Shown here piece after piece: positions 1-64,000 of a stretch of 64,000 nt of DNA (positions within the stretch are counted from its first letter, which is position 1; the number at the start of each line of letters is the position of its first letter). The position numbers were made by a program, and so were the translations under genes. The stretch comes from Escherichia coli (lineage in GTDB: Bacteria > Pseudomonadota > Gammaproteobacteria > Enterobacterales > Enterobacteriaceae): the NCBI RefSeq assembly GCF_003334815.1, contig NZ_QOWO01000004.1, one strand, 5' to 3'. The notes beneath the pieces were generated by a model. It was not told the DNA's origin and did not search any database. It saw nothing but the letters and a program-made list of their open reading frames with translations.

Positions 1-1
1 C

Positions 2-2785
2 GTTCCGCGCCTGGCAATGTATGCCCATAAAGAAGATTGCGGCAGTCTGCTGGTACAAATTAACCATCCGCAAGTCATCCGCACCTTGCTACTGGTGGCT
101 GATAAAAACAAACCCAGCCTGCAACGTGTGGCTAAATACAGTAAAAACTTCCCCCACGCGACGCTCGCCGCACTGGCAGAACTGCTGGCGTTAAAAGAAC
201 CACCAGCCCGCCCAGGTTATCCAATCATCGAAGACAAAAAGCTGCCTGCACAGCAAAAAGCACGCGATGAATACTGGCGTACGCTGTTACAAACGCTGAT
301 GGCATCGCAGCCACAACTGGCAGCAGAAGTGATGCCGTGGTTAAGTACTCAAGCCAGGGCAGTGCTGAATAGTTATTTATCGGCACCGCCAAAACCGGTT
401 ATTGATAGCACCGATAACAGCAGTCTGCCTGAAATGCTCGTTTCACCACCGTGGCGTAGTAAGAAAAAAATGACAGCTCCACGTCTTGATTTGGCACCGC
501 TCGAATTAACTCCGCAAATTTACTGGCAACCAGGCGAACAAGAGAGGCTTGCCGCCACTGAGTCTGCCCGTTATTTCAGCACGGAATCTCTTGCGGAACG
601 CATGGAACAAAAAAGTGGACGAGTTGTATTACAGGAACTGGGTTTTGGGGATGATGTATGGCTGTTTCTGAATTATATACTCCCCGGAAAACTGGATGCT
701 GCACGCAATTCACTCATTGTTCAGTGGCATTACTACCAGGGGCGGGTTGAAGAGATCCTGAATGGCTGGAACTCCCCGCAAGCACAATTAGCAGAACAGG
801 CGCTCCGCAGCGGTCACATAGAAGCGTTAATTAACATATGGGAAAATGACAACTTCTCACGTTATCGTCCGGAAAAGAGTGTCTGGAACCTGTATTTATT
901 GGCACAGTTGCCGCGTGAGATGGCTTTGACCTTCTGGCTGCGTATCATTGAGAAAAAGCATCTGTTCGCGGGTGAGGACTATTTTCTCAGTATCCTCGGA
1001 TTGGATGCGCTACCAGGTCTGCTGTTGGCTTTTTCACATCGTCCAAAAGAAACATTTCCGTTAATTTTAAATTTTGGCGCAACAGAACTGGCGCTGCCTG
1101 TTGCCCGCGTCTGGCGACGTTTCGCGGCGCAGCGTGATCTGGCTCGCCAGTGGATTTTACAATGGCCGGAACATACGGCTAGTGCACTTATCCCTCTTGT
1201 CTTTACCAAACCCAGCGATAATAGCGAAGCCGCATTACTTGCCCTGCGTTTACTGTACGAACAGGGACATGGCGAATTGCTACAAACCGTGGCAAACCGC
1301 TGGCAGCGTACAGATGTATGGTCTGCCCTGGAGCAGTTGCTTAAACAGGGTCCAATGGACATTTACCCGGCACGCATTCCAAAAGCCCCTGATTTCTGGC
1401 ATCCGCAAATGTGGTCCAGGCCGCGCCTTATCACTAATAATCAACCTGTTACCGATGACGCTCTGGAAATTATCGGCGAAATGCTGCGCTTTACCCAGGG
1501 GGGACGTTTTTATAGCGGGCTGGAACAACTGAAAACGTTCTGCCAGCCACAAACGCTGGCAGCTTTTGCCTGGGATCTCTTCACTGCGTGGCAACAAGCT
1601 GGTGCCCCCGTAAAAGACAACTGGGCATTTCTGGCGTTAAGTCTCTTTGGTGACGAAAGCACGGCACGGGATCTAACGACACAGATCCTCGGCTGGCCAC
1701 AAGAAGGCAAATCTGCCCGTGCTGTCAGTGGCCTGAACATCCTTACCCTGATGAATAATGATATGGCGCTGATACAGCTGCATCATATATCGCAACGGGC
1801 GAAATCCCGCCCCTTACGTGATAACGCGGCGGAATTTCTTCAGGTGGTCGCAGAAAATCGCGGGCTAAGCCAGGAAGAGCTAGCGGACAGATTAGTCCCA
1901 ACCCTGGGCCTTGATGATCCGCAGGCGTTGAGTTTTGATTTTGGTCCCCGGCAGTTTACCGTTCGCTTCGATGAAAACCTCAACCCGGTTATCTTTGATC
2001 AGCAAAACGTTCGCCAGAAAAGCGTTCCCCGGTTGCGCGCCGATGACGATCAACTGAAAGCGCCCGAGGCACTGGCCCGACTAAAAGGGCTAAAAAAAGA
2101 TGCCACTCAGGTGAGCAAAAACCTGCTCCCGCGTCTTGAAACGGCCCTACGTACCACCCGACGCTGGTCGCTGGCAGATTTTCATTCTCTGTTTGTTAAT
2201 CATCCCTTTACCCGTCTGGTTACCCAGCGATTAATATGGGGGGCTTATCCGGCAAATGAACCGCGTTGTTTACTCAACGCCTTTCGTGTGGCCGCAGAGG
2301 GGGAGTTCTGCAATGCGCAAGATGAGCCAATTGACCTGCCTGCGGACGCTCTGATTGGCATTGCCCACCCGTTAGAAATGACAGTAGAAATGCGCAGTGA
2401 ATTTGCACAGCTTTTTGCCGATTACGAAATTATGCCGCCTTTTCGCCAGTTGGCGCGGTGCACGGTGCTGCTCACACCTGACGAGTCAACCAGTAACAGC
2501 CTGACTCGCTGGGAAGGTAAATCCGCTACCGTTGGGCAGCTTATGGGAATGCGATACAAAGGCTGGGAGTCAGGCTATGAGGATGCATTTGTCTATGACC
2601 TGGGCGAGTACCGGCTGGTCCTTAAGTTTTCACCCGGTTTTAACCACTACAATGTTGATAGCAAAGCGCTAATGAGCTTCCGTTCTCTTCGAGTGTACCG
2701 TGACAATAAATCCGTCACTTTTGCCGAACTTGATGTGTTTGATTTGAGTGAGGCGTTAAGCGCACCTGACGTCATTTTCCATTAA
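2..2785 (+). CDS. yehI: Large DUF4132-type protein YehI, C-terminal ~920 codons; 5' end lies outside the window
   Basis: ORF track 17..2785; frame is open back to position 2, so the gene is truncated by the window edge. Assignment by size and position upstream of yehK-yehL. Confidence 0.75.
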   Translation, partial: VPRLAMYAHKEDCGSLLVQINHPQVIRTLLLVADKNKPSLQRVAKYSKNFPHATLAALAELLALKEPPARPGYPIIEDKKLPAQQKARDEYWRTLLQTLMASQPQLAAEVMPWLSTQARAVLNSYLSAPPKPVIDSTDNSSLPEMLVSPPWRSKKKMTAPRLDLAPLELTPQIYWQPGEQERLAATESARYFSTESLAERMEQKSGRVVLQELGFGDDVWLFLNYILPGKLDAARNSLIVQWHYYQGRVEEILNGWNSPQAQLAEQALRSGHIEALINIWENDNFSRYRPEKSVWNLYLLAQLPREMALTFWLRIIEKKHLFAGEDYFLSILGLDALPGLLLAFSHRPKETFPLILNFGATELALPVARVWRRFAAQRDLARQWILQWPEHTASALIPLVFTKPSDNSEAALLALRLLYEQGHGELLQTVANRWQRTDVWSALEQLLKQGPMDIYPARIPKAPDFWHPQMWSRPRLITNNQPVTDDALEIIGEMLRFTQGGRFYSGLEQLKTFCQPQTLAAFAWDLFTAWQQAGAPVKDNWAFLALSLFGDESTARDLTTQILGWPQEGKSARAVSGLNILTLMNNDMALIQLHHISQRAKSRPLRDNAAEFLQVVAENRGLSQEELADRLVPTLGLDDPQALSFDFGPRQFTVRFDENLNPVIFDQQNVRQKSVPRLRADDDQLKAPEALARLKGLKKDATQVSKNLLPRLETALRTTRRWSLADFHSLFVNHPFTRLVTQRLIWGAYPANEPRCLLNAFRVAAEGEFCNAQDEPIDLPADALIGIAHPLEMTVEMRSEFAQLFADYEIMPPFRQLARCTVLLTPDESTSNSLTRWEGKSATVGQLMGMRYKGWESGYEDAFVYDLGEYRLVLKFSPGFNHYNVDSKALMSFRSLRVYRDNKSVTFAELDVFDLSEALSAPDVIFH

Positions 2786-2845
2786 AACACAGCGGGCAGT
2801 GATGCGACTGCCCGTTATCTACACGACTTACCAGCGGGGAAAGCG

Positions 2846-3163
2846 ATGATCGTGCAAAAAGAGCTAGTTGCTATTTACGATTATGAGGTCCCTGTACCTG
2901 AAGATCCGTTTTCCTTCAGACTTGAGATCCATAAATGCTCTGAATTATTTACAGGTTCCGTCTATCGACTGGAGCGATTCCGGCTACATCCAACATTTCA
3001 TCAACGTGATCGAGAAGATGCTGACCCGCTAATAAATGATGCGTTGATTTATATAAGAGATGAGTGTATTGATGAGCGGAAATTACGAGGTGAATCACCT
3101 GAAACTGTAATAGCAATTTTTAATCGTGAACTACAGAATATATTCAACCAAGAAATAGAATAA
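2846..3163 (+). CDS. yehK: Small acidic protein of unknown function (105 aa)
   Basis: ORF track 2846..3163; ATG preceded by GGGGAAAG; position between yehI and yehL. Confidence 0.7.
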   Translation: MIVQKELVAIYDYEVPVPEDPFSFRLEIHKCSELFTGSVYRLERFRLHPTFHQRDREDADPLINDALIYIRDECIDERKLRGESPETVIAIFNRELQNIFNQEIE

Positions 3164-3229
3164 TATACTCTAGATAATTAAAGTCGCAGCACATGCAACT
3201 TGAAGTATGACGAGTATAGCTTTCTTAAA

Positions 3230-3249
3230 GGGGGAAACGGTATTCCCCC
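3230..3249 (-). terminator. Hairpin downstream of toxin gene 1 (GGGGGAA / TTCCCCC stem); weak U-tract
   Basis: Inverted repeat read directly; on the minus strand only TTT follows the stem. Confidence 0.4.
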
Positions 3250-3272
3250 TTAGATGCGTTTCAATTTGCCCG

Positions 3273-3362
3273 TTACTTCAACAAATCAATCAACCGTAAC
3301 AGAGCCACTAATAACTCCAGTACGGCAATGAGCACGGTTAACTTTTGTGTCAGCGTGTCCAT
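3273..3362 (-). CDS. zorO: Type I toxin, 29-aa hydrophobic peptide MDTLTQKLTVLIAVLELLVALLRLIDLLK (ZorO-like)
   Basis: Minus-strand ATG at 3362 with AAGGAG 5 nt upstream, TAA at 3275..3273; one predicted transmembrane helix with charged ends. Not in the supplied ORF track (too short). Gene name from memory of the zor-orz family. Confidence 0.75.
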   Translation of the reverse strand: MDTLTQKLTVLIAVLELLVALLRLIDLLK

Positions 3363-3543
3363 CCGCTCTCCTTATTAAGGAGCGCAACACCAGCACCTTA
3401 CCCTTACACTGCCTGTTGATACTGGTTTACGTATGTTGGTACGAAACGTTGCTCTCCGGATCAGGGCACCGCCTGCGGCACCACCCGTCCGGCAGCCAGG
3501 ACTTAAAATTGGTCCGATCCGGCACAACCTCCCAACGGGCAGG

Positions 3544-3594
3544 ATTATAAATCTCACTCACTGAATTGCAATGGAGTGTGGATATGGTTATAAT
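3544..3594. promoter_or_regulatory. Back-to-back sigma70 promoters of unit 1
   Basis: Toxin promoter on minus strand: -10 TATAAT (complement of 3544..3549), 16-nt spacer, -35 TTGCAA 3566..3571. sRNA promoter on plus strand: same palindromic TTGCAA as -35, 17-nt spacer, -10 TATAAT 3589..3594. Confidence 0.55.
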
Positions 3595-3600
3595 TTATTC

Positions 3601-3681
3601 GTTGGTACGAAATGTTGCACAATCAGCAAGTTAGCGTCACTGTAGTAAATAAAAGAACCTGCCTCACCAGCAGGTTTTTTT
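3601..3681 (+). ncRNA. orzO: Antitoxin small RNA 1 (OrzO-like), ~80 nt
   Basis: Predicted start ~7 nt after the -10; 5' segment 3601..3620 GTTGGTACGAAATGTTGCAC is complementary to the toxin leader at 3435..3452; ends at an intrinsic terminator. Extent is predicted, not measured. Confidence 0.6.
3656..3681 (+). terminator. Intrinsic terminator of sRNA 1 (AACCTGC-CTCACCA-GCAGGTT followed by a T-run)
   Basis: 7-bp stem, 7-nt loop and a T7 run read directly. Confidence 0.7.
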
Positions 3682-3837
3682 ATTTACTGCGATCTACTTT
3701 CCAGATATTTTTTGCCAATAGCCCAACTTAAATATTCACATCCCGGTCAAATGGTGCGTTGAATATAAAATCGATGAATTTATAAATAAAAATGAGTTAT
3801 ATGATGAATTAATAAAAACAGTAATCATTTTATTAAA

Positions 3838-3857
3838 GGGGGAAGCGGTTTTCCCCC
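3838..3857 (-). terminator. Hairpin downstream of toxin gene 2
   Basis: GGGGGAA...TTCCCCC inverted repeat, as in unit 1. Confidence 0.4.
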
Positions 3858-3880
3858 TTAGATGCGTTTCAATTTGCCCG

Positions 3881-3970
3881 TTACTTCAACAAATCAATCA
3901 ACCGTAACAGAGCCACTAATAGCTCCAGTACAGCAATGAGCACGGTTAACTTTTGTGTCAGCGAGTCCAT
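3881..3970 (-). CDS. zorP: Type I toxin paralog, 29 aa MDSLTQKLTVLIAVLELLVALLRLIDLLK (ZorP-like)
   Basis: Same architecture as 3273..3362; one substitution (T3S); AAGGAG Shine-Dalgarno conserved. Confidence 0.75.
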   Translation of the reverse strand: MDSLTQKLTVLIAVLELLVALLRLIDLLK

Positions 3971-4151
3971 CCGCTCTCCTTATTAAGGAGCGCAACACCA
4001 GCACCTTACCCTTACACTGCCTGTCGATACTGGTTTACGTATGTTGGACCACGATGTTGCACTCCGGATCAGGGCACCACCTGCAGCACCCCCCGTCCGG
4101 TAGCCAGGACTTGAAATAGGTTCGATCCGGCGCAACGTCCCAACAGTCAGG

Positions 4152-4202
4152 ATTATAAATCTCATTATCTTAATTGCAACGGGGTCCAGCCGTGGTTATA
4201 AT
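4152..4202. promoter_or_regulatory. Back-to-back sigma70 promoters of unit 2
   Basis: Toxin -10 (complement of 4152..4157), shared -35 TTGCAA 4174..4179, sRNA -10 TATAAT 4197..4202; spacers 16 and 17 nt. Confidence 0.55.
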
Positions 4203-4208
4203 TCGTTC

Positions 4209-4291
4209 GTTGGAACACGATGTTGCACAGGCTGTGGTGTTAGGCCTGAAAATAGTAAATAAAAGAACCTGCCTCACCAGCAGGTTTTTTT
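4209..4291 (+). ncRNA. orzP: Antitoxin small RNA 2 (OrzP-like)
   Basis: 5' segment 4209..4228 GTTGGAACACGATGTTGCAC is complementary to the leader of toxin 2 at 4043..4062; intrinsic terminator at the 3' end. Confidence 0.6.
4266..4291 (+). terminator. Intrinsic terminator of sRNA 2
   Basis: Same AACCTGC...GCAGGTT stem and T-run as unit 1. Confidence 0.7.
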
Positions 4292-4402
4292 ATTTACTGC
4301 GATCTGCTTTCCAGATATTTTTTGCTCAAACAACTAATGCGCCAAACATTTATTGCGCGTAAAATATCGTTTATTTCATTAATACATTTCAGGGATGAAT
4401 AT

Positions 4403-5491
4403 ATGTCACCGCAGAATAATCATCTGCAGCGTCCGCCTGCTGCTGTGTTATACGCCGATGAACTGGCAAAATTAAAACAAAATGATAACGCTCCTTGCCC
4501 GCCCGGTTGGCAGTTAAGTTTGCCTGCGGCCCGTGCTTTTATCCTTGGCGATAGCGCGCAAAATATTAGCCGTAAAGTGGTGATTAGTCCCTCCGCTGTC
4601 GAACGTATGTTAGTCACTCTTGCCACCGGGCGCGGTTTGATGTTGGTGGGGGAACCTGGCACCGCAAAATCTCTCCTGTCTGAATTACTGGCAACCGCTA
4701 TTAGCGGCGATGCCGGGTTAACCATCCAGGGCGGCGCATCTACTACCGAAGATCAAATCAAGTACGGCTGGAACTACGCCCTGCTTATCAATCATGGTCC
4801 ATCAACGGAAGCGCTGGTCCCTGCCCCGCTTTACCAGGGAATGCGCGACGGCAAAATCGTCCGTTTTGAAGAGATAACGCGTACACCGCTGGAAGTGCAA
4901 GACTGTCTGTTAGGTATGCTTTCTGACAGGGTGATGACGGTGCCGGAACTCACTGGTGAAGCCAGTCAGCTCTATGCGCGAGAAGGCTTTAATATTATTG
5001 CCACTGCCAATACCCGCGATCGCGGCGTCAATGAAATGAGTGCTGCGCTAAAGCGTCGCTTCGATTTTGAAACTGTCTTTCCGATTATGGATTTCGCCCA
5101 GGAGCTGGAGCTTGTCGCCAGTGCTTCGGCGCGTTTGCTGGCCCATAGCGGTATTCCGCATAAAGTGCCTGACGCGGTACTGGAGTTACTGGTCCGCACC
5201 TTCCGCGATCTGCGTGCCAACGGCGAAAAGAAAACGTCAATGGATACACTAACAGCGATTATGTCCACCGCTGAAGCCGTGAACGTGGCCCACGCCGTAG
5301 GCGTCCGCGCCTGGTTTTTAGCGAATCGCGCAGGTGAGCCAGCCGACCTGGTGGACTGCATTGCCGGAACCATCGTCAAAGATAACGAAGAAGATCGCGC
5401 TCGTCTGCGCCGTTACTTCGAACAACGAGTCGCCACACATAAAGAAGCTCACTGGCAGGCTTATTATCAAGCCCGCCACCGCCTGCCGTGA
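4403..5491 (+). CDS. yehL: MoxR/RavA-like AAA+ ATPase (362 aa)
   Basis: ORF track 4322..5491 trimmed to ATG 4403; Walker A GEPGTAKS in the translation. Confidence 0.8.
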   Translation: MSPQNNHLQRPPAAVLYADELAKLKQNDNAPCPPGWQLSLPAARAFILGDSAQNISRKVVISPSAVERMLVTLATGRGLMLVGEPGTAKSLLSELLATAISGDAGLTIQGGASTTEDQIKYGWNYALLINHGPSTEALVPAPLYQGMRDGKIVRFEEITRTPLEVQDCLLGMLSDRVMTVPELTGEASQLYAREGFNIIATANTRDRGVNEMSAALKRRFDFETVFPIMDFAQELELVASASARLLAHSGIPHKVPDAVLELLVRTFRDLRANGEKKTSMDTLTAIMSTAEAVNVAHAVGVRAWFLANRAGEPADLVDCIAGTIVKDNEEDRARLRRYFEQRVATHKEAHWQAYYQARHRLP

Positions 5492-5501
5492 GGAAAGATG
5501 C

Positions 5502-7781
5502 ATGAGCGAGCCGTTAATTGTCGGCATCCGGCATCATAGTCCGGCCTGCGCCCGGCTGGTGAAATCGTTAATCGAAAGCCAGCGGCCACGATACGTATTG
5601 ATTGAAGGCCCGGCTGATTTTAATGACCGGGTAGACGAACTGTTTTTAGCCCACCAGCTTCCGGTAGCTATTTACAGTTATTGCCAGTATCAGGACGGTG
5701 CAGCCCCCGGGCGTGGTGCCTGGACGCCATTTGCTGAATTTTCGCCGGAGTGGCAGGCGCTACAAGCCGCACGTCGTATTCAGGCACAAACTTACTTCAT
5801 CGATTTGCCTTGCTGGGCGCAGAGTGAAGAAGTGGACGATTCGCCTGATACGCAAGAGGAAAGCCAGGCCTTGCTGCTGCGTGCCACCCGCATGGATAAC
5901 AGCGACACCCTGTGGGATCACTTGTTCGAAGATGAAAGCCAGCAAACTGCATTACCCTCTGCACTGGCGCACTATTTTGCCCAACTGCGGGGCGACTCCC
6001 CCGGAGATGCTCTCAATCGTCTGCGCGAAGCCTTTATGGCCCGCTGGATTGGATGGGCGATGCAGCAAAATAATGGCGACGTGTTAGTTGTCTGCGGTGG
6101 CTGGCACGCTCCGGTACTGGCAAAAATGTGGCGCGAATGCCCGCAGGAAATTAACACGCCAGAATTGCCGTCGCTGGCAGATGCCGTTACAGGTTGTTAT
6201 CTCACCCCCTACAGTGAAAAGCGCCTTGATGTGCTGGCAGGATACCTTTCCGGAATGCCTGCCCCGGTCTGGCAAAACTGGTGCTGGCAGTGGGGCTTAC
6301 AGCAGGCGGGAGAACAACTGCTAAAAACGGTTCTCACCCGTTTGCGCCAGCACAAGTTGCCTGCTTCGACCGCGGATATGGCTGCCGCACATCTGCATGC
6401 AATGGCACTGGCACAGTTGCGCGGTCATACACTACCGTTACGCACTGACTGGCTGGATGCCATAGCAGGATCGCTGATTAAAGAAGCCCTGAATGCGCCG
6501 TTGCCGTGGAGCTATCGCGGCGTTATTCATCCCGACACCGATCCGATTCTGCTAACGTTGATAGACACATTAGCGGGTGACGGATTCGGTAAACTTGCCC
6601 CTTCTACGCCACAACCTCCTCTGCCAAAAGATGTCACCTGCGAACTGGAACGTACCGCAATCTCCCTTCCGGCGGAGCTTACCTTAAATCGCTTTAACCC
6701 CAATGGACTAGCGCAAAGTCAGGTGTTACATCGGCTGGCAATACTGGAGATCCCAGGGATTGTGCGCCAGCAGGGAAGCACACTGACACTTGCAGGCAAC
6801 GGTGAAGAACACTGGAAATTAACCCGCCCGCTTAGCCAGCATGCGGCATTGATTGAGGCCGCCTGCTTTGGTGCCACACTCCAGGAAGCCGCACGCCATA
6901 AATTAGAAGCCGATATGCTGGACGCGGGTGGAATCGGCAGTATCACCACATGTCTTAGCCAGGCGGCGTTAGCGGGTCTGGCGTCCTTCAGTCAACAATT
7001 ACTGGAGCAACTCACATTATTAATCGCCCAGGAAAATCAATTTGCCGAAATGGGCCTGGCGCTGGAAGTGCTTTACGCCTTATGGCGGCTGGATGAAATT
7101 AGCGGTATGCAAGGCGCGCAGATATTACAAACGACGTTATGCGCGGCTACCGATCGCACGCTGTGGCTGTGTGAATCTAACGGCAGACCGGATGAAAAGG
7201 AGTTTCACGCTCACCTGCATAACTGGCAGGCGCTTTGCCATATCCTGCGCGATCTACATAACGGCGTTAATTTACCCGGCGTTTCTCTTTCTGCGGCGGT
7301 AGCCTTACTGGAGCGACGCAGTCAGGCGATTCATGCCCCGGCGCTGGATCGCGGCGCGGCTCTTGGCGCACTAATGCGTCTGGAACATCCCAACGCCAGT
7401 GCCGAAGCGGCGCTGATGATGCTGGCGCAGTTATCCCCGGCACAATCCGGCGAGGCGCTGCACGGTTTGCTGGCATTAGCCCGTCATCAACTGGCCTGTC
7501 AGCCGGCATTTATCGCCGGTTTCAGCAGTCATTTAAATCAACTAAGTGATGCCGATTTTACCAATGCCCTGCCCGATTTACGCGCGGCGATGGCCTGGCT
7601 ACCGCCACGAGAACGCGGGATGCTGGCGCATCAGGTGCTTGAGCATTATCAACTGGCGCAACTTCCCGTTTCGGCACTGCAAATGCCGTTGCATTGTCCT
7701 CCGCAAGCCATTGCACATCATCAACAACTCGAACAGCAGGCACTGGCATCGCTGCAAAACTGGGGAGTTTTCCATGTCTGA
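5502..7781 (+). CDS. yehM: Large protein of unknown function (759 aa), partner of yehL/yehP
   Basis: ORF track 5334..7781 trimmed to ATG 5502 (starts MSEPLIVGIRHH); no motif I recognise. Confidence 0.75.
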   Translation: MSEPLIVGIRHHSPACARLVKSLIESQRPRYVLIEGPADFNDRVDELFLAHQLPVAIYSYCQYQDGAAPGRGAWTPFAEFSPEWQALQAARRIQAQTYFIDLPCWAQSEEVDDSPDTQEESQALLLRATRMDNSDTLWDHLFEDESQQTALPSALAHYFAQLRGDSPGDALNRLREAFMARWIGWAMQQNNGDVLVVCGGWHAPVLAKMWRECPQEINTPELPSLADAVTGCYLTPYSEKRLDVLAGYLSGMPAPVWQNWCWQWGLQQAGEQLLKTVLTRLRQHKLPASTADMAAAHLHAMALAQLRGHTLPLRTDWLDAIAGSLIKEALNAPLPWSYRGVIHPDTDPILLTLIDTLAGDGFGKLAPSTPQPPLPKDVTCELERTAISLPAELTLNRFNPNGLAQSQVLHRLAILEIPGIVRQQGSTLTLAGNGEEHWKLTRPLSQHAALIEAACFGATLQEAARHKLEADMLDAGGIGSITTCLSQAALAGLASFSQQLLEQLTLLIAQENQFAEMGLALEVLYALWRLDEISGMQGAQILQTTLCAATDRTLWLCESNGRPDEKEFHAHLHNWQALCHILRDLHNGVNLPGVSLSAAVALLERRSQAIHAPALDRGAALGALMRLEHPNASAEAALMMLAQLSPAQSGEALHGLLALARHQLACQPAFIAGFSSHLNQLSDADFTNALPDLRAAMAWLPPRERGMLAHQVLEHYQLAQLPVSALQMPLHCPPQAIAHHQQLEQQALASLQNWGVFHV

Positions 7782-8910
7782 ACTGAACGATCTTCTGACC
7801 ACCCGTGAGCTACAACGCTGGCGATTAATTCTTGGCGAAGCGGCAGAAACGACGCTTTGTGGGCTGGATGACAACGCCCGGCAGATAGACCACGCGCTGG
7901 AATGGCTGTATGGGCGCGATCCTGAACGGCTCCAGCGTGGTGAACGCTCCGGTGGATTAGGTGGCTCAAATCTCACCACCCCTGAGTGGATCAACAGTAT
8001 TCACACGCTGTTTCCGCAACAGGTGATTGAGCGGCTGGAAAGCGATGCCGTACTGCGCTATGGCATTGAAGATGTGGTGACGAATCTCGACGTGCTGGAA
8101 CGTATGCAGCCTTCTGAAAGCCTGCTACGCGCCGTTTTGCATACCAAACATCTGATGAACCCCGAAGTACTGGCTACCGCCCGCCGGATAGTGCGCCAGG
8201 TTGTTGAAGAAATTATGGCTCGACTGGCAAAGGAAGTTCGTCAGGCTTTTTCTGGTGTCCGCGATCGCCGTCGCCGCTCATCTATTCCACTGGCGCGAAA
8301 CTTTGATTTCAAAAGTACTCTACGCGCCAACCTGCAACACTGGCACCCACAACACGGCAAGTTGTATATCGAATCCCCCCGCTTTAACAGCCGCATTAAA
8401 CGCCAAAGCGAACAATGGCAACTGGTCTTACTGGTTGATCAAAGCGGCTCGATGGTCGATTCGGTGATCCACTCTGCGGTGATGGCGGCCTGTTTATGGC
8501 AGTTACCCGGCATTCGTACCCATCTGGTCGCTTTTGACACCAGTGTGGTTGATCTCACGGCAGACGTTGCCGATCCGGTAGAGTTATTAATGAAAGTGCA
8601 ATTAGGCGGCGGAACCAATATCGCCAGTGCCGTGGAGTATGGTCGGCAACTTATTGAACAACCAGCGAAAAGCGTCATTATCCTCGTGAGCGATTTTTAC
8701 GAAGGGGGTTCATCATCATTACTGACGCATCAGGTGAAAAAGTGTGTCCAGAGCGGCATCAAAGTGCTGGGACTGGCAGCGCTCGATAGCACAGCAACAC
8801 CTTGCTATGACCACGATACGGCCCAGGCGCTGGTAAATGTCGGCGCACAAATAGCCGCCATGACACCGGGCGAGCTGGCATCATGGCTTGCGGAGAATCT
8901 TCAGTCATGA
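7774..8910 (+). CDS. yehP: von Willebrand factor A domain protein (378 aa)
   Basis: ATG 7774 overlaps the yehM end by 8 nt; MIDAS-like DQSGS motif (LLVDQSGSM). Confidence 0.8.
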   Translation: MSELNDLLTTRELQRWRLILGEAAETTLCGLDDNARQIDHALEWLYGRDPERLQRGERSGGLGGSNLTTPEWINSIHTLFPQQVIERLESDAVLRYGIEDVVTNLDVLERMQPSESLLRAVLHTKHLMNPEVLATARRIVRQVVEEIMARLAKEVRQAFSGVRDRRRRSSIPLARNFDFKSTLRANLQHWHPQHGKLYIESPRFNSRIKRQSEQWQLVLLVDQSGSMVDSVIHSAVMAACLWQLPGIRTHLVAFDTSVVDLTADVADPVELLMKVQLGGGTNIASAVEYGRQLIEQPAKSVIILVSDFYEGGSSSLLTHQVKKCVQSGIKVLGLAALDSTATPCYDHDTAQALVNVGAQIAAMTPGELASWLAENLQS

Positions 8911-10904
8911 ATTCACTACGTCCGGAATTATTAGAACTGACACCGCAGGCCCTGACGGCGTTAAGCAATGCCGGTTTTGTTAAGCGCAGTCTTAAGGAAC
9001 TGGAAAATGGCAACGTCCCGGAAATCAGCCATGAGAACGGCGCTTTAATCGCCACCTTCAGTGACGGTGTCCGTACCCAGCTGGCGAACGGCCAGGCACT
9101 GAAAGAGGCTCAGTGCAGCTGCGGGGCCAGCGGTATGTGCCGTCATCACGTGATGCTGGTGTTAAGTTATCAACGACTTTGTGCTACCGCCCAGCCTACA
9201 GGAAAAGAAGAGGAATGGGATCCGGCAATCTGGCTGGAAGAACTGGCTACCCTTCCCGATGCCACCCGCAAACGCGCACAGGCGCTGGTCGCTAAAGGCA
9301 TCACCATTGAGTTGTTCTGTGCGCCGGGTGAAATTCCCTCTGCCCGCTTACCGATGAGCGATGTGCGTTTTTATTCCCGCAGCAGTATTCGTTTCGCCCG
9401 TTGTGATTGTATTGAAGGCACACTTTGCGAACATGTCGTACTGGCTGTGCAGGCCTTCGTCGAGGCCAAAACTCAGCAAGCGGAATTTAACCATTTGATC
9501 TGGCAGATGCGCAGCGAACACGTCACATCATCTGACGATCCGTTTGCCAGCGAAGAAGGCAAAACGTGTCGTCAATATGTTCAGCAATTAAGCCAGGCAT
9601 TATGGCTGAGCGGCATCAGCCAGCCGCTTATTCACTACGAGGCCGCTTTCAGCCGCGCGCAGCAGGCGGCGGAACGCTGCAACTGGCGATGGGTGAGTGA
9701 ATCGCTACGGCAACTGCGCGCCAGCGTTGATGCCTTCCACGCCCGCGCAAGCCATTATCATGCCGGAGAATGCTTGTGTCAGCTTGCGGCATTAAACAGT
9801 CGATTAAATTGCGCACACGAAATGGCGCAGCGCGACAGTGTTGGTGAAATTCCTCCCATGCCGTGGCGCACGGTCGTTGGCGCAGGCATTGCCGGAGAAG
9901 CAAAGCTTGATCATCTGCGGCTGGTGTCTTTAGGTATGCGTTGCTGGCAGGATATTGAGCATTATGGTTTACGCATCTGGTTTACCGATCCCGACACCGG
10001 CAGTATTTTGCACCTTTCGCGCAGTTGGCCGCGAAGCGAACAGGAAAACTCACCGGCAGCTACGCGTCGGCTGTTTAGTTTTCAGGCTGGCGCACTGGCG
10101 GGTGGGCAAATTGTTTCACAAGCAGCAAAACGCAGTGCCGATGGCGAGCTGCTGTTAGCTACCCGCAACCGCTTAAGCAGCGTTGTGCCGCTGTCGCCTG
10201 ATGCCTGGCAAATGTTGAGCGCGCCGTTACGCCAGCCGGGCATTGTGGCTTTGCGGGAATATTTACGCCAGCGTCCCCCCGCCTGCATACGGCCTCTTAA
10301 TCAGGTCGATAACTTATTTATTCTGCCGGTCGCTGAGTGTATTTCGCTCGGTTGGGATAGCAGCCGCCAGACGCTGGATGCGCAGGTCATTAGCGGCGAA
10401 GGTGAAGATAATCTGCTGACGTTATCACTGCCAGCCTCAGCCAGCGCGCCTTATGCCGTTGAACGCATGGCGGCGCTTTTGCAACAAACAGAGGACCCCG
10501 TGTGTCTGGTTTCTGGCTTTGTCAGTTTTGTAGAGGGGCAATTGACACTGGAACCACAGGTAATGATGACAAAGACTCGTGCCTGGGCGCTGGACGCTGA
10601 AACTGCGCCTGTGGCACCGCTACCTTCTGCCAGCGTGCCTGTGCCGTCTACTGCTCATCAGTTGCTGATACGCTGCCAGGCGTTACTTATTCAACTGCTC
10701 CATAACGGCTGGCGCTATCAGGAACAAAGTGCTATTGGTCAGGCAGAGTTGCTGGCGAATGACCTCACCGCCGTGGGTTTTTATCGGCTGGCACATGTGT
10801 TGGGACAATTTCGTAATACAGAAAGCGAGGCACGGGTAGAAGCAATGAATAACGTTGTTTTGCTTTGCGAACAATTATTCCCCATGCTTCAGCAACAAGG
10901 ATGA
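8907..10904 (+). CDS. yehQ: SWIM zinc-finger protein (about 665 aa)
   Basis: ATG 8907 overlaps the yehP stop (ATGA); alternative in-frame ATG at 8883. Two C-x-C-x(n)-C-x-H motifs (CSCGASGMCRHH, CDCIEGTLCEH). Confidence 0.7.
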   Translation: MNSLRPELLELTPQALTALSNAGFVKRSLKELENGNVPEISHENGALIATFSDGVRTQLANGQALKEAQCSCGASGMCRHHVMLVLSYQRLCATAQPTGKEEEWDPAIWLEELATLPDATRKRAQALVAKGITIELFCAPGEIPSARLPMSDVRFYSRSSIRFARCDCIEGTLCEHVVLAVQAFVEAKTQQAEFNHLIWQMRSEHVTSSDDPFASEEGKTCRQYVQQLSQALWLSGISQPLIHYEAAFSRAQQAAERCNWRWVSESLRQLRASVDAFHARASHYHAGECLCQLAALNSRLNCAHEMAQRDSVGEIPPMPWRTVVGAGIAGEAKLDHLRLVSLGMRCWQDIEHYGLRIWFTDPDTGSILHLSRSWPRSEQENSPAATRRLFSFQAGALAGGQIVSQAAKRSADGELLLATRNRLSSVVPLSPDAWQMLSAPLRQPGIVALREYLRQRPPACIRPLNQVDNLFILPVAECISLGWDSSRQTLDAQVISGEGEDNLLTLSLPASASAPYAVERMAALLQQTEDPVCLVSGFVSFVEGQLTLEPQVMMTKTRAWALDAETAPVAPLPSASVPVPSTAHQLLIRCQALLIQLLHNGWRYQEQSAIGQAELLANDLTAVGFYRLAHVLGQFRNTESEARVEAMNNVVLLCEQLFPMLQQQG

Positions 10905-11028
10905 AATAGTGCTTTTTACTAAGAGTTCTACTCCAGTTCCGGACTGCTCACGCCACGGTATTAGGCATATCCTATATAGCCCCTGGTGAGAGTCACCAGT
11001 TCCTTGATTAAATAAAATGGAGTTTTAC

Positions 11029-11490
11029 ATGAAGGCTTTCAATAAGCTGTTTTCCCTCGTTGTTGCATCTGTTCTGGTTTTCTCTCTTGCTGGCTGCGGT
11101 GACAAAGAAGAATCGAAGAAATTCAGCGCCAATCTGAACGGCACTGAAATTGCCATTACCTATGTCTACAAAGGTGACAAGGTGCTTAAGCAATCTTCTG
11201 AAACCAAAATTCAATTTGCCTCCATTGGTGCAACCACCAAAGAAGATGCTGCCAAGACACTTGAGCCGTTAAGCGCCAAATACAAAAACATCGCGGGTGT
11301 TGAAGAAAAATTAACCTATACCGATACCTACGCGCAGGAAAACGTGACTATCGATATGGAAAAAGTGGATTTTAAAGCCCTGCAGGGTATTTCAGGAATC
11401 AACGTTTCTGCTGAAGATGCCAAAAAAGGTATCACTATGGCGCAAATGGAACTGGTGATGAAAGCCGCTGGTTTTAAAGAAGTGAAATAA
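11029..11490 (+). CDS. yehR: Lipoprotein (153 aa), signal peptide with LAGC lipobox
   Basis: ORF track 11017..11490 trimmed to the second ATG at 11029. Confidence 0.75.
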   Translation: MKAFNKLFSLVVASVLVFSLAGCGDKEESKKFSANLNGTEIAITYVYKGDKVLKQSSETKIQFASIGATTKEDAAKTLEPLSAKYKNIAGVEEKLTYTDTYAQENVTIDMEKVDFKALQGISGINVSAEDAKKGITMAQMELVMKAAGFKEVK

Positions 11491-11496
11491 TCTGTC

Positions 11497-11521
11497 GGCG
11501 GCCATGTTTCGCATGGCCGCC
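11497..11521. terminator. GC-rich 10-bp hairpin between convergent yehR and yehS; no clear U-tract
   Basis: GGCGGCCATG-TTTCG-CATGGCCGCC read directly. Confidence 0.4.
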
Positions 11522-11530
11522 ATACCCGTC

Positions 11531-12001
11531 TTAGCTTTTCTTCACATGCTGGCGCGCTGCCAGTCCACGCAGAAAATAACGTAAAAATTGATCGCCGCAT
11601 TCGCGGAAGTTTTTATGATCCGGTGCACGCATCATCGCCGTAATTTCCGGCATCGAAACGCGGAACTGCTGTTCGGTGAGGATCGCCAGAATGTCATCGG
11701 TTTTCAGCGAAAACGCGATGCGTAATTTTTTCAGCACGATGTTGTTATTAATGCGACGTTCCGGCTCCAGTGCCGGAGCAGACTCATCCTTGCCGCGTTT
11801 TTCATAAATCAGGCCATTGAGGAATGACGACAAAACAATGTCCGGACAACGCTGAAAACCCTCTTCGTCTTCTTTACGTAGCCAGACGGCGATCTGTTCC
11901 GCGGTGGCTTCGACATTACCCAGCGCCAGAATACGCACCAGGTCATTATTATTGGCTTTCAAAATGTAGCGCACGCTGCGCAGAATATCGTTACTTAGCA
12001 T
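11531..12001 (-). CDS. yehS: Small protein of unknown function (156 aa)
   Basis: ORF track 11531..12058 trimmed to the Met at 12001. Confidence 0.7.
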   Translation of the reverse strand: MLSNDILRSVRYILKANNNDLVRILALGNVEATAEQIAVWLRKEDEEGFQRCPDIVLSSFLNGLIYEKRGKDESAPALEPERRINNNIVLKKLRIAFSLKTDDILAILTEQQFRVSMPEITAMMRAPDHKNFRECGDQFLRYFLRGLAARQHVKKS

Positions 12002-12047
12002 GAGGCCTTCAGGTGTTGATGAGGCAAAAAGCCATTTTAGCAGTCTT

Positions 12048-12767
12048 TTACAGGCCAATCGCCTCTTTTAAGCTTTTCAGATAACGGCGGCTGACCGGCA
12101 CGGTTAAGCCATTACGCAAAATCAACTCGGCCTGGCCGTTATCTTCCAGACGAATCTCCTGTAAATGCGCGAGGTTAACCAGATACTGACGATGGCAGCG
12201 CAGTAGTGGTGTACGACTTTCCAGGGTACGTAATGTCAATTCGGTAAAGCCCTCTTTCCCTTCGTGGCTGGTAACGTAGACACCGCTCATCCGACTGCTG
12301 ACAAATGCCACATCTTTCATTTGCAGCAAATAAATCCGACTATGCCCAGTACAAGGGATAAATTTCAGCGCCTGTTGATTTTCTGGTAACAGCGAAACAT
12401 CCTGCTTGCTGCGTTCCTGCCGCAAACGCGCCAGCGTTTTCTCCAGTCGCGCTTCATCAATTGGCTTCAGCAGATAATCAAAGGCGTGTTCTTCAAAGGC
12501 TTTAATGGCGTATTCGTCAAACGCGGTGAGAAAAACAATATACGGACGATGTTCCGGGTCGAGCATCCCCACCATTTCCAGACCACTGATGCGCGGCATC
12601 TGGATATCGAGAAACAGCACATCCGGGCGCAGTTTATGCACCGCGCCGATCCCTTCCACGGCGTTTGAACACTCACCAACGATTTCAATATCGCTCTGCT
12701 CCTGCAAAAATACGCGCAGGTTCTCCCGTGCTAACGGTTCATCATCGACAATTAAGACTTTAATCAT
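12048..12767 (-). CDS. btsR: LytTR-family response regulator (239 aa)
   Basis: Receiver motif [12 protein letters not shown]; ATG 12767 overlaps the btsS stop. Confidence 0.85.
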
Positions 12768-14449
12768 GCCTCGTCCCTCCATGGTAGTCGTAACGTTATT
12801 CGGGTGTAACTATCAGGCTCACAGGCGACGCTTATCCCATAGTCATCGCCAAACCGTTCACGTAAACGCTTATCCACCAGATTCATCCCCAGCCCACTGG
12901 CATTGGTTACCGGTTGATACAAACCGGCATTGTCTTCGATCTCCAGCATTAAATGTTGCCCCTCACGTCGGGCGCTGATTGCCACTCGCCCTGTATCCAG
13001 CAGTTGTGATGTCCCATGTTTAATGGCGTTTTCCACTATCGGTTGCAGGGTAAACGCGGGCAATTGCTGCTGGGATAATTCTTGCGGAATAGCAATGTTG
13101 ACCTGCAACCGCGACTGGAAGCGCGCCTTTTCAATTTGCAGATAAGCATTCACATGTTCAATTTCGTCGGCGAGAGTAACAAACTCCGAAGGCCGCTTTA
13201 AGTTTTTGCGGAAAAAAGTGGAAAGATACTGCACCAGCTGGCTGGCCTGTTCGCTGTCGCGACGGATCACCGCTTTAATGGTGTTAAGCGCATTAAACAA
13301 AAAATGGGGATTCACCTGGGCGTGAAGCAGTTTGATCTCTGACTGGGTGAGCATCGCTTTTTGCCGCTCATATTGCCCGGCAAGGATCTGCGCCGAAAGC
13401 AGTTGCGCAATCCCCTCACCCAACGTGCGGTTGATTGAACTGAATAAACGGTTTTTGGCTTCATACAATTTGATGGTGCCCATCACCCGCTGATTTTCAC
13501 CACGCAACGGAATTACCAGCGTCGACCCCAGTTTGCATTGCGGATGCAAAGAGCAACGGTAAGGTACTTCGTTGCCATCAGCGTAGACCACTTCACCGGT
13601 TTCAATCGCTTTTAAGGTATAAGTCGAAGAAATCGGTTTGCCGGGTAAATGGTGGTCGTCACCAATTCCGGTAAAGGCTAGCAATTTCTCTCGATCGGTA
13701 ATCGCGACTGCACCAATATCCAGCTCCTGATACAGCACCTGTGCCACTTTCATGCTGTTCACTTCGTTAAACCCCTGGCGCAAAATGCCTTCCGTCGAGG
13801 CCGCCACTTTCAGCGCAGTGGCAGAAAAAGCTGAAGTGTATTTTTCAAACATCGCGCGTTTATCGAGCAATATACGCATAAACAGCGCCGCGCCGACGGT
13901 ATTGGTGACCATCATTGGCGCAGCAATATTACTCACCAGACGTACCGCATCTTCATAAGGTCGGGCGATCGCCAGGATGATCAACATTTGCACCATTTCA
14001 GCGACGAACGTGACGGCACCGGCGGTAATGGGGTTAAAGACTTTATCAGTGCGCCCGCGACGGATCAGAATGCTGTGTACCAGGCCGCCGAGCAATCCTT
14101 CAACGATGGTTGAGATCATGCAACTTAGCGCGGTCATGCCCCCCATCGAATATCGATGTAAGCCGCCGGTCAGACCAACCAGCCCACCGACGACCGGACC
14201 GCCGAGTAAGCCGCCCATTACCGCGCCTATCGCACGGGTATTGGCAATAGAATCGTCAATGTGCAACCCAAACCAGGTGCCCATGATGCAGAAGATGGAA
14301 AAGACGATGTAGCAGAGAAATTTATGCGGCAGACGAACCGTGACCTGCATTAACGGTATGAATAATGGCGTTTTACTCATTAACCACGCAATGACTAAAA
14401 AAACGCACATCTGCTGAAGCAGCAGCAACACCAGATTAAAATCGTACAT
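12764..14449 (-). CDS. btsS: LytS-type sensor histidine kinase (561 aa)
   Basis: Multi-pass membrane N-terminus and histidine-kinase core containing [10 protein letters not shown]. Confidence 0.85.
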
Positions 14450-14670
14450 ACCCGCAAACCACACTTCCCTTTAAAACGCGTAACATACATTGCCTGCGTT
14501 TAACTTTCTTTGAACTCTTGCAGAAAAATGAGAATTCGTGAGTACGATCACTCAAAATCGCCTGGCAAAAATAAAATCACCCTATAGATGCACAAAAAAC
14601 GGGCAAAACTACCTGGTTCGCAAAACTGCGTCTAAAGTTAAACCGGGACCTCGCGAGCAAGGGTGAGACG

Positions 14671-15402
14671 ATGGCGCTTTACACAATTGGTGAAGTGGCG
14701 TTGCTTTGTGATATTAATCCTGTCACGTTACGCGCGTGGCAGAGGCGTTACGGATTGCTGAAACCGCAACGGACAGACGGTGGTCATCGGCTGTTCAACG
14801 ATGCCGATATTGACCGGATCCGCGAGATCAAACGCTGGATCGACAACGGCGTGCAGGTCAGCAAAGTTAAAATGCTGCTCAGTAATGAAAATGTTGATGT
14901 GCAGAACGGCTGGCGCGATCAGCAAGAAACATTACTGACTTACCTGCAAAGCGGCAATCTACATAGCCTGCGAACGTGGATCAAAGAGCGCGGTCAGGAT
15001 TACCCCGCCCAGACACTCACCACACATCTGTTTATTCCTCTGCGCCGACGGCTTCAGTGCCAACAACCGACTCTCCAGGCGCTGCTGGCGATCCTCGACG
15101 GCGTACTGATCAACTACATCGCCATTTGTCTGGCTTCGGCACGTAAAAAACAGGGTAAAGATGCGCTGGTGGTTGGCTGGAATATTCAGGATACCACCCG
15201 TCTGTGGCTGGAGGGCTGGATTGCCAGTCAACAAGGATGGCGCATTGATGTCCTCGCCCACTCGCTCAATCAACTACGCCCTGAACTATTCGAAGGCCGT
15301 ACATTGCTGGTGTGGTGCGGTGAAAATCGAACCTCCGCCCAACAGCAGCAACTCACCAGTTGGCAAGAACAAGGCCATGATATTTTCCCACTCGGCATTT
15401 AA
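14671..15402 (+). CDS. mlrA: MerR-family transcriptional regulator (243 aa)
   Basis: N-terminal MerR helix-turn-helix (YTIGEVALLCDINPVTLRAWQRRYGL). Confidence 0.85.
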   Translation: MALYTIGEVALLCDINPVTLRAWQRRYGLLKPQRTDGGHRLFNDADIDRIREIKRWIDNGVQVSKVKMLLSNENVDVQNGWRDQQETLLTYLQSGNLHSLRTWIKERGQDYPAQTLTTHLFIPLRRRLQCQQPTLQALLAILDGVLINYIAICLASARKKQGKDALVVGWNIQDTTRLWLEGWIASQQGWRIDVLAHSLNQLRPELFEGRTLLVWCGENRTSAQQQQLTSWQEQGHDIFPLGI

Positions 15403-15461
15403 TGATTCGTTAACAAATGCGCTTTACTGTACAATCCTTTCGTTAACATAAGGAGTGCATT

Positions 15462-15569
15462 ATGCGCATAGCTAAAATTGGGGTCATCGCCCTGTTCCTG
15501 TTTATGGCGTTAGGCGGAATTGGTGGCGTCATGCTCGCAGGTTATACCTTTATTTTGCGTGCTGGCTAA
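15462..15569 (+). CDS. yohO: 35-aa small membrane protein [35 protein letters not shown]
   Basis: ATG 15462 with AAGGAG 6 nt upstream; 3' end overlaps convergent yehW by 20 nt. Not in the ORF track. Confidence 0.65.
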
Positions 15570-16281
15570 GCGCCTGCACCAGCCTTTCAAACAGGCGGTC
15601 TGCGATGATCGCCGCCAGTGCCACCAGTAACGCCCCCTGGATCACATACGCGGTATTAAATCCGCTAAGCCCGATGATGATGGGCGTACCCAGCGTGCTG
15701 GCCCCTACCGTTGAGGCGATCGTCGCCGTACCAATGTTGATAATCACCGAAGTTCGCACGCCCGCCAGAATCACCGGAGCCGCCAGCGGTAGCTCGACCT
15801 TACGCAGTCGCTGACCACGACTCATTCCCATACCCTTCGCAACTTCTGTCACGCTGGCATCAATCGCTCCCAGCCCGGCAAGTGTCGCCTGCAGGACGGG
15901 CAGCACGCCGTATAGGATCAAGGCGATAATCGCTGGTTGCAGACCAAAGCCGATCACCGGAACAGCAATCGCCAGCACCGCAACGGGCGGAAAAGTCTGC
16001 CCAACGGCGGCAATAGTTTCCACCAGTGGGCGAAATTCCGCGCCCCACGGGCGAGTGACAGCAATTCCGGCACCAGTACCAATGATCACCGCAAACAAAC
16101 TCGAAATTCCCACCAGCCAGAAATGAGCCAGTGCCAGAGCTGCAAAACTTTCTTGCTGATAAACGGGTCGTGGCAGTTGTGGGAACAAGGCAGCAAACAG
16201 CGGCTGGCTGTAAGGCAGCCAGAAAATCAGTGCCACAAACAAAGCAATGAGCCAGAACAGCGGATCGCGCAACATCTTCAT
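15550..16281 (-). CDS. yehW: ABC transporter permease (glycine betaine/osmoprotectant system)
   Basis: ORF track; hydrophobic multi-pass protein; synteny. Confidence 0.85.
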
Positions 16282-16285
16282 ACGC

Positions 16286-17212
16286 TTACGCCTCCACCAG
16301 CAGATCCTGAAAATGCAGCGTGCCGCTAGGCTGGCCCTGCGTGTTCACCACCGGCAGCACCTCGCATCCCCGCGCGACAAACAGAGAGAGCGCATCGCGT
16401 AGCGTCATCTCTTCTGCCAGTGCCTCACCTTCTGCCCGTTCTTCGCGACGCACGTAATCCGCCACACTACGTAACGAAAGCAGGCGCACACCCAGTTCAC
16501 TACGTCCAAAAAACTGGCGGACAAAATCATTCGCCGGACGAGTCAGCATCGTCAGCGGATTGCCCTGCTGCACCACTTCACCGTGATCCATCAATACCAG
16601 ATGTTCTGCCAGCCGTAGCGCCTCATCAATATCATGAGTGACCAGCACAATAGTGCGCCCCAGCAAACGGTGAATGCGCGTCATCTCTTGTTGCAACGCG
16701 CCGCGCGTTACCGGGTCCAGTGCGCCAAAAGGTTCATCCATCAGTAAGACTTGCGGATCGGCAGCCAGTGCGCGCGCCACTCCCACACGTTGCTGCTGAC
16801 CACCGGAAAGCTGATGCGGATAACGCTCACGCAAATTTGACTCCAGCCCCAGTAGCGCCATTAATTCGTCGATACGATCGTCAATCCGTGCCCGCGACCA
16901 TTTTTGTAATTGCGGCACGGTAGCGATGTTTTGCGCCACGCTCCAGTGGGGGAACAGGCCAATAGATTGAATGGCATAGCCCATCCGGCGGCGCAACTCC
17001 AATACTGGCAGCGAGCGAATTTCTTCTCCGGCAAAGCGGATCTCTCCGCTGTCATGCTCCACCAGGCGGTTAATCATTTTCAGGGTGGTGGATTTGCCGG
17101 AGCCAGATGTGCCAATCAGCACCGAAAAACTCCCTTCCTGAAAATTGAGATTGAGATCGTTAACGGCTTTTTGTGCGCCGAACAGTTTGCTGACATGGCT
17201 AAATTCAATCAT
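16286..17212 (-). CDS. yehX: ABC transporter ATP-binding protein
   Basis: Walker [10 protein letters not shown] and ABC signature LSGGQQQR. Confidence 0.9.
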
Positions 17213-18362
17213 TACGTTTCACCTTCAGCAGTGCGATAAGCAAATCGAACAGCGCGTCGGTAAGCACCGCCAGAACAATTACCGGGATCACCCCCAGCAA
17301 CACTAAATCAATGGCGCTGCTTAGCAGCCCCTGGAAAACCAGCGCACCAAAACCGCCTGCGCCGATTAACGCCGCAATCACCGCCATACCTACAGTTTGC
17401 ACCATCACCACCCGCAGGCTGCGCAGAAATACCGGTAACGCCAGTGGTAACTGAACATGCAGGAATCGCCGCGCCCCGCTCATGCCCATCGCTCTGGCGC
17501 TCTCCAGCACATCGCGCGGGATCTGGTTCAAGCCGACTACCACGCCGCGCACCAGCGGCAGCAAGGCATAGAGCACCAGCGCAATCAGTGCGGGTGTCAT
17601 TCCGGTTCCTGCTATGCCGAGCTTCCCCAGCCACGGAAAGGCCGTCACCAGCGCGGCAAGCGGCGCAATCAACAGGCCAAAGAGCGCCACCGAAGGCACG
17701 GTCTGAATGACATTGAGCAGAGAAAAAATTGCCCCCTGCCGAGCAGTGGAAAAGTAGCACCAGATGCCCAACGGCACACCAATCACTAACGCAGGCAGCA
17801 CCGCACCAAACAGCAACGTCAGATGTTGTGCCAGCGCGTCGTCAAACACATCCTGACGGTTGGCGTATTCTTTCATTAGTGAGAGATCGTTAAGCGTGCC
17901 GGAGTACAGCAACCACAGCGGAATAATGGCAATCTGCATATGCAACAACCAGCGCCACAGCGGATGCGTGGAGATTCGGCGGATGGCATCGCTACAGGCC
18001 AGCAATGCCAGCGCCGCAGCCAGCCAGAAACCACTGCCGAGGCTGGTACGCGCCAGCGCACTGCCATTTTGCGCCAGTTGGGTCGCCGCCTTTCCAGCTC
18101 CCCACACCAGCAATACGAAGACGAATTGCGCCAGAATGAGTGCACAAATGCTGCCTTTTTTACCGGGAATAAAACAGGCCGTCAGCCAGGCGCAACCAAC
18201 GCCCACCAGCATCCAGATCGTTTGCGGCCACAGCTGCCAGAGATGACGCCCCTCACCCGAAACTAAACGATTAGGCGCGTAACTGATAAACGGCAGCGCC
18301 GCTGCGATTGCCGTCAGCAACAGCAGCAGCGCCAGAACAGGATTAATACGGAAATAAGTCAC
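17205..18362 (-). CDS. yehY: ABC transporter permease
   Basis: ORF track; apparent GTG start; overlaps the yehX start by 8 nt. Confidence 0.85.
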
Positions 18363-18368
18363 GGGAAA

Positions 18369-19286
18369 TTACTTCGTCCACCCTTTTTGTTTCAGGTAGT
18401 CGGCAGCCACTTTTTTGGCATCCAGTCCTTCCACAGCAATGCTGGCATTCAGTTGCTGCAATGTTTTTGCATCGAGGCTGGCGAAGACTGGCTGTAGCCA
18501 CTGTGCCATTTGCGGATACTCCCTCAACACCGACTCACGCACCACTGGTGCAGGCGCGTAGATAGGTTGCACACCTTGCGGATCGCTTAAGGTTTGCAGC
18601 CCCAGCGCCGCTACCGGGCCGTCAGTGCCGTAAGCCATTGCAGCATTAACGCCAGAGGTTTGCTGGGCAGCGGCTTTGATCGTCACCGCCGTGTCGCCAC
18701 CAGCCAGTGACAGCAACTGATCCTGACCGAGCTTAAAGCCATAGGCTTTTTCAAACGCGGGTAACGCATCGGCGCGTTCGATAAACTCTGCCGAGGCTGC
18801 CAGTTTGAAGGTGCCGCCCTCTTGCAGATAACGACTCAGGTCGGCAAGCGAAGTGAGTTTATTTTTCTCTGCCACATCCTGACGCACGGCGATAGTCCAG
18901 GTGTTATTTGCAGGCGCGGGCGTCAGCCAGATTAACTTGTTGTGCTCCGAATCGAGCTTTTTGACTTTCTCGTAACCTTGCTGCGCGTTTTTCCACGCTG
19001 CATCGTTTTCATCTTTAAAGAAGAAAGCGCCATTGCCGGTATATTCCGGATAGATATCCAGTTCACCGGAAGTAATCGCCCCGCGCACCACAGGAGTCGT
19101 TCCGAGTTGCACTTTATTCACCGTCGGTACGCCGTGGCTTTCCAGCACCTGCAAAATGATATTGCCGAGTAGCGCACCTTCGGTATCGATTTTTGAACCG
19201 ACTTTAACGGGGGAAGCCGCCTGTAGCGGCAGGCTCACGGCTGCCAACATAACCAGTGAACCTGCCCAGAGCTTTAAGAGTGGCAT
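18369..19286 (-). CDS. osmF: Periplasmic substrate-binding protein of the osmoprotectant ABC system
   Basis: Signal peptide (MPLLKLWAGSLVMLAAVSLPLQA); synteny with yehYXW. Confidence 0.85.
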   Translation of the reverse strand: MPLLKLWAGSLVMLAAVSLPLQAASPVKVGSKIDTEGALLGNIILQVLESHGVPTVNKVQLGTTPVVRGAITSGELDIYPEYTGNGAFFFKDENDAAWKNAQQGYEKVKKLDSEHNKLIWLTPAPANNTWTIAVRQDVAEKNKLTSLADLSRYLQEGGTFKLAASAEFIERADALPAFEKAYGFKLGQDQLLSLAGGDTAVTIKAAAQQTSGVNAAMAYGTDGPVAALGLQTLSDPQGVQPIYAPAPVVRESVLREYPQMAQWLQPVFASLDAKTLQQLNASIAVEGLDAKKVAADYLKQKGWTK

Positions 19287-19429
19287 GATGCTTTCCTCAT
19301 TCTTTTACTGTTGTTTTCAGCGAATTAAGAGAAAAGCATAGTTGATAATGGCGGGGTTAGCTTGAGCGGAAGGATTCAGTTGCAGAATCAGATAAATACT
19401 TAAGAGGCATATTCGGTCCGGCGTTTCCT

Positions 19430-19466
19430 GCCGGATGCGGCGCGAGCGCCTTATCCGGCCTACAAA
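19430..19466. repeat. REP element
   Basis: GCCGGATGCGGCGCGAGCGCCTTATCCGGCCTACAAA matches the REP consensus as I recall it. Confidence 0.8.
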
Positions 19467-19505
19467 GGGCGAAAATTCAGCAAGTTAAGATATGAACATC
19501 AGGCA

Positions 19506-19528
19506 AAGGGCGCAAACGTCGCGCCCTT
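19506..19528 (-). terminator. Hairpin just downstream of bglX
   Basis: AAGGGCGC-AAACGTC-GCGCCCTT. Confidence 0.45.
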
Positions 19529-19537
19529 ACAAAAGCA

Positions 19538-21835
19538 TTACAGCAACTCAAACTCGCCTTTCTTAACGCGTGCGGAATCAGTGCCGATAAAGACATTGAA
19601 CTTGCCAGGCTCGGCGTCATATTTCATCTGTTGATTCCAGAACTTCAGCGCCTCAATATCAATCGGGAAGCTGACGGTCTGAGTTTCGCCCGGCTTCAGG
19701 GTGATTTTCTCAAAGCCTTTCAGCTGTTTCACAGGGCGACTCATGGAAGCCGTCACATCCTGCAAGTACATCTGCACTACCGTGGCACCCTCGCGCTTAC
19801 CGGTGTTCGTCACCTGCACGCTGGCCGTCACTTTGCCGTCACGCTTCATGGTCGGCGCAGAAAGTTTCACATCAGAGACGGTGAAAGTGGTATAGCTCAG
19901 ACCATAGCCGAACGGATAAAGCGCCCCGTTAGCTTCATCAAAATAACGCGAAGTGTATTTGTTCGGCTTGTCGGCATTATACGGACGACCGGTGTTCAGA
20001 TGGCTGTAGTACACCGGGATCTGCCCGACAGAACGCGGGAAGGACATCGGCAGCTTGCCGGACGGGTTGTAATCGCCAAACAACACATCGGCAATTGCAT
20101 TACCGCCTTCAGTCCCCGCAAACCAGGTTTCCAGAATCGCATCAGCCTGCTGATCTTCTTTCACCAGCGCCAGCGGACGCCCGTTCATAAGCACCAGCAC
20201 CAGCGGTTTACCGGTGGCTTTCAGCGCCGCAATCAAGTCACGTTGGCTTTGCGGAATAGTGATATCGGTCCGGCTGGAGGCTTCGTGCGCCATCCCCTGT
20301 GCTTCACCGACTACAGCCACCACCACATCAGATTGTTTCGCCGTCTGCACCGCTTCATCAATCATCTCTTGCGGCGAACGCGGATCGACTTTGACCGCTT
20401 CTTCATACTGATTCAGGAAATCGATAATGCCTTTGTCACTGGTAACGTTCGCCCCTTTGGCATACAGCACTTTACCGTTTTCACCGACGGCATTTTTAAT
20501 CCCGGTCAGTACGGTCACGGATTGATCGGCAACACCGGCTGCGGACCAGCTGCCCATCACGTCACGTTTACTGTCCGCCAGTGGCCCAACCACCGCAATG
20601 GTGGCCGATTTTTTCAGCGGTAACGTTTCGAGACGGTTTTTCAGCAACACCAAGCTTTCGCGCGCCACTTCACGCGCTTCTTTACGGTGCAGGCGGCTTT
20701 CGGCATTGGTATCCACCGGGTCAGACTCTTTCGGCCCCAAATGGCTGTATGGGTCGTTAAACAACCCCATATCATATTTAACGTTCAGTACATGGCGGGC
20801 AGCATCGTCCAGCTCTGCCATCGTCACTTTGCCGGATTTAATCAACCCAGGCAGATACTTCGAGTAGTACTCGTCGCTCATGCTCATGTTGATTCCGGAT
20901 TTCAGCGCCACGCGCACCGCATCTTCCGGGTCTGCCGCCGTGCCATGTTTAATCAGCTCTTTGATTGCACCGTGATCGGAAACGGTGATGCCTTTAAAGC
21001 CCCACTGGTCGCGCAGAACATCTTTCAGCAGCCAGGAATCGGAGGTGGCTGGCGTGCCGTTCAGCGAGTTCAGCGCCACCATCACCGCGCCGCTGCCTGC
21101 GTCCAGCCCCGCTTTGTACGGCGGCATATAATCATTAAACAGGCGCTGCGGACTCATATCGACGGTGTTGTACTCTTTACCGCCTTCTACCGCGCCGTAT
21201 GCGGCAAAGTGTTTGACGCTGGTCATCACCGAGTAGCGATCTGCCGGGCTTTTACCCTGCATCGCTTCCACCATGGTTTTACCCATTGTTGAGGTGAGAT
21301 ACGTATCTTCGCCAAAACCTTCGGAAGCACGTCCCCAGCGCGGATCGCGCGAGACATCGACCATCGGTGCCCAGGTCATATTCAGGCCATCATCTGCCGC
21401 TTCATAAGCAGAGACACGTCCGACCGTTTTCACTGCATCGAGGTTAAAAGACGAGGCCAGACCGAGGCTAATCGGGAACACCGTGCGCTGACCGTGCAGC
21501 ACGTCGTAAGCAAAGAAAAGAGGAATTTTCAGGCGGCTTAATTCCATCACCTGATCCTGCATGGCGCGGATATCCTGACGGGTTACGGTGTTGAAAATCG
21601 CCCCAACCTGACCGTCTTTGATCATCTCGCGGATCGCCTCTTTCGGGTTATCCGGGCCGACGCTGATTAAGCGCAGCTGACCAATTTTCTCATCAACTGT
21701 CATTTTCTTAAGCAGTTCGGTGACGAACGCATCCCGCGCTTCGGGCGTTAATGGATGGTTGCCGAATAAATCATCCGCCAGTGCTGGCTGCAGGGCCAGA
21801 CTCACCGCGATTCCTACTGAACATAGCCATTTCAT
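19538..21835 (-). CDS. bglX: Periplasmic beta-glucosidase, glycoside hydrolase family 3 (765 aa)
   Basis: ORF track 19538..21907 trimmed to the Met at 21835 (MKWLCSVGIAVSLA signal peptide). Confidence 0.9.
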   Translation of the reverse strand: MKWLCSVGIAVSLALQPALADDLFGNHPLTPEARDAFVTELLKKMTVDEKIGQLRLISVGPDNPKEAIREMIKDGQVGAIFNTVTRQDIRAMQDQVMELSRLKIPLFFAYDVLHGQRTVFPISLGLASSFNLDAVKTVGRVSAYEAADDGLNMTWAPMVDVSRDPRWGRASEGFGEDTYLTSTMGKTMVEAMQGKSPADRYSVMTSVKHFAAYGAVEGGKEYNTVDMSPQRLFNDYMPPYKAGLDAGSGAVMVALNSLNGTPATSDSWLLKDVLRDQWGFKGITVSDHGAIKELIKHGTAADPEDAVRVALKSGINMSMSDEYYSKYLPGLIKSGKVTMAELDDAARHVLNVKYDMGLFNDPYSHLGPKESDPVDTNAESRLHRKEAREVARESLVLLKNRLETLPLKKSATIAVVGPLADSKRDVMGSWSAAGVADQSVTVLTGIKNAVGENGKVLYAKGANVTSDKGIIDFLNQYEEAVKVDPRSPQEMIDEAVQTAKQSDVVVAVVGEAQGMAHEASSRTDITIPQSQRDLIAALKATGKPLVLVLMNGRPLALVKEDQQADAILETWFAGTEGGNAIADVLFGDYNPSGKLPMSFPRSVGQIPVYYSHLNTGRPYNADKPNKYTSRYFDEANGALYPFGYGLSYTTFTVSDVKLSAPTMKRDGKVTASVQVTNTGKREGATVVQMYLQDVTASMSRPVKQLKGFEKITLKPGETQTVSFPIDIEALKFWNQQMKYDAEPGKFNVFIGTDSARVKKGEFELL

Positions 21836-22030
21836 ATGGATTTTTCTTCCTCTGTTGCCCGACGAGGCAGCGAAAATGGTGCAAAAACCGTAGTTTGCCA
21901 TAAGCATGATGGAGAGAGAAAAAGAATGCTCAGTTTATTGTCTGAATTTTCAAAATATTCACTCGCTGAATTGTCATACAAGGCGCTATTCTAGTTTGTG
22001 ATATTTTTTCGCCACCACAAGGAGTGGAAA

Positions 22031-23746
22031 ATGTCTTCCATGACAACAACTGATAATAAAGCCTTTTTGAATGAACTTGCCCGTCTGGTCGGTCATTCAC
22101 ACCTGCTCACCGATCCCGCAAAAACGGCCCGCTATCGCAAGGGCTTCCGTTCTGGTCAGGGCGACGCGCTGGCTGTCGTTTTCCCTGGCTCACTACTGGA
22201 ATTGTGGCGGGTGCTGAAAGCCTGCGTCACCGCCGACAAAATTATTCTGATGCAGGCTGCCAATACAGGCCTGACCGAAGGATCGACGCCAAACGGTAAC
22301 GGCTATGATCGCGATGTCGTTATCATCAGCACCCTGCGTCTCGACAAGCTGCACGTTCTTGGCAAGGGCGAACAGGTGCTGGCCTATCCGGGCACCACGC
22401 TCTATTCGCTGGAAAAAGCCCTCAAACCGCTGGGACGCGAACCGCACTCAGTGATTGGATCATCGTGTATAGGCGCATCGGTCATCGGCGGTATTTGTAA
22501 CAACTCCGGCGGCTCGCTGGTGCAACGTGGCCCGGCGTATACCGAAATGTCGTTATTCGCGCGTATAAATGAAGACGGCAAACTGACGCTGGTGAACCAT
22601 CTGGGGATTGATCTGGGCGAAACGCCGGAGCAGATCCTTAGCAAGCTGGATGATGATCGCATCAAAGATGACGATGTGCGTCACGATGGTCGTCACGCCC
22701 ACGATTATGACTATGTCCACCGCGTTCGTGATATTGAAGCCGACACGCCCGCACGTTATAACGCCGATCCTGATCGGTTATTTGAATCTTCTGGTTGCGC
22801 CGGGAAGCTGGCGGTCTTTGCAGTACGTCTTGATACCTTCGAAGCGGAAAAAAATCAGCAGGTGTTTTATATCGGCACCAACCAGCCGGAAGTGCTGACC
22901 GAAATCCGCCGTCATATTCTGGCTAACTTCGAAAATCTGCCGGTTGCCGGGGAATATATGCACCGGGATATCTACGATATTGCGGAAAAATACGGCAAAG
23001 ACACCTTCCTGATGATTGATAAGTTAGGCACCGACAAGATGCCGTTCTTCTTTAATCTCAAGGGACGCACCGATGCGATGCTGGAGAAAGTGAAATTCTT
23101 CCGTCCGCATTTTACTGACCGTGCGATGCAAAAATTCGGTCACCTGTTCCCCAGCCATTTACCGCCGCGCATGAAAAACTGGCGCGATAAATACGAGCAT
23201 CATCTGCTGTTAAAAATGGCGGGCGATGGCGTGGGCGAAGCCAAATCGTGGCTGGTGGATTATTTCAAACAGGCCGAAGGCGATTTCTTTGTCTGTACGC
23301 CGGAGGAAGGCAGCAAAGCGTTTTTACACCGTTTCGCCGCTGCGGGCGCAGCAATTCGTTATCAGGCGGTGCATTCCGATGAAGTCGAAGACATTCTGGC
23401 GTTGGATATCGCTCTGCGGCGTAACGACACCGAGTGGTATGAGCATTTACCGCCGGAGATCGACAGCCAGCTGGTGCACAAGCTCTATTACGGCCATTTT
23501 ATGTGCTATGTCTTCCATCAGGATTACATAGTGAAAAAAGGCGTGGATGTGCATGCGTTAAAAGAACAGATGCTGGAACTGCTACAGCAGCGCGGCGCGC
23601 AGTACCCTGCCGAGCATAACGTCGGTCATTTGTATAAAGCACCGGAGACGTTGCAGAAGTTCTATCGCGAGAACGATCCGACCAACAGCATGAATCCGGG
23701 GATCGGTAAAACCAGTAAACGGAAAAACTGGCAGGAAGTGGAGTAA
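22031..23746 (+). CDS. dld: FAD-dependent D-lactate dehydrogenase (571 aa)
   Basis: ORF track trimmed to ATG 22031 (GGAGTGG upstream). Confidence 0.9.
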   Translation: MSSMTTTDNKAFLNELARLVGHSHLLTDPAKTARYRKGFRSGQGDALAVVFPGSLLELWRVLKACVTADKIILMQAANTGLTEGSTPNGNGYDRDVVIISTLRLDKLHVLGKGEQVLAYPGTTLYSLEKALKPLGREPHSVIGSSCIGASVIGGICNNSGGSLVQRGPAYTEMSLFARINEDGKLTLVNHLGIDLGETPEQILSKLDDDRIKDDDVRHDGRHAHDYDYVHRVRDIEADTPARYNADPDRLFESSGCAGKLAVFAVRLDTFEAEKNQQVFYIGTNQPEVLTEIRRHILANFENLPVAGEYMHRDIYDIAEKYGKDTFLMIDKLGTDKMPFFFNLKGRTDAMLEKVKFFRPHFTDRAMQKFGHLFPSHLPPRMKNWRDKYEHHLLLKMAGDGVGEAKSWLVDYFKQAEGDFFVCTPEEGSKAFLHRFAAAGAAIRYQAVHSDEVEDILALDIALRRNDTEWYEHLPPEIDSQLVHKLYYGHFMCYVFHQDYIVKKGVDVHALKEQMLELLQQRGAQYPAEHNVGHLYKAPETLQKFYRENDPTNSMNPGIGKTSKRKNWQEVE

Positions 23747-23752
23747 AAATTA

Positions 23753-23776
23753 CGGATGGCAGAGTATCGCCATCCG
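23753..23776. terminator. Hairpin between convergent dld and pbpG
   Basis: CGGATGGC-AGAGTATC-GCCATCCG. Confidence 0.5.
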
Positions 23777-23783
23777 AATTCAC

Positions 23784-24716
23784 TTAATCGTTCTGTGCCG
23801 TCTGCCCCGCCGCCGCCATTTGGGCGGCTTTTTGTTTTTTATAGCTCAACGCTGCTGCCGGCACAGGCATCACTTTACCGGTTTCAATCCAGGTACGCAG
23901 GCGGCTGGCATCGGCAAAATGGGTATATTTGCCAAACGCGTCCATCACTACCAGCGCCACCGGTTTATTATTGATAACCGTACGCATCACCAGACAATGG
24001 CCCGCCGCATTGGTAAAGCCGGTTTTGGTTAACTGAATATTCCAGTTATCGCGATACACCAGATGATTAGTATTGCGGAACGGCAGCGTATACGTCGGAT
24101 TAGAGAAGGTTGCCATATCTTCCCGGGTAGTACTTAACTGCCCGATCAACGGATATTGTTTGCTGGCAATGAGCAGTTTGGTTAAGTCACGGGCAGTTGA
24201 AACGTTATGCACCGACAATCCGGTAGGTTCAACAAAGCGCGTGTTGTTCATTCCGAGCGATTTCGCTTTCGCATTCATTGCCTTAATAAAGGCTTTGTAA
24301 CCACCGGGATAATGGTGCGCAAGGCTTGCCGCCGCGCGGTTTTCTGAAGACATCAGCGCCAGCAACAGCATATCTTTACGGCTGATTTCGCTATTCAGTC
24401 GTACGCGCGAATAGACCCCTTTCATCTCCGGCGTCTGGCTGATATCCACTTTTAGTTTTTCATCCAGCGGCAGTCGTGCATCCAGCACAACCATCGCGGT
24501 CATTAATTTGCTGATAGACGCAATCGGACGCACCAGATCCGGGTGGTTCGAATAGATCACTTTGTTGGTATTCAGATCAACAATCATCGCGCTACCGGAG
24601 GCAATTTCCGGTTGTGAAGCGGTGGTAGCGGCTGCCGTTTTCGCAACGGCCTGCGGTGCAAAAGGCACAGCCAGCATCAGGGCCAGGCTAAATAAAGAAA
24701 CTCGAAATTTCGGCAT
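23784..24716 (-). CDS. pbpG: D-alanyl-D-alanine endopeptidase PBP7 (310 aa)
   Basis: Signal peptide; SxxK active-site motif (SISK). Confidence 0.9.
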
Positions 24717-24889
24717 GATGAGCATTCAGATAGTGGTTCACGCGCACGGGTTGCGCACCGCCGGAGTAAGGATTTACTGAGGCTAGCGACGCCATCATAA
24801 CGAGCAAAAAGTGCGATCGTCAAAGGAGAATCGTGAGGAAATGCTGCATTGCTGACATTTACGCCAGCAATGCAACGTCAAAGAACTTT

Positions 24890-25477
24890 CTAGAACAAAC
24901 GATAACCGTAGCCCCATAGTATAACGGTTAGGGCGAGCAGCACTTCCAGTACCAGCACGCCAATCGCCAGCGTCGAACTAGAGAAGCTAAGGCCTTCCTC
25001 TTTGTTGATATTCAGGAAGCTCGGAATACCAAGGTAAAGCAGGTAGCCGGTGTAAAACAGCGCCACCGTGCCGACCAGCGCACACAACCAGACCAGTGGA
25101 TAAAGCGCCACCAGACCGCTTAAAAACAGCGGAGTTGCAACGTAGCCCGCGAAGACCATGCAGTGCGCAAGTGACGGACGCTGCGGATAATTACGCGCCA
25201 TCCACCAGATGACCCGCCCCATCACCGCGACCCCAGCCAGCATAACGCCGTAAAACAAGACAGCCAGCGCCAGTCCGGTAAACCAGGATAACTTCAGGAT
25301 AGTGCCATCGCCAAAATTCCAGCCAATCTGTGTAGTGCCAATGAAGGCGCAAATCACCGGAATCGCCGCCATCAGCAAAACGTGGTGGGTGTAATGGTGA
25401 GAAATCGTTTCGTTTTCGCGATTAATCACCTGCATTTCACGATCGGGATGGGAAAACAGTCCCCAGACATGGCTCAT
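24890..25477 (-). CDS. yohC: Inner-membrane protein (195 aa)
   Basis: ORF track trimmed to the Met at 25477; hydrophobic. Confidence 0.75.
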   Translation of the reverse strand: MSHVWGLFSHPDREMQVINRENETISHHYTHHVLLMAAIPVICAFIGTTQIGWNFGDGTILKLSWFTGLALAVLFYGVMLAGVAVMGRVIWWMARNYPQRPSLAHCMVFAGYVATPLFLSGLVALYPLVWLCALVGTVALFYTGYLLYLGIPSFLNINKEEGLSFSSSTLAIGVLVLEVLLALTVILWGYGYRLF

Positions 25478-25646
25478 ACCGCCCCCTTGTTGTGAGTTCA
25501 TGAACCTGACAGTTCAAGTATAAGTCAGCTTGTGATTATTTTTTGTTCGCCCATGTAATTTTCACTGTCTGATGAACGTCCTTTTTCAGCGTGAATGATT
25601 CACAGGGTGTATGCTTACTGGCAACCAAAGGGAGACAGACTGGCCT

Positions 25647-26225
25647 ATGGATCTCAATACACTTATCTCACAATATGGTTATGCCGCGCTGGTGATCGGT
25701 AGCCTGGCGGAAGGTGAAACCGTGACTTTGCTGGGAGGCGTTGCGGCGCATCAGGGGCTATTAAAGTTCCCGCTGGTGGTACTTTCTGTGGCGCTTGGCG
25801 GCATGATTGGCGACCAGGTGCTCTATCTGTGCGGGCGGCGGTTTGGCGGCAAGCTGTTACGCCGTTTCTCGAAACATCAGGATAAAATTGAGCGGGCGCA
25901 GAAACTTATCCAACGCCATCCGTATCTGTTTGTCATTGGTACGCGCTTTATGTATGGCTTTCGGGTGATTGGCCCGACGCTGATTGGTGCCAGCCAGCTG
26001 CCGCCGAAAATCTTTCTGCCGCTGAATATTCTCGGCGCATTTGCCTGGGCGTTGATTTTTACCACTATTGGTTACGCTGGTGGTCAGGTGATTGCGCCGT
26101 GGTTGCACAATCTCGACCAGCATTTGAAGCACTGGGTCTGGTTGATTCTGGTCGTGGTTCTGGTGGTGGGCGTGCGCTGGTGGCTGAAACGACGCGGGAA
26201 GAAAAAGCCGGATCATCAGGCGTAA
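25647..26225 (+). CDS. yohD: DedA-family inner-membrane protein (192 aa)
   Basis: ORF track trimmed to ATG 25647. Confidence 0.8.
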   Translation: MDLNTLISQYGYAALVIGSLAEGETVTLLGGVAAHQGLLKFPLVVLSVALGGMIGDQVLYLCGRRFGGKLLRRFSKHQDKIERAQKLIQRHPYLFVIGTRFMYGFRVIGPTLIGASQLPPKIFLPLNILGAFAWALIFTTIGYAGGQVIAPWLHNLDQHLKHWVWLILVVVLVVGVRWWLKRRGKKKPDHQA

Positions 26226-26237
26226 AACCATTGCCCT

Positions 26238-26270
26238 GGATAAGGCGTTCGCGCCGCATCCGACATCCGG
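26238..26270. repeat. REP-like element (inverted orientation)
   Basis: GGATAAGGCGTTCGCGCCGCATCCGACATCCGG. Confidence 0.6.
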
Positions 26271-26354
26271 AGTACCATGCCTGATACGACGCTTGTGCGT
26301 CTTTTCATGCCGACCAAAATATTACCCAATGAAATATCCACGCACCTCACTGCG

Positions 26355-27116
26355 CTATTCTGGGTTGAACTGTGGATTCGCCAACATAAAGCCGCCATCC
26401 ACTATCAACGACTGCCCGGTGGTGTAATTTGCGCCCTCCGAACAAAGCCACACCACCAGGCTGGCAATCTCATGCGTTGCGCCAAAACGCCGCAAGGGAA
26501 TCGAAGGCTCCGCGTCGGGCTTCACGTCGCTGTCATCCATGCCATTCATTGGCGTGGCGATCGCCCCAGGCGCGACTGCGTTCACCAAAATCTTATGCCT
26601 GACCAGCTCCAGCGCCATCGCTTTGGTTAACCCACCGAGCGCATGTTTAGCGGCTGTGTAGGCGCTGGCATCCGGCAGCGGCGTATGTTCATGTACCGAC
26701 GTAATGTTGATGATGCGACCGCCCTGCCCTTGTTTCACCATCTGACGAGCCGCAATTTGCGAGCATAAGAATGCACCATCGACATCAACGGTAAAAATCT
26801 TGCGCCACTCATCAAAAGCCATATCAAGAAACGGCGCTTTGGTCATTGCACCCGCATTATTCACCAGCACATCAATGCGCCCCAGCCGTTGAATGAGTTT
26901 CTCCAGCGCCAGTGCCCCTTCTGGTAGATTGCCGAGATCCAGCTGCACGATCTCCGCACGTACGCCGTGGCTAACTACCTCACGCGCGGTATCTTTTGCC
27001 CCTTCTTCATCTGAGTGCCAGGTAATACCAATATCAAACCCCTGCTGCGCCAGTAATAACGCGCACTCTTTGCCGATCCCCGAATCGGAGGCGGTAATAA
27101 TCGCAACCTGTGCCAT
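26355..27116 (-). CDS. yohF: Short-chain dehydrogenase/reductase (253 aa)
   Basis: Rossmann motif TASDSGIG near the N-terminus. Confidence 0.85.
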   Translation of the reverse strand: MAQVAIITASDSGIGKECALLLAQQGFDIGITWHSDEEGAKDTAREVVSHGVRAEIVQLDLGNLPEGALALEKLIQRLGRIDVLVNNAGAMTKAPFLDMAFDEWRKIFTVDVDGAFLCSQIAARQMVKQGQGGRIINITSVHEHTPLPDASAYTAAKHALGGLTKAMALELVRHKILVNAVAPGAIATPMNGMDDSDVKPDAEPSIPLRRFGATHEIASLVVWLCSEGANYTTGQSLIVDGGFMLANPQFNPE

Positions 27117-27168
27117 CGAGTTCTCCACTTAACGCTGAATAAACGTTAAGTATAGAAGGCGCATATCA

Positions 27169-28605
27169 TCAGCGTTTGTAACCCCCGCCCAACGCACCAG
27201 TGAGTTGAATGGAGGCATCCAGCCACTGCCCTTGCAATAACAGGCCATTGGCCCGCTCACGCAGCGCGGGGATTCTGGCTTCGCTGACGCGGGAACCAGC
27301 AATGATGCCCGCGTTAAAGCGCGCCTGCGCAAGACCTACCACACGCAAGGCATCGCGCTCAATTTGCGCCTGATGCTGGTTTTTCTCCGCCAGTGTCTGA
27401 ACCTGACTGGCTGCCCGCGCCACGTCATTCACCGCTTCAACCACCGCTTTGTTGTAGCTGGCGATAGACAAGTTGCTTTCGGCTTTTGCGATATCGAGAT
27501 TGGCGTTAAGACGACCACTATCGAAAATGGGTAGCGTCAGGCCTGCCGTAACGCCCATTTGCTGCGCGGAATGACGGAACAGATCGCTTAAGTGCAACGC
27601 ATCCTGTTGCAGGAAGGCCATCAGGTTGATGTCAGGATAAAATGCCGCTTTTGCCGCATCAATGGTGCTTAGCGATGACTCAACGTACCAGTGCGCCGCC
27701 TGCAAATCTGCCCGCCGGGCCAGTAAGGAGTACCCCAGTTCATCAGGAAGCTGGCTTGCCACTTTCGGCAACGCGACCGGTTTAAGCTTCAATGACTTTG
27801 TCTGGTTATTTGTAAGTGCGCTTAACCGTGCCTCAATAATTTTCATTTTCCCCGCGACATCGTTGAGCTGCTGCCGGGTTTTGCTGGCATTAATATCGGT
27901 TTCCACACCTTCAACTGAAGAAGTAATCCCGTTCTGATATAGCTGGCGATCGGTCGCGATAATGGTGTTCTGCTCTTTTTCTATTTGCTGCAAGACCGTG
28001 TTTAACGCCGCCTGGGTTTGCCACTCCCAGTACAGGCGGGCTACGCTGCCAGCCAGCAATTGGCGGGTTTGCTCGCGTTCCGCCGCCCGTGCTTTAACCG
28101 TACCCAGGCGGGCAGTAACCTCCGCCCGATTCTTTCCCCAGATATCGAGATGCCAGCCCGCCGTTAAGCCAAAAGTACCGTTGGTGTACCACGGGCCGGT
28201 CGTACCTGCGGCCGGATCGTTCAGAGCAAACGGCCCCATTAAGCCTTCTGCCGACATTTTTTGCCGCTCCATATCCGCCGAAAAGTCGATCTGCGGACCA
28301 TCCTGAGTGGCAACTGCCTTCGCCTGGGCTTCAGCTAGCTGAATGCGCTGTTCAGCCACCTGCATATCCGGTGCGTTCTGTAGTGCATTGTTAATTAAGG
28401 AAGTGAGTTGATTATCGTGATACTCCAGCCACCATTGGCTGTCTGGCCAACCATTTTTCAGCGCCGTGGGTAATGCGGTGTCAACTTGTGCAGCGGGCGT
28501 TTGCTGGCTTAACGCCTGGCGGGTTTCATGCATAGGCGCACACCCGGCCAGCATCAGTAACAGCGGAAAACAGGCGATGGCTGGATAAAAGGAATCACGA
28601 TTCAT
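27169..28605 (-). CDS. mdtQ: Outer-membrane efflux factor lipoprotein, intact frame of 478 aa
   Basis: ORF track 27169..28695 trimmed to the Met at 28605; lipoprotein signal with LAGC. Uninterrupted here, whereas I recall the K-12 copy being a pseudogene. Confidence 0.75.
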   Translation of the reverse strand: MNRDSFYPAIACFPLLLMLAGCAPMHETRQALSQQTPAAQVDTALPTALKNGWPDSQWWLEYHDNQLTSLINNALQNAPDMQVAEQRIQLAEAQAKAVATQDGPQIDFSADMERQKMSAEGLMGPFALNDPAAGTTGPWYTNGTFGLTAGWHLDIWGKNRAEVTARLGTVKARAAEREQTRQLLAGSVARLYWEWQTQAALNTVLQQIEKEQNTIIATDRQLYQNGITSSVEGVETDINASKTRQQLNDVAGKMKIIEARLSALTNNQTKSLKLKPVALPKVASQLPDELGYSLLARRADLQAAHWYVESSLSTIDAAKAAFYPDINLMAFLQQDALHLSDLFRHSAQQMGVTAGLTLPIFDSGRLNANLDIAKAESNLSIASYNKAVVEAVNDVARAASQVQTLAEKNQHQAQIERDALRVVGLAQARFNAGIIAGSRVSEARIPALRERANGLLLQGQWLDASIQLTGALGGGYKR

Positions 28606-28828
28606 GGGGGAATAATCAGGTAAGAAAAGGTGCGCGGAGATTACCGTGTGTTGCGATATATTTTTTAGTTTCGCGTGGCAATACATCAGTGGCAATAAAA
28701 CGACATATCCAGAAAAATATACACTAAGTGAATGATATCTTCCGATTTATCTTAATCGTTTATGGATAACGGCAAAGGGCTTCGTTTTTTCCTATACTTA
28801 TTCAGCACTCACAAATAAAGGAACGCCA

Positions 28829-28912
28829 ATGAAAATTATACTCTGGGCTGTATTGATTATTTTCCTGATTGGGCTACTGGTGGTGACTGGCGTATTTAAG
28901 ATGATATTTTAA
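28829..28912 (+). CDS. yohP: 27-aa small membrane protein MKIILWAVLIIFLIGLLVVTGVFKMIF
   Basis: ATG 28829 with AAAGGAA upstream; not in the ORF track. Confidence 0.65.
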   Translation: MKIILWAVLIIFLIGLLVVTGVFKMIF

Positions 28913-29017
28913 AATTAATTAATGTCATCAGGTCCGAAAATAACGAGAATATTTCAGTCTCTCATCCTGTTGCGCTCCTGTCATGTGCATTGCTTCATAT
29001 AATCACTGGCGCAAGGA

Positions 29018-29240
29018 GCGCGCAGGGGGCGGCCAATCGCCGCCGCCCCCTGCACCCCCGGGCTCTGGCGAACAAAATCGCCGCTGCGCGGTGCCCTCGA
29101 CTTATCCCTTACGGCTACCGGGTCGGGCGCGAGGTAACATCCCTGTAAAACGCGCCCTCAGCCCACATCCATGTGGGCTGCCCCGGCCTTCAGGGAACGC
29201 CTCGGCAATTTTGACGCCACCAAACAACCGTGCGGCCTAT
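29018..29240. other. GC-rich structured intergenic element with two perfect hairpins
   Basis: Hairpins at 29022..29053 (12-bp stem) and 29159..29180 (10-bp stem, 2-nt loop) in a visibly GC-rich block; identity unknown. Confidence 0.3.
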
Positions 29241-29284
29241 TGATAAAGAGCTAACACATTGTCAAAAAACATCACTATGGTTTT

Positions 29285-30232
29285 TTAGAGTTTCTCGATA
29301 TCAATTGCCTGAATAGCCCTTGCAATATCAGGGGAATTATTCAACACCCGAACATGCTGAAATAATTCCGTTGCTTCATCGTATTCTTTACGCAAATAAC
29401 TCAACCACTGTTTAATCCGCGCAACGTGATATAACCCGGTATCGCCCTGCTTTTCCAGACGGGTATATTTTTGCAGCAAAGCAACCACCTCCGGCCACGG
29501 CATTCGCGGTTCGTTATATTTTACCACCCGGCTCAGGTTGGGAATATTGAGCGCCCCGCGACCAATCATCACTGCGTCGCAGCCGCTGATCGCCATGCAT
29601 TGTTGCGCGCTCTGCCAGTCCCAGATTTCACCGTTGGCAATCACCGGAATATTCAGCCGCTGGCGAATATCGCCAATCGCCTGCCAGTCAATATGCTCCG
29701 CGCGGTAACCCTGCTCTTTCGTCCGCCCATGCACCACCAGCTCCGTAGCGCCAGCCTGTTGAACCGCATCGGCGATTTCAAATTTCTTCTCACCGCTGTC
29801 CCAGCCCAGACGCACTTTCACGCTGACGGGCAAATGCGCCGGTACAGCTTCACGCATCGCTTTTGCACCCTGGTAGATGAGTTCAGGATCTTTGAGTAAC
29901 GTCGCCCCGCCGCCGCTACCGTTAACCGTTTTCGACGGGCAGCCGCAATTGAGATCCACGCCCCAGGAACCTAACTCCACCGCACGGGCGGCGTTCTCTG
30001 CCAGCCATTGTGGGAACTGACCTAACAACTGCACGCGCACCAGCGTACCAGATGGTGTCCGGCTGGCGTTTTGTAGCTCAGGGCAAATGCGATGAAAGAC
30101 TTTTACCGGCAGCAGTTGATCCACCACGCGGACAAACTCGGTGATGCACAGATCGTAGTCGTTAACTTCGGTCAGCAATTCACGCACCAGAGAGTCAAGC
30201 ACTCCCTCCATCGGTGCCAGTAACACACGCAT
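29285..30232 (-). CDS. dusC: tRNA-dihydrouridine synthase C (315 aa)
   Basis: ORF track trimmed to the Met at 30232 ([11 protein letters not shown]). Confidence 0.9.
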
Positions 30233-30434
30233 ATCATCACCCGCAAAAAAATGAGGCGCTATGTTAGCGCCTATGGTCAGCGGATTAAAGGTCTGCAAAG
30301 AGGGATTGCTGCAAACTGCAATCCCTCTCTATGCTTGATGTATGCCTGAGTTCGCTGCGCATTGCGTAATGCCGGGGAGCGAAAAAATAAGCGCTGATTT
30401 CTTAATGTGATCGGTAGCACGTTTTACGAATTAA

Positions 30435-31561
<1,127 letters not shown>

Positions 31562-31565
31562 AATT

Positions 31566-31631
31566 TGCGATGCGTCGCGCATTTTTGATGTATGTTTCAC
31601 GCGTTGCATAATTAATGAGATTCAGATCACA
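31566..31631 (+). promoter_or_regulatory. cdd promoter region with two tandem CRP-like sites
   Basis: TGCGATGCGTCGCGCA (31566..31581) and TGAGATTCAGATCACA (31616..31631), centres 50 bp apart; fits the recalled tandem-CRP architecture of cdd. Confidence 0.5.
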
Positions 31632-31690
31632 TATAAAGCCACAACGGGTTCGTAAACTGTTATCCCATTACATGATTATGAGGCAACGCC

Positions 31691-33686
<1,996 letters not shown>

Positions 33687-33879
33687 TATTCCCCTCTCCA
33701 GTTAATTATTGAGAATAATTATTACTTCACCTGATAAGCTGCGGATATCACATTCCTAACCGCAGCTATTTGTGAATCTTTTCACAGTTTAAATTCCCCC
33801 GCACGCTTAGCCTTAATATCAGTACATTATTATTTACTAAACGCTCGCCTTAATTACCTATAGCATTAAGGAAGATCAC

Positions 33880-35118
33880 ATGCCGCAACAAAATTATCTG
33901 GATGAACTCACTCCGGCTTTTACGTCTTTACTGGCGATTAAAGAAGCCTCTCGCTGTTTATTATGTCACGACGCTCCCTGTAGTCAGGCTTGCCCGGCAC
34001 AGACCGATCCGGGGAAATTTATTCGCTCAATCTACTTTCGTAATTTTAAAGGCGCTGCCGAGACAATTCGCGAAAATAATGCCCTCGGTGCCGTTTGTGC
34101 CAGAGTGTGCCCGACGGAGAAATTATGCCAAAGCGGTTGTACCCGTGCCGGTGTTGATGCTCCCATTGATATCGGCCGCTTACAGCGTTTTGTTACTGAT
34201 TTTGAACAACAAACCGGAATGGAAATTTATCAGCCCGGTACTAAAACGCTCGGCAAAGTCGCGATTATTGGCGCAGGTCCTGCCGGATTGCAGGCCAGTG
34301 TGACACTGACAAACCAGGGTTATGACGTCACGATTTATGAGAAAGAAGCGCACCCCGGTGGCTGGTTGCGTAACGGTATTCCGCAATTCCGGTTACCGCA
34401 ATCAGTGCTGGATGCAGAGATCGCCCGTATTGAAAAAATGGGCGTGACCATTAAGTGCAACAACGAAGTCGGTAACACACTCACCCTTGAGCAGCTGAAA
34501 GCAGAAAACCGCGCGGTACTGGTCACCGTGGGGTTATCAAGCGGTTCCGGGCTACCGCTGTTTGAGCATAGTGACGTTGAGATTGCCGTCGACTTCTTGC
34601 AACGTGCACGACAGGCGCAAGGCGATATCAGCATTCCACAAAGCGCATTAATTATCGGCGGCGGTGATGTCGCGATGGACGTAGCCAGCACGCTGAAAGT
34701 TCTCGGCTGTCAGGCGGTAACTTGCGTAGCGCGTGAAGAGTTAGATGAGTTTCCGGCAAGCGAAAAAGAGTTTACCAGCGCCCGGGTGCTGGGCGTTTCG
34801 ATCATCGATGGATTCACGCCAGTAGCCGTGGAAGGCAATAAAGTCACGTTTAAGCATGTACGGTTATCGGGCGAACTGACGATGGCGGCAGATAAAATTA
34901 TTCTCGCCGTCGGTCAGCATGCCAGACTAGATGCCTTTGCGGAGTTAGAGCCGCAGCGTAACACCATCAAAACACAAAATTACCAGACCCGCGACCCGCA
35001 AGTCTTTGCTGCTGGCGATATTGTTGAGGGTGACAAAACCGTGGTCTATGCCGTGAAAACCGGGAAAGAAGCCGCCGAGGCGATTCATCACTATTTAGAG
35101 GGAGCTTGCTCATGTTAA
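33880..35118 (+). CDS. preT: NAD-dependent dihydropyrimidine dehydrogenase subunit PreT (412 aa)
   Basis: Dinucleotide-binding motif GAGPAGL. Confidence 0.9.
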
Positions 35119-36347
35119 CGAAAGATCTTTCGATTACTTTTTGCGGCGTGAAGTTTCCCAACCCGTTCTGCCTCTCTTCTTCGCCGGTAGGCAACTGCTA
35201 TGAGATGTGTGCCAAAGCCTACGACACAGGTTGGGGCGGTGTGGTGTTTAAAACGATCGGCTTTTTTATCGCCAACGAAGTCTCGCCGCGTTTTGATCAT
35301 CTGGTGAAAGAAGATACCGGTTTTATCGGCTTCAAAAATATGGAGCAGATTGCTGAACATCCGTTGGAAGAGAATCTGGCCGCCCTGCGTCGGCTGAAGG
35401 AAGATTACCCGGACAAAGTATTGATCGCTTCGATCATGGGGGAAAATGAGCAGCAATGGGAGGAGCTGGCGCGCCTGGTGCAAGAAGCTGGCGCGGATAT
35501 GATCGAGTGTAACTTCTCCTGTCCGCAAATGACTTCTCATGCGATGGGTAGCGATGTCGGGCAAAGCCCGGAGCTGGTAGAAAAATATTGTCGGGCAGTG
35601 AAACGGGGTTCCACGCTGCCAATGCTGGCGAAGATGACGCCGAATATCGGTGATATGTGCGAAGTGGCGCTGGCGGCGAAGCGCGGCGGCGCAGATGGCA
35701 TTGCGGCGATTAACACCGTTAAATCCATCACCAATATCGATCTTAATCAGAAAATCGGTATGCCGATCGTTAACGGAAAATCGAGTATTTCCGGATATTC
35801 CGGTAAAGCGGTAAAACCGATCGCCCTGCGCTTCATTCAGCAAATGCGCACCCATCCAGAACTGCGCGATTTCCCAATCAGCGGTATCGGCGGCATTGAA
35901 ACCTGGGAGGATGCGGCTGAGTTTTTATTGCTCGGCGCAGCAACGTTACAGGTGACCACCGGCATCATGCAGTACGGGTATCGGATAGTGGAAGATATGG
36001 CAAGCGGGTTGTCGCATTATCTCGCCGATCAGGGATTTGATTCGCTGCAGGAGATGGTAGGTCTGGCGAATAACAATATTGTCCCGGCGGAAGATTTAGA
36101 CCGCAGTTATATTGTCTATCCCCGTATCAATCTTGATAAATGTGTTGGCTGTGGACGCTGTTATATTTCCTGTTACGACGGCGGTCACCAGGCGATGGAA
36201 TGGAGCGAGAAAACCCGCACACCGCATTGTAATACCGAGAAATGTGTGGGTTGTCTGCTTTGTGGTCACGTCTGCCCGGTGGGTTGTATTGAGCTCGGGG
36301 AAGTGAAGTTTAAGAAAGGCGAGAAAGAACACCCGGTAACGTTGTAA
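35112..36347 (+). CDS. preA: NAD-dependent dihydropyrimidine dehydrogenase subunit PreA (411 aa)
   Basis: C-terminal ferredoxin-type cysteine clusters (CVGCGRC, CVGCLLC); start overlaps the preT end. Confidence 0.9.
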
Positions 36348-36354
36348 AACCAGA

Positions 36355-36540
36355 GACGCATCCGGCATTTGGTTCCTGTCGCCGGATGCGGCTTGAACGC
36401 CTTATCCGGCCTACAAAACCATACAAATCAGTATGTTGAGCTTATTGTAGGCCGGATAAAACGCGCCAGCGTTGCATCCGGCATTTGGCTCCTGTTGCCG
36501 GATGCGGCGTGAACGCCTTATCCGGCCTACAAAACCACAC
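36355..36540. repeat. BIME: cluster of REP elements in alternating orientation
   Basis: Three GCCGGATGCGGC...TTATCCGGCCTACAAA-type units between preA and mglC. Confidence 0.85.
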
Positions 36541-36589
36541 AGATCATGATGTTATGTGCGTTTATGACCGAATGCGGACCACATTCACA

Positions 36590-37600
36590 TCATTTCTTAC
36601 GCGCGTATTTCAGTGAATCCAGCGCTACGGCGAAGATAATAATCGCCCCTTTGATGATGTACTGCCAGTATGGGTTTACGCCGATATACGTCAGGCCATA
36701 GTTGATGACGGTAAAAATAATTACCCCGGTCACCACGCCAATCACCGTCCCCACACCGCCGCTGAACGATACACCGCCTACCACGCACGCCGCGATAGCA
36801 TCCAGCTCATACATAAAGCCGAGGTTGTTGGTGGCAGAGCCGATACGTCCGGCTTCTAACATCCCGCCAAAGGCATAGAACACGCCAGACAACGCGTAGA
36901 TCATCAGCAGGTTCAGGCCGACGTTGACACCAGATACTTTTGCCGCTTCCGGGTTACCGCCAATGGCAAAAATGTTCTTACCGAAGCGGGTTTTGTTCCA
37001 CAACACCCAGACGAACGCCACCGCAATCAACGCGTAGAAGGTGATGTAAGAGAGACGGAAACGCCCCAGCGCGACAAAGCCCTGAGCAAAGGTAGAGAAG
37101 CCACTGTCAAAACCAGAAATTGGCGACGCCCCGACAAAGTCGTAATAGAGCGAGTTGATGCCATAGACGATGATCATCGTGCCGAGCGTGGTAATGAACG
37201 GCGTCACGTTGAGATAAGCGATAATCAGACCGTTGATCAAACCGATCACCGCACCAATGGCACAGACAATCAGAATAACCAGCGCAATCGGCATCGTCGC
37301 CATTTCCGGGAACACTTTGTTGGCGTTATCCATGGACTGCAATAATGTCGCAGCCACCACTGCCGCCAGCCCTACCTGACGACCAGCAGAAAGATCGGTC
37401 CCCTGGGTGACAATTAACCCTGCCACACCGAGCGCGATAATAATACGCACCGATGACTGGGTGAGAATATTACTTAAGTTCAACAGACTTAAAAATGTTG
37501 GGTCCTGGAAAATAATAATCGCCAGCAAAACTAAAAGAACGACGTAAATACCGCCCTCTTTCAGGTAAGTAAGAAAACTTTTCTTATTTAACGCACTCAT
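36590..37600 (-). CDS. mglC: Galactose/methyl-galactoside ABC permease
   Basis: ORF track; hydrophobic; synteny. Confidence 0.9.
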   Translation of the reverse strand: MSALNKKSFLTYLKEGGIYVVLLVLLAIIIFQDPTFLSLLNLSNILTQSSVRIIIALGVAGLIVTQGTDLSAGRQVGLAAVVAATLLQSMDNANKVFPEMATMPIALVILIVCAIGAVIGLINGLIIAYLNVTPFITTLGTMIIVYGINSLYYDFVGASPISGFDSGFSTFAQGFVALGRFRLSYITFYALIAVAFVWVLWNKTRFGKNIFAIGGNPEAAKVSGVNVGLNLLMIYALSGVFYAFGGMLEAGRIGSATNNLGFMYELDAIAACVVGGVSFSGGVGTVIGVVTGVIIFTVINYGLTYIGVNPYWQYIIKGAIIIFAVALDSLKYARKK

Positions 37601-37615
37601 GGGAAGCCCCTAATC

Positions 37616-39136
37616 TTAAAGGTGCAAAGACGCAAGACGCAGAATTTCGTTTTGCGTTGTTGTTTTTGTATCGACAATTCCGGAAACGAGACCATTGCTC
37701 ATGACCAGAATACGGTCTGTTATCCCTAACAACTCAGGCATTTCAGAGGAGATAATAATAATCCCCTTGCCTTTCTTCGCCAGTTCGGCAATTAACTGAT
37801 AAATTTCAAACTTCGCCCCGACATCAATACCGCGCGTCGGTTCATCGAGCATTAATATTTCTGGTTGCGTTAGTAGCCAGCGACCAATAATCACCTTTTG
37901 CTGATTACCACCGGAGAGCGAACCAATTTGCGTCCGATGACCCGGCGTTTTTACCCGCATCGAATCAATCACCCACTGGGTATCGCTTTTCATCCGCGAG
38001 TTATCCAGTAAACCAACTTTATTTTTGTAGTTGCGAATATTGGAAATTAACGAGTTAAAACCAATATCCAGATAGGCATAAATTCCCGTTGAGCGGCGCT
38101 CCTCAGTTACCAGTGCAAATCCATGGTTTATGGCTTCGTTGGCATTATGGTTATTGATCTGTTTGCCGTGCAACGTTATGGTGCCAGCCGATTTCTCGCG
38201 AATACCAAATAACGTCTCAACAATATCGGTACGTTTCGCCCCCACCAGACCGGCAATACCGAGGATCTCCCCTTTATGCAGATCAAACGAGACATCGCGA
38301 ATCGACGGCTGGCGCAGTGACGTCAGGTTACGTACCTCGAGGATGACTTCGCCCGGTTTGTTTTCTTTGTCAGGGAAACGCTGGTTAAGAGAACGCCCAA
38401 CCATCATGGCGATGATCTTGTCCATCGTCAGTCCTGCCAGCGGTTCGGTGGCGATCCACTGACCGTCGCGCAATACGGTAACTTCATCACATAACTGGAA
38501 GATTTCTTCCATTTTATGCGAGATATAAACAATACCGCAGCCGCGCTCTTTTAATTTACGAATAATAGTGAACAGATGATTGACCTCTTTTTCGGTTAAC
38601 GAAGAAGTCGGTTCATCCATAATCACAATTTTCGCGTTATAGGAAAACGCTTTGGCGATTTCGATCATCTGCATTTGCGAAACGGATAATGTGCCGACGC
38701 GCGCACGCGGATCGATATCAATATCCAGTTCGTCAAAAATCGCTTTGGTTTCGCGGTACATTTTGTCCTGATCGACAAACATGCCTTTGGTGGGATATCG
38801 CCCCAGCCACATGTTATCCATCACCGAACGTTGTAATACCAGGTTTAACTCCTGGTGTACCATCGAAATACCATTTTCCAGGGCTTCTTTTGCAGAATGG
38901 AAATCGATCTCTTTACCCTGGAATAAAATGGTGCCGGAGTCTTTTTGATAAATACCAAACAGGCATTTTAATAATGTCGATTTTCCTGCACCGTTTTCCC
39001 CCATTAATGCATGGATAGAATGTGGCCGGACTTTTAAATTAACGTTATCAAGTGCCTTAACACCAGGAAAGGACTTGTTGATACCGCTCATTTCCAACAA
39101 GTATTCCCCGGAGGACGGAGTCGTTGAGCTGACCAT
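37616..39136 (-). CDS. mglA: Galactose ABC transporter ATP-binding protein (duplicated ABC domains)
   Basis: Two Walker A-type motifs (GENGAGKST and a second in the C-terminal half). Confidence 0.9.
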
Positions 39137-39196
39137 ATAATTTTACCTTGTTGGCCATACAATAAGGGCGCAGTAATAGACTGCGCCCAATCAGTC

Positions 39197-40195
39197 TTAT
39201 TTCTTGCTGAATTCAGCCAGGTTGTCTTTATCTACGCCAACATAAGGTACGCGGACCACTTTGTTGTCGATTTTCCAGTTGGTGCCATCAGCCGCACCTT
39301 TACCATCGGCCAGGTTTTTCGCCAGATCAAAGGTCGCTTTCGCCTGGTTGTTAGCATCGTTCAGTACGGTGCCCGCCAGTGCACCGGATTTCACCAGCGC
39401 CAGCGCTTCTGGCAGCGCATCGACGCCAAACACCGGAATGCTGGACTTGTTGTGTGCTTTCAGCGCTTCAACCGCGCCCATTGCCATCGCATCGTTGTTG
39501 GCGATAACCACTTCGATTTTGTTGGCGTTCGGGCCAGACAGCCAGGCGTCCATCTTATCTTTCGCCTGAGCGGTGTCCCACATTGCGGTATCTAACTGTA
39601 ACTGTTCAGTTTTGATGCCTTTATCGTTCAATTCTTTAATCACGTAAGTGGTACGTGCTTCTGCATCCGGATGGCCCGGTTCACCTTTCAGCAGTACGAA
39701 CTGAATCTGACCGTCTTTGTTCAGATCCCAACCCTGATTCGCCGCCCAGTGTTTAGCAATCAAATCGCCTTGAATAATGCCGGACTCTTTGGAGTCAGTG
39801 CCAACGTAGTAGGCTTTGTCGTAGCTATCCAGCGCCTTACGAGACGGTTCTTTGTTGAAGAAAACCACCGGCACGTTTTGCCCACGCGCTTTCTCAATCA
39901 CCGTACCCGCAGCTGCCGGGTCAACCAGGTTGATTGCCAGTGCCTTCACCCCTTTCGCCAGCAATACGTCGATCTGATCGTTCTGCTTGGACTGGTCATT
40001 CTGAGAATCATTCATCAGCAGCTGAACATCTGGCGCGGCTTTCGCATCTTGCTCAATAGCCTTGCGCACTACAGACATAAAGTTATCGTCGTACTTATAG
40101 ATTGTTACACCAATGCGAGTATCAGCAGCGTGTGCAGCGGCACCGAATAACATGCTGGCCATCACAGCAGACAGGGTTAACACCTTCTTATTCAT
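39197..40195 (-). CDS. mglB: Periplasmic galactose/glucose-binding protein
   Basis: Signal peptide; synteny. Confidence 0.9.
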
Positions 40196-40446
40196 GGTAT
40201 CTCCGGTTTTTCTTATGCAGGGTAGTGCTTGAGATAAATGCTCGGCGGGGCAGTAGAGTTAATGAAGTGTTACTGAACGCCGAAGCTCACTTTTTAAAAT
40301 TCGTTCTTCCATGCCCGGTAACGCTCCAGAAAACGGCTTTAATTGTTGTTATGACGCTGTTACCTCGGCAAAAGTGATTATTCACTGTTACATACGGGTT
40401 ACAACGTTAAAACGGTGCAATCATAGCTATCACATTGTTAAGATAC

Positions 40447-40462
40447 TGTGAAATCACTCACA
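40447..40462 (-). promoter_or_regulatory. CRP site upstream of mglB
   Basis: TGTGAAATCACTCACA, a near-consensus CRP palindrome; candidate -10 TATGAT about 22 nt downstream on the minus strand. Confidence 0.55.
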
Positions 40463-40474
40463 GATTGAAAGCGG

Positions 40475-41515
40475 TTACATCGCCTGATTTGTTGAGTTAG
40501 TGATCGCCGCCGCATTCTGGCGTGTTGCGACAGAATGGCGACGCACTAACGTCGGCATAAAACAGTGGCTGGCACGAGGATCAATATTGCCTGCTGCCCC
40601 CTGCAAGGCCAGTTCGGTGGCTAATTTCGCCATTGAAGCAATGGGATAACGCACGGTCGTTAATTGCGGGTCGGTGTAACGGGCGATGGGAATATCATCG
40701 AAACCGATGATTGAGAGATGTAACGGAATCGCAATGCCATTATCTTTTAATGCTGTCAGTGCGCCAGCGGCCATATTGTCGTTATAAGCAAATACAGCGG
40801 TAAGTTGTAGATTGCGCCCCAGCAGTTCAACCATCGCCGCCTCACCGCCCGGCATGTCCGGCGTACCAGCGCCAATCCAGCTTTCCGGCGGAATAATATC
40901 CTGCTCTTTCAACGCACTCATCCAGCCTGCTTTACGCATGGCGTCATCTTCAATGCCGTGGCTGGAAGAAAGATAACCAATACGTTGATGACCGTTATTC
41001 AGCAACATGCGCGTCGCCATTCGGGCACCGCTGAGATTATCCAGGCAAACGCAACGATGGGCGTACCCCGGCACAACGCGGTTGATTAACACCATACCGG
41101 GAATGTTATCCATAAATTGCGCCAGTTCATCGTCACTCAATGCTTTTGAGTGAACAATCAACGCATTACAACGCTGGCGAATTAACACCTCAATGGCGTG
41201 ACGCTCTTTTTCCGCTTCATGATAGCTATTGCCGATTAGCACGTATTTCTGATGCTGCTGAGCGACCAGATCCACCGCTTTTACCAGCGCGCCGAAAAAC
41301 GCATCAGAAACGTCCATCACCACCACGCCAATGGTGTCGCTAACCTGAGTTGCCAGCGCCTGGGCATTGGCGTTTGGCCGATAATCCAGCTCACTCACGG
41401 CTTTCATTACTGCTTCACGCGTGTCGGCACTGACCAGCGTGCTGTTATTGAGCACCCGGGAAACCGTTGCCACAGAGACGCCAGCCTGACGCGCTACATC
41501 ACGAATGGTGATCAT
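40475..41515 (-). CDS. galS: LacI-family galactose isorepressor (346 aa)
   Basis: N-terminal helix-turn-helix [22 protein letters not shown]. Confidence 0.9.
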
Positions 41516-41591
41516 ATTCACTACCTGTTATGAGATTGCAGTAAATGACTGCTTGCTGGCGGCTATTTTGTCAGCACTGAATACAGGACTT

Positions 41592-41626
41592 CGTGAATCG
41601 AGTCACAGCAATGGAAACGGTTACAG
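41592..41626 (-). promoter_or_regulatory. galS promoter region: CRP-like site plus gal-operator-like sequence
   Basis: CGTGAATCGAGTCACA (41592..41607) and TGGAAACGGTTACA (41611..41626). Confidence 0.35.
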
Positions 41627-41656
41627 CCGTTTTGTTAACGAATGTGATCCAGATCG

Positions 41657-42814
41657 TTATCTTGATGTTTTAGATATTGCCGGTCCGGCAGCACGCAAAG
41701 TTAACTGACGCCAGAGCCATTCCACCGGCCCCTGGCGGAAGTAACGCAGCCAGATAACAGAGAAGAGGATATTCGCCAGCCATACCGGAATAACAAACGC
41801 CAGCAGCTCCAGGCGGTCAAAATGCATAAACAAACCGAGGTGGTAAAAAAGCGTGGTACAAATCAGCGTTTGCAATAGATAGTTGGTCAGCGCCATCCGT
41901 CCGACGCAGGCGATCGCAAGCACCAGCTTAAAGCGGCTCAATTGCGGCCAGAAGCCATAAAACAGCGACGCATAGCCAATCGCCTGAAACGGCGCACTCA
42001 GTTCCCGCGGCATTTGAAGTAAGAAGGCACACCAGCGATACGCCCAGTCCAGCTGCCATTGCAGGGCGATGGCAGGAAGGTTAATGGTCACCCCAATCGC
42101 CACCAGCACAAAACCAGTACGACGATAGTGACGTAAGCTGAACTGCCCTTTCAGCCAGCCGCTGCGCATCAGCGCCGCACCAATGAGCATCATCCCTGCC
42201 AGTTGCCAGCCATACTGTGCGCCCAGTGCCAGTAAACTGTTGCCAACACCATCGGCACGATAACTGATCGCTTCAACGCCGCCGTGAAGCTTCCAGTATT
42301 TTTCATACAAAATAGCCGATGCATCCGGCGTCCAGGCGCGGCTGGTCTGGCTGTCGGAAATCAGCCCCAATAACAGCAAAACGCCAAGCCCCACCAGATA
42401 AAGCATGACGCCTGTATTAAACAGGCTTTTTACCGATGGCGCATCGCGCACCAGCCGCCAGCAGATTAAGCCCACCAGCCCGTAAGCCAGCAAAATATCG
42501 CCGTCCCAGAACAATAAACCGTGAATAAAGCCCAACAAGACTAACAGCGTTAACCGCGACTGGATCCAGCGTCTGCCACGGGGCAGCAACATTTGCAGGC
42601 CCGCACCAAACAGTAGCGCAAAAAGCGTGAGGAATTTCACCTGGCCGATGAGATCAAGAAATGCCCAAGTCCATGCATCCCGCGGCGTAATAGCACCGTA
42701 CCAGGCGGGATTGAGATAAGCCGCCTTTGGTAGCCCAAAGGCGCTGATGTTTAATAGCAGGATCCCCAGAATGGCGACGCCGCGAACAAAATCGAGCGTG
42801 ACGTTGCGCTCCAT
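41657..42814 (-). CDS. yeiB: DUF418-family inner-membrane protein (385 aa)
   Basis: ORF track; synteny. Confidence 0.8.
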   Translation of the reverse strand: MERNVTLDFVRGVAILGILLLNISAFGLPKAAYLNPAWYGAITPRDAWTWAFLDLIGQVKFLTLFALLFGAGLQMLLPRGRRWIQSRLTLLVLLGFIHGLLFWDGDILLAYGLVGLICWRLVRDAPSVKSLFNTGVMLYLVGLGVLLLLGLISDSQTSRAWTPDASAILYEKYWKLHGGVEAISYRADGVGNSLLALGAQYGWQLAGMMLIGAALMRSGWLKGQFSLRHYRRTGFVLVAIGVTINLPAIALQWQLDWAYRWCAFLLQMPRELSAPFQAIGYASLFYGFWPQLSRFKLVLAIACVGRMALTNYLLQTLICTTLFYHLGLFMHFDRLELLAFVIPVWLANILFSVIWLRYFRQGPVEWLWRQLTLRAAGPAISKTSR

Positions 42815-42830
42815 GGTTCCTGCCTTTTAA

Positions 42831-43499
42831 TCAGTTGTGATGACGCACAGCGCGCAGAAACTCGTGGCGCGTATTCTGACTGGATTTGAACAATCCACCA
42901 AGAGAGGTCGTTGTCGTGGCACTGGTTGCATCGCGGATGCCACGCGCCTTCACGCAGTAATGCACCGCGTCGATCGAGACAGCCACGTTATTGGTGCCCA
43001 GCAGCGTTTGTAGCGCAATAAGAATTTGCTGCGTCAGACGTTCCTGCACCTGCGGACGCTGGGCAAAGAACTGCACAATGCGGTTAATTTTTGACAGACC
43101 GATCACCGAATCTTTCGGGATATAGGCCACCGTCGCTTTGCCATCGATGGTAACAAAATGGTGTTCACAGGTGCTGGTCAGAGTGATATCGCGCACGGTG
43201 ACCATTTCATCGACCTTCATTTTGTTTTCAATGAGGGTGATTTTCGGGAAATTGGCGTAATCCAGACCGGAGAAAATTTCATCGACATACATTTTAGCGA
43301 TGCGATGCGGCGTTTCCATCAAACTGTCATCAGCCAGGTCGAGATTCAGCAGCTGCATGATTTCGGTCATATGACCAGCAATAAGGCTTTTGCGCGTTTC
43401 GTTATCCATTTCATGCACGGGCGGGCGCAGCGGTGTTTCCAGTCCTCGCGCAACTAACGCTTCATGAACCAGGGCCGCTTCTTTACTGAGTGATGGCAT
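42831..43499 (-). CDS. folE: GTP cyclohydrolase I (222 aa)
   Basis: ORF track; synteny and size. Confidence 0.9.
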
Positions 43500-43723
43500 T
43501 TATGATTTCTCCTGCAGGTGTGACGCCTCCGCCCTGCGTGGGGGCAAAGTTATTAAGCTGATTTACAGCCTGATTATTGTGCGTGAGGCGGCGCACATAA
43601 TCCAGTATTCACAGCGATAATTATTGTAATTGCCGCTGCCTTTCATCAGCAGATGTTAAAACATCGTTATGCAAATACGGAAGTGAAAGTTACTCACAGC
43701 ACATTGAATAAACGGTATGATGA

Positions 43724-44593
<870 letters not shown>

Positions 44594-44599
44594 AAGTCC

Positions 44600-44615
44600 G
44601 CCCGGTTCGCCGGGC
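44600..44615. terminator. Hairpin between convergent yeiG and cirA
   Basis: GCCCGG-TTCG-CCGGGC. Confidence 0.5.
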
Positions 44616-44624
44616 ATCTTCTCA

Positions 44625-46616
44625 TCAGAAGCGATAATCCACTGCCATAAAGTAACGACGTCCGTCTTCGTTATAGCTGTAGTCGTCACGACTGAGATCC
44701 TTGTCGCCAAGGTTCAGCACGCCTGCGCGCAGTTTGACGTCTTTAGTCACCTGCCAGGCCGCGCCGGTATTCCAGATGGTATAACCGCCCGGTGTTTTAG
44801 CCGTCGCGCTGTCGGCGCGTTTCTGCCCGGTATAGTGCCCAGAAACATAGAATGACCAGTCTTCCAGCGCCAGCGGTTTCCAGTCCAGCGTACCGTTAGC
44901 AGTATGGAACGGCAGATCGGATAGCGGTTTGTTTTCGCCGTTGCTGACATCACGACCATCGTTGTAGGTGTAGTTGATCGACAGTTTCCATTCATCGTTG
45001 AACGGAATTTTCAGTTCGGTTTCCACGCCCTGAATACGAGCTTTGTTAACGTTGTAGTAGCTAAATACCGGTATGCGCCGTCCGTTAGCGCCCGTCTCAA
45101 AACCAACAAAGTTTTGGTAGCCCGGTGCAGCGTTGACGTCAGACGTACGGCTGATGCTGATACGATCTTTCACATCGTTACGGAAAACGGTAACGCTGGA
45201 TTCAACCCCTTCCAGCCAGCCTTCTTCACCCATGTAGTAAAGCCCCAGCTCCCAACTTTCGCTGGTTTCTGGTTTCAGATCCGGGCTACCCACAATCTTA
45301 CATGCGCCACGGCAGGAATTGCTCGTCCAGTCAGGGCTAAGTTGCAACAGAGAAGGTGCTTTAAATGCCGTCGCCCAGCCCCCTTTCACCGTTACGGTGT
45401 CGGTGGCGTTATAAACCAGGTAGGCACGCGGACTCCAGTGTTCACCGTAGGTTTCGTGATCGTCCATACGCACGCCGGTCGTCAGCGCCAGCGGCTCGAA
45501 GATCCGCCATTCATCTTCCACAAACAGCGCGTACTGGCTGGCAGACGTTTTGGAGCTGGTTCCCCCGGTCAGGTTCACCGCATCGCTAAGTTTGTCGTGA
45601 CGCCATTCACCGCCAACCGTGAGAAACTGATTAATCGCCGTCAGCGGCAACGTGTATTTGCCGTCGACCGTATTGCTTTCGGAAGTTATCGGGCTGCTGT
45701 TGCCAGGGTTTTTGTTCTCGACTTTCTCACCGTAGTATTTCAGTTCGCTGGTGCCGTAATCCCAACGCCCATTATGGCTGACGGAGTAGTTCTGGCGTTC
45801 CAGGCGGTTTTTGTCCAGCGAGTCGGAATCACGATCCTGACGGTCGAAACCGTATCCGGCAGTAAAATCGTGATTTTGATTCGGTGTCCAGGCAAATTCG
45901 ACATTGCCGTCGCGGCTGGAGAATCCTTCAATACGCGGCGTTTCTCCGGTATCGGTGGTCGTTGAGTTTTGCGGGTCATCCTTTTCACGTTTTGCCAGGC
46001 TGCCGTAAGCTTTCATTCCCAGCACACCATCAATTAATGGTCCACTGGTAAAGAACTGACCGTTATAGGTGTCACCGCGATCGCGATGTTCCTGAATGGT
46101 GGTATCGACGGTAACGGTACCCGACCATTTCTGACCGATTTTTTTGGTGATGATATTCACTACACCGCCGAGCGCATCGGAACCGTACAGCGACGACATC
46201 GGGCCACGGACCACTTCAATACGTTCGATGGAATCGACCGGGATCCAGTTCAGATCGAAATCATTGTGGCGGAAGACGGCATTGCGGGAGTTCACGCGTT
46301 TACCGTCGACGAGAATCAGGGTATAGCTGCTGTCCAGACCACGAATACTAACGCCCTTACGGTTATCCCCTTCGTTCGTCAGTTGTACGCCAGGCACTTC
46401 TTTGAGGACATCCTTCAGATTCTGTACCGGTTTTCGCTGCAGGTCTTCCTGGGTAATGACGCTGATACTGGCAGGTGCATCTTTAAGATTTTGTTCCACG
46501 GAAGATGCAGTGACAACCATCGTTTCGCCATCATCATCGACCGCTAACACAGGCCATGCACAAGAAATAGCGGACAAACACAGCCCGACCCGTACGAAAG
46601 GGTTCAACCTAAACAT
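44625..46616 (-). CDS. cirA: TonB-dependent catecholate siderophore / colicin I receptor (663 aa)
   Basis: Signal peptide; terminal aromatic residue (ends DYRF). Confidence 0.9.
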
Positions 46617-46786
46617 TCCATATCTCCATGAGGTAACTACGAAAATAAAATGGGTTATCGCTCACATCTTCTTCACGTCCCCTTGCGTACGGCAGCATCG
46701 CGGTGGACTTATTTTTTATGCAGGTGATCATCCCAGAAAGCCGGAACAGCCTCTGATTTGTCAGCCTTTTTTGATTGCGGCGTAAC

Positions 46787-46814
46787 GATAATGCAAACGA
46801 TAACAATTATCAAT
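46787..46814. promoter_or_regulatory. Fur-box-like sequence upstream of cirA
   Basis: GATAATGCAAACGATAACAATTATCAAT resembles the Fur consensus GATAATGATAATCATTATC. Confidence 0.5.
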
Positions 46815-46862
46815 CCAAATGTTAAATTTTATATCCGCATGATTTGTCAGGGAAATGGAATT

Positions 46863-46890
46863 GAAAAAGCCCTCTCGGTTGAGAGGGCTT
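46863..46890 (-). terminator. Intrinsic terminator of lysP
   Basis: AAGCCCTCTC-AACC-GAGAGGGCTT followed by TTTTT on the minus strand. Confidence 0.75.
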
Positions 46891-46909
46891 AGCAAGGAAG
46901 GGAGGAAAC

Positions 46910-48379
46910 TTATTTCTTATCGTTCTGCGGGAACTTCATTTCGCTGTAGCGTACGAAGTGAGTTCCTTTAATCAGCTTGTAGCCGAACCAAATAATCAGG
47001 AACAGCGGGATACCAATATACGTTGCCGCTACGCCGCCCCAGTCAATAGTATCTTTCAGGAACGCTTCGTAGTTCTGGCCCAAAGTGATAATCAGACACA
47101 GAATGAATGCGAAGATCGGCCCCAGTGGGAAGAAACCTGAACGGTACGGCAGATCGTTAATGTCGTGTCCCTGCAATACGTAACCGCGACGGAAGCGATA
47201 GTGGCTAATGGCAATCCCCAGCCAGGCGATAAAACCCGTCATCCCGGAGGTGTTCAGCAGCCACAGGTATACCGTCTGGTTGCCAAACATGGAGGTCAGG
47301 AAGCACAGACCGGCAATCACCGTCGTCGCATACAGCGCATTACGCGGCACGCCACCACGCGACAGTTTAGCGAAAATGCGCGGCGCTTTACCGTCACACG
47401 CCAGGGTGTACAGCATACGAGTAGACGCATACATACCGGAGTTACCCGCTGACAGCACCGCCGTCAGAATAACTGCGTTCATCACCGCCGCCGCAGAGAG
47501 CAGACCCGCGTGCTGGAACACCAGGGTGAACGGACTAACGCTGATGTCTTTAACATCGTTACGCAGCAGGCTCGGATCGGTGTACGGAATAATCAGGCTG
47601 ATAATCAGGATCGCGAACACATAGAACAACAGGATTCGCCAGAACACCTGACGTACCGCGCGTGGAATGTTTTTCGCCGGATCTTCGGACTCGCCTGCAG
47701 CAATACCGATCAGCTCGGTTCCCTGGAAAGAGAAGCCGACAATCATAGCTACGCCGATCATCGCCGCAAAACCACCAGCAAACGGCGCTTCGCCGATTGT
47801 CCAGTTGCTCCAGCCCGCAGGCTGCGCGCCTTTGAAGATACCGATAATCATCAGCACGCCAACGATGATAAAGACAATAACTGTCGTGACTTTGATCAGT
47901 GAGAACCAGTATTCCGCTTCACCAAAGCCACGAACTGAGATGTAGTTCAGCAGGAAGATAACGCCGAGGAACAACGCACTCCAGATCCAGCCCGGTGTAT
48001 CCGGGAACCACCAGCTCATGACCAGCTGAGCTGCAACCAGGTCAACGGCGATAGTCACCGCCCAGTTGTACCAGTAGTTCCAGCCCAGCGCGAAGCCAAA
48101 GCCTTCTTCAACATAGTTCTGACCGTAAGTGGCAAACGAACCGGAAACCGGCATATATGCAGCCAGTTCACCGAGACTGGTCATCAGGAAGTAAACCATC
48201 AGGCCAATCAGCATATACGAGAGCAATGCCCCGCCCGGACCTGCCTGAGAAATCGTTGCGCCAGAGGCAACAAAAAGACCTGTACCGATGGAACCGCCAA
48301 TGGCAATCATCGTCAGGTGACGCGCCTTTAATTCACGGCGTAAGCCCGGCGCTTCTGTGGTTTTAGTTTCGGAAACCAT
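46910..48379 (-). CDS. lysP: Lysine-specific APC-family permease (489 aa)
   Basis: ORF track; synteny. Confidence 0.9.
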   Translation of the reverse strand: MVSETKTTEAPGLRRELKARHLTMIAIGGSIGTGLFVASGATISQAGPGGALLSYMLIGLMVYFLMTSLGELAAYMPVSGSFATYGQNYVEEGFGFALGWNYWYNWAVTIAVDLVAAQLVMSWWFPDTPGWIWSALFLGVIFLLNYISVRGFGEAEYWFSLIKVTTVIVFIIVGVLMIIGIFKGAQPAGWSNWTIGEAPFAGGFAAMIGVAMIVGFSFQGTELIGIAAGESEDPAKNIPRAVRQVFWRILLFYVFAILIISLIIPYTDPSLLRNDVKDISVSPFTLVFQHAGLLSAAAVMNAVILTAVLSAGNSGMYASTRMLYTLACDGKAPRIFAKLSRGGVPRNALYATTVIAGLCFLTSMFGNQTVYLWLLNTSGMTGFIAWLGIAISHYRFRRGYVLQGHDINDLPYRSGFFPLGPIFAFILCLIITLGQNYEAFLKDTIDWGGVAATYIGIPLFLIIWFGYKLIKGTHFVRYSEMKFPQNDKK

Positions 48380-48671
48380 ACAAAAATGCTATCCATCTTA
48401 AAAATGAGGCGCGATTGTAGCAGACGATTGGCAATCCTTCCGGCAGAAATACACGGTTATAAGACACCTTCATGATCGCCCAGGGATTATAAGTAAAGCA
48501 GCCAATCTCTTTTCTGGCGAATGCATGCTGAAGGCGCTGCGTCACGAAATCGACACAGCACCAGCATGTTCTTGTACAGCAACTTAACGCGGCACATTTG
48601 CGGGATCGCAATAGTCCAGAAAGCGCCGTAGCGCGTTGGAAAGGTGTTTTTGCCGATGATGTATACGCCAC
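48363..48671 (-). CDS. Possible small cysteine-rich protein; true start uncertain
   Basis: ORF track 102 aa with cluster [15 protein letters not shown]; overlaps the yeiE 3' end by 88 nt if the first ATG is used; an internal TTG would give ~82 aa. May correspond to yeiW, which I place here only from memory. Confidence 0.3.
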
Positions 48672-49465
48672 AACGTACGCATCAGGCGCGGCAGAGGGAC
48701 CGCAACTTCACTTAATGTGCCTGCCTGCAATTGATCTTCAATCACACGTCGCGACAGGCAACTAATTCCCAACCCATGACGCACCGCATGTTTGATTGCC
48801 TCGGAGTTACCTAATTCCATCGCCATCTCAAACTTCGGTAAATGTGACAGCAACAGATAATCGACAATCTCCCGCGTGCCGGAACCGCGTTCACGCAGGA
48901 TCCACGGCGCAGCGGCCAGCTGTTCTAAGGTGACCGGACCACGGGCCAACGGCGAAGTCGGCGCGGCGAAAACCACCAGCTCGTCTTCCAGCCACGGTTC
49001 AGAAATGATTTCAGTGCTGTGGCACGGTCCTTCAATAAAGCCAATATCAACGCGGAAATCCAGCACCGCTTGCATCACGTCCTGGCTATTCCCAACGCTA
49101 AGTTCAATCGGCAACTGCGGATAATCATGGCGATAACGGGCGATAACTGCAGGCAGAATGTAGTTACCGATGGTACTACTGGCATAGATACGAATCGCGC
49201 CGTTGTCTTCGCGAAACAGTTGTTCGATTTCAACCGCCTGTTCAAGCAATGCCAACGCACGCGGATAGAGCAGCCGCCCGTGTTCATTAACAACCAGTCT
49301 TTTCCCCACGCGATCAAACAGTTGCACGCCAAGCTGCCCTTCCAGGTCGGTCAAGGCTGCGCTCACTGCTGATTGCGACAACGCCAGCATCACCGACGCC
49401 TGGGTGGTTGATCCACTTTTCAATACTTCTGCAAAAACTTCCAACTGCCGGAGGGTGATGTGCAT
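48584..49465 (-). CDS. yeiE: LysR-family transcriptional regulator (293 aa)
   Basis: N-terminal LysR helix-turn-helix; divergent from yeiH. Confidence 0.85.
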
Positions 49466-49563
49466 AGTCGCTTACCACTTATAAAGATTAATTATAAATA
49501 TATAATCAATTTTATTTTTAAACCAGTTAGTCGTAACCTTATGCCCGGTTAAAGGAGAGGGTT

Positions 49564-50613
49564 ATGACGAATATCACCTTACAGAAACAACATCGTACAC
49601 TGTGGCATTTTATTCCGGGGTTAGCCCTGAGTGCAGTTATCACCGGGGTCGCCCTGTGGGGTGGTTCCATTCCCGCGGTTGCGGGTGCCGGGTTTAGTGC
49701 CCTCACCCTCGCAATCTTGTTGGGGATGGTTTTAGGCAACACCATCTATCCGCACATCTGGAAAAGCTGTGACGGTGGTGTGCTGTTTGCCAAGCAATAT
49801 TTATTACGTCTGGGTATCATTCTTTATGGCTTCCGTCTGACGTTCTCGCAAATTGCCGATGTCGGTATCAGTGGGATCATCATTGACGTGTTGACGCTGT
49901 CCAGTACCTTCCTGCTGGCTTGCTTCCTGGGGCAGAAAGTGTTTGGTCTGGATAAGCACACCAGCTGGTTGATCGGTGCCGGTAGCAGTATCTGTGGTGC
50001 TGCCGCGGTACTGGCGACTGAGCCGGTAGTGAAAGCGGAAGCCAGTAAAGTAACCGTGGCTGTTGCAACCGTTGTTATCTTCGGGACCGTCGCGATTTTC
50101 CTCTACCCGGCGATATATCCGCTGATGTCTCAATGGTTTAGTCCGGAAACTTTCGGTATCTACATTGGTTCTACTGTGCACGAAGTGGCGCAGGTGGTGG
50201 CGGCAGGTCATGCCATCAGCCCGGATGCGGAAAACGCAGCAGTTATTTCCAAAATGCTGCGCGTGATGATGCTGGCTCCGTTCCTCATCCTGCTGGCGGC
50301 GCGTGTTAAACAGCTGTCTGGGGCGAACAGCGGCGAGAAAAGCAAAATCACTATTCCGTGGTTTGCCATCTTGTTCATCGTAGTTGCCATCTTTAACTCG
50401 TTCCACCTGTTACCGCAGAGCGTGGTGAACATGCTGGTAACGCTGGATACCTTCCTGCTGGCAATGGCGATGGCGGCGCTGGGTCTGACCACTCACGTCA
50501 GCGCGCTGAAAAAAGCTGGGGCGAAACCTCTGCTGATGGCACTGGTACTGTTTGCCTGGCTGATTGTTGGTGGTGGTGCGATTAACTATGTGATTCAAAG
50601 CGTCATCGCATAA
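49564..50613 (+). CDS. yeiH: Inner-membrane protein (349 aa)
   Basis: ORF track; hydrophobic. Confidence 0.8.
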
Positions 50614-50686
50614 ACCACTACATCTTGCTCCTGTTAACCCGCTATCATTACCGTTTTCCTCCAGCGGGTTTAACAGGAGTCCTCGC

Positions 50687-51544
50687 ATGAAATACATTGG
50701 AGCGCACGTTAGTGCTGCTGGCGGTCTGGCAAATGCCGCAATTCGCGCCGCCGAAATCGACGCAACCGCGTTTGCCTTGTTCACCAAAAACCAACGTCAG
50801 TGGCGTGCCGCACCGCTCACGACGCAAACCATCGATGAATTCAAAGCCGCCTGTGAAAAATATCACTACACATCGGCGCAAATTCTTCCCCACGACAGTT
50901 ATCTGATTAACCTCGGACATCCGGTCACTGAAGCTCTGGAAAAATCGCGCGATGCCTTTATAGATGAAATGCAGCGTTGCGAACAGCTGGGGCTTTCTTT
51001 GCTCAACTTCCACCCTGGCAGCCATCTGATGCAGATTTCAGAAGAGGATTGCCTTGCGCGTATTGCCGAATCCATCAACATTGCGCTGGATAAAACTCAA
51101 GGTGTGACAGCGGTGATAGAAAACACCGCCGGTCAGGGCAGTAACTTAGGGTTTAAATTCGAACATCTCGCGGCGATTATCGACGGCGTGGAAGATAAAT
51201 CCCGCGTCGGCGTCTGCATTGATACCTGCCATGCTTTCGCTGCCGGGTATGATTTGCGTACTCCAGCCGAATGCGAGAAAACATTCGCGGATTTTGCCCG
51301 TACTGTCGGCTTTAAGTATCTGCGCGGGATGCACCTTAACGATGCGAAAAGCACCTTTGGCAGCCGCGTTGACCGCCATCATAGCCTCGGTGAAGGCAAT
51401 ATCGGTCATGATGCGTTCCGCTGGATCATGCAGGACGACCGTTTCGACGGCATTCCGCTGATCCTCGAAACCATCAACCCGGATATCTGGGCAGAAGAGA
51501 TCGCCTGGCTGAAAGCGCAACAAACTGAAAAAGCGGTAGCCTGA
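50687..51544 (+). CDS. nfo: Endonuclease IV (285 aa)
   Basis: ORF track; size and synteny. Confidence 0.9.
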
Positions 51545-51546
51545 AG

Positions 51547-52635
51547 ATGAATAACCGGGAAAAGGAGATCCTTGCAATTTTACGGCGTAACCCGCTGATT
51601 CAGCAGAACGAAATTGCGGACATGCTGCAAATCAGCCGTTCGCGCGTTGCGGCGCATATTATGGATTTAATGCGCAAAGGCCGGATTAAAGGCAAAGGTT
51701 ACATTCTCACCGAGCAGGAATACTGCGTAGTGGTGGGGACAATCAATATGGATATTCGCGGGATGGCGGATATCCGTTACCCGCAATCGGCTTCTCATCC
51801 CGGTACAATTCATTGCTCAGCGGGCGGCGTGGGACGCAACATCGCCCACAATCTGGCGCTGTTAGGCCGTGACGTCCATTTGCTTTCAGTGATTGGCGAT
51901 GACTTTTATGGCGAAATGCTCCTGGAAGAAACGCGCCGTGCCGGCGTGAATGTCTCCGGCTGCGTTCGTTTGCATGGTCAAAGCACATCGACGTATCTGG
52001 CAATTGCCAATCGAGACGATCAAACCGTGCTGGCGATTAACGATACCCATCTGCTGGAACAGTTGACACCGCAACTACTGAACGGGTCGCGCGATTTACT
52101 TCGTCATGCGGGCGTGGTACTGGCTGATTGCAACCTGACAGCCGAGGCGCTGGAATGGGTCTTTACCCTCGCTGATGAAATCCCGGTGTTTGTCGATACC
52201 GTTTCAGAATTCAAAGCGGGCAAAATCAAACACTGGCTGGCGCATATTCACACCCTGAAACCCACTTTACCGGAGCTGGAAATTTTATGGGGACAGGCGA
52301 TCACCAGCGATGCTGACCGTAATACCGCAGTGAATGCATTGCATCAGCAAGGTGTTCAGCAACTGTTTGTTTATTTGCCCGATGAGTCAGTTTATTGCAG
52401 CGAAAAGGATGGAGAACAATTTTTGCTGACCGCGCCAGCGCATACGACAGTAGACAGTTTTGGTGCTGACGATGGTTTTATGGCGGGCCTGGTATATAGC
52501 TTTCTTGAAGGATACAGTTTCCGCGACAGCGCCCGTTTTGCGGTAGCCTGCGCGGCAATTTCGCGCGCCAGCGGCAGCTTAAACAACCCTACCCTGTCTG
52601 CCGATAACGCGCTTTCATTAGTGCCAATGGTGTAA
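51547..52635 (+). CDS. yeiI: PfkB-family sugar/nucleoside kinase with N-terminal HTH (362 aa)
   Basis: ORF track; paralogous to psuK plus an N-terminal HTH-like segment. Confidence 0.8.
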   Translation: MNNREKEILAILRRNPLIQQNEIADMLQISRSRVAAHIMDLMRKGRIKGKGYILTEQEYCVVVGTINMDIRGMADIRYPQSASHPGTIHCSAGGVGRNIAHNLALLGRDVHLLSVIGDDFYGEMLLEETRRAGVNVSGCVRLHGQSTSTYLAIANRDDQTVLAINDTHLLEQLTPQLLNGSRDLLRHAGVVLADCNLTAEALEWVFTLADEIPVFVDTVSEFKAGKIKHWLAHIHTLKPTLPELEILWGQAITSDADRNTAVNALHQQGVQQLFVYLPDESVYCSEKDGEQFLLTAPAHTTVDSFGADDGFMAGLVYSFLEGYSFRDSARFAVACAAISRASGSLNNPTLSADNALSLVPMV

Positions 52636-52642
52636 CAATGTT

Positions 52643-52733
52643 GCCGGATGCGACGCTTAACGCGTCTTATCCGGCCTACAAATCAGGCAATTTCAGCAAG
52701 TAAATGTAGGCCTGATAAGCTTGCGCATCAGGC
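52643..52733. repeat. REP pair (BIME)
   Basis: GCCGGATGCGACGCTTAACGCGTCTTATCCGGCCTACAAA and an inverted partial copy. Confidence 0.75.
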
Positions 52734-52741
52734 AATGACAC

Positions 52742-53992
52742 TCAAGCTAAACCAATAAAGAGCCCGGCAATGGTCGCACTCATCAAGTTGGAAAGCGTCG
52801 CCGCCGCCAGCGCCCGTAAACCAAGCTGGGCGATTTCCGGCGCACGGTGTGGCGCAACCGCAGAAAACGCCCCCACCACCACCCCGATAGAACCAAAGTT
52901 AGCGAAACCGCACAACGCGAAGGAAATAATCGCCACAGTTTTAGCATCGAGAGTGCCAGCCGTTTGCAGATAGGGTGAGAAATTGAGATAAGCGACAAAT
53001 TCATTTATTGCCAGTTTCTGTCCAATCAAACTCCCGGCAAGATTCGCATCACTCCAGTCCACACCCATCACCCACGCCAGTGGAGCCAGCAGGTAACCTA
53101 AAATGGACTCCAGCGAGGCATGTTCAAAACCAAACCAGCCACCAACGCCGCCGATAATACCGTTAATCAACGCAATTATTGCAACAAATGCCATCACCAC
53201 TGTTGCCACACCTGCGGCGATTTTCAGCCCGGTCATTGCCCCTGTCGCAGCGGCTTCAATAATGCTTTTTGGCGGTGTTTCGGTGAAAGAGAGGTTATTA
53301 AAGGAAACCTGCGAAGATTCCGTTGCCGGGCTTAACAGGCGGGCAAACAAGATCCCGCCAGGGATCGCCATTAATGATGCCGCCAGCAGATATTCCACAG
53401 GCACGCCCAGTGCGGCGTAACCAATCATTGTCGAACCAGCAATCGAGGCCATGCCACTACAAATCGCTGTAAATAATTCATTGCGATTCAGACGATCGAT
53501 AAAGGGTTTGACGATTGCCGGAATTTCGTTTTGCCCGAGGAAAATGGTGGTGACCGCGACGAATGACTCGATCTTGCTGATATTTAATGCTTTCTGGAAG
53601 ATACCGCCGAGAATTCGAATTAAAATCCCCATCACACCGATGTAGTAGAGAATACTCACCAGCGCGGTGACGAAGATAATTGCCGGTAACACCCTGAAAC
53701 CAAAGATAAATCCTGCACCATCAAATAAGGTATCCATTTTCGGTCCGACCAGAGAACCGAAGATAAATGCGCTACCCGCGTCGCTGTACGCCATCACTTT
53801 ATGCACGCCAAAAGCGACTTTTTCAGCGACCCAACGCCCTGGCGGTAACCAAAGCATAATGCCGCCAATCACGACCTGTAACACTAACGCCGCGCCAACG
53901 GTACGCAGGCTGATCTTCTTCTTGTTTACTGACAGTAAAAACGCAATCGTCAGCAATACCACCATTCCCAGAACACTTCTCATGACATCCAT
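52742..53992 (-). CDS. nupX: NupC-family nucleoside transporter (416 aa)
   Basis: ORF track; close paralog of psuT. Confidence 0.85.
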   Translation of the reverse strand: MDVMRSVLGMVVLLTIAFLLSVNKKKISLRTVGAALVLQVVIGGIMLWLPPGRWVAEKVAFGVHKVMAYSDAGSAFIFGSLVGPKMDTLFDGAGFIFGFRVLPAIIFVTALVSILYYIGVMGILIRILGGIFQKALNISKIESFVAVTTIFLGQNEIPAIVKPFIDRLNRNELFTAICSGMASIAGSTMIGYAALGVPVEYLLAASLMAIPGGILFARLLSPATESSQVSFNNLSFTETPPKSIIEAAATGAMTGLKIAAGVATVVMAFVAIIALINGIIGGVGGWFGFEHASLESILGYLLAPLAWVMGVDWSDANLAGSLIGQKLAINEFVAYLNFSPYLQTAGTLDAKTVAIISFALCGFANFGSIGVVVGAFSAVAPHRAPEIAQLGLRALAAATLSNLMSATIAGLFIGLA

Positions 53993-54091
53993 AGTGATTA
54001 TCTCTTCATGTCATATTGGGCGACGGCTTTCTGCCCATCAGAAATAGCCAGGCCTGCATCTTGCGATACCGGCCCGGCTTGTTATCAACAC

Positions 54092-55033
54092 TTAATGGGT
54101 TTTGATGTAGCCGCGCACGCACTCTTCGACTAATCCCCAGAACCAGTCTGTATCAATAGTGATGCCGACTTTGGTATTGGCGGGCTTGCCAAGAACGCCC
54201 AGCTCGTCGCAGACGGTACGCCCATAGCAAGGGCCACTGTTGACGTCCACTTCGACGTACATCTCCTGGGTTTTAATGCCATCAGGGTTAATCAGATAAC
54301 CGATGCAGGTGGCGTCGTGCACCGGGCCGCCAGCAAGGCCGTAGTTTTCGAACTGCGTTTTGAGAGTGAAGTTCATGATGTCGCTGAACAGCTCTCCGGC
54401 GGGGCCGCCTGCCCTTTCCATCCGAGCAATCACGTCCGGGGTGCAAACGGTCTGGTTGGTGAGATCGAGGCCCATCATCACTAATGGAACGCCGGAGGTG
54501 AACACTACGCGTGCGGCTTCCGGGTCGGCAAAGATGTTGAACTCGGCAGATGGCGTGAAGTTGCCTGTACCGTAAGCGCCGCCCATTAGCACAATTTCAC
54601 GGATTTTGGGCAGGATCGCGGGTTGCATACGCATTGCCACCGCGATATTTGAAAGCGGACCAACCGGCACCAGAGTGATATCGCCATCGCTTGCCATCAG
54701 GGTATCAATGATATATTTCACCGCATGAGTGCTTTCTGCCTGGCGGGTCAGCGGCTCGAATACCGGGCCATCCAGTCCGGTTTCACCGTGAATATTATCG
54801 GCAACGATTTGTTGACGCATAATGGGCTGCGGCATCCCCGCATAAACCGGAACATTAATCTCCAGTTTCTGGCAAACATTCAGGCCATTAATTAATGTTT
54901 TATCAAGCGTCTGATTACCCGCTACAATAGTGATGCCTAATAAATCTATTGCCGGATGTTTCGCCGCCATCATTATAGCAATAGCATCATCATGACCCGG
55001 ATCACAATCCAGAATAATTTTTCTCTTTTCCAT
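54092..55033 (-). CDS. rihB: Pyrimidine-specific ribonucleoside hydrolase (313 aa)
   Basis: N-terminal DCDPGHDDA motif. Confidence 0.9.
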
Positions 55034-55201
55034 TGTTTATTTCCTCTGTTTCCAGTTGCGTTATTTTTTCTACAGCAAAGAAAATTCGACCGGGCCGATG
55101 ATTGAATCTTAACAACAGCGTACGTATGCTAAATATGAGAAATCTCATAGCGGATAAACATCGTGAAAGAAATCCACAATAATGATCTTAAGCAGCAATT
55201 G

Positions 55202-55861
55202 ATGAGTGAATCCGCGTTTAAGGATTGCTTTTTAACGGATGTTTCAGCCGATACGCGGCTGTTTCATTTTTTAGCGCGTGACTACATTGTGCAGGAAGGG
55301 CAACAGCCGTCCTGGCTGTTTTACCTGACGCGAGGCCGCGCCAGGCTTTACGCCACGCTAGCTAATGGTCGCGTGTCGCTGATCGATTTCTTTGCCGCCC
55401 CCTGTTTTATTGGCGAGATTGAGTTAATCGATAAAGACCATGAACCGCGTGCGGTGCAGGCTATTGAAGAGTGTTGGTGCCTTGCGCTCCCTATGAAACA
55501 TTACCGTCCGCTGTTATTAAACGACACGCTATTTTTACGAAAACTCTGCGTCACCTTAAGTCATAAAAATTATCGTAATATTGTTTCTTTAACTCAGAAT
55601 CAATCATTTCCGTTAGTGAATCGCCTGGCAGCATTTATATTACTCTCGCAGGAAGGTGATCTTTATCACGAAAAGCATACGCAAGCGGCAGAGTATTTAG
55701 GCGTTTCTTATCGACATCTTTTATATGTTCTCGCGCAGTTCATTCACGACGGTTTATTAATTAAAAGCAAGAAAGGGTATCTCATTAAAAACAGAAAGCA
55801 GTTGTCAGGACTGGCGCTGGAGATGGACCCGGAGAATAAATTCTCCGGGATGATGCAGTAA
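55202..55861 (+). CDS. yeiL: CRP/FNR-family transcriptional regulator (219 aa)
   Basis: ORF track 55163..55861 (GTG) trimmed to ATG 55202. Confidence 0.8.
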
Positions 55862-55884
55862 AAATTATTTTCAATAGCGCGATT

Positions 55885-55924
55885 GCCGGATGCAACGCTT
55901 AATACGTTTTATCCGGTCTACAAA
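55885..55924. repeat. REP element
   Basis: GCCGGATGCAACGCTTAATACGTTTTATCCGGTCTACAAA. Confidence 0.7.
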
Positions 55925-55931
55925 TCGAGCA

Positions 55932-57182
55932 TTACGCCAGACCAATAAAGAACCCGGCAATAGTCGCACTCATCAGGTTGGAAAGCGTTGCTGCTGCCAG
56001 CGCCCGTAAACCAAGCTGGGCGATTTCCGGCGCGCGTTTTGGCGAAATAGCCGAAAATGCGCCAACGACAACACCGATAGAACCAAAGTTAGCAAAACCA
56101 CAAAGCGCAAAGGAGATAATCGCAATGGTTTTCACTTCCAGCGTGCCGCCTGTTTGCAGGTATGGGGAGAAACTCAGGTAAGCGACGAATTCGTTAATCG
56201 CCAGTTTCTGCCCAATCAGGCTACCCGCAAGATTGGCATCACTCCAGTCCACACCCATGATCCACGCCAGCGGTGCCAGCACATAGCCAAAAATACTTTC
56301 CAGAGAGGCATTGGCGAAACCAAACCAGCCGCCAATTCCGCCGATAATGCCGTTGATCAGCGCAATAATTGCGACAAACGCCATTACCACCGTCGCCACA
56401 CCAGCGGCGATTTTTAGCCCGGTCATCGCACCGCTCGCCGCCGCTTCGATAAAGCTTTTTGGCGGCGTTTCGCTGAACGACAGATTTTCAAATGTGACCT
56501 GCGAAGGCTCGGTTGCCGGGCTAAGAATACGTGCAAACAAAATCCCGCCAGGGATCGCCATCAGCGATGCCGCTAACAGGTAGTCAATTGGTACGCCCAT
56601 TCCGGCATAACCAATCATCATCGAACCAGCAATGGACGCCATCCCGCTACAAATTGCGGTAAACAACTCGTTGCGATTCATGCGATCGATAAACGGTTTA
56701 ACGATCGCCGGGATCTCATTTTGCCCGAGGAAAATAGTAGTAACCGCAACAAAAGATTCGATTTTGCTGATGTTGAGGGCTTTCTGGAAAATGCTGCCAA
56801 GGATGCGAATCAGCAGCCCCATCACGCCAATGTAGTACAGCAGACTGATGAGCGCAGTAACGAAAATAATCGCCGGAAGTACGCGAAAGGCGAAGATAAA
56901 ACCCGCACCGTCAAACAGGACATCCATTTTCGGCCCAACCAGCGAACCAAAAATGAAGGCGCTACCGGCATCACTGTAAGACATCACTTTATGAACGCCT
57001 AATGCCGCCTGTTCTACTGCCCATTTTCCCGGTGGGAAGTAGAGCATGATGCCACCAATAGCGATTTGCAGCAGCAGTGCGGCTCCAACCGTGCGCAAAC
57101 TGATGCTCTTTTTATTCACTGACAACAGAAATGCTATTGCCAGTAACACCACCATCCCCACAACACTTCTCATTATATCCAT
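55932..57182 (-). CDS. psuT: NupC-family transporter, putative pseudouridine transporter (416 aa)
   Basis: ORF track; most residues identical to nupX by eye. Confidence 0.85.
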   Translation of the reverse strand: MDIMRSVVGMVVLLAIAFLLSVNKKSISLRTVGAALLLQIAIGGIMLYFPPGKWAVEQAALGVHKVMSYSDAGSAFIFGSLVGPKMDVLFDGAGFIFAFRVLPAIIFVTALISLLYYIGVMGLLIRILGSIFQKALNISKIESFVAVTTIFLGQNEIPAIVKPFIDRMNRNELFTAICSGMASIAGSMMIGYAGMGVPIDYLLAASLMAIPGGILFARILSPATEPSQVTFENLSFSETPPKSFIEAAASGAMTGLKIAAGVATVVMAFVAIIALINGIIGGIGGWFGFANASLESIFGYVLAPLAWIMGVDWSDANLAGSLIGQKLAINEFVAYLSFSPYLQTGGTLEVKTIAIISFALCGFANFGSIGVVVGAFSAISPKRAPEIAQLGLRALAAATLSNLMSATIAGFFIGLA

Positions 57183-57275
57183 AATGATTTTCCCTTCATG
57201 CCGGTAAACCCGGCGTCAGCGCCAGGTTTTGGTATGCTTGATGAGTACGGGCGACGGCTTTCTGCCCGTCAGAAA

Positions 57276-58214
57276 TTAACCCGCGAGACGCTGATATTCT
57301 TTGGCAATTTCGCTCGCCAGAATGGCGTTGTTGAACACCAGCTGGATGTTGGATTTCAGGCTGTCACCGCCGGTCAGTTCAGCAACGCGCGCCAGCAGGA
57401 ATGGCGTACTTTCTTTACCAATGACTCCCTGAGCTTCAGCTTCAGCTACCGCCTGATCGATCGCCGCATTGATAGTGTGTTCCGGCATAGCAAACTGTTC
57501 CGGGATCGGGTTCGCTACCACGAGGCCACCGTTCAGACCGCTTTGCCATTTCACCGCCATTGCACGGGCAATTTCGCTGGCGCTGTCGAGACGAATGCTG
57601 ACGTCAAACGGGCTGGTGCGGCAGAAAAACGCAGGCAGCGCTTTAGTCTGATAGCCAATTAACGGCACACCGAAGGTTTCTAAATACTCAGTGGTTAATC
57701 CTAAATCGAGAATAGATTTCGCCCCGGCACAAACAACGGTGACATTAGTATTTGCCAGTTCTTGCAAATCGGCAGAAATATCGAAGGTATGTTCCGCCCC
57801 GCGATGCACACCACCAATTCCCCCGGTGGCAAATACTTTAATTCCGGCAAGCGCCGCAATAATCATCGTTGAAGCCACAGTGGTTGCGCCATTTTTTCCG
57901 GCGGCAACAACAAAAGGTAAATCGCGACGACTAACTTTGGTCACGTTATGCCCTTCACGACCCAGTAATTCAATTTCTTCTTTGCTTAACCCCACTTTCA
58001 TCACGCCGCCAATAATGGCGATCGTGGCAGGTACAGCGCCCTGTTTACGAATAGTTTCTTCAACTTCAATTGCGGTCTGGGCATTTTGTGGGAACGGCAT
58101 CCCGTGAGAAATAATGGTCGATTCCAGCGCCACAACCGGTTTTTTGTTTTTTAAAGCGTCCTGCACTTCCGGGGAAATTTGTAATAATTCAGGGGAAATT
58201 TTTAATTCAGACAT
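57276..58214 (-). CDS. psuG: Pseudouridine-5'-phosphate glycosidase (312 aa)
   Basis: ORF track; synteny. Confidence 0.85.
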   Translation of the reverse strand: MSELKISPELLQISPEVQDALKNKKPVVALESTIISHGMPFPQNAQTAIEVEETIRKQGAVPATIAIIGGVMKVGLSKEEIELLGREGHNVTKVSRRDLPFVVAAGKNGATTVASTMIIAALAGIKVFATGGIGGVHRGAEHTFDISADLQELANTNVTVVCAGAKSILDLGLTTEYLETFGVPLIGYQTKALPAFFCRTSPFDVSIRLDSASEIARAMAVKWQSGLNGGLVVANPIPEQFAMPEHTINAAIDQAVAEAEAQGVIGKESTPFLLARVAELTGGDSLKSNIQLVFNNAILASEIAKEYQRLAG

Positions 58215-59143
58215 TCTGCGTTCTCCACTAACGATATAACGTTGGCAATCGATAAATCGGGGTTATTGGTGTATTCACAGGAGAGCGCCATTGACGAACA
58301 TCCCTGTGCGAAACGAACAGATTCGGCAAACGGCATTCCGTCTACCCAACACGAAGCAAGTCCCGCCATCATGGCATCGCCCGCTCCGGTAACATTAATA
58401 ACATTGGTTTTGATCGGCGCAGACCAGCCACTTTCACCGCTGATATCGCTGTAATAAACGCCGTCGCCGCCCATGCTCAATACCAGTCGGTTCAGGCCAT
58501 GTTGATGGAACCAGGCAGCAACTTTTGCCACATCTTCACGCCCTGACAGCGCAATCCCACTCAGGGTTTCCGCTTCAAGGCGGTTTGGCTTGAGAGTGTG
58601 GATCTGATTTAGACGGTCGCGCACTTTGACACATTTCCATGCCGAAACCGGATCGACAAATACGGGTACGTTGGCGGCATTATCCAGAATCCATGCCAGT
58701 GCCTCTTCACTGATATTACAGTCCGCGACAATGACCTTTGCCCTCTGAATAAATTCACCGTGCTGTGCGAGATATTCAGCTGTAATAGCGTTGCTAATAT
58801 TCATGTCATTTATAGCAACCAGCATTTCACCGGTATTATCGAGTAATGATAAATAACTCGACGTATTTTCTCCCGGCACAATCAGGCATTTATCGACATA
58901 AACGCCAGATTGATTGGTTTGCGTTAGCAGCGATTGACCATAAAAATCACTGCCTACGGCGCTCAGTAGCCAGGCTTTGTTACCCAGCAACGCCAGGTTT
59001 TGTGCAATATTGCGCCCTACTCCACCAGGCGTAAATTTTATTTTACCTGGATTTGAATCCGCATAATTTAATGATTCATGTGAATATCCGGCGACATCAA
59101 TATTCGCCGAACCTATAATTACGACATAATCCTTTTCGCGCAT
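58202..59143 (-). CDS. psuK: Pseudouridine kinase, PfkB family (313 aa)
   Basis: ORF track; 13-nt overlap with the psuG start. Confidence 0.85.
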   Translation of the reverse strand: MREKDYVVIIGSANIDVAGYSHESLNYADSNPGKIKFTPGGVGRNIAQNLALLGNKAWLLSAVGSDFYGQSLLTQTNQSGVYVDKCLIVPGENTSSYLSLLDNTGEMLVAINDMNISNAITAEYLAQHGEFIQRAKVIVADCNISEEALAWILDNAANVPVFVDPVSAWKCVKVRDRLNQIHTLKPNRLEAETLSGIALSGREDVAKVAAWFHQHGLNRLVLSMGGDGVYYSDISGESGWSAPIKTNVINVTGAGDAMMAGLASCWVDGMPFAESVRFAQGCSSMALSCEYTNNPDLSIANVISLVENAECLN

Positions 59144-59210
59144 AGCACGTCCTCTGGTAAAAAATTACCAACCCTGTCAATCCACAAGAATATAGATACT
59201 GCAAAGACGG

Positions 59211-59246
59211 TTTAAACATGTGTTCATATTTAAACATGTGCTCATA
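59211..59246. repeat. Perfect tandem 18-bp direct repeat upstream of psuK
   Basis: TTTAAACATGTGTTCATA followed immediately by TTTAAACATGTGCTCATA; one mismatch. Confidence 0.7.
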
Positions 59247-59380
59247 GTATGCATGTTTTACGTAAAGTAAATTACCGCCAGAGAGGCAAAATGGGCAGAT
59301 TTGAGCAGGCTCACAAAATGCGATTAAATGCCTGAATTACAAAAGCGAGGAATTTGTGACGGGATGCACAGAACAGAACA

Positions 59381-59410
59381 ATAAAAAAGGGCAGAAAATA
59401 ATCTGCCCTT
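59381..59410 (-). terminator. Intrinsic terminator of fruBKA
   Basis: AAGGGCAG-loop-CTGCCCTT followed by TTTTTT on the minus strand. Confidence 0.75.
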
Positions 59411-59565
59411 GAGGAAATAACCTGAGTGTTTGATGAACGTTTGAAGTTTCTACTGAAAAATAAAACCATTTAAATTCATAAAATTACATTCACAAACCGG
59501 TCATTCTCTTTGCGCTCATCAAATGTTACAGGACAGGAAATTTCTGCCCTGTAACACACCTTTTA

Positions 59566-61257
59566 TTACGCTGCTTTCGCTACTGCGTCCACTTCCGGAC
59601 GTTTCAGGAAGGCATAGGCCAAACCCGCCACCAGCGTACCGGCAATAATTGCTACCAGGTAACCCAATACCGGCGTAATAGCGCCAGGGATCAGCAGAAC
59701 AAACAGACCACCGTGCGGTGCCATCAGTTTCGCACCAATCGCCATTGAGATTGCGCCAGTCAGCGCCCCACCCACGATACAGCACGGCAGCACACGCATC
59801 GGATCACGAGCAGCAAACGGAATTGCACCTTCCGAAATGAAGCACAGTCCCAATACCAGAGCGGCTTTGCCACCTTCCTGCTGCGCTTTGTCGAATTTGC
59901 GACGCGCCACCATTGTTGCCAGACCCATTGCCAGCGGTGGCACCATACCTGCCGCCATAATCGCCGCCATCGGGCCATAGGTTTGAGTACTCAGCAGACC
60001 CACACCGAATGCGTACGCTGCTTTGTTTACCGGACCGCCCATGTCAGTACACATCATGCCACCGAGGATCGCCCCCAGCAGAACCGCATTCGCAGTCCCC
60101 ATGGTCTGCAGCCAGTGAGTCAGCCCTTCGAGAATGCCAGCAACTGGTTTACCGATCAGGTAGATCATCGCCAGACCGACCACCAGACTGGAAATTAGCG
60201 GAATGATCAGGATCGGTTTCAGCGCCTCCATACTCTGTGGCAGTTTCAATTGCGTACTGATTAACTTCGCAATGTAACCAGCCAGGAAGCCCGCAATAAT
60301 ACCACCAATGAAGCCAGAACCGGTGCTGACCGCCAGCATACCGCCAATCAGACCCGGAGTGAGGCCCGGACGATCGGCAATGGAAAAGGCAATATAACCT
60401 GCCAGTACCGGCACCATCAGCGCAAAGGCTGAACCACCACCAATCTGCATCAGCGCCGCAGCCAACGTACCCGGCTCTTTAAACGCTTCGATACCAAAAG
60501 CAAAAGAAAGCGCGATACACAGACCACCTGCAACGACCATCGGCAGCATGTAAGAAACGCCCGTCAGCAAGTGACGGTATGCGCCTGCACTCTCTTTCTT
60601 ACTTTCAGTGGTCGCCGTTTGAGCTTTGCCCGCCGGTTCATACGGCGTTGCTTCAGCAACCGCTTTATCCAGTTCCTGCGCGGTTTTCTTCAGCGCCAGA
60701 CCGGTAGAGGTACGATACATCGGTTTACCAGCAAATTTCGCCAGATCCACTTCGATATCTGCCGCCACAATCACCAGATCCGCTGCTGCGACTTCTTCGG
60801 GAGTGATTGCATTACCCGCGCCAACAGAACCACGGGTTTCAACTTTCACCCACCAGCCACGTTTTTTCGCTTCGGTTTCAATGGCTTCAGCCGCCATAAA
60901 GGTGTGTGCTACGCCAGTCGGGCAAGCAGTCACCGCAACTACGCGTTTCGGACCGCTGGCGGCAACTGGTGCTGTCGCAGCGACCGGCGCAGTGTAAGGT
61001 TTCGCATGGCCTTTGGCTTCACTCAGGAACAGCTCAGGGTGCGCAACTGCCCGGGAAATATCGCCCAGCCAGACATTTTTACCGTTCAGCGCGCTGTCGT
61101 TCGGGATGGAATCACCGAGAACAATCGCCATTTCAGCGTCGTTCGGATTGTCGATGATTTCCAGTTTTGCTTTTCGCGCCGCCGCGCCCAGCAGGGTCTT
61201 CGCCATATAGGCGCGTGCCTGACCGAGATTAGCGTCAATAATCAGCAGCGTTTTCAT
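59566..61257 (-). CDS. fruA: Fructose PTS EIIB'BC component (563 aa)
   Basis: ORF track; synteny. Confidence 0.9.
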   Translation of the reverse strand: MKTLLIIDANLGQARAYMAKTLLGAAARKAKLEIIDNPNDAEMAIVLGDSIPNDSALNGKNVWLGDISRAVAHPELFLSEAKGHAKPYTAPVAATAPVAASGPKRVVAVTACPTGVAHTFMAAEAIETEAKKRGWWVKVETRGSVGAGNAITPEEVAAADLVIVAADIEVDLAKFAGKPMYRTSTGLALKKTAQELDKAVAEATPYEPAGKAQTATTESKKESAGAYRHLLTGVSYMLPMVVAGGLCIALSFAFGIEAFKEPGTLAAALMQIGGGSAFALMVPVLAGYIAFSIADRPGLTPGLIGGMLAVSTGSGFIGGIIAGFLAGYIAKLISTQLKLPQSMEALKPILIIPLISSLVVGLAMIYLIGKPVAGILEGLTHWLQTMGTANAVLLGAILGGMMCTDMGGPVNKAAYAFGVGLLSTQTYGPMAAIMAAGMVPPLAMGLATMVARRKFDKAQQEGGKAALVLGLCFISEGAIPFAARDPMRVLPCCIVGGALTGAISMAIGAKLMAPHGGLFVLLIPGAITPVLGYLVAIIAGTLVAGLAYAFLKRPEVDAVAKAA

Positions 61258-61273
61258 TATGCCTCTCCTGCTG

Positions 61274-62212
61274 TCAGTTAAAAGGTTGTAAGTCGACGCG
61301 CGCCATCATTGCGGCCAACTGCGGACGATCGGTAATACCCACATTGCTTTGACTTACCGCCAGGGCTGCAACAGCTGTCGCCAGACGCAGTGTGTGTTCA
61401 CTGGATTCACGCATCAGCAAGCCATAAATCAGGCCACCAACCATAGAATCCCCTGCGCCAACGGTGCTTACGACATCGACTGACGGTGGTTTGGCGATCC
61501 ATTCGCCGGAGGCATTAACCCAAAGCGCGCCTTCGGCACCCAGTGAAATAACAACATGCGCGATGCCTTGTTCACGTAGCGCATGTGCAGCTTCAATCAC
61601 ATCTTTCATTTCAGGCAGTTTACGGCCTGCCCAGATTTCCAGCTCGCGGCGGTTAGGTTTCACCAGCCACGGTGCCGCTTTCAAACCTGCTACTAACGCT
61701 TCACGGCTACTATCAAAGATAATGCAAGGACACTGACTACGCAGGCGAGTCATCCAGTCGGTGAACGCTTCCGGGCTGACGCCTGACGGTAAGCTTCCGC
61801 TGACACAGACCATATCGAACTGACCGAGCCAGCTCAGAGAATCAGTCACAAAGCGTTCCCAGTCGGCGGGGGTGACTTCAAAACCCGAGAAGTTGAAGTC
61901 GGTCACTTCGCCGTCTTTTTCCGTCAGCTTAACGTTAATTCGGGTGCGCCCCTGTACAACCTGGAAACGGTTGGCAATGCCCAGCTCGCTGAACAGTTGC
62001 TGAAAACCATCCTGATTGTCTTTACCCAGGAAGCCGCCAACGGTGACATCAATTCCCAGGTCTTTTAATACTTTGGCCACGTTGATGCCTTTACCCGCCG
62101 CATGCAGACCGGTGGTTTTCACCAGGTTCACTTCGCCGCGTTCAATTTCCGGGCAGAAACCAACAAGGTCATAAGCCGGATTAAGGGTGATAGTAGCAAC
62201 ACGTCTGCTCAT
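61274..62212 (-). CDS. fruK: 1-phosphofructokinase (312 aa)
   Basis: ORF track; synteny. Confidence 0.9.
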   Translation of the reverse strand: MSRRVATITLNPAYDLVGFCPEIERGEVNLVKTTGLHAAGKGINVAKVLKDLGIDVTVGGFLGKDNQDGFQQLFSELGIANRFQVVQGRTRINVKLTEKDGEVTDFNFSGFEVTPADWERFVTDSLSWLGQFDMVCVSGSLPSGVSPEAFTDWMTRLRSQCPCIIFDSSREALVAGLKAAPWLVKPNRRELEIWAGRKLPEMKDVIEAAHALREQGIAHVVISLGAEGALWVNASGEWIAKPPSVDVVSTVGAGDSMVGGLIYGLLMRESSEHTLRLATAVAALAVSQSNVGITDRPQLAAMMARVDLQPFN

Positions 62213-63342
62213 TATGCGCCCTCCCCAAGACCAGCAGCGATAGCGTCGCCGATTGCTTTCAGCGCCTGTTCAGCATCTGCACCCTGGGCGGTAAAGCGTA
62301 GGCGATGACCTTTCTTAACGCCAAGTGCCACAACTTTCATCAGACTACGTCCGTTTGCCGGTTTGCCTGTACCATCAAGGTTTGTCACGGTAATATCACT
62401 GTTAAATTGTTTAATGGTATTGACCAGCATGGTACCTGGACGAGCATGCAGGCCGTGTTCATTGCGCACCACAAACTCCGCGCTTAACACGTCGTCGGTC
62501 GGCGCATCATCGCTGGTCAGCAGCGCCAGCAACGTTGCCGCATCCGCTTTCAGCAAGCGGTCAGCTTTATTGTCGAGCAATAAATCAGCGAGACGCTTAA
62601 GAACCGCGATGGGCTGATCGTCATTCATCGCCACACTCACCAGCATGGCTGCCGTTTCGCCGTCCACATCAAAAGCATTTGCCGCACGGCTTACCGCAAT
62701 CGCGCTACGCAGATTGCCTTCGGCGCTATCGCTCAGCCAGATACCCTGTCCGAGATTCAGCGGTTGTTCATTGATGGCTTTGGTGACGAAAGTGGCGTCA
62801 ACTGCCCCCGCCTCTTTCAGACGCGCAGCGTTCAGCGCCTGAAGAGTCAGCAGATCGCTGGCGACGATATCCAGTGTCAGCATTTCGTTGTCGAGCTTCA
62901 GCTGCTCACTCTGCTTTTCGCCCATCAGTAATGCGCGAAGTTCTTCTGCTGTTGTTGCTGACTTCAGTTGTTCAGCAACGGAATCATCGCTCAGTACGTG
63001 GGTCAGCTGGCGTAGCAGGCCCAGATGTTCATCCGAGCTGGCAGCAATACCGATTGCCACGTACGCTACCTGACCGTCACCCCAGGTGACGCCTTCCGGG
63101 AACTGAAATACCTGAACGCCGGTTTTCAGCACCTGATCGCGGGTGTCGGTAGTGCCGTGTGGAATAGCAATACCATTGCCGAGGAACGTTGAGGTTTGCT
63201 GTTCGCGCGCCAGCATGCCATTGACGTAGCCTTCTGCTACATTACCGGCCTGCACCAGCGCCGCAGCGACCTGGCGAATCGCCTCTTCTTTGTCTCCGGC
63301 CTTTTCGCCCGGATGGATGTCCTGTACGGATAACTGGAACAT
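62212..63342 (-). CDS. fruB: Fructose PTS EIIA-FPr fusion protein (376 aa)
   Basis: ORF track; ATG 63342 with AGGAG upstream. Confidence 0.9.
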
Positions 63343-63356
63343 AGTTCTCCTCTCTT

Positions 63357-63442
63357 GCTGAATTGAAACGATTCAGCCTCTATGAGAAAAAAAGCGCCAA
63401 CCTGGCTTAGGGTTAAAGACAAGATCGCGCTGAAACGTTTCA
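63357..63442 (-). promoter_or_regulatory. Two Cra (FruR) operator-like palindromes in the fruB leader/promoter
   Basis: GCTGAATCGTTTCAATTCAGC (63357..63377, minus-strand reading) and GCTGAAACGTTTCA (63429..63442). Confidence 0.65.
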
Positions 63443-63709
63443 AGAAAGCATAATACTTCTGTTTCAGCACGCAAGGAAAGCCGTAAAGTTATGAGCAAAA
63501 GTTTGATGTGCTGCACAATTTTTTGCCATTTTTCCTAATTGCTGATGGGAAAATCCGTTATCAGCAATTTCATTTCAGCAGCGTCAGCAGCCAATCAGCA
63601 ACAGTGAAATGGCATTTTGACTATTCGTGGCGCTTTTGATTTCGCTGTCTGTTTATTTTCTGACAAGCAGCGTAAACTCCGCGTCTTCCTCTTCCAGTGA
63701 TCGACCAGC

Positions 63710-64000
63710 ATGCATAACTCCCCCGCAGTCTCCAGCGCGAAATCGTTTGACCTGACCTCGACGGCGTTTTTAATCGTTGCCTTTCTCACCGGTATTGCGG
63801 GCGCTCTGCAAACCCCGACACTCAGTATTTTTCTTACCGATGAAGTACATGCCCGTCCGGCGATGGTGGGATTCTTCTTTACCGGCAGCGCTGTCATTGG
63901 GATTCTGGTAAGTCAGTTTCTCGCCGGGCGCTCTGATAAGCGCGGCGATCGCAAATCGCTGATTGTCTTTTGCTGCCTGTTAGGCGTGCTGGCCTGCACC
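63710..64000 (+). CDS. setB: Sugar efflux MFS transporter SetB, N-terminal 97 codons; 3' end outside the window
   Basis: ATG 63710, reading MHNSPAVSSAKSFDLTSTAFLIVAFLTG... to the window edge; absent from the ORF track because no stop is reached. Confidence 0.8.
   Translation, partial: MHNSPAVSSAKSFDLTSTAFLIVAFLTGIAGALQTPTLSIFLTDEVHARPAMVGFFFTGSAVIGILVSQFLAGRSDKRGDRKSLIVFCCLLGVLACT

Follow-up and report, generated by a model that had tools for sequence, protein, structure and literature searches.

Tandem 18-bp dyads at the psuKGT promoter of Escherichia coli as putative operators and YeiI as a candidate pseudouridine-sensing repressor

Introduction

ROK repressors such as Mlc, NagC and Bacillus XylR combine an N-terminal winged helix with a kinase-fold sensor of the pathway substrate. 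Their palindromic operators overlap the promoter of a catabolic or transport operon, and active paralogues occur beside these non-catalytic regulators. In BirA, NadR and PutA, a pathway enzyme and a DNA-binding domain are held in one polypeptide. Among short palindromic operators, the Cheo box of Gram-positive LexA reads GAAC-N4-GTTC, E. coli LexA recognises CTGT-N8-ACAG, and the RutR box of E. coli is TTGACCA-NN-TGGTCAA, whereas regulators of the OmpR/PhoB type use direct repeats with a period of about 10-11 bp placed upstream of the -35 or overlapping it.

In the 64,000-nt stretch of K-12-like Escherichia coli DNA analysed here, hereafter the window, two adjacent dyads lie at the predicted start of the psuK-psuG-psuT operon (psuKGT). 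They are a further case of a familiar operator class, and the psuKGT regulator that we propose is new with respect to the searchable literature, in which we found no description of a psu regulator, operator or promoter. The candidate regulator, YeiI, was called uncharacterised (a sugar kinase) in papers of 2022 and 2025.

As we propose it to work, the psuK locus resembles the ROK systems in each of the respects given above, but the sensor domain of YeiI has a PfkB/ribokinase fold and not a ROK/ASKHA fold, and DNA binding, ligand and repression by YeiI are proposals made from sequence. Fusions in other taxa differ further in that they keep the catalytic motifs, are the only kinase in their operon and may be truly bifunctional. 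These distant fusions (Serratia, Yersinia, Pasteurella, Shewanella and Aliivibrio) unite a pathway enzyme and a DNA-binding domain as do BirA, NadR and PutA, with both activities predicted, whereas E. coli appears to have divided the two functions between PsuK, an enzyme with no HTH, and YeiI, which carries one and has degenerate catalytic motifs. The logic is also of the lac type in that a probably weak promoter is combined with a CRP-like site at about -70.5 and with dyads at or just past the predicted start, and in that a promoter-up mutation of the -35 recalls lacUV5. The psuK operators are, however, adjacent (18 bp centre to centre, each 12-14 bp) and not looped, and in E. coli we detected no auxiliary operator, although Yersinia has a distal palindrome and Serratia a weaker, imperfect counterpart. 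In its letters, the dyad GAACA-NN-TGTTC matches the Cheo box, and it shares a 5-2-5 architecture with the RutR box, but both are resemblances only: RutR needs ACC/GGT where psuK has AAC/GTT, and the genes that the psuK motif accompanies are those of psu operons and of the YeiI family rather than SOS or rut genes. Nor does the psuK repeat correspond to the OmpR/PhoB type, considering that it recurs every 18 bp, that every unit forms a dyad of its own and that both sites are found downstream of the -10.

Results

A tandem pair of dyads upstream of psuK

An earlier note on this DNA had described a perfect tandem 18-bp direct repeat about 70-100 bp upstream of the psuK start. Tandem Repeats Finder reported a period of 18 with 2.0 copies, 94% matches and a score of 65, and a repeat finder returned the same two copies (Table 1). 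The units are arranged head to tail and are identical at 17/18 positions, the sole difference being T/C at 59223/59241, so that the tandem 18-mers stand but the word perfect does not. On the psuK strand, the two units read TATGAGCACATGTTTAAA and TATGAACACATGTTTAAA, and the final three bases of unit 2 (TAT) are shared with the -10 hexamer. The repeat lies 68-103 bp upstream of the psuK ATG (59143, minus strand), in agreement with the earlier estimate, and upstream of psuK lies the 3' part of fruA, with the last base of its stop codon at 59566. No third copy of the 18-mer with up to 3 mismatches is present in the 64-kb window, where 0.08 would be expected by chance.

Table 1. Coordinates in the window of the psuK promoter elements, the proposed operators and the genes of interest
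Feature	Position	Strand	Sequence or remark
yeiI	51547..52635	+	winged-helix + PfkB protein, proposed repressor and pseudouridine sensor for O1 and O2
yeiL	55163..55861	+	CRP/FNR-family regulator, the other candidate of the earlier note
psuK (yeiC)	58202..59143	-	pseudouridine kinase, first gene of psuK-psuG-psuT (RefSeq annotation)
Stem-loop/palindrome	59155..59170	-	TGGTAA-TTTT-TTACCA, directly 5' of the psuK Shine-Dalgarno
Repeat unit 1, proposed operator O2	59211..59228	-	TTTAAACATGTGTTCATA
O2 core dyad	59225..59214	psuK strand	GAACACATGTTT, centre 59219.5, about +18.5
Repeat unit 2, proposed operator O1	59229..59246	-	TTTAAACATGTGCTCATA
O1 core dyad	59243..59232	psuK strand	GAGCACATGTTT, centre 59237.5, the predicted transcription start
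-10 hexamer	59244..59249	-	TACTAT; TA(C/T)(T/C)AT in 12/12 sequences, 16 bp downstream of -35
-35 hexamer	59266..59271	-	TTTACT; TTTAC invariant in the 12-sequence alignment
CRP-like site	59297..59318	-	TTTTGTGAGCCTGCTCAAATCT (TGTGA-N6-TCAAA), centre 59307.5

Each unit is an imperfect 12-bp dyad, GA(A/G)CA-YR-TGTT(T/C). The ACATGT core noticed earlier is present in both units, although the biologically relevant dyad extends wider. The dyad symmetry is compatible with a dimeric HTH protein, and PWM scores are equal on both strands. With scores of 17.3-17.9 for O1 and 18.9-19.6 for O2, the two sites stand above the next-best match in the 64 kb (13.4), and all other matches in the window, including those upstream of yeiI/nfo, nupX, rihB and yeiL, are at chance level only. 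As no copy of the motif lies near yeiI or nfo, the window gives no sign of autoregulation in E. coli.

The further CATGTTT motif of the earlier note was found at 59253-59259, inside the spacer between -35 and -10, and does not make a full third site. Around it, the spacer reads AAAC, two variable bases and then GC, invariant across genera. We also considered the perfect palindrome TTTACGTAAA (59257-59266) as a conserved site and rejected it, since it occurs in the window sequence only; the same position reads TTTAAGTAAA in three other E. coli-clade sequences and is diverged elsewhere. A permissive Rfam scan of 58000-60500 returned only a chance-level Ocean-VII match inside fruA and no known RNA element.

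Conservation and position relative to the promoter

We aligned the window with the psuK upstream regions of 11 species-representative genomes (three further Escherichia, E. albertii, two Buttiauxella, a Raoultella MAG and four Citrobacter), giving 12 sequences from four genera. Five conserved blocks were seen. The first, TTGTGA-N6-TCA(A/T)ATCT (columns 61-79), is CRP-like and nearly invariant, with TGTGA-N6-TCA(A/T)A in 12/12 sequences. The second, ATTTACTT, contains the -35 TTTACT and is followed, after a 16-bp spacer, by the -10 TA(C/T)(T/C)AT as the third. The two repeat units form the fourth and fifth blocks directly after the -10 (columns 134-148 and 151-167), and the sequence downstream of the dyads is unconserved until a hairpin beside the Shine-Dalgarno. 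That hairpin, TGGTAA-TTTT-TTACCA, has 6 pairs, is paired in 98.6% of cells, belongs to the minimum-free-energy fold and contains one compensatory pair (C-G in 7 sequences, U-A in 4 and U-G in 1).

GAACA-YR-TGTTC dyads stand exactly 18 bp apart, without indels, in 12/12 sequences, and within Escherichia identical operators lie between diverged flanks. A perfect dyad, GAACATATGTTC, occurs in E. albertii, and Shewanella carries CAAACATATGTTTG. The identity between the two units is 17/18 in the E. coli clade, as opposed to about 12/18 in E. albertii and Citrobacter. Judged from this alignment, the two-site arrangement is ancient and not a simple recent duplication, and only in the E. coli clade are the units nearly identical. 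This restriction suggests that in the E. coli clade one site was lost and was regenerated by slippage.

The consensus sigma-70 scan of 59100-59600 did not report the conserved hexamers, which match 8/12 consensus positions and fall below the scan threshold, as would fit a weak, activator-dependent promoter. Based on their conservation and on the adaptive mutation described below, we conclude that the operon promoter consists of the -35 at 59271..59266 and the -10 at 59249..59244, with a predicted +1 near 59237 (about 2259390 of NC_000913.3, minus strand). The CRP-like site, TGTGAGCCTGCTCAAA, agrees with TGTGA-N6-TCACA at 9/10 core positions. Class I CRP sites centre near -61.5, -71.5 or -82.5, and the centre at about -70.5 from the predicted +1, with an uncertainty of about 1 bp, has class I activator spacing. 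The psuKGT promoter is therefore probably weak and CRP-dependent, as far as its sequence indicates. O1 lies directly against the conserved -10, with its centre on the predicted +1, and O2 lies at about +18.5. Because the conserved -35 and -10 lie upstream of the repeats, the repeats fall at about -6 to +24 relative to the predicted +1, which would be the position of a repressor operator.

A recurrent adaptive mutation falls in the conserved -35

In the mutation lists of published evolution experiments, the psuK/fruA intergenic region is a recurrent adaptive target, always with one identical A→C substitution. The tables on K-12 in the mouse gut give A→C at 2257444 (NC_000913.2) repeatedly and in many mice (PMC7518454, PMC9509342, PMC6731689). 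The same change, listed as 'psuKp', appears for three long-term stationary-phase populations, where the supplement carries the breseq annotation 'intergenic (-126/+297)' (PMC7858067). Since 59143+126 and 59566-297 both give 59269, the mutation maps to 59269 of the window. This is the third position of the conserved -35 on the psuK strand, so that TTTACT becomes TTGACT and the hexamers match at 9/12 positions. The change, assigned by the authors to the psuK promoter, supports TTTACT as a working -35, and on the present reading it would be an up-mutation in the -35 of a weak promoter, probably CRP-dependent as well as repressible. The earlier note had left it open whether the repeats are operators or activator sites; the second option is disfavoured, because the conserved -35 and -10 lie upstream of the repeats and are struck by the adaptive -126 A→C change. 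The A→C allele was found in 5 complete genomes. It occurs in several laboratory K-12 lineages.

The same motif stands before distant psu operons

YeiI homologues with 41-55% identity were found in Yersinia, Serratia, Xenorhabdus, Pasteurella, Shewanella, Aliivibrio and a Burkholderiaceae genome. At 7/7 of these loci, a wHTH-PfkB fusion is the first gene of the operon, followed by psuG and usually by a NupC-type transporter, and none of the seven has a separate psuK. As an independent test, a palindromic PWM built from the Enterobacteriaceae sites only was applied to the 11-13-kb loci. In Serratia, Pasteurella, Shewanella and Aliivibrio, the first-ranked match lay within 40 bp upstream of the psu operon; the match at the operon start ranked second in Yersinia and third in the Burkholderiaceae genome, and the scan of the Xenorhabdus locus gave no clear proximal site. 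The chance of four or more first-rank matches in so small a target is about 1e-7 by a binomial estimate.

Every distant match has a partner site 18-19 bp away. By eye, a -10-like hexamer can be seen immediately ahead of the first site in Serratia, Yersinia and the Burkholderiaceae genome, and was not clear in Pasteurella, Shewanella and Aliivibrio. The TTTACT -35 is also present in Serratia, Yersinia and Xenorhabdus. Conservation of the dyads beyond that of the flanking DNA covers 12 sequences of four genera and 5-6 of the 7 distant taxa. The earlier proposal of a duplicated operator for psuKG-psuT is supported by palindromes footprinted in the alignment, by an 18-bp phase kept across Escherichia, Citrobacter, Raoultella and Buttiauxella, and by the recurrence of the motif before psu operons in distant orders.

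YeiI is a paralogue of PsuK with a winged helix and degenerate catalytic motifs

YeiI matches Pfam HTH_24 at residues 1-48 (E = 2.3e-10) and PfkB at residues 58-348 (E = 3e-68), and no solved structure covers an HTH + PfkB fusion. The closest similarity of its kinase domain is to pseudouridine kinase, and YeiI and the distant fusions have the winged-helix segment ISRSxVAxHIMxL in common. Identity between PsuK and the kinase domains of the Yersinia, Serratia and Pasteurella fusions is 59-60%, and that between PsuK and YeiI only about 40%. PsuK and the fusions carry the canonical PfkB motifs NxxE and GAGD with the catalytic Asp. In the YeiI orthologues (4/4 aligned), GAGD is changed to GADD, NxxE to TxxE and Asp29 to Ala, and the equivalents of Ser30, Asn143, Lys170, Asp164, Glu190 and Asp256 are kept. 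Ser30, Asn143 and Lys170 are reported to determine pseudouridine affinity and the catalytic conformational change (PMC9061257). The catalytic motifs of YeiI are thus degenerate with the residues reported to bind pseudouridine retained, and loss of catalysis is predicted. Considering that YeiI is a paralogue of PsuK in which the winged helix and the recognition residues persist and the catalytic motifs have decayed, we propose that it serves as a pseudouridine sensor.

The gene neighbourhood points the same way. At 8/8 loci outside the E. coli clade, yeiI directly adjoins psuT, and in Citrobacter, Raoultella, Buttiauxella and E. albertii the order is psuT, then convergent yeiI, then nfo. In E. 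coli, yeiI is separated from psuT by an insertion of nupX-rihB-yeiL that is specific to the E. coli clade. Across all taxa examined, the YeiI-family winged helix is the one DNA-binding domain that always accompanies the motif, and where a distant fusion with intact GAGD and NxxE sits behind the motif, autoregulation is implied. Of the two candidates named in the earlier note, YeiI is accordingly backed by gene linkage, homology and domain content. YeiL is not supported, being missing from every locus outside the E. coli clade with the sites kept there.

Discussion

A proposed mechanism for psuKGT control

Taken together, we read the repeat as two adjacent operators of the psuKGT promoter, and we think it rather probable, with some reservation, that YeiI binds them as a pseudouridine-sensing repressor. 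From the position of the sites we infer repression rather than activation. In the proposed sequence of events, cAMP-CRP at about -70.5 would recruit RNA polymerase to the weak promoter. YeiI dimers on O1 and, co-operatively, on O2 would then occlude the start region and block either open-complex formation or promoter escape. Pseudouridine or pseudouridine-5'-phosphate, bound in the PfkB domain, would release YeiI from the DNA. The mutation at 59269 would strengthen the -35, so that polymerase competes better or initiates more often.

Several observations count against this model. With a centre-to-centre spacing of 18 bp, the two sites do not share one face of the helix, an uncommon arrangement for co-operative dimers, and Xenorhabdus lacks a clear proximal site. 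The lack of motif copies near yeiI and nfo counts against it too, as do three points taken up below: the lack of yeiI and operator mutations in the evolution tables examined, the other possible reading of the half-sites, and the 5' hairpin that the transcribed half-sites can form.

A wider proposal, which we hold to be evenly balanced between right and wrong, is that the YeiI family represents a previously undescribed group of winged-helix-PfkB one-component regulators whose ancestor was a kinase and autorepressor, and that a duplication in the Escherichia/Citrobacter lineage gave rise to PsuK and YeiI. The ancestral form of wHTH-PfkB protein, represented in Yersinia, Serratia, Pasteurellaceae, Shewanella and Vibrionaceae, would act through tandem (G/A)AACA-NN-TGTT(T/C) operators. 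In the simplest history, this bifunctional kinase-repressor was duplicated; one copy would have lost the helix to become PsuK, and the other would have kept the helix and lost catalytic fitness to become YeiI, a pseudokinase sensor-repressor.

If the proposal is true, it assigns a function to YeiI, an orphan transcription factor of E. coli K-12, and explains the repeated fixation of one -35 mutation in gut and starvation evolution. The split of a kinase-repressor into an enzyme and a pseudoenzyme sensor would then be a tidy example of subfunctionalisation, and groups engineering pseudouridine production would have a pseudouridine-responsive switch. In any case, the analysis offers a cis-regulatory map (CRP site, -35, -10, O1 and O2) together with a named candidate regulator and its predicted ligand.

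Alternative explanations

The most serious alternative, though an improbable one, is that the dyads are real operators bound by a factor other than YeiI, such as YeiL, a regulator of the DeoR/GlpR or RutR-like type or another regulator of nucleoside metabolism. The half-sites can also be read as TGTT-N8-AACA. Read in this way, the inner half-sites, for example TGTTCGATATTGAACA in C. werkmanii, resemble DeoR and GlpR operators, and the 5-2-5 dyad resembles the RutR box; however, all four half-sites are conserved, beyond the inner TGTT...AACA pair. When we compared the consensus sequences of ArgR, DeoR, GlpR, GntR, TyrR, KdgR, PuuR, CytR, RutR and Gram-positive LexA by eye, none of the ten fitted the four half-sites, and none tracks the psu operon.

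For YeiL, the favourable point is a proposal of 2000, as cited in PMC3590769, that it governs post-exponential nitrogen starvation. Against YeiL stands its distribution: yeiL and rihB occur only in three E. coli-clade loci (L003-L005) and, with nupX, in the window, and the 8 other loci lack yeiL and keep both sites, so that the operators are conserved without linkage to yeiL. In its favour, the work of 2000 is said also to have tied YeiL to neighbouring nucleoside genes. Also against YeiL, the genes listed within about 5-6 kb of the seven distant psu operons include none of the cNMP-binding or CRP type. The geometry does not suit the CRP/FNR family either, as the half-sites are only 2 bp apart and their centres 7 bp apart, compared with 9-11 bp for the 5-N4/N6-5 half-sites of CRP/FNR.

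A further point for another factor is that yeiI is not among the mutated genes in the tables examined from the evolution experiments, which list no yeiI or operator mutation and for this locus give the -35 SNP only. The same experiments routinely inactivate repressors such as frlR, dgoR, srlR and kdgR. The missing yeiI mutations would be unexpected if loss of YeiI alone gave strong derepression, and they can be explained if those environments already contain the inducer and the limiting factor is promoter strength. As linkage to the motif in every taxon examined is confined to the YeiI-family winged helix, we retain YeiI as the preferred candidate.

Less likely again is a role at the RNA level, in which the half-sites in the psuK leader would pair as a hairpin at the 5' end and so govern the stability or translation of the mRNA, no dedicated DNA-binding protein being involved. 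The 110-nt leader does fold at -29.2 kcal/mol (z = -2.5 against shuffles), with an 11-bp hairpin formed from GUUUAAAUAUG and CAUGUUUAAAC. RNAalifold gives a 9-bp hairpin of the second and third half-sites in 8/8 sequences, and the second conserved hairpin, beside the Shine-Dalgarno, contains the compensatory pair noted above. However, tandem DNA palindromes of any kind give a hairpin of this sort as a matter of course. Covariation contributes only -0.14 kcal/mol, both variable pairs are disrupted in the two Escherichia sequences of the set, and the registers of the E. coli hairpin and the consensus hairpin differ. Conservation also extends to the first half-site, at or before the predicted +1, and to the fourth, which the consensus hairpin does not include. 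In Serratia, Yersinia and Pasteurella, moreover, the sites are 15-33 nt before the start codon, which leaves a very short leader.

We regard it as very unlikely that the repeats are upstream activator sites for a more proximal promoter, made of TTTAAA in unit 1, a 16-bp spacer and TATATT at 59194..59189. This pair is the only sigma-70-like match reported by the scan of 59100-59600 (9/12 positions), and the repeats would span about -30 to -65 from it, but shuffled sequences are expected to give 1.3 such matches against the 1 observed. We rejected TTTAAA-16-TATATT as the main promoter, since TATATT and the spacing are unconserved outside Escherichia and a natural 14-bp deletion lies between the hexamers in one E. 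coli genome (L004). The adaptive promoter-up mutation also falls 50 bp further upstream, in the conserved -35, and the 18-bp period misfits direct repeats of the response-regulator type.

Least credible, and strongly disfavoured, is a neutral, functionless product of replication slippage: although copy number is polymorphic in E. coli (1, 2 or 3 units) and the far greater likeness of the E. coli-clade units (17/18) points to re-duplication or homogenisation at the level of the clade, the 18-bp phase is held over four genera and an 18-19-bp phase over several orders, and the sites stay where the flanking intergenic DNA diverges.

Copy-number variants in E. coli

Among about 4,200 complete E. 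coli genomes with the region, two units are typical and variants are limited to about 10 genomes, a rarity that also speaks against neutrality. Three units are present in 8 genomes, for example NZ_CP015912.1 with units T, T and C, and a single unit in at least 2 (UC4224 and UC4315). Slippage at the repeat is thus still ongoing.

Natural variation of the psuK promoter and its 18-bp repeat

The psuK gene and its upstream region are present in 4,215–4,233 of 5,426 complete E. coli genomes and absent from approximately 22%, and in strain 23AR1101 psuK is interrupted by IS1. The number of 18-bp units, which we proposed as operators, varies naturally among complete E. coli genomes: three, two or one. 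Two units are the state of approximately 4,200 genomes, and the two other states are listed in the table of features, where both of the single-unit genomes named were isolated from cheese. These natural one- and three-unit genomes serve as ready-made alleles for tests of operator number.

The promoter itself is the target of an adaptive mutation. The psuK/fruA A-to-C change, which recurred during evolution in the mouse gut (PMC7518454, PMC9509342, PMC6731689) and in long-term stationary phase (PMC7858067), corresponds to window position 59269 (NC_000913.3 position 2259422). The base occupies the third position in the conserved -35 element, where the mutation converts TTTACT to TTGACT, and the window carries the ancestral A. 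When complete genomes were compared, the mutant allele was found in five of them, ER1821R, ER2683, S17-1, ST18 and fEC.1. Judging from their names, the first four are presumably K-12-derived laboratory strains, and fEC.1 is a pigeon isolate.

Features of the psu region in the window and in comparison loci
Feature	Locus	Position	Strand	Remarks
Three 18-bp units (T, T, C)	L014, E. coli (NZ_CP015912.1)	181-234		8 complete genomes
One 18-bp unit (C)	L015, E. coli (NZ_CP104472.1)	181-198		At least 2 genomes: UC4224, UC4315
Stem-loop/palindrome TGGTAA-TTTT-TTACCA, conserved	Window	59155-59170	minus	Directly 5' of psuK Shine-Dalgarno sequence
Perfect 10-bp palindrome TTTACGTAAA	Window	59257-59266		Inside promoter spacer
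Two tandem hairpins	Window	59387-59410 and 59524-59556	minus	Between fruA stop and psuK promoter
nupX, rihB, yeiL	Window	52742-55861		Between yeiI and psuT
Distal palindrome, perfect CCAAACACTTGTTTGG	L019, Yersinia	~4751-4766
Distal palindrome, weaker and imperfect CCAAACAAAAGTTAGG	L016, Serratia	~5743-5758

Palindromes in the psuK leader and promoter spacer

In the stem-loop of the psuK leader, one T-A pair is replaced by a compensatory C-G pair in Citrobacter, Buttiauxella and Raoultella, while E. albertii presents the U-G intermediate, and 98.6% of the cells of the stem in the alignment are paired. This element could be a leader structure or a site for another protein. The palindrome in the promoter spacer is not conserved, as the upstream alignment presents TTTAAGTAAA in the three other E. 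coli-clade sequences and diverged sequences elsewhere, and since conservation is lacking, it is probably fortuitous.

The fruA-psuK intergenic region

The arm GGGCAGAAA/TTTCTGCCC (inverted repeat I5) is common to both hairpins between fruA and psuK. The downstream hairpin passes a terminator scan; the one adjoining fruA qualifies solely as an inverted repeat. Buttiauxella has a single terminator of this kind ahead of the psuK promoter, and Rfam returned no match in the approximately 110 nt enclosed by the two hairpins. The segment carrying them may represent an RNA derived from the 3' UTR, or else what is left of an insertion. Between the hairpins, position 59459 is A in the window and G in both MG1655 (NC_000913.3) and the K-12-like PG20180062 when compared base by base (ctactgaaaGataaaa). 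All top matches listed for 59100-59600, including C600, were 99.8% identical, and no complete genome among them reached 100%. The A may reflect variation in the stock, a difference in sequencing or an edit.

The psu loci of other genera

In Yersinia and Serratia, another palindrome belonging to the motif family of the proposed operators is located approximately 250–275 bp ahead of the start of the psu operon and could act as an auxiliary operator for looping; a motif scan of the 64-kb window found no counterpart in E. coli. The annotated starts of the winged-helix-kinase fusion (wHTH-PfkB) in Serratia (L016, 6001) and Yersinia (L019, 5001), both with 372-aa products, fall within the operator and promoter predicted there. 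Aligning these products with other members of the family points to a true start nine codons downstream, at MTSREKQIL. Finally, nupX, rihB and yeiL resemble an E. coli-clade-specific insertion; E. albertii, Citrobacter, Raoultella and Buttiauxella have yeiI and psuT side by side in convergent orientation.

Follow-up and report, generated by a model that had tools for sequence, protein, structure and literature searches.

A U-less stem-loop of the fruBKA terminator family downstream of fruA in Escherichia coli

Introduction

According to Dar and Sorek (2018, PMC6061677), stable stem-loops that are not followed by a U-rich sequence shield E. coli transcripts from PNPase and RNase II; what defines the class is an RNA 3' end just past the stem-loop, together with Rho-dependent termination beyond it. 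Extragenic palindromes of the REP/BIME type, located in 3' untranslated regions (3' UTRs) near the stop codon, also have no U-tail. Small RNAs (sRNAs) derived from 3' UTRs are known in enterobacteria as well, DapZ, CpxQ and SroC being examples. The terminator of the fruBKA operon in Enterobacteriaceae other than Escherichia, finally, is a G+C-rich stem with a short loop, AGGGCAGAGATTTCTCTGCCC, followed by a T-run (6-8 U).

The hairpin considered here lies directly downstream of fruA in a stretch of 64 kb of E. coli DNA, the whole of which is called the window below, and it shares some features with each of these systems. With the U-less protective stem-loops it has in common a stable stem-loop, free of a U-rich stretch, just past the coding region; the difference is that no 3' end is listed at the fruA hairpin, the transcript being terminated instead by an intrinsic terminator 150 nt beyond it. 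Like a REP it is a palindrome without U-tail in a 3' UTR near the stop codon, and in one allele of the locus (allele B, see below) a true REP pair adjoins the equivalent hairpin; however, the fruA hairpin is single-copy, unlike the REP consensus and derived from the local terminator. In the 4231 genomes that carry the allele of the window it was found at a median of one place per genome, instead of the many copies of a REP, and the second place recorded in some genomes is in our reading the palindrome matching itself on the other strand. As with the 3'-UTR-derived sRNAs, the long 3' UTR of fruA shares the terminator of the mRNA, and its sole echo in Rfam is a sub-threshold match to DapZ, but it has neither a conserved seed region nor a promoter. 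The fruBKA terminator of the other genera shares with the hairpin the stem-loop sequence (19-20 of 22 positions), the offset (16), the G+C-rich stem and the short loop, whereas the E. coli hairpin has no U-tract (3 U in 8 nt against 6-8), has no mapped 3' end, and has a stem lengthened by new complementarity of its flanks.

We find the structure to be real and of a clear, ordinary origin, as a member of a family of terminator-derived, U-less 3' stem-loops rather than a new kind of element. We hold with moderate confidence that the fruBKA terminator stem-loop gave rise to this hairpin as a paralogous copy without U-tract, which likely acts as a passive exonuclease barrier. The positions of the features are collected in Table 1.

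Table 1. Features of the fruA-psuK region in window coordinates (MG1655 coordinate = window coordinate + 2,200,153)
Feature	Position	Strand	Basis or character
fruA ORF, 563 aa	59566..61257	minus	ORF list
fruA stop TAA, with second in-frame TAA	59568-59566 and 59565-59563	minus	ORF list, sequence, MG1655 RefSeq annotation
Proximal U-less hairpin	59523..59557	minus	RNA fold, allele comparison
Proximal hairpin core, terminator-homologous	59530..59550	minus	covariance model R1, pairwise identity
Escherichia-specific insertion (hairpin + spacer), approximate extent	59424..59564	minus	MAFFT alignment vs Citrobacter, Enterobacter
A+U-rich 3'-UTR spacer, ~112 nt	59411..59522	minus	single-copy, Escherichia-only, near-neutral
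Distal intrinsic terminator	59381..59410	minus	terminator scan, model R1, Term-seq, flank alignment
psuK start	59143	minus (as fruA)	

Structure of the proximal hairpin

An earlier note on this DNA had described a nested palindrome immediately after the fruA stop codon, and the palindrome proved to be real: the 9-nt arms and the inner GAAATTTC were found as described, the positions being accurate to one base and the distance of 10 nt from the stop to the first arm correct. On the minus strand TGTTACAGG (59556..59548) and CCTGTAACA (59532..59524) make up a perfect 9-nt inverted repeat, and the inner palindrome occupies 59544..59537. Folding of the minus-strand RNA gave a continuous stem of 14 bp, in which 59557..59544 pairs with 59536..59523, with two G.U pairs and a 7-nt loop AAAUUUC (59543..59537); 8 unpaired nt separate the stem from the fruA stop. 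The wobble G59547.U59533 occurs, among the alleles sampled, in the K-12 allele only, the rest having G-C. Sequence comparison showed that the intergenic region behind fruA (b2167) is one base apart from that of MG1655.

The calculated energy of the hairpin was -21.3 kcal/mol, compared to -8.4 ± 2.45 in shuffled sequences (z = -5.27), and none of 200 dinucleotide shuffles was as stable. Segments of 44 nt from both strands of the entire 64 kb averaged -8.3 with a standard deviation of 3.9, which places the hairpin about 3.3 standard deviations out; it ranks just under the 30 most stable loci of the window, and these are mostly REPs and terminators. With its 14 bp and its energy it has the stable, G+C-rich stem-loop expected of an intrinsic terminator.

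Relationship to the fruBKA terminator of other genera

For the comparison each species was represented by one genome, and the 80 loci used, 75 of them from outside Escherichia, all encode a close relative of FruA. A GGGCAG..CTGCCC hairpin starts 15-44 nt after the fruA stop in 34 of these 75 loci, which include Citrobacter, Klebsiella, Leclercia, Atlantibacter, some Enterobacter and others, and the commonest form of the terminator is GGGCAGAGATTTCTCTGCCC (17 loci). The hairpin is followed by a T-run in every one of the 34 (at least 5 T in 9) and by at least 6 T in 33. The core of the E. coli proximal hairpin can be written AGGGCAGAAATTTCCTG(C/T)CCT. In K-12 this core, AGGGCAGAAATTTCCTGTCCT, agrees with the consensus of the other genera, AGGGCAGAGATTTCTCTGCCCT, at 19 of 22 positions, and in strain B18271, where the K-12 wobble is absent, at 20 of 22; the ancestral loop ATTTC is still present. 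The distal terminator agrees with the consensus at 20 of 23 positions. Four Escherichia loci with allele A, the type of the window, show the form GGGCAG(A/G)(A/C)AT(T/C)TCCTGCCC at an offset of 16 nt, followed by the tail TG(T/G/A)(A/G/T)(A/T)CATT where the others have the T-run.

A covariance model, R1, was built from 33 of the non-Escherichia terminator stem-loops with their T-runs left out, and was searched with filters off over the whole window. It scored highest at the distal terminator (27.3 bits), and the proximal hairpin came second (11.9 bits); the E-value of the latter was 2.2 window-wide, which is not significant, and 0.005 when the 155-nt 3' UTR was taken alone. Two loci were detected by R1 in each Escherichia 3' UTR. 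The distal terminator of the other Escherichia loci scored mostly 25-37 bits (16.6 in locus L007). Outside the window the proximal site reached 19.6-22.4 bits in most allele-A loci; the O157 allele gave about 10-15, E. albertii 20.5-21.7 and ST131 10.4. The match of R1 to the proximal hairpin is weakest in K-12 itself. The identity to the consensus and the R1 matches together place the proximal hairpin in the same sequence family as the terminator, and its origin as a copy of the terminator hairpin had been overlooked in the earlier note.

The Escherichia-specific segment

The gene psuK also lies downstream of fruA in C. amalonaticus, C. sedlakii, E. soli, E. asburiae, Klebsiella and Leclercia. 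The intergenic region between the two genes measures 422 nt in the window, compared to 284-326 nt in the other genera with psuK downstream. Alignment of the fruA-psuK intergenic regions with MAFFT showed a block of ~140 nt, present in Escherichia only, directly 3' of the fruA stop. The distal terminator aligned with the sole terminator of the other genera (Citrobacter, Enterobacter), and its flanks, TTTCCTCA upstream and TTTTGTG..CCTCGCAA downstream, aligned too. The stem-loop stands at either end of the block, and the boundaries of the insertion are ambiguous for this reason; the block may equally well be placed just after the first stem-loop, an ambiguity of the usual kind for duplications.

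The spacer between the two stem-loops occurs at one place per genome in the 4231 E. coli genomes, and no homologue of it was found elsewhere in the window or, among the 80 other loci, in those of the other genera. A mobile element or MITE was considered in view of 11-nt near-inverted ends and was rejected, the spacer being single-copy in E. coli and without relatives in the window or the 80 loci. A simple tandem duplication of the terminator together with its downstream DNA was not demonstrated either, since the spacer is unlike the DNA downstream of the distal terminator: the local alignment of the two scored at the shuffle mean, and 278 of 500 shuffles gave a score at least as high. An ORF of 52 aa (59469..59311, minus strand) that runs through the terminator is interrupted in E. 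whittamii and looks spurious. The same applies to a 48-aa 'hypothetical protein' annotated by PGAP in some RefSeq genomes (WP_001300063.1), antisense to the spacer at 59327-59473 on the plus strand, which has no counterpart among the ORFs of at least 40 aa in the window.

Alleles of the locus

Of 5426 complete E. coli genomes, all except one have either allele A or allele B. The former was present in 4231 genomes and the latter in 1194 (22%), including ST131; allele B also occurs in E. albertii. Within allele A the sampled hairpins take several forms. Strain B18271 has a perfect 14-bp stem, and the K-12 form, found as an exact 60-mer in 914 genomes, carries a C-to-U change that produces the G.U pair. 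A compensatory change from A-U to C-G (TTCCAGG/CCTGGAA) was found in AR_0015. The B1 and O157 forms contain a U.U mismatch (..GTATCA), to which an A.C mismatch is added in O157. In E. whittamii, Escherichia sp. E1V33, strain GF43 and locus L005 just the core of 8-10 bp is retained, the outer arms being different or paired in a shifted register. One outer pair can be followed from A-U in other species over U.U in B1/O157 to U-A in the K-12 group. The nested palindrome thus consists of a conserved, terminator-derived core and a young, E. coli-specific extension.

Allele B extends from about 10 codons before the fruA stop to the distal terminator (window ~59387-59595), as in E. coli ST131 (L001, 1555-1800) and E. 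albertii (L008), and the C-terminal codons of its fruA read ..KRPETQIVEKNA compared to ..KRPEVDAVAKAA in allele A. A different U-less hairpin, CATCATCGGGG..CCCCGATGATG, also located 8 nt after the fruA stop, is followed by two REPs and then by the same distal terminator as in allele A. The core of the allele B hairpin is terminator-like, with 20 of 22 positions in E. albertii matching the form of C. youngae. The whole looks like an old recombination or introgression tract.

Some rearranged loci were also observed. An IS200C is inserted directly 3' of the proximal hairpin (..CCTGTATCATTG|TGCACAG..) in E. coli CUVET16-819, from ~271 onward in locus L091, which corresponds to window position ~59519, between the hairpin and the remaining spacer. 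Escherichia sp. MOD1-EC7003 (L004, 2253-2780) has a deletion from the middle of the spacer to psuG which removes the distal terminator and psuK; its proximal hairpin, with a slightly more U-rich tail (GTCATTTTAT), would be the sole hairpin after fruA. In E. coli PigCaeca_1 an IS1B lies between the distal terminator and psuK (L093, ~340-1110).

The comparison of the genera gives the following history. The ancestor had the terminator, AGGGCAGAGATTTCTCTGCCC-U(6-8), at ~16-25 nt after fruA, as Citrobacter, Klebsiella, Enterobacter and Leclercia have it today. Escherichia carries ~140 additional nt between the fruA stop and the terminator, and this segment opens with a second copy of the stem-loop in which GTAACATTTG stands in place of the T-run. 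In E. coli the flanks have become complementary, so that the stem grew to 13-14 bp. With these steps, from duplication of a stem-loop over loss of the U-tract to stepwise extension of the stem, the locus illustrates in a clean and datable way how the terminator of an operon can give rise to a long 3' UTR and to a U-less stem-loop within it.

Both alleles are composed of a U-less copy of the terminator stem-loop, an unrelated cassette and a U-tailed copy of the terminator stem-loop, the cassette being the A+U-rich 112 nt in allele A and the REP pair in allele B. One might speculate that a hairpin-targeted insertion that duplicates terminator hairpins underlies the two-hairpin layout, an idea that we regard as very improbable. 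If it were true, foreign DNA that repeatedly enters and copies a hairpin would constitute an undescribed route for the growth of 3' UTRs, and also a route for the birth of U-less 'protective' hairpins.

Transcript ends and the tail of the hairpin

The earlier note had placed the intrinsic terminator of the operon about 150 nt further on and had concluded that the 3' UTR is long, and both statements were borne out. The terminator scan located the stem-loop AAGGGCAGAUUAUUUUCUGCCCUU at 59410..59387, followed by TTTTTT, ~150 nt downstream of the proximal hairpin. The curated Term-seq data of Adams et al. (2021, PMC7815308, supplementary file 1) list a 3' end at MG1655 2259536(-), in the M63 0.4 (M63-glucose) sheet only, as a strong peak of the class 'orphan'. 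This position corresponds to 59383 of the window, the last U of the distal U-run, 183 nt past the fruA stop. There is no entry in these data at the proximal hairpin (MG1655 22596xx or 22597xx); transcripts ending at the first hairpin, named in the earlier note as the contrary outcome, are thus not listed there. Since an end is listed at the distal copy and none at the proximal hairpin, RNA polymerase evidently reads through the latter, and fruBKA transcripts evidently continue to the distal terminator with a 3' UTR of ~183 nt. The Term-seq study is one data set with no fructose condition and fruBKA is weakly expressed in its media, so the missing end at the hairpin is weak evidence either way.

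A Rho-termination region is listed in supplementary file 2 of the same study (PMC7815308) from MG1655 2259533 on the minus strand (window ~59380; score 3.5, p 3e-5). It starts 3 nt beyond the 3' end of the distal terminator, so that Rho, too, seems to restrict read-through toward psuK.

The tail of the proximal hairpin, UUGAUGAG, contains 3 U in 8 nt, fewer than the U-tract of a terminator, and a simple consensus terminator scan with a threshold of at least 5 U in 8 nt made no call there. A TransTermHP-style tail score was -1.5 for allele B, -3.1 to -3.7 for the proximal hairpin and -5.0 to -5.7 for the distal terminator. In the K-12 allele a stem of 13 bp is directly followed by UUUGAUG. One could imagine a tandem pair in which a fraction of the RNA polymerases stops at the UUU of a weak first terminator and the distal copy takes the rest; the strong stem of terminator origin and the intermediate score of the K-12 form (-3.7) are in keeping with this, but the poor U content, the lack of a call by the scan and the presence of a listed Term-seq end at the distal site and none at the hairpin speak against it. 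The tails of allele B and of the B1/O157 forms are poorer still, which would confine such an activity at most to K-12-like strains, and we regard it as improbable.

A consensus scan revealed no sigma-70-like promoter inside the fruA 3' UTR, and an Rfam scan of 58900-59900 in E-value mode gave no family at threshold. The match to DapZ on the distal terminator (16 bits) and a miRNA match on the palindrome (17.8 bits) were both sub-threshold and were attributed to chance. Full-text literature searches found no paper on an RNA from the fruA 3' UTR, on this hairpin or on a described terminator at this site, and the locus was not mentioned in the operon, RIL-seq and other 3'-end study tables examined.

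Sequence constraint and covariation

K-12 was compared with the other Escherichia species. The divergence of the spacer (21-32%) is that of neutral sequence, four-fold degenerate sites of fruA diverging by 24-27%. The proximal core with its loop shows 1-5 differences in 25 positions (4-20%), the distal stem-loop 0-2 in 24 and the outer 5' arm 3-4 in 7, so that, on sequence comparison, only the two hairpins look constrained within the fruA 3' UTR. An alignment of nine sequences gave little covariation: both sides were changed in 1 of the 14 hairpin pairs, and the outer five pairs of the K-12 type were unpaired in 3-5 of the nine. The 3' region of 201 nt as a whole has a more stable fold than its shuffles (z -5.6). 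A long-range helix in the minimum-energy fold of K-12, formed by UUUGAUGAGCG and CGUUCAUCAAA (59523-59513 / 59439-59429), was rejected, as it lacks covariation; departures from it are broken pairs only, and it is absent from the RNAalifold consensus.

The hairpin might be thought a neutral relic, a duplicated terminator stem-loop without function whose palindrome has been kept and perfected by arm-templated mutation, i.e. by template switching during replication at a quasi-palindrome and not by selection. This would fit the outer arms, which are lineage-specific and fast-changing (3-4 of 7 positions between species), and the uncompensated defects in common alleles (G.U in K-12, U.U in B1/O157, A.C in O157). 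The region, moreover, tolerates replacement by allele B and the insertion of IS200C beside the hairpin, and the Term-seq table (Adams et al., 2021, PMC7815308) gives no 3' end for the hairpin. Set against these points are the conservation of the 25-nt core and loop, which exceeds that of the four-fold sites (4-20% compared to about 25%), and the fact that two unrelated alleles keep a U-less hairpin exactly 8 nt past the stop. A relic without function is for us unlikely, though to be taken seriously.

The same data bear on the proposal, made in the earlier note, that the 3' UTR holds a regulator site or gives rise to a 3'-UTR-derived sRNA. The ~183-nt 3' UTR with a good terminator, the strong 'orphan' Term-seq peak in M63 glucose and the fold of the 201-nt region would suit an sRNA or a site bound by an RNA-binding regulator, Hfq or ProQ for example. 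The spacer, however, evolves at the neutral rate and its long-range helix is without covariation; the ~140-nt segment is absent from the other genera with the fruA-psuK arrangement and is replaced by a different hairpin and two REPs in 1194 of 5426 E. coli genomes; and no internal sigma-70-like promoter, Rfam match or literature record was found. A spacer that is neutral, and that 22% of E. coli have exchanged for other sequence, gives no support to a conserved regulator or sRNA in the 3' UTR, and we consider this proposal very improbable indeed.

A DNA operator was considered as well, in which TGTTACAGG-N15-CCTGTAACA would bind a dimeric transcription factor, for instance one acting on psuKG downstream. 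The perfect 9-nt inverted repeat has the form of such a site, but its outer arms are not conserved in E. whittamii, E1V33, GF43 and L005, all of which possess psuK: TGTTAC/GTAACA is replaced by GAACAA../..TATCA or similar sequences in other Escherichia species that keep the gene. The conserved part is the terminator-derived core, and the site lies ~380 nt upstream of psuK, beyond a terminator, while a tandem repeat at 59211-59246 is a much better operator candidate. Binding of a transcription factor to the palindrome is hardly credible to us. The sRNA or regulator-site reading and the operator reading are the least supported of the alternatives.

Possible role of the hairpin

By analogy with described U-less stem-loops, the proximal hairpin most likely constitutes a passive barrier to 3' exonucleases, or has no role; it would not be a sequence-specific regulator site. 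U-less stem-loops are known to block PNPase and RNase II, and for this reason a barrier is taken as the most likely effect. The transcript would carry a stable stem-loop without U-tail 8 nt after the stop, and when the spacer is cut or the distal terminator removed, 3'-to-5' exonucleases may halt at the hairpin and thereby spare the coding part of fruBKA. REP elements behave in this manner, as do the U-less stem-loops found where Rho-terminated transcripts end. Against such a barrier stands the finding that no 3' end just past the hairpin is listed in the one curated table, in which a stable trimmed species should leave one.

The position of the hairpin suggests in addition a brake on translation termination, in which a stem 8 nt past the stop codon would impede the terminating ribosome and lower the output of FruA. 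For REP hairpins whose distance to the stop codon is under 16 nt, an effect and a distance rule are summarised in a passage of PMC12306157 that cites its reference 17. The distance of 8 nt from stop to stem is common to allele A and the unrelated allele B, as such a brake would have it, but the published effect concerns REP sequences and not this hairpin. In the other genera the terminator hairpin is 15-44 nt away from the stop, which means that close spacing is not a conserved property of fruA, and the spacing could merely mark the place where the duplicated hairpin landed. A brake of this kind, proposed by analogy, would seem quite improbable.

A passive barrier is retained as the preferred reading of the hairpin. 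The value of the analysis is mostly negative, in that the palindrome is not worth pursuing as a regulator site or sRNA unless new expression data become available. As two alleles that differ greatly are still found side by side in E. coli, the locus offers a convenient natural test case for the effects of such hairpins on mRNA stabilisation or on translation termination.

The region upstream of psuK

Some 70-100 nt before the start of psuK, at 59211-59246, lies a tandem direct repeat of 18 nt, TTTAAACATGTGTTCATA followed by TTTAAACATGTGCTCATA, which is conserved between fruA and psuK in Escherichia, Citrobacter and Enterobacter. The repeat is probably the operator for a regulator of psuKG, and as a candidate for protein binding it is far superior to the hairpin. 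A paralogue of PsuK is encoded at 51706-52623 on the plus strand, ~6.5 kb away, with 39% identity over 307 aa.
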